This document shows positions 1 to 9,869 of a stretch of DNA of 9,869 bases, one piece after another. This DNA is from Candidatus Iainarchaeum sp. GTDB lineage: Archaea; Iainarchaeota; Iainarchaeia; Iainarchaeales; 0-14-0-20-30-16. The DNA lies in NCBI GenBank assembly GCA_903916665.1, contig CAIWXP010000180.1, positions 1 to 9,869 of the forward strand. Reading direction: 5' to 3'. The notes under the pieces were generated by a model. The model searched no databases. It saw nothing but the letters and a program-made list of their open reading frames with translations, and was not told the origin of the DNA. The position numbers and the translations under genes are program-made. Position 1 is the stretch's first letter; each line of letters begins with the position of its first letter.

Positions 1-47
1 ATACTCGCTCTCAAGGCGAGCGCATTAGACCACTCTGCCATCCCTGC
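1..47 (-). tRNA. tRNA-Ser(UGA), 5' part only; the 3' part lies beyond the window start
   Basis: The reverse complement reads GCAGGGA-TG-GCA-GAGTGGTCTAA-TGC-G-CTCGC-CTTGAGA-GCGAG-TAT. This gives a 7-nt acceptor 5' arm, U8, a 3-bp D stem (GCA/TGC) with the long GG-containing D loop typical of class II tRNAs, and a 5-bp anticodon stem. The 7-nt loop has U33 and anticodon TGA. The variable arm and T arm are cut off by the window edge. Confidence 0.8.
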
Positions 48-160
48 CTACGCTTTTTTAAAAAGCTTAGTGTAGAAGATTGTGTTCTGTTGAACAAAAT
101 CTTTTACAAAGTGTTTGAAGCTAAAGCTTACAAGCACAAGTTCGCCAAAAGCGTTAACAA

Positions 161-180
161 ATTTTCTTTGAAAAGAAAAT
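161..180. repeat. Perfect 20-nt palindrome ATTTTCTTTGAAAAGAAAAT in the tRNA spacer (potential 8-9 bp hairpin)
   Basis: 161-169 (attttcttt) is the exact reverse complement of 172-180 (aaagaaaat). The core TTTCTTTG(A)AAAGAAA is shared with the palindrome at 283-299. Function is unknown. Confidence 0.6.
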
Positions 181-282
181 CTTTTAACAATTTTAAAAGA
201 AACGCCTTTGACAGTTTTAACTTTTATGAGCCTAACAACGGCTTGCGAAGGCAAGAGCTTGTTAGAAACTTAATAAAGTTTT

Positions 283-299
283 GTTTCTTTGAAAGAAAC
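283..299. repeat. Perfect 17-nt palindrome GTTTCTTTGAAAGAAAC, located 8 nt beyond the 3' end of tRNA-Arg
   Basis: 283-290 (gtttcttt) is the reverse complement of 292-299 (aaagaaac). It has the same core as 161-180. Its position just downstream of the tRNA-Arg 3' end (307) on the minus strand fits a processing or termination hairpin, but no T-run follows it directly. Confidence 0.55.
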
Positions 300-306
300 T
301 GTATTA

Positions 307-380
307 TGACCCCAGTGGGACTCGAACCCACGGTCTTCAGCTTAGAAGGCTGACGCCTTATCCAACTAGGCTATGAGGCC
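307..380 (-). tRNA. tRNA-Arg(UCU), 74 nt, CCA not encoded
   Basis: The reverse complement folds as a full cloverleaf: GGCCTCA-T-A-GCCT-AGTTGGATA-AGGC-G-TCAGC-CTTCTAA-GCTGA-AGACC-GTGGG-TTCGAGT-CCCAC-TGGGGTC-A. The acceptor stem has 7 bp including two G-U pairs. The D stem has 4 bp, and the anticodon and T stems have 5 bp each. The anticodon loop has U33 and TCT, and the T loop is TTCGAGT. Confidence 0.93.
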
Positions 381-388
381 AAAATAGA

Positions 389-404
389 ATTAGAATATTC
401 TAAT
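389..404. promoter_or_regulatory. 16-bp perfect palindrome ATTAGAATATTCTAAT between tRNA-Arg and livH (candidate operator, speculative)
   Basis: 389-396 (attagaat) is the reverse complement of 397-404 (attctaat). The half-site TAGAAT also occurs as a direct repeat at 385-390 and 391-396. The palindrome lies 9-24 nt upstream of the tRNA-Arg 5' end, just inside an ATATATATA tract (405-416) that could be the tRNA TATA box. Confidence 0.3.
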
Positions 405-429
405 ATTATATATATAGGGGGTAATTAGA

Positions 430-437
430 TTTATAAA
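430..437 (+). promoter_or_regulatory. TATA-box-like element TTTATAAA upstream of livH
   Basis: The box centre is about 25 nt upstream of the livH ATG (459), and there is no SD-like purine run in between. This fits an archaeal-type promoter giving a leaderless or near-leaderless mRNA. TATA-like strings are common by chance in AT-rich DNA. Confidence 0.4.
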
Positions 438-458
438 GAATTCCTCATTTTTAATAGT

Positions 459-1325
459 ATGCTATTTCAAGTTTTTATAAATGCTTTGATTGTTGGTAGT
501 GTTTACGCTTTAGTTGCTGTAGGGTTTGTTTTGACCTATGTTGTAACAAGATTTGCTAATTTTGGCCACGGCGCAACCATAGGGATCGCAGCCTATACTT
601 TTTTAATTTTCTTTAACTATGTTGGTTGGCTAGGCGCATTTATTTTAGCAGTTTTATTTGCCATGGGTTTTAACTTTTTAGTTTATTATTTTTTGTATAA
701 AAGACTTATACGTGATAAGGCATCAAAAGTTATTTTATTATTAATTTCATTTGGTATAATGTTAGCCGTAGAAAGTTTATTGCAAATTATTTTTACTGCT
801 AGCCCAAGAAGAATTGATTTGCCTGTTGTTCAAGGCATGGATTTGTTTGGTGCAAAAATAACTTTGATTCAAATTTTAATTATTGTTATTACTGTTGCAA
901 TTTTAATTGCTGTTTGGATAATAATGAGAAAAACAAAATTTGGGACTGTGTTTAAAGCAGTTTCTGACAATCAAGAGTTAGCTGAGATTTATGGTATCAA
1001 TGCCGAAAAAATAATGCTATATTCTTTTTTAGTTGCCGGAATTCTTGGAGCAATTGCAGGAACAATAATCACATTAGAATATGTGTTAACACCAACACTA
1101 GGAACATTCTATATGATAAAAGGATTCATAGGAGCAGTAACTGGCGGACTAACTAGTGTGTATGGTTCTATTTTTGGAAGTTATTTAGTTGGTTTGTTCG
1201 AAAACTATGGTGCATGGTTTTTTTTAAGCACCTACAAAGATGCAATTGCATTCATATTGCTTTTCTTAGTTTTACTAATTAGACCTCAAGGTTTATTTGG
1301 AATAAAAAAAGGAATAAGAGAATAG
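459..1325 (+). CDS. livH: Branched-chain amino acid (HAAT family) ABC transporter permease, LivH-type
   Basis: This is a 288-aa polytopic membrane protein. Its N-terminus MLFQVFINALIVGSVYALVAVGFVLTYVVTRFANFGHG matches the LivH/BPD_transp_2 signature (..G..YAL.A.G......G..NFAHG..). It is hydrophobic throughout and ends in the conserved ..LL.RP.GLFG tail. Confidence 0.9.
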   Translation: MLFQVFINALIVGSVYALVAVGFVLTYVVTRFANFGHGATIGIAAYTFLIFFNYVGWLGAFILAVLFAMGFNFLVYYFLYKRLIRDKASKVILLLISFGIMLAVESLLQIIFTASPRRIDLPVVQGMDLFGAKITLIQILIIVITVAILIAVWIIMRKTKFGTVFKAVSDNQELAEIYGINAEKIMLYSFLVAGILGAIAGTIITLEYVLTPTLGTFYMIKGFIGAVTGGLTSVYGSIFGSYLVGLFENYGAWFFLSTYKDAIAFILLFLVLLIRPQGLFGIKKGIRE

Positions 1326-1345
1326 TTATAAAAAACTATTTTCTT
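1316..1345. terminator. Hairpin spanning the abutting convergent stop codons of livH and the PHP gene (candidate bidirectional terminator)
   Basis: 1316-1327 (aagagaatagtt) pairs with 1334-1345 (aactattttctt). That is 12 bp with one G-T wobble (1320/1341) and a 6-nt loop. The livH stop TAG (1323-1325) and the PHP stop (complement of 1326-1328) sit inside the stem. The plus-strand 3' arm is T-rich (ttttctttt). On the minus strand a T7 run (complement of 1304-1310) follows 5 nt after the stem. Confidence 0.45.
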
Positions 1346-2036
1346 TTAACCATTTGTATGCAAAAGGTATTGGATATTTCAGACCCCACAGATTGTGAGC
1401 GTCACTATTTATCATAATTAATTTTGCTTTTTCCAACATTTGTTTTAATAATTTCTCATTTTCACATTTTTTAATAAGGCTTTTACCATTTACTTCCAAA
1501 GGAATTTTGTGTTTGTTTGTAAATTCAGTTAATCTATCAATATCTAAATATGTTTCTAAGGGCGCAAAATGTAAATCTGGATAATAATTATGATCTAAGC
1601 AAGGATGTCCAATGCAAGTAATTTTATCTTTATATTTCAAAATTGCTTTTTCGTAGGCCTCATTTAATTGTTTATCTTTTCCTAAATAAATCCCTTGGTG
1701 TGCAGACAAAATAAATTTTTCAGATTTTTGTCCTTGAATATCAAAACAAACGTTGCCCTTAGCATCTAACAAATCTGCTTCAACACTAAAATTAACCTTA
1801 ACATTATTTTTTATATTTTGATAACTATTAACAGTATATCTACAAGTAGATTGGCAAACACCATATCTTTTTTTAGAGAATTCTAATTCTGCTTGACTAT
1901 GGTCACTAATAGTAATTTCCTTTAATTTCATTTTCCCAGCATATTCTACAATTTCTTCTATTGTATTAATTCCATCACTAAATGTACAGGAATGTATATG
2001 ATGGTCTGTATTCTTTGCATTAACTATTTTAAACAT
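1326..2036 (-). CDS. PHP-domain metal-dependent phosphoesterase (histidinol-phosphatase-like superfamily)
   Basis: The 236-aa protein carries the ordered PHP metal-binding motifs: DHHIHSCTFSDG (DxHxH..SDG), ISDHS, VEAD, SAH, IGHP, EVNG and NSDAH. The exact substrate cannot be told from the sequence. Confidence 0.8.
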   Translation of the reverse strand: MFKIVNAKNTDHHIHSCTFSDGINTIEEIVEYAGKMKLKEITISDHSQAELEFSKKRYGVCQSTCRYTVNSYQNIKNNVKVNFSVEADLLDAKGNVCFDIQGQKSEKFILSAHQGIYLGKDKQLNEAYEKAILKYKDKITCIGHPCLDHNYYPDLHFAPLETYLDIDRLTEFTNKHKIPLEVNGKSLIKKCENEKLLKQMLEKAKLIMINSDAHNLWGLKYPIPFAYKWLKENSFL

Positions 2037-2056
2037 ATTAAAATAAGAGCAAATTA

Positions 2057-2064
2057 ATTTATAT
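2057..2064 (-). promoter_or_regulatory. TATA-box-like element (minus strand ATATAAAT) upstream of the PHP gene
   Basis: The box centre is about 25 nt upstream of the PHP start codon (2036), with no SD between them. It lies in the 58-bp gap after binding protein 1. The minus-strand sequence just after that gene's stop is T-rich (CTTTCTTTTTCTTTATT), a plausible archaeal oligo-T terminator. Confidence 0.35.
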
Positions 2065-2094
2065 CTCTATTGCTAATAAAGAAAAAGAAAGACA

Positions 2095-3231
2095 TCAATT
2101 GATGTATTCTACTACCTTTGTTTCACCATAGATCAATTCCAATATATTAAATTCAATATTTTTTCTATCTCCATTAGAATCAAAGGTTATTTTTCCTGTT
2201 ACTCCATCATAGTTTGTAGTATATAAATAATTTTTAAGTTTTGTTGAATCTGTACTATTTATTTTTAATGAAGAATCAACAAGTAACATTACGCTGTCAT
2301 AAATGTATGGTGCGTAGGCCTGTGGTTCTCTACCATATATACTTTTGAACTTATTTTCAAATAAGCTATTTTTCCATAATTCTTTTTGAAAAGGAAACAA
2401 TATTTTTACAGGATAATTTTGTAAATATTTTTCTGAGTATATTGTAGGATCCGATAGTGGGTCTGCACCAATAATTGGTATTTTTGTTCCGCTTTCTAGA
2501 TATTGTTTGAAAAATATTTTATATTCTGAATTATATGCAAATACAAACAATACATCTGGATTTTTTAAATTCATTTTTTCAATTGATAATTTAAAATCAT
2601 TTGATCCTTGTGCAACTGCATCTTCAAAAATTATTTTTCCTCCTAATTTTTCAAAATTAGGTATTAATTCATCTCTTAAACCTTTTTGGAAATCACTTTG
2701 AATATAAATTATTCCTGCTGTTTTTGCATTATATTTTCTAATTGCAATTTCTGCAGCAATTCTTGCTTGATATATATCAGAAAAATTAGTTCTAAATATA
2801 TAATCTCCAGCTTCAGATATTTTTGGGTTTGTTGCAACACTTGCTATCAGCAAAGTTTTTGTTTCTTCTGCAATTGGTGCAACACCTAATACTTCTGAAC
2901 TACACATTGCAATTATTGCATCTGGTTTTTTTGTGGCTATTAATGTTTGTGCAGCAATTGCGGCATCTTTGCCATTACATTTTCCATCTTCTACAAAGAA
3001 TTCAACATTTATTTTTCTTTCAAGCAATTCTTTTTTTGCGATATCCAAAGCTTTTAAGGCGTCTTCGCCATAGCTTGCACCATCACCAGTTAATGGTGCA
3101 ATTAGACCTATCTTTAATACTTTATTTTCATTGGCCAAACCAAATAATCCTGTTGTATTAGTTCCAATTAACACTAAAACTCCAATTATTATTGCTAATG
3201 CTATAATACCAATTAATATTTTTTTGTTCAT
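2095..3231 (-). CDS. LivK/Peripla_BP_6-type ABC substrate-binding protein 1, with N-terminal membrane anchor or signal
   Basis: Family hallmarks are LKIGLIAPLTGDGASYG, EDGKC...AMCSSE (conserved Cys pair), AGDYIFR, FEKLGGKI and YDGVTGKITFDSNGD. The N-terminus MNKKILIGIIALAIIIGVLVLIG is a hydrophobic anchor without a lipobox Cys. I moved the start from the ORF-track 3276 to 3231 for two reasons. A GGAGG (complement of 3238-3242) sits 6 nt upstream of this ATG. MNKKIL also aligns with the N-termini of the two paralogs. Confidence 0.88.
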   Translation of the reverse strand: MNKKILIGIIALAIIIGVLVLIGTNTTGLFGLANENKVLKIGLIAPLTGDGASYGEDALKALDIAKKELLERKINVEFFVEDGKCNGKDAAIAAQTLIATKKPDAIIAMCSSEVLGVAPIAEETKTLLIASVATNPKISEAGDYIFRTNFSDIYQARIAAEIAIRKYNAKTAGIIYIQSDFQKGLRDELIPNFEKLGGKIIFEDAVAQGSNDFKLSIEKMNLKNPDVLFVFAYNSEYKIFFKQYLESGTKIPIIGADPLSDPTIYSEKYLQNYPVKILFPFQKELWKNSLFENKFKSIYGREPQAYAPYIYDSVMLLVDSSLKINSTDSTKLKNYLYTTNYDGVTGKITFDSNGDRKNIEFNILELIYGETKVVEYIN

Positions 3232-3353
3232 TCCATCCCTCCTTGAGTAAAACAATAATATTATATTGGATTTCAAGGAGTATTTATCACTAAACAGAGT
3301 ATTTTTTAATGAAAAACGAATATTTTATATACTTTATTAGGTTTATATTAAAT
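3232..3353. promoter_or_regulatory. 122-bp divergent promoter region of cassette 1
   Basis: It contains the binding-protein SD (3238-3242, minus strand) and a TTTATATA box at 3324-3331, centred about 26 nt before the regulator ATG at 3354. A TATTTTTT element at 3300-3307 lies 24 nt upstream of that box. Minus-strand TATA candidates lie at 3260-3267 and 3281-3287. Confidence 0.5.
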
Positions 3354-4382
3354 ATGCTTAAAGATTTAGATTCTCAAGATAAACTACTTTTATATCTATT
3401 AGATCGAAATAGTAAATTACCATTAAGTTCTTTGGCAAAACAAATTAAATTATCAAGAGAAAGTGTATTGTATAGATTAAATGGTTATTTTAGAAAAGGA
3501 ATAATTAGAAATTATTTACCAGTTATTGATATGGGAAAAATAGGTTATACCCATTATAAAGTATTTATTAAATTATCAAATATTACTTTTGATGAAGAAC
3601 AAAATTTTTTAAAACATTTAATTGAAAATTCAAATGTTACCTGGGTTGGTAGCTGTGATGGTATATATAATTTAATTTTTGCATTGCGTGCAAAATCATC
3701 ATTAGACGCATCAACAATAGTAGATAAAATAAATGAAAAATATGGTAAATATATTAAGCAACAAGATATTACTACAATAGTAAATGCGACACACTATTAC
3801 AGGGATTATTTAATAAAGGATTTTGATAAAACAAAATTAAAGCAAATTTTTAAAGAAGAAATAAAATGGACTGAGGCCAAAGATCCTAAAGAATTAGATG
3901 ATGTTGATTATGGTATTTTAGACCTGTTGTCAAGAAATGTAAGAACACCATCAACAGAAATTGCAACTAAATTAAAAGTCTCGCCAGATACTATAATATT
4001 ACGAATAAAAAGATTAGAAAAACAAAAAATATTGCAACATTATACAATTTGGCCAAATGTAAATAACCTAATTGGAAATTATTATAAAGTTTTAGTTAAT
4101 TTTAAAAATATAAATTTAGATTTAGAAAAAAGAGTTTTAAACTTTTGTAGATTGCACCCAAATATAGTCTATGTTCCCAAAGTATTTGGGCCCTGGCAAT
4201 ATGAATTTGATTTTGATGTTGAAAGCCCAGACCAATTAAGAGAGTTTATGCGTGATTTTTCAAATAAGTTTGAAGAAAATATATTGGAATATAATGCATT
4301 GAACATATATCAAGAGTATAAGTATAGGTTTTTTGATATTGGTGCCGTTAAAGAGAAAAAAGAAAAGAAAAATAGAGATTAA
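3354..4382 (+). CDS. Tandem (double) Lrp/AsnC-family transcriptional regulator 1, HTH-RAM-HTH-RAM in one chain
   Basis: The N-half is DKLLLYLLDRNSKLPLSSLAKQIKLSRESVLYRLNGYFRKGII (AsnC-type HTH) followed by a beta-alpha-beta-beta-alpha-beta segment (YKVFIKL...NLIFALRA...). The C-half is VDYGILDLLSRNVRTPSTEIATKLKVSPDTIILRIKRLEKQKIL followed by YYKVLVNFKN...HPNIVYV...YEFDFDV. The start is placed at 3354 (M16 of the ORF-track protein) by alignment with the paralogs and by the TATA box at 3324-3331. The ORF-track extension translates the promoter. Confidence 0.82.
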   Translation: MLKDLDSQDKLLLYLLDRNSKLPLSSLAKQIKLSRESVLYRLNGYFRKGIIRNYLPVIDMGKIGYTHYKVFIKLSNITFDEEQNFLKHLIENSNVTWVGSCDGIYNLIFALRAKSSLDASTIVDKINEKYGKYIKQQDITTIVNATHYYRDYLIKDFDKTKLKQIFKEEIKWTEAKDPKELDDVDYGILDLLSRNVRTPSTEIATKLKVSPDTIILRIKRLEKQKILQHYTIWPNVNNLIGNYYKVLVNFKNINLDLEKRVLNFCRLHPNIVYVPKVFGPWQYEFDFDVESPDQLREFMRDFSNKFEENILEYNALNIYQEYKYRFFDIGAVKEKKEKKNRD

Positions 4383-4392
4383 TTCTCTATTT
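4370..4392. terminator. Hairpin over the overlapping convergent stop codons (TTAA) of regulator 1 and binding protein 2, flanked by an A-tract and a T-tract
   Basis: 4370-4378 (aaatagaga) is the exact reverse complement of 4384-4392 (tctctattt), with a 5-nt loop TTAAT (4379-4383). The loop holds the regulator stop TAA (4380-4382) and the binding-protein stop (complement of 4379-4381). The upstream flank is A-rich (aagagaaaaaagaaaagaa) and the downstream flank is T-rich (ctatttgttttgtt). This is the layout of a bidirectional intrinsic-type terminator. Confidence 0.45.
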
Positions 4393-5500
4393 CTATTTGT
4401 TTTGTTAATGCATTGATTATTTTTTTATCTGTGAATTTAATTCCTTGCACATCTCCTAAATTATCGAAGTAATAATTTCCTATAACTCCTGAGTATTTTA
4501 CAGTATATAGATAATCTTTTATGCAATCTGTATTTTCATCACATTGTTTTATTGCGTCAGTTAAAAGATATAATGAGTCGTAGGTTGCACCAGAAAAATA
4601 ATCACTTATTTTTGGAGTATATTTTTGCAAAAATAATTTAACTAAATTATTATTTTGATTTAATATTGGGGTATCAACATATTCTAAACCATTTAATGAT
4701 TCTTTTCCTGCATCTAAAGCATCCTGTCCATTAAATTGCGCAGTTCCAAAAAAAGGGATTAATAAATTTAATTCTTTGGCCTGTTTTACTATTAAACCAC
4801 CTTTTAATGCTGATTGAGGAACAATAAATAATGCATCACTAGTTGAATCTTTAATTTTGGTTAGCTGTGTTAAAAAATCATTTGATTCTGTATTATATTT
4901 TTGCAGAGTTAAAATCTTTCCGCCCAATTCATTAAATCTTTTTGTAAATATTTCAACAACACTATTTGCATATTCAGTATTTTCAGAAATAATTGCAATA
5001 TTTTTATATCCTTTAGAATATATTAATTCTGCGCTTGCTTTTCCTAAAATACTTTCAGAAGGATAATTTCTAAAAACATAGTCTCCTGCATTTGAAACTG
5101 CTGCACTAGATGATCCTGTTGAAAATAATATAACTTTATTTTTTTCAGTAATTGGTGCAGCAGCTAATGTTTCGGAACTACAAACTCCACCAATAATAAT
5201 TTTAACGTTATCTACATCAATTAATTTTTCAGTAGCTTTTGCAGCTTCTGCGCTATCACATTTCGAATCTTCATAAAATAATTCTATTTTTTGTCCATTT
5301 AATTCATTGTTAGTATTTATTTCTGCTTTGGCAATTTCTAAAACAGATCTAACTTCTTGACCATAGGATCCTACATCACCACTTAACGGCGCAATAACTC
5401 CTATTTTAATAGTTTTATTAGAGCTGTTTGAAAATGCAAAAGTTAATATTCCAATAATTAAAATTCCAATAATACAAATTGTTAATACTTTATAATTCAT
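4379..5500 (-). CDS. LivK/Peripla_BP_6-type ABC substrate-binding protein 2, with N-terminal membrane anchor or signal
   Basis: Family hallmarks are IKIGVIAPLSGDVGSYG, EDSKC...GVCSSE, AGDYVFR, FNELGGKI and YSGVIGNYYFDNLGD. The N-terminus MNYKVLTICIIGILIIGILTFAF is hydrophobic. A GGAGG (complement of 5507-5511) sits 6 nt upstream of the ATG (5500). Confidence 0.9.
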   Translation of the reverse strand: MNYKVLTICIIGILIIGILTFAFSNSSNKTIKIGVIAPLSGDVGSYGQEVRSVLEIAKAEINTNNELNGQKIELFYEDSKCDSAEAAKATEKLIDVDNVKIIIGGVCSSETLAAAPITEKNKVILFSTGSSSAAVSNAGDYVFRNYPSESILGKASAELIYSKGYKNIAIISENTEYANSVVEIFTKRFNELGGKILTLQKYNTESNDFLTQLTKIKDSTSDALFIVPQSALKGGLIVKQAKELNLLIPFFGTAQFNGQDALDAGKESLNGLEYVDTPILNQNNNLVKLFLQKYTPKISDYFSGATYDSLYLLTDAIKQCDENTDCIKDYLYTVKYSGVIGNYYFDNLGDVQGIKFTDKKIINALTKQIEIEN

Positions 5501-5619
5501 AATAATCCTCCGTTTTCTAAAAGTTATTATTTTTTGAGTAATTCTTATATGTAAAACTTATGTTCTATTTTTTGTAATTAATGACTATATTTATATATAT
5601 TTTGTTATTTATTACTAAT
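5501..5619. promoter_or_regulatory. 119-bp divergent promoter region of cassette 2
   Basis: It contains the binding-protein SD (5507-5511, minus strand) and a TTTATATA box at 5590-5597, centred about 26 nt before the regulator ATG at 5620. TATTTTTT at 5566-5573 lies 24 nt upstream of the box, the same spacing as in cassette 1. GTTCTATTTTT (5562-5572) is shared with cassette 3. A minus-strand TATA candidate lies at 5545-5554. Confidence 0.5.
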
Positions 5620-6618
5620 ATGGCAAAGGAAATATCTAAAACAGCACAATTAGTAGATCTAGATCTCTTAGATAAAAAGATTCTATTTGAATTGGATATT
5701 AATTCTAGAATGCCCATAACACAATTATCTAAAAAAGTAAGAGCAAATAGAAATGTTGTAGAGTATAGAATGAAAAGGTTAGAAGAAAAAGGAGTAATAC
5801 AAAAATATGTTACTTTGATTGATGCGGGGCAAGTAGGCTTAATGGCATGGAACATTTATTTAGAATTTCAAAATACAACTCCTGAAATAGAACAAAATAT
5901 TATTGATTATTTAAAAAAACATAAAAAATGTTGGTGGATTGCATCAACAACAGGTAGTTGGGATTTAATTTATAGTATTCTAGTTAAAGATATAAAAGAA
6001 TTTTATAATACTGTTGATGAATTTAATTCTGAGTTTGGTCAATACATTTTAAATCAAAGTTTGGCTGCGCATGTTGAAATTTATATTTTTTCTAGAGGTT
6101 ATTTTTTGAATAAAGCCTCTGTTCAAACTATTTGGTATAAAACCTATAATCCACAAAAGATAGACGAGATCGATAAAGCAATATTAAGTGAGTTATCGAC
6201 CAATGCAAGAATTCCTTTGGTTACATTAGCACATAAAATTGGTCAGACGCCAAGAATAGTATCCTATAGAATAAATGATTTAATAAAAAGAAAAATAATT
6301 ACTGTTTTTAGATTACAATTAAACCCGGATATTTATGGTTATAAATTTTATAAAGTTTTGATTTATTTGAAAAATCAAAATAAAAAAAGTAATAATTTAT
6401 TAAGAGAATATTGCAGACAATTGGGAACAATAATGCACTATGAATTGAAAATTGGTCCCTGGATGTTAGAGTTAGAATTAGACTCAAAAAGCTATGAAGA
6501 AATAAATGAACTAATGAAAACAATGAAAACCAAATTTAATGATTACATTAAAAGCTATGAAATATTACAAATAAGCGAAGAATTAAAAGGAGAATTAAAT
6601 GTTACTTTACAGTTGTAA
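5620..6618 (+). CDS. Tandem (double) Lrp/AsnC-family transcriptional regulator 2
   Basis: The N-half is LLDKKILFELDINSRMPITQLSKKVRANRNVVEYRMKRLEEKGVI followed by a RAM-like segment (WNIYLEF...WDLIYSILVK...). The C-half is EIDKAILSELSTNARIPLVTLAHKIGQTPRIVSYRINDLIKRKII followed by FYKVLIYLKN...MLELELDS. The start is placed at 5620 (MAKEISK). The ORF-track start at 5581 lies inside the TATA region, and its first 13 residues have no counterpart in the paralogs. Confidence 0.82.
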   Translation: MAKEISKTAQLVDLDLLDKKILFELDINSRMPITQLSKKVRANRNVVEYRMKRLEEKGVIQKYVTLIDAGQVGLMAWNIYLEFQNTTPEIEQNIIDYLKKHKKCWWIASTTGSWDLIYSILVKDIKEFYNTVDEFNSEFGQYILNQSLAAHVEIYIFSRGYFLNKASVQTIWYKTYNPQKIDEIDKAILSELSTNARIPLVTLAHKIGQTPRIVSYRINDLIKRKIITVFRLQLNPDIYGYKFYKVLIYLKNQNKKSNNLLREYCRQLGTIMHYELKIGPWMLELELDSKSYEEINELMKTMKTKFNDYIKSYEILQISEELKGELNVTLQL

Positions 6619-6622
6619 TATT

Positions 6623-7753
6623 TTATTTTTGTTCAATTAATTTTCCATTTTTTGTTTTCACAATAACAAAATTACCGTTTAATATCATGCCTTCTTTATC
6701 AAATTGTATTTTTCCAGATAATCCTAAATAATCAATATCGTGCAAATAATCAATAATTTTATTTGTGTCAATGTTTTTTGTATTTATTATTGCCTCGTTT
6801 AATAGCATTAAAGAATCATAGGCTCTGTTCCCACATAAATCAGAATCTATTTTAATCATTCCAGTTCTTTGTTTCAATTCATCACTAAACAAAGTATTTG
6901 TTTCAGAGGTCTTCAAAACAGTTCCATATATGTTATCAGATATTGATCCTAATTTTGCAACTAAATCTTTATCCAATAAACTAGGAACGAAAATAGTTTG
7001 TTTTAGATTTATTTCTTTTGCTTGCTCAAATAATTTTTCTTGACCACCAACATATTGCGGCGCAAATATTATTTCGGCATCACCATTATTGATTTTAATT
7101 AAATAACTTCTCAAATCTGATTCGTCAGTTGTGTTGTGTTCAATAATTGTTATTGTTCCACCTAATTCTGAGAATCGTTCTTTGAATATTGTTTCTTCTC
7201 CTAAGCACCAATCACTTTGGCAGGAAAATATTGCTGCTTTTCTTTTGCTCAATACATTATAAATATATTCTGCAGATAATTTTCCATCTAAATTATCTAA
7301 AGGATACAAACTAAAAATATAATTTTTTATATTTTTTAAATCTGGTGAACTTGCGCAGGGAGATATTGTTAACGTTTCTGATGATTCTATTAAATCTTTT
7401 CCTACCAATGTTTCTGAGCTACAAATACCTCCAATAATAAAATTAACTTTATCTACATTTATTAATTTATTAAATGCTGCAGAGCCTTGCATGGCACTGC
7501 ATTGACCATCTTCAATTATAAATTTAATAGGTCTATTATTAATTTTATTATTTAAATTATCTGCTGCTAATTCTAATGCTGCTTTGGCAGATATTCCATA
7601 GGTCGCCATATCTCCTGTTAAAGGAACAATAACTCCTATTTTTATTGGGTCAGTATTTGATAATATAAATAATCCAGAAGACTTTGCACCAATTATAAAT
7701 ATTATACTTAAAATTACTATTCCAACAATTACAAAGATAATTTTTTTATCCAT
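6623..7753 (-). CDS. LivK/Peripla_BP_6-type ABC substrate-binding protein 3, with N-terminal membrane anchor or signal
   Basis: Family hallmarks are IKIGVIVPLTGDMATYG, EDGQC...GICSSE, FSELGGTI and YLGLSGKIQFDKEG. The N-terminus MDKKIIFVIVGIVILSIIFIIG is hydrophobic. An AGGTG (complement of 7759-7763) sits 5 nt upstream of the ATG (7753). Confidence 0.9.
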   Translation of the reverse strand: MDKKIIFVIVGIVILSIIFIIGAKSSGLFILSNTDPIKIGVIVPLTGDMATYGISAKAALELAADNLNNKINNRPIKFIIEDGQCSAMQGSAAFNKLINVDKVNFIIGGICSSETLVGKDLIESSETLTISPCASSPDLKNIKNYIFSLYPLDNLDGKLSAEYIYNVLSKRKAAIFSCQSDWCLGEETIFKERFSELGGTITIIEHNTTDESDLRSYLIKINNGDAEIIFAPQYVGGQEKLFEQAKEINLKQTIFVPSLLDKDLVAKLGSISDNIYGTVLKTSETNTLFSDELKQRTGMIKIDSDLCGNRAYDSLMLLNEAIINTKNIDTNKIIDYLHDIDYLGLSGKIQFDKEGMILNGNFVIVKTKNGKLIEQK

Positions 7754-7874
7754 TTAATCACCTTAATATTACTTTCTCTATTAAGTAGATTATATAAATT
7801 AGGTTCTATTTTTAAGAAAAAAGGTAAATATATATACTACTTTATACTATTATTTCTTATAAATAGGTAATATT
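7754..7874. promoter_or_regulatory. 121-bp divergent promoter region of cassette 3
   Basis: It contains the binding-protein SD (7759-7763, minus strand). A minus-strand TTTATATA (complement of 7791-7798) is about 41 nt upstream of the binding-protein ATG, which would give a leader of about 15 nt. GTTCTATTTTT lies at 7803-7813. Plus-strand TATA candidates are TATATACT (7831-7838) and TTTATACT (7841-7848). A weak AGGT at 7865-7868 precedes the regulator ATG at 7875. Confidence 0.45.
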
Positions 7875-8843
7875 ATGCGAATAGACAAATTAGACTATAA
7901 AATTCTTTTTGAATTAGATCGTGATTCTAGGTTACCTATTACTGATTTGGCAAAGAAAGTAAGATTAAGTAAAGATTCTGTAATTTATCGAATTAAAAGA
8001 ATGGAAACTCAAGGAATAATATTGACCTATGAAACCTACGCGAATTCTGGCAAATTAGGATATATTAATGCAAGAATTAATTTAAGACTTCAAAATACTA
8101 CTTTAGCTATTGAAAATGAAATAAATAAATATATTTTAAATCAGAAGTTTGTTACTTTTTTTGCAAGTGTTGAAGGAGATATAGATTTAATTATTTTTGT
8201 AATGGTAAAATCAGTAAACGAATTGAATTTATTTTACAATGATTTAGTTTCTAGATATGGGAATTATATTAACAATAAAGAATTAGGTGTATATTCAAAA
8301 GTTATTCATTTTAGTAGAAATTATTTAGTTAATGAAAAATCAAGATCTAGTTTTAGTTTTGTATCATCAGATGATAAGATTGATTTAGACAAATTAGATT
8401 ATGACTTATTGCAAATATTATCTAAAAACGCAAGAACTAGTATTGTTGATATTTCAAAAAGATTATCAATATCTGTTAAAACAGCATCAAATAGAATAAA
8501 AAAATTAAAAGAAAAACAAATAATAACAGGAAGTACAATATCTTTAGATTTAGATAAATTAGGTGTATTATATTATAAAGTGTGTATTGATTTAAAAGAA
8601 TTAAATAATGATATGACAAAAAAATTAGATTCTTTTTTTGCATCGCATCCAAACGTAGTATATAGAGATTATGTTGTTTGTGGTCATGATTGTGAAGTAG
8701 AAATAGAAGTTTTTAAAGCAAGTGAGTTGAGGACATTTATTAATGATGTAAAAGATAAGTTTTCAAATGTGATTAAAGATTATAGTATTTTGCATTATTA
8801 TAAATTGCATAGATTGAGTCAACAATTATTATTGGAAAGGTGA
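7875..8843 (+). CDS. Tandem (double) Lrp/AsnC-family transcriptional regulator 3
   Basis: The N-half is KLDYKILFELDRDSRLPITDLAKKVRLSKDSVIYRIKRMETQGII followed by a RAM-like segment (ARINLRL...IDLIIFVMVK...). The C-half is KLDYDLLQILSKNARTSIVDISKRLSISVKTASNRIKKLKEKQII followed by YYKVCIDLKE...HPNVVYR...CEVEIEVF. Each half is about 160 aa, the size of a complete Lrp/AsnC protein. Confidence 0.85.
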   Translation: MRIDKLDYKILFELDRDSRLPITDLAKKVRLSKDSVIYRIKRMETQGIILTYETYANSGKLGYINARINLRLQNTTLAIENEINKYILNQKFVTFFASVEGDIDLIIFVMVKSVNELNLFYNDLVSRYGNYINNKELGVYSKVIHFSRNYLVNEKSRSSFSFVSSDDKIDLDKLDYDLLQILSKNARTSIVDISKRLSISVKTASNRIKKLKEKQIITGSTISLDLDKLGVLYYKVCIDLKELNNDMTKKLDSFFASHPNVVYRDYVVCGHDCEVEIEVFKASELRTFINDVKDKFSNVIKDYSILHYYKLHRLSQQLLLER

Positions 8844-8885
8844 ATATATTTAATAATAGATTATATAATATATAAGGGATAAAAC

Positions 8886-9752
8886 ATGATAGATTACTTT
8901 GCAACAGTATTGGTATTTTTTATTTATAATGTTTTAACTGCTGTTGCTGCCAATTTAACGCTGGGTTATTTAGGTTTATTTAATTTGGGTTTAATTGCAT
9001 TAATTGGTATTGGTGCCTATTGTTATGCATTATTTCAAAGTATTGGTTGCGGGTTTTGGTTATCTACTTTATTGGCAATTTTAATACCTGGGTTGTTTGC
9101 AATAGGTTTGCAATATTTGACAAGAAAATTAAAGGGAGATTATTTTGGTATTGCAACACTTGGTTTTACCTATTTAGTATTTGCAATATTAGTAAATGCA
9201 GATTTTACTCGCGGAGCATTAGGAATTCCAGGAATTCCCAAACCAGTTATATTTGGTTTTGAATTTGGATCTCCTTTATTATTTTTATTATTTTCAACAA
9301 TTGTTTTAGTAATTGTTTTGTTTATTGTTTATAGATTAGTAAATTCTAGATTTGGAAGACTAATGCAGGCAATAAGGGATGATGAGACAAGCGTAAAAGT
9401 TTTAGGAAAAAATACTGATGCAGTAAAATACAAAGTAACTTTCTTTGCAGGTTGTATTGCAGGATTAGCAGGAATGATCTTTGCATCCTTTATAACATTC
9501 ATCGATCCATTCTCATTTTTATTACCACCATTAATTACAATATTAACAATTGCAATTCTTGGAGGACTAGCATCTTTCTGGGGGCCCGTATTAGGTGCCG
9601 CAATAATAACTGTTATTCCTGAGCTATTGCGATTTGTTGGCTTGCCATCAAGTGTTCTAGGCCCTCTAAGAGTTTTAATCTATGCAGTAATATTAATAGT
9701 TGTTTTAGTCTATTGGCCCAAAGGTATTTTAGGCAATATAAAATATGAGTGA
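8886..9752 (+). CDS. livM: Branched-chain amino acid (HAAT family) ABC transporter permease, LivM-type
   Basis: This is a 288-aa polytopic membrane protein. NLTLGYLGLFNLGLIALIGIGAYCYAL matches the LivM signature (..G.aG..slG.a.f.giGAY). It also has a cytoplasmic-loop segment RFGRLMQAIRDDE..VKVLGKN and the GG..S..GP.LGA motif. A weak SD (AAGGGA, 8874-8879) precedes the ATG. Confidence 0.9.
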   Translation: MIDYFATVLVFFIYNVLTAVAANLTLGYLGLFNLGLIALIGIGAYCYALFQSIGCGFWLSTLLAILIPGLFAIGLQYLTRKLKGDYFGIATLGFTYLVFAILVNADFTRGALGIPGIPKPVIFGFEFGSPLLFLLFSTIVLVIVLFIVYRLVNSRFGRLMQAIRDDETSVKVLGKNTDAVKYKVTFFAGCIAGLAGMIFASFITFIDPFSFLLPPLITILTIAILGGLASFWGPVLGAAIITVIPELLRFVGLPSSVLGPLRVLIYAVILIVVLVYWPKGILGNIKYE

Positions 9753-9757
9753 TATGC

Positions 9758-9869
9758 ATGAAATATATTAGTTTAGCATTGATTTTAATATTAGTATTAA
9801 CAATCACTATGTTTTTTAGTGGTTGTGTATCTGAGAAAAAACAAGAAATAAAAGTAGGCGCAGTATTTG
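9758..9869 (+). CDS. Fourth LivK-type substrate-binding protein, lipoprotein-type signal, 5' fragment running off the window
   Basis: This gene is not in the supplied ORF track because no stop lies within the window. My own translation from the ATG at 9758 gives MKYISLALILILVLTITMFFSGCVSEKKQEIKVGAVF. That is a hydrophobic signal followed by a lipobox-like FSGC and then (E)IKVGAVF, which aligns with the IKIG(V/L)I(A/V)PL start of the mature domain in binding proteins 1-3. It starts 5 nt after the livM stop, which suggests co-transcription. Only 37 codons are visible. Confidence 0.65.
   Translation, partial: MKYISLALILILVLTITMFFSGCVSEKKQEIKVGAVF

What the first reader, a model, noticed from the sequence alone, without database searches (positions are those of the whole stretch)
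2095..8843. Three tandem ~2.2-kb cassettes, each pairing a membrane-anchored LivK-type binding protein with its own divergent double-Lrp regulator
Seen in the sequence: units 2095-4382, 4379-6618 and 6623-8843 (2288, 2240 and 2221 bp) repeat the same architecture. Each has a minus-strand binding protein, a divergent intergenic region of 119-122 bp, and a plus-strand two-module Lrp/AsnC protein. The units are packed head to tail with a 4-bp overlap and a 4-bp gap. The three binding proteins keep family hallmarks (IKIG.I.PL(T/S)GD...YG; ED..C...CSSE; F.(E/K)LGG; Y.G..G...FD). Otherwise they are strongly diverged, roughly one third identical by eye in the N-terminal lobe. The regulators are similarly diverged, so this is an old triplication that has been kept, not a recent repeat. 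Established knowledge: LivJ/K-type proteins deliver amino acids and related small ligands to LivHM permeases, and RAM domains of Lrp/AsnC proteins sense amino acids. Inference: the locus is a modular specificity array. Three receptors would feed one LivHM channel, each under its own ligand-responsive regulator. To my knowledge, a strict one-to-one binding-protein/double-Lrp unit repeated in tandem inside a liv operon is not a described arrangement.
Basis: partly seen in the sequence, partly recalled or inferred. Interest (0 to 1): 0.75.

Follow-up and report, generated by a model that had tools for sequence, protein, structure and literature searches.

The report
Three binding-protein/regulator modules in a variable transporter slot
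A tiny-genome (DPANN) archaeon carries three nutrient-binding-protein genes, each facing its own fused double Lrp-type regulator gene, but they are three ancient unrelated pairs gathered in a strain-variable gap between two transporter genes, not a preserved triplication.

Summary
Three head-to-tail units (2095-4382, 4379-6618, 6623-8843) each hold a minus-strand Peripla_BP_6 binding protein, a 119-122 bp divergent spacer and a plus-strand protein built from two complete Lrp/AsnC modules (AlphaFold pLDDT 94.7).

The interpretation needs correcting:
- The window is a whole contig of a DPANN archaeon.
- The three regulators fall in three anciently separate subfamilies, and so do the binding proteins. 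The trees are incongruent, so this is accretion or partner shuffling, not a kept triplication.
- A divergent upstream partner about 100-150 bp away is a family-wide habit of these double-Lrp proteins (50 of 55 elsewhere). The partners vary and are rarely a binding protein.
- The livH-livM interval is a strain-variable slot. Sister strains carry AbiE plus a regulator-1 relic, or Fic, in the same place.
- A fourth, lipoprotein-type binding protein follows livM.
- One other tandem array exists (L151), outside any liv context.

Most likely function, inferred rather than shown: accessory receptors with different pockets share one LivHM channel, each under a local single-chain Lrp regulator. This is a new variant of known kinds and of moderate interest.

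The parts
306..381 (-). tRNA-Arg(TCT), conserved left flank
   Evidence: ARAGORN and Rfam tRNA at 71 bits. 98.7% identical in sister contigs L058/L059.
459..1325 (+). LivH-like ABC permease (288 aa), left anchor of the variable slot
   Evidence: BPD_transp_2, E 3.5e-35, full-length match. NCBIfam UrtB/LivH hits are below their cut-offs. Homology with L067 ends at the stop codon, window 1324.
1326..2036 (-). PHP-domain phosphoesterase (236 aa), same strand as and downstream of SBP1 (58-bp gap); part of the slot cargo
   Evidence: PF02811, E 4e-9. HisJ-family and PHP NCBIfam hits are below their cut-offs. Absent from the sister-strain variants.
2095..3231 (-). SBP1: type I (HAAT/LivJ-like) substrate-binding protein with an N-terminal hydrophobic segment (the ORF extends to 3276 from a TTG)
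   Evidence: Peripla_BP_6, E 7e-39. Keeps the LivJ-equivalent Y18, C53/C78, S79, T102, Y202 and D226.
3232..3353 (.). Divergent spacer 1 (122 bp): SD GGAGGG for SBP1 (complement of 3237-3242) and a TATA box TTTATATA at 3324-3331, ending 22 nt before the REG1 ATG
   Evidence: Sequence. A TATA-like 12-mer is shared by 8 of 8 such spacers and by 0 of 40 shuffles.
3354..4382 (+). REG1: fused double Lrp/AsnC regulator (342 aa; the ORF starts at 3309)
   Evidence: Two HTH_AsnC-type stretches, E 3e-19. Aligns end to end with REG3. Relatives at 57, 52 and 48% identity. A 3' relic survives in L058.
4379..5500 (-). SBP2: substrate-binding protein (373 aa)
   Evidence: Peripla_BP_6, E 5e-50. Nearest solved structures are 3TD9 and 4GNR (E 4e-27) and LivJ 1Z15 (E 2e-21). 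Clade with the L002 and L039 binding proteins, 89% bootstrap.
5501..5619 (.). Divergent spacer 2 (119 bp): SD GGAGG (complement of 5507-5511), SBP-side TATA-like box at 5545-5552, REG-side TTTATATA at 5590-5597 ending 22 nt before the ATG
5620..6618 (+). REG2: fused double Lrp/AsnC regulator (332 aa; the ORF starts at 5581)
   Evidence: Two HTH stretches. About 50 homologs at 50-65% identity across DPANN phyla. 27-member clade with 100% bootstrap.
6623..7753 (-). SBP3: substrate-binding protein (376 aa)
   Evidence: Peripla_BP_6, E 1e-40. 56% identical to the L001 binding protein, with nearly the same pocket signature.
7754..7874 (.). Divergent spacer 3 (121 bp): SD AGGTG (complement of 7759-7763), TATA-like boxes at 7790-7797 and 7829-7836
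7875..8843 (+). REG3: fused double Lrp/AsnC regulator (322 aa)
   Evidence: Two HTH stretches, E 1e-25. AlphaFold model pLDDT 94.7, pTM 0.90, with two HTH + RAM modules. The halves match Lrp transcription factors at TM 0.80-0.85.
8844..8885 (.). Right edge of the slot: 42-bp spacer with a TATA-like box at 8861-8868; strain breakpoints at 8857 (L061/L062) and 8874-8875 (L058/L067)
8886..9752 (+). LivM-like ABC permease (288 aa), right anchor of the slot
   Evidence: BPD_transp_2, E 4.5e-36. 92-93% amino-acid identity in L058 and L067. The junction with REG3 is confirmed by the independent contig L060, 99.6% over 1,636 bp.
9758..9869 (+). SBP4 (5' end): lipobox-type (FFSGC) binding protein co-oriented with livM; runs off the contig
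   Evidence: Translation. Extended by L060 and L067, which match SBP1-3 only weakly (E 1e-9 to 1e-14). Lacks the C53/C78 pair and S79.

Best explanation
The window is a complete 9.9-kb contig of a low-GC DPANN archaeon. Its LivH is 88% identical to that of a 'Candidatus Diapherotrites' MAG.

It carries a HAAT-family (LivHM-type) ABC importer whose two permease genes are separated by a strain-variable cargo slot. In this strain the slot holds a PHP phosphoesterase gene and three accessory modules. Each module is an exported, probably membrane-tethered, type I substrate-binding protein, transcribed divergently from a single-chain pseudo-dimeric Lrp/AsnC regulator across about 120 bp containing two archaeal TATA boxes.

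Shown:
- the gene families, the fold and the geometry;
- the variability of the slot;
- the ancient, non-monophyletic origin of the three pairs;
- distinct and conserved residues at positions that line the pocket in LivJ.

Inferred:
- each regulator binds its own spacer and controls the adjacent binding-protein gene, and probably itself, in response to a small ligand sensed by its RAM domains;
- the three binding proteins, together with the operon-encoded lipoprotein SBP4, dock on the same LivHM channel and widen its substrate range to different amino-acid-like compounds;
- the array arose by accretion and partner shuffling of pre-existing modules, not by local triplication.
For: Families and fold.

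Archaeal host: the homologs are all DPANN MAGs, the spacers share TATA boxes, and sigma-70 promoter matches are at chance level.

Local-regulator reading: 50 of 55 other family members have a divergent upstream gene, mostly about 100-150 bp away. The archaeal Lrp review says lrp genes often sit next to their targets, sometimes divergently, and that some regulate transporters (PMC2995911).

The pair recurs in the same geometry in L001, L002, L039 and twice in L151.

Different specificities: Y18, the C53-C78 pair, S79 and T/S102 are kept, while positions 150 (F/Y/W), 202 (Y/Q/Y), 226 (D/A/S) and 276 (Y/F/C) differ. W3 shares nearly all of its signature with L001, and W2 shares Y150/A151/P201/Q202 with L002 and L039.

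Shared translocator: binding proteins without a nearby permease occur in L001, L002, L039 and L151. Regulator-free runs of 4-5 binding-protein genes are seen in L074, L087, L110 and L126. Different binding proteins using one translocator is documented (PMC3971661).

Accretion rather than triplication.

Variable slot.
Against: - No operator motif was found. GTTCTATTTTT in spacers 2 and 3 is not significant. The 11-mer shared with the L001 spacer is reached in 137 of 2,000 shuffles. Only the TATA signal is shared.
- REG2 homologs at 61-65% identity have different divergent neighbours, so REG2 could be a conserved general regulator rather than an SBP2-specific one.
- The RAM domains are below threshold by sequence, and effector binding is untested.
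- No ATPase genes (livG/livF) are on the contig, so the completeness of the transporter is unknown.
- LivH is interrupted in a related MAG, which shows the system can decay in this lineage.
- Position 226 is acidic only in SBP1, so SBP2 and SBP3 may not bind standard alpha-amino acids. The alignment is less certain in that lobe.
- The left junction (livH-PHP-SBP1) has no independent assembly. It is supported only indirectly, by the REG1 relic beside livH in L058.
Confidence: 0.6

Rival explanations
1. One reading: an ancestral binding-protein/double-Lrp cassette was triplicated in place inside the liv operon and retained, with each regulator co-evolving with its partner.
For: The three units have identical architecture, orientation and spacer length. 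Regulators and binding proteins show similar pairwise divergence of about 30-33%. Pair 3 is conserved as a pair in L001, with the regulator 51% and the binding protein 56% identical.
Against: The regulators are not monophyletic: REG2 is in a 27-member clade (100%), REG3 in a 7-member clade (96%), and their common grouping covers at least 130 of 161 family members. The binding proteins are as far from each other (30-32%) as from Patescibacteria proteins (34-39%). L002 pairs a REG3-clade regulator with an SBP2-clade binding protein. REG2 homologs and REG3-clade members L004/L005 lack a binding-protein partner. The geometry is a family-wide trait with many kinds of partner.
Confidence: 0.08
2. 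The adjacency carries no regulatory meaning. The double-Lrp proteins are general or housekeeping regulators with targets elsewhere, which happen to lie next to binding-protein genes in a compact genome or an insertion hotspot.
For: REG2 homologs are highly conserved (50-65% identity, about 50 proteins) across several DPANN phyla and have different neighbours. No shared or unit-specific operator was detected. Some archaeal Lrp proteins act globally (PMC2995911).
Against: The same divergent geometry with a binding protein recurs eight times in five loci, involving at least four regulator lineages. Elsewhere in the binding-protein family the regulator is absent (0 of 80 loci), so the association is concentrated and not random. 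A divergent partner is nearly universal in the family (50 of 55), as expected for local control of, or from, a shared promoter region.
Confidence: 0.2
3. The binding proteins are not transport receptors for LivHM. They would act as surface sensors or scavenging or adhesion proteins of an episymbiotic cell, with the regulators tuning surface composition.
For: Paired binding proteins in L001, L002, L039 and L151 have no permease within 5-10 kb. Position 226 is not acidic in SBP2 and SBP3. An unusual (S/T)GLF motif follows the N-terminal hydrophobic segment in several of them. LivH is interrupted in a relative.
Against: Strong full-length similarity to transport-type LIV-binding proteins. The disulfide pair and the N-lobe ligand-contact positions are conserved. 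In the window they lie between the two permease genes. Binding-protein genes encoded away from their translocator are a known pattern (PMC3971661).
Confidence: 0.1
4. The 320-345 aa proteins are enzymes of the NirDL/AhbAB siroheme decarboxylase type, not regulators.
For: The only full-length structural match is NirDL (4CH7/4CZC; TM 0.61, E 9e-14). There are weak NirdL-like_HTH and AhbA hits.
Against: Only 14% identity to NirDL. AhbA/AhbB scores of 23-37 bits fall far below the cut-offs of 140 and 125. Each half fits true Lrp transcription factors much better (TM 0.80-0.85) than AhbA/B (TM 0.54-0.58). There are strong AsnC-type HTH matches in both halves. No haem-pathway genes appear in the window or in the surveyed neighbourhoods.
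Confidence: 0.02

Closest known systems
E. coli LivJ/LivK binding proteins with LivHMGF, regulated by Lrp (Haney et al. 1992, PMC205683, cited in PMC5320599)
   Same: LivJ-type binding proteins (E 2e-21 to LivJ 1Z15), LivH/LivM-type permeases, more than one receptor for one channel, and an Lrp-family regulator linked to amino-acid uptake.
   Different: Here the regulators are local, one per receptor gene, divergently transcribed, and are fused two-module proteins. The receptors fall far below the LivJ/K NCBIfam cut-off (97-126 bits against 477). The host is an archaeon. livH and livM are not adjacent.
Archaeal local Lrp-type regulators next to their targets (for example Ss-LrpB with permease genes, LysM; review PMC2995911)
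   Same: The regulator gene sits beside its presumed target and shares a control region with it. Transport genes are among the known targets. The fold is HTH + RAM.
   Different: Those proteins are single modules of about 150 aa that dimerise and oligomerise. Here two diverged modules are fused in one chain. N-halves and C-halves separate with 97% bootstrap, indicating a single ancient fusion. No fused Lrp regulator is mentioned in that review or found in my literature searches.
NirDL, the fused siroheme decarboxylase (PDB 4CH7/4CZC)
   Same: The only solved protein with the same fused double Lrp-like architecture (TM 0.61 over the full length).
   Different: It is an enzyme, only 14% identical, and the family cut-offs are not met. 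The halves of REG3 resemble transcription factors more than AhbA/B.
ABC importers served by several binding proteins (His/Lys/Arg system, OppBCDF and others; PMC3971661)
   Same: Different receptors dock on one translocator. Here that would be up to four (SBP1-3 and SBP4).
   Different: In those systems the extra receptor genes do not each carry a dedicated regulator. Sharing is inferred here, not shown.
Regulator-free tandem arrays of LivJ-like binding-protein genes in metagenome contigs (L074, L087, L110, L126)
   Same: Runs of 4-5 paralogous binding-protein genes, sometimes beside livHM.
   Different: Those arrays are co-oriented and have no interleaved regulators. The interleaved array was found only in the window and in L151.

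Membership tests
Type I periplasmic-binding fold, HAAT / LivJ-LivK-like substrate-binding proteins | Match to Pfam Peripla_BP_6 (PF13458) above the gathering score | tested here: met
   134.9, 171.7 and 140.7 bits against a cut-off of 31.7, with near full-length coverage.
Type I periplasmic-binding fold, HAAT / LivJ-LivK-like substrate-binding proteins | Sequence similarity to solved branched-chain amino-acid binding proteins | tested here: met
   SBP2 against 3TD9 and 4GNR, E 4e-27, and against LivJ 1Z15, E 2e-21, over about 325 residues. Only SBP2 was searched.
Type I periplasmic-binding fold, HAAT / LivJ-LivK-like substrate-binding proteins | Orthology to LivJ/LivK (NCBIfam PRK15404 cut-off) | tested here: not met
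   97-126 bits against a cut-off of 477. They are family members, not LivJ/K orthologs.
Type I periplasmic-binding fold, HAAT / LivJ-LivK-like substrate-binding proteins | Alpha-amino-acid binding residues of LivJ (Y18, S79, T102, Y202, E226; the residue list is from my own knowledge of the LivJ structures) | tested here: inconclusive
   Y18, S79 and T/S102 are kept in all three. Position 202 is Y/Q/Y and position 226 is D/A/S. Only SBP1 keeps the full set, and the alignment is less certain in the C-lobe.
Type I periplasmic-binding fold, HAAT / LivJ-LivK-like substrate-binding proteins | Export signal or membrane anchor | tested here: inconclusive
   A charged N-terminus followed by a 19-22 residue hydrophobic stretch, with no lipobox cysteine, is visible in all three. 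No tool was available to tell a cleaved signal peptide from an anchor.
Lrp/AsnC (feast/famine) transcription regulators | AsnC-type winged HTH domain | tested here: met
   PF13404 at 65-83.5 bits (cut-off 27) and PF13412 at 53-89 bits (cut-off 21.9), two stretches in each of the three proteins.
Lrp/AsnC (feast/famine) transcription regulators | RAM / AsnC_trans_reg ligand-binding domain, by sequence | tested here: not met
   PF01037 at 16.9, 20.4 and 22.8 bits against a cut-off of 25.
Lrp/AsnC (feast/famine) transcription regulators | RAM domain (beta-alpha-beta-beta-alpha-beta) following each HTH, by structure | tested here: met
   The REG3 model (pLDDT 94.7) shows the fold twice. The halves superpose on FL11/PH1519, NMB0573, ST1022 and E. 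coli Lrp at TM 0.74-0.85. Only REG3 was modelled; REG1 and REG2 align with it end to end.
Lrp/AsnC (feast/famine) transcription regulators | Single chain of about 150 aa that forms homodimers or octamers | tested here: not met
   The chains are 322-342 aa with two diverged modules. N and C halves form separate clades (97% bootstrap). This is a fused variant of the family.
Lrp/AsnC (feast/famine) transcription regulators | Sequence-specific DNA binding and effector response | not testable with these tools
   No significant operator motif was found. EMSA or DAP-seq is needed.
Siroheme decarboxylase NirDL / AhbAB | NCBIfam AhbA/AhbB equivalog score | tested here: not met
   23-36.7 bits against cut-offs of 140 and 125.
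Siroheme decarboxylase NirDL / AhbAB | Haem-pathway gene context | tested here: not met
   None in the window or among the divergent partners of 50 family members.
LivHMGF-type ABC importer operon | Two BPD_transp_2 permeases (LivH-like and LivM-like) | tested here: met
   E 3.5e-35 and 4.5e-36, full-length.
LivHMGF-type ABC importer operon | Adjacent, co-transcribed livH-livM | tested here: not met
   They are separated by 7.56 kb here, by 1.86 kb (AbiE) in L058 and by a Fic gene in L067. They are adjacent in most of the 80 comparison loci.
LivHMGF-type ABC importer operon | ATPase subunits LivG/LivF | not testable with these tools
   The contig, and every sister contig, ends within or before SBP4.
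Tandem co-duplicated gene-pair array | Paralogs monophyletic, with congruent partner trees | tested here: not met
   The three regulators and the three binding proteins each fall in separate ancient clades, and the L002 pair is a cross-clade combination.

The most novel reading that the evidence does not exclude
Binding-protein/double-Lrp pairs are exchangeable 'specificity modules'. On this reading, DPANN archaea gain, lose, shuffle and stack them in a strain-variable cargo slot bounded exactly by the livH stop codon and the livM ribosome-binding site. The same slot carries AbiE or Fic genes in sister strains. A nutrient importer's receptor repertoire and its control would then be diversified by module exchange, in the way that defence islands diversify.
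Probability: 0.2. Interest if true: 0.65.

Novelty: new variant of a known kind. Interest (0 to 1): 0.42.

Why it matters
DPANN archaea have tiny genomes and depend on imported metabolites, yet how they sense and choose nutrients is almost unknown. Three things here are useful.

1. A large, apparently uncharacterised family of single-chain double-Lrp regulators. It has 487 cluster representatives (50%-identity clusters) at E ≤ 1e-30, and its members nearly always face a divergent partner gene. That offers a simple handle on DPANN transcription control: regulator, target and promoter within about 120 bp.
2. Receptor genes each carrying their own regulator would allow substrate-by-substrate control of a single shared channel.
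3. The livH-livM gap behaves as a strain-variable slot, holding either nutrient modules or toxin-type genes. That is an unusual place for flexible cargo.

None of this changes what is known about Lrp proteins or ABC importers. It extends both to a new architecture and a new lineage.

Tried and rejected
- DNA-level repeat search: only short degenerate matches in conserved coding motifs, so a recent duplication is rejected.
- Shared operator motifs: GTTCTATTTTT in spacers 2 and 3 gave 4 matches against 1.34 expected, 14 of 200 shuffles did as well, and one copy lies inside livH. The 11-mer TATTTCTTATA shared by spacer 3 and the L001 spacer was reached in 137 of 2,000 shuffles. A k-mer scan of eight spacers found only the TATA signal.
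- Family-wide alignments were too divergent to seed the collection scans, so narrower alignments were used. This biased the genome scan towards REG3-like sequences and at first made REG2 look like an orphan. Searches corrected that.
- Biopython bootstrapping timed out and was replaced by my own numpy neighbour-joining code.
- The AlphaFold-DB fold library was unavailable.
- Other scans: PADLOC gave only cross-hits within the HTH regions. Rfam found only the tRNA. The sigma-70 promoter and terminator scan was at chance level.
- The siroheme-decarboxylase reading was rejected.
- L093 and L150, which carry W3-type and W2-type binding proteins, were checked for a hidden divergent double-Lrp gene. 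There is none; the neighbours are an unrelated same-strand membrane gene and a divergent TrmB-family gene.
- Literature searches found no description of fused Lrp transcription factors or of this pairing. The library is incomplete, so this is not proof of absence.

Full report
**1. What is in the window**

The 9,869-base window is a complete public contig; the proteins' longest contig is 9,869 bases. GC content is 23-35%. Gene order:

| Coordinates | Strand | Feature |
|---|---|---|
| 306-381 | − | tRNA-Arg(TCT) |
| 459-1325 | + | LivH-like permease |
| 1326-2036 | − | PHP-domain protein |
| 2095-3231 | − | SBP1 |
| 3354-4382 | + | REG1 |
| 4379-5500 | − | SBP2 |
| 5620-6618 | + | REG2 |
| 6623-7753 | − | SBP3 |
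| 7875-8843 | + | REG3 |
| 8886-9752 | + | LivM-like permease |
| 9758-end | + | start of a fourth binding protein (SBP4) |

All homologs of the regulators come from DPANN archaea: Woesearchaeota, Nanoarchaeota, Pacearchaeota, Micrarchaeota, Aenigmatarchaeota and Diapherotrites. LivH is 88% identical to an interrupted LivH in a 'Candidatus Diapherotrites' MAG. Bacterial sigma-70 promoter matches are at chance level (69 found, 69.5 expected). Rfam finds only the tRNA.

**2. Check of the observation**

- SBP1-3 match Peripla_BP_6 at E 7e-39, 5e-50 and 1e-40. REG1-3 each contain two AsnC-type HTH stretches.
- The binding proteins are 30-32% identical to one another and the regulators 29-33%.
- The 119-122 bp spacers depend on internal start codons. 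These are supported by the paralog alignments, by GGAGGG/GGAGG/AGGTG Shine-Dalgarno sequences directly upstream of the binding-protein starts, and by TTTATATA boxes that end 22 nt before the REG1 and REG2 ATGs, the spacing expected for leaderless archaeal mRNAs.
- DNA-level similarity between units is limited to short degenerate stretches in conserved coding motifs.
- The independent contig L060 reproduces REG3-livM-SBP4 at 99.6% identity over 1,636 bp.

**3. The regulators**

A model of REG3 built from a 32-sequence alignment has pLDDT 94.7 and pTM 0.90. It shows two HTH + beta-alpha-beta-beta-alpha-beta modules.

The only full-length match among solved structures is the fused siroheme decarboxylase NirDL (TM 0.61, 14% identity). 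Each half fits true Lrp/AsnC transcription factors (FL11/PH1519, NMB0573, ST1022, E. coli Lrp) at TM 0.74-0.85, against 0.54-0.58 for AhbA/B. AhbA/AhbB family scores are far below their cut-offs. The proteins are therefore single-chain pseudo-dimers of Lrp-type regulators, not enzymes. The RAM domains are below the Pfam threshold by sequence and are supported only by the structure model.

N-halves and C-halves from different members separate with 97% bootstrap support. N-N identity averages 38%, C-C 36% and N-C 23%. The fusion therefore happened once, before the family diversified.

The family is large. A search with REG1 finds 487 cluster representatives (50%-identity clusters) at E ≤ 1e-30, nearly all 316-352 aa and matched end to end.

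**4. The geometry is a family trait**

Of 57 further double-Lrp genes from 52 genome loci, 55 have a detectable upstream neighbour. In 50 of those 55 the neighbour is divergently oriented, mostly about 100-150 bp away. The partners are diverse: radical SAM enzymes in 8 cases, polyprenyl synthetases in 4, single examples of other families, and many with no Pfam match.

A binding protein is a rare partner:
- Only 1 of 54 regulator-anchored genome loci has a divergent binding protein (L039). L010 has one on the same strand.
- None of 80 binding-protein-anchored metagenome loci has a double-Lrp gene. In 49 of those 80 a LivH/LivM homolog lies nearby, usually as SBP→livH→livM on one strand. Regulator-free runs of 4-5 binding-protein genes also occur.

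The divergent pair was found in the window (three times), L001, L002 and L039, and twice in tandem in L151. L151 reads [regulator N-terminus ↔ W3-type binding protein][regulator ↔ binding protein], with spacers of 121 and 126 bp, next to a 936-aa protein and with no liv genes.

**5. Co-duplication test**

*Regulators (161 sequences, neighbour-joining, 100 bootstraps).* REG2 lies in a 27-member clade (100%). REG3 lies in a 7-member clade with L001, L002, L004, L005, P0003 and P0005 (96%). REG1 is separate; its relatives at 48-57% identity were found only by the exhaustive search. The smallest grouping that holds REG3 together with REG1 or REG2 contains at least 130 of the 161 sequences.

*Binding proteins (121 sequences).* W3+L001+P0055 form a clade (100%), which extends to P0056-58 (100%). 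W2+L002+L039+P0160/162/171 form a second clade (89%). W1 stands apart.

*Consequences.*
- L002 pairs a REG3-clade regulator (62% identical to L001's) with an SBP2-clade binding protein (27% identical to L001's).
- SBP2-clade binding proteins occur with three different regulator lineages, and once with a TrmB-family gene instead (L150).
- REG3-clade members L004 and L005 have no binding protein nearby.
- REG2 homologs at 65% and 61% identity face a 601-aa and a 119-aa unknown protein.
- The three binding proteins are no closer to each other than to Patescibacteria proteins (34-39% identity).

The array was assembled from three old lineages, with partner exchange, and not by a local triplication.

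Caveat: these are distance trees on MAFFT alignments. However, the decisive clades have 89-100% support and agree with the raw identities.

**6. The livH-livM interval is a variable slot**

Contigs whose LivM is 92-93% identical in protein (83% in DNA) carry different cargo between the same two genes:
- **L058/L059:** a 56-aa relic of the REG1 C-terminus (41% identity over 59 aa; 75% over 97 nt of DNA), followed by a 250-aa ORF and an AbiEii gene.
- **L067-L069:** a single Fic gene.
- **L061/L062:** 99.7% identical to the window from position 8857 onward, but with a different upstream ORF.

Homology with L067 stops at the livH stop codon (window 1324), and with L058 a few bases earlier (1312). 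It resumes 11-12 nt before the livM ATG (8874-8875). In a related Diapherotrites MAG, livH is interrupted, livM is absent and an AbiEii gene lies nearby. SBP4 follows livM in the window, L060 and L067-69. SBP4 has a lipobox (FFSGC) and lacks the C53/C78 pair and S79. It is the conserved, operon-encoded receptor, and SBP1-3 are accessory.

**7. Ligand pockets**

SBP2's nearest solved relatives are branched-chain amino-acid binding proteins: 3TD9 and 4GNR at E 4e-27, and LivJ at E 2e-21. Using LivJ numbering (the list of ligand-contact positions is from my own knowledge of the LivJ structures):
- Y18, the C53-C78 pair, S79 and T/S102 are conserved in SBP1-3.
- Position 150 is F/Y/W, 202 is Y/Q/Y, 226 is D/A/S and 276 is Y/F/C.
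- SBP3 shares nearly all of its signature with L001. SBP2 shares Y150/A151/P201/Q202 with L002 and L039.

This fits three conserved but different specificities. Only SBP1 keeps the full alpha-amino-acid set. The ligands themselves are unknown.

**8. Mechanism**

*Shown:* two TATA-type boxes and a Shine-Dalgarno-led binding-protein gene in each spacer.

*Inferred:* each single-chain Lrp regulator binds between or over the two promoters and controls the binding-protein gene, and probably itself, in response to an effector. The binding proteins deliver different compounds to the one LivHM channel.

*Precedent:*
- Lrp controls the E. coli liv genes (Haney 1992, cited).
- Archaeal lrp genes often lie beside their targets, sometimes divergently, and some regulate transporters (PMC2995911).
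- Different binding proteins can use one translocator, although this is described as relatively rare (PMC3971661).

*Weak points:*
- No significant operator motif was found.
- The neighbours of REG2 homologs vary.
- No ATPase genes are on the contig.

**9. Verdict**

The feature is real and the families were correctly identified. The 'kept triplication / co-duplicated cassette inside a liv operon' reading is replaced by 'three ancient binding-protein/regulator modules stacked in a strain-variable slot between livH and livM'. The arrangement is a new variant of known kinds: a local Lrp regulator beside a transport gene, and several receptors for one importer.

The parts most worth following up are the large, apparently unstudied double-Lrp family with its near-universal divergent partner, and the variable slot. 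Interest is moderate (0.42).

Noticed in passing
window 9758-9869 (+); extended in L060 1525-1719 and L067 2980-3669: A fourth binding-protein gene starts 6 nt after livM on the same strand. It has a lipobox-type signal (FFSGC), W at LivJ position 18, and lacks the C53/C78 pair and S79 found in SBP1-3. It is conserved in the sister strains, so it is probably the importer's own receptor.
   Followed up: partly
window 1325-8885, compared with L058 4894-6756, L059, L067 1104-2104, L061 1-130 and L062 1-51: The livH-livM interval is a strain-variable slot with sharp edges, at the livH stop codon and 11-12 nt before the livM ATG. Its cargo is PHP plus three modules here, a REG1 relic plus a 250-aa ORF and AbiEii in L058/L059, Fic in L067-69, and a different ORF in L061/L062. 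No integrase or flanking repeats were seen.
   Followed up: partly
L058 5037-5201 (matches window 4269-4365): A 56-aa ORF is a relic of the REG1 C-terminus (41% amino-acid identity over 59 aa; 75% DNA identity over 97 nt). A REG1-like gene therefore once lay next to livH in that lineage, before the AbiE genes took its place.
   Followed up: yes
L063-L066 (Ca. Diapherotrites MAG GCA_002779075.1 and related contigs), e.g. L063 5345-6211: The LivH homolog (88% identical) is split into 137-aa and 133-aa pieces, no livM follows, and an AbiEii gene lies about 1.4 kb upstream. The importer appears to be decaying in a close relative.
   Followed up: no
L004-L057 (genome loci of the double-Lrp family): 50 of 55 double-Lrp genes with a detectable upstream neighbour face a divergently oriented gene, mostly about 100-150 bp away. 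The partners include 8 radical SAM enzymes and 4 polyprenyl synthetases. Several loci hold 2-3 double-Lrp genes; L042 has three in a row on one strand.
   Followed up: partly
window 3144-3155 (SBP1) and 7666-7677 (SBP3); also the L001, L151 SBPb and P0073 N-termini: A (S/T)GLF motif directly follows the N-terminal hydrophobic segment in 4 of the 9 binding proteins listed from regulator-containing loci (8 of them divergently paired), across different clades. It occurs in only 2 of 115 general homologs, one of which is L001's own protein. It could be a processing or sorting signal; its function is unknown.
   Followed up: partly
window 4370-4392: A 9-bp inverted repeat with a 5-nt loop (AAATAGAGA-TTAAT-TCTCTATTT) spans the overlapping convergent stop codons of REG1 and SBP2. 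It may be a two-way terminator hairpin, or chance in AT-rich DNA.
   Followed up: no
window 1326-2036 (-): A PHP-domain phosphoesterase (weak HisJ-family histidinol-phosphatase similarity) lies 58 bp downstream of SBP1 on the same strand. It may be co-transcribed with SBP1, which would hint at a phosphorylated or histidinol-like substrate for module 1.
   Followed up: no
SBP3 homolog list, e.g. P0079, P0091, P0120, P0121: Beyond a handful of close relatives (P0054-P0058), the nearest named homologs of the binding proteins are from Patescibacteria (CPR bacteria) at 34-39% identity. That is as close as the window's own paralogs are to each other, which suggests old exchange of these genes between CPR bacteria and DPANN archaea.
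   Followed up: no
window 90-353 (+), 2823-3161 (+), 5565-5855 (-), 9020-9262 (+): These ORFs from the mechanical list overlap the tRNA or lie antisense or out of frame within confirmed genes. They have low-complexity translations and are almost certainly not genes.
   Followed up: no
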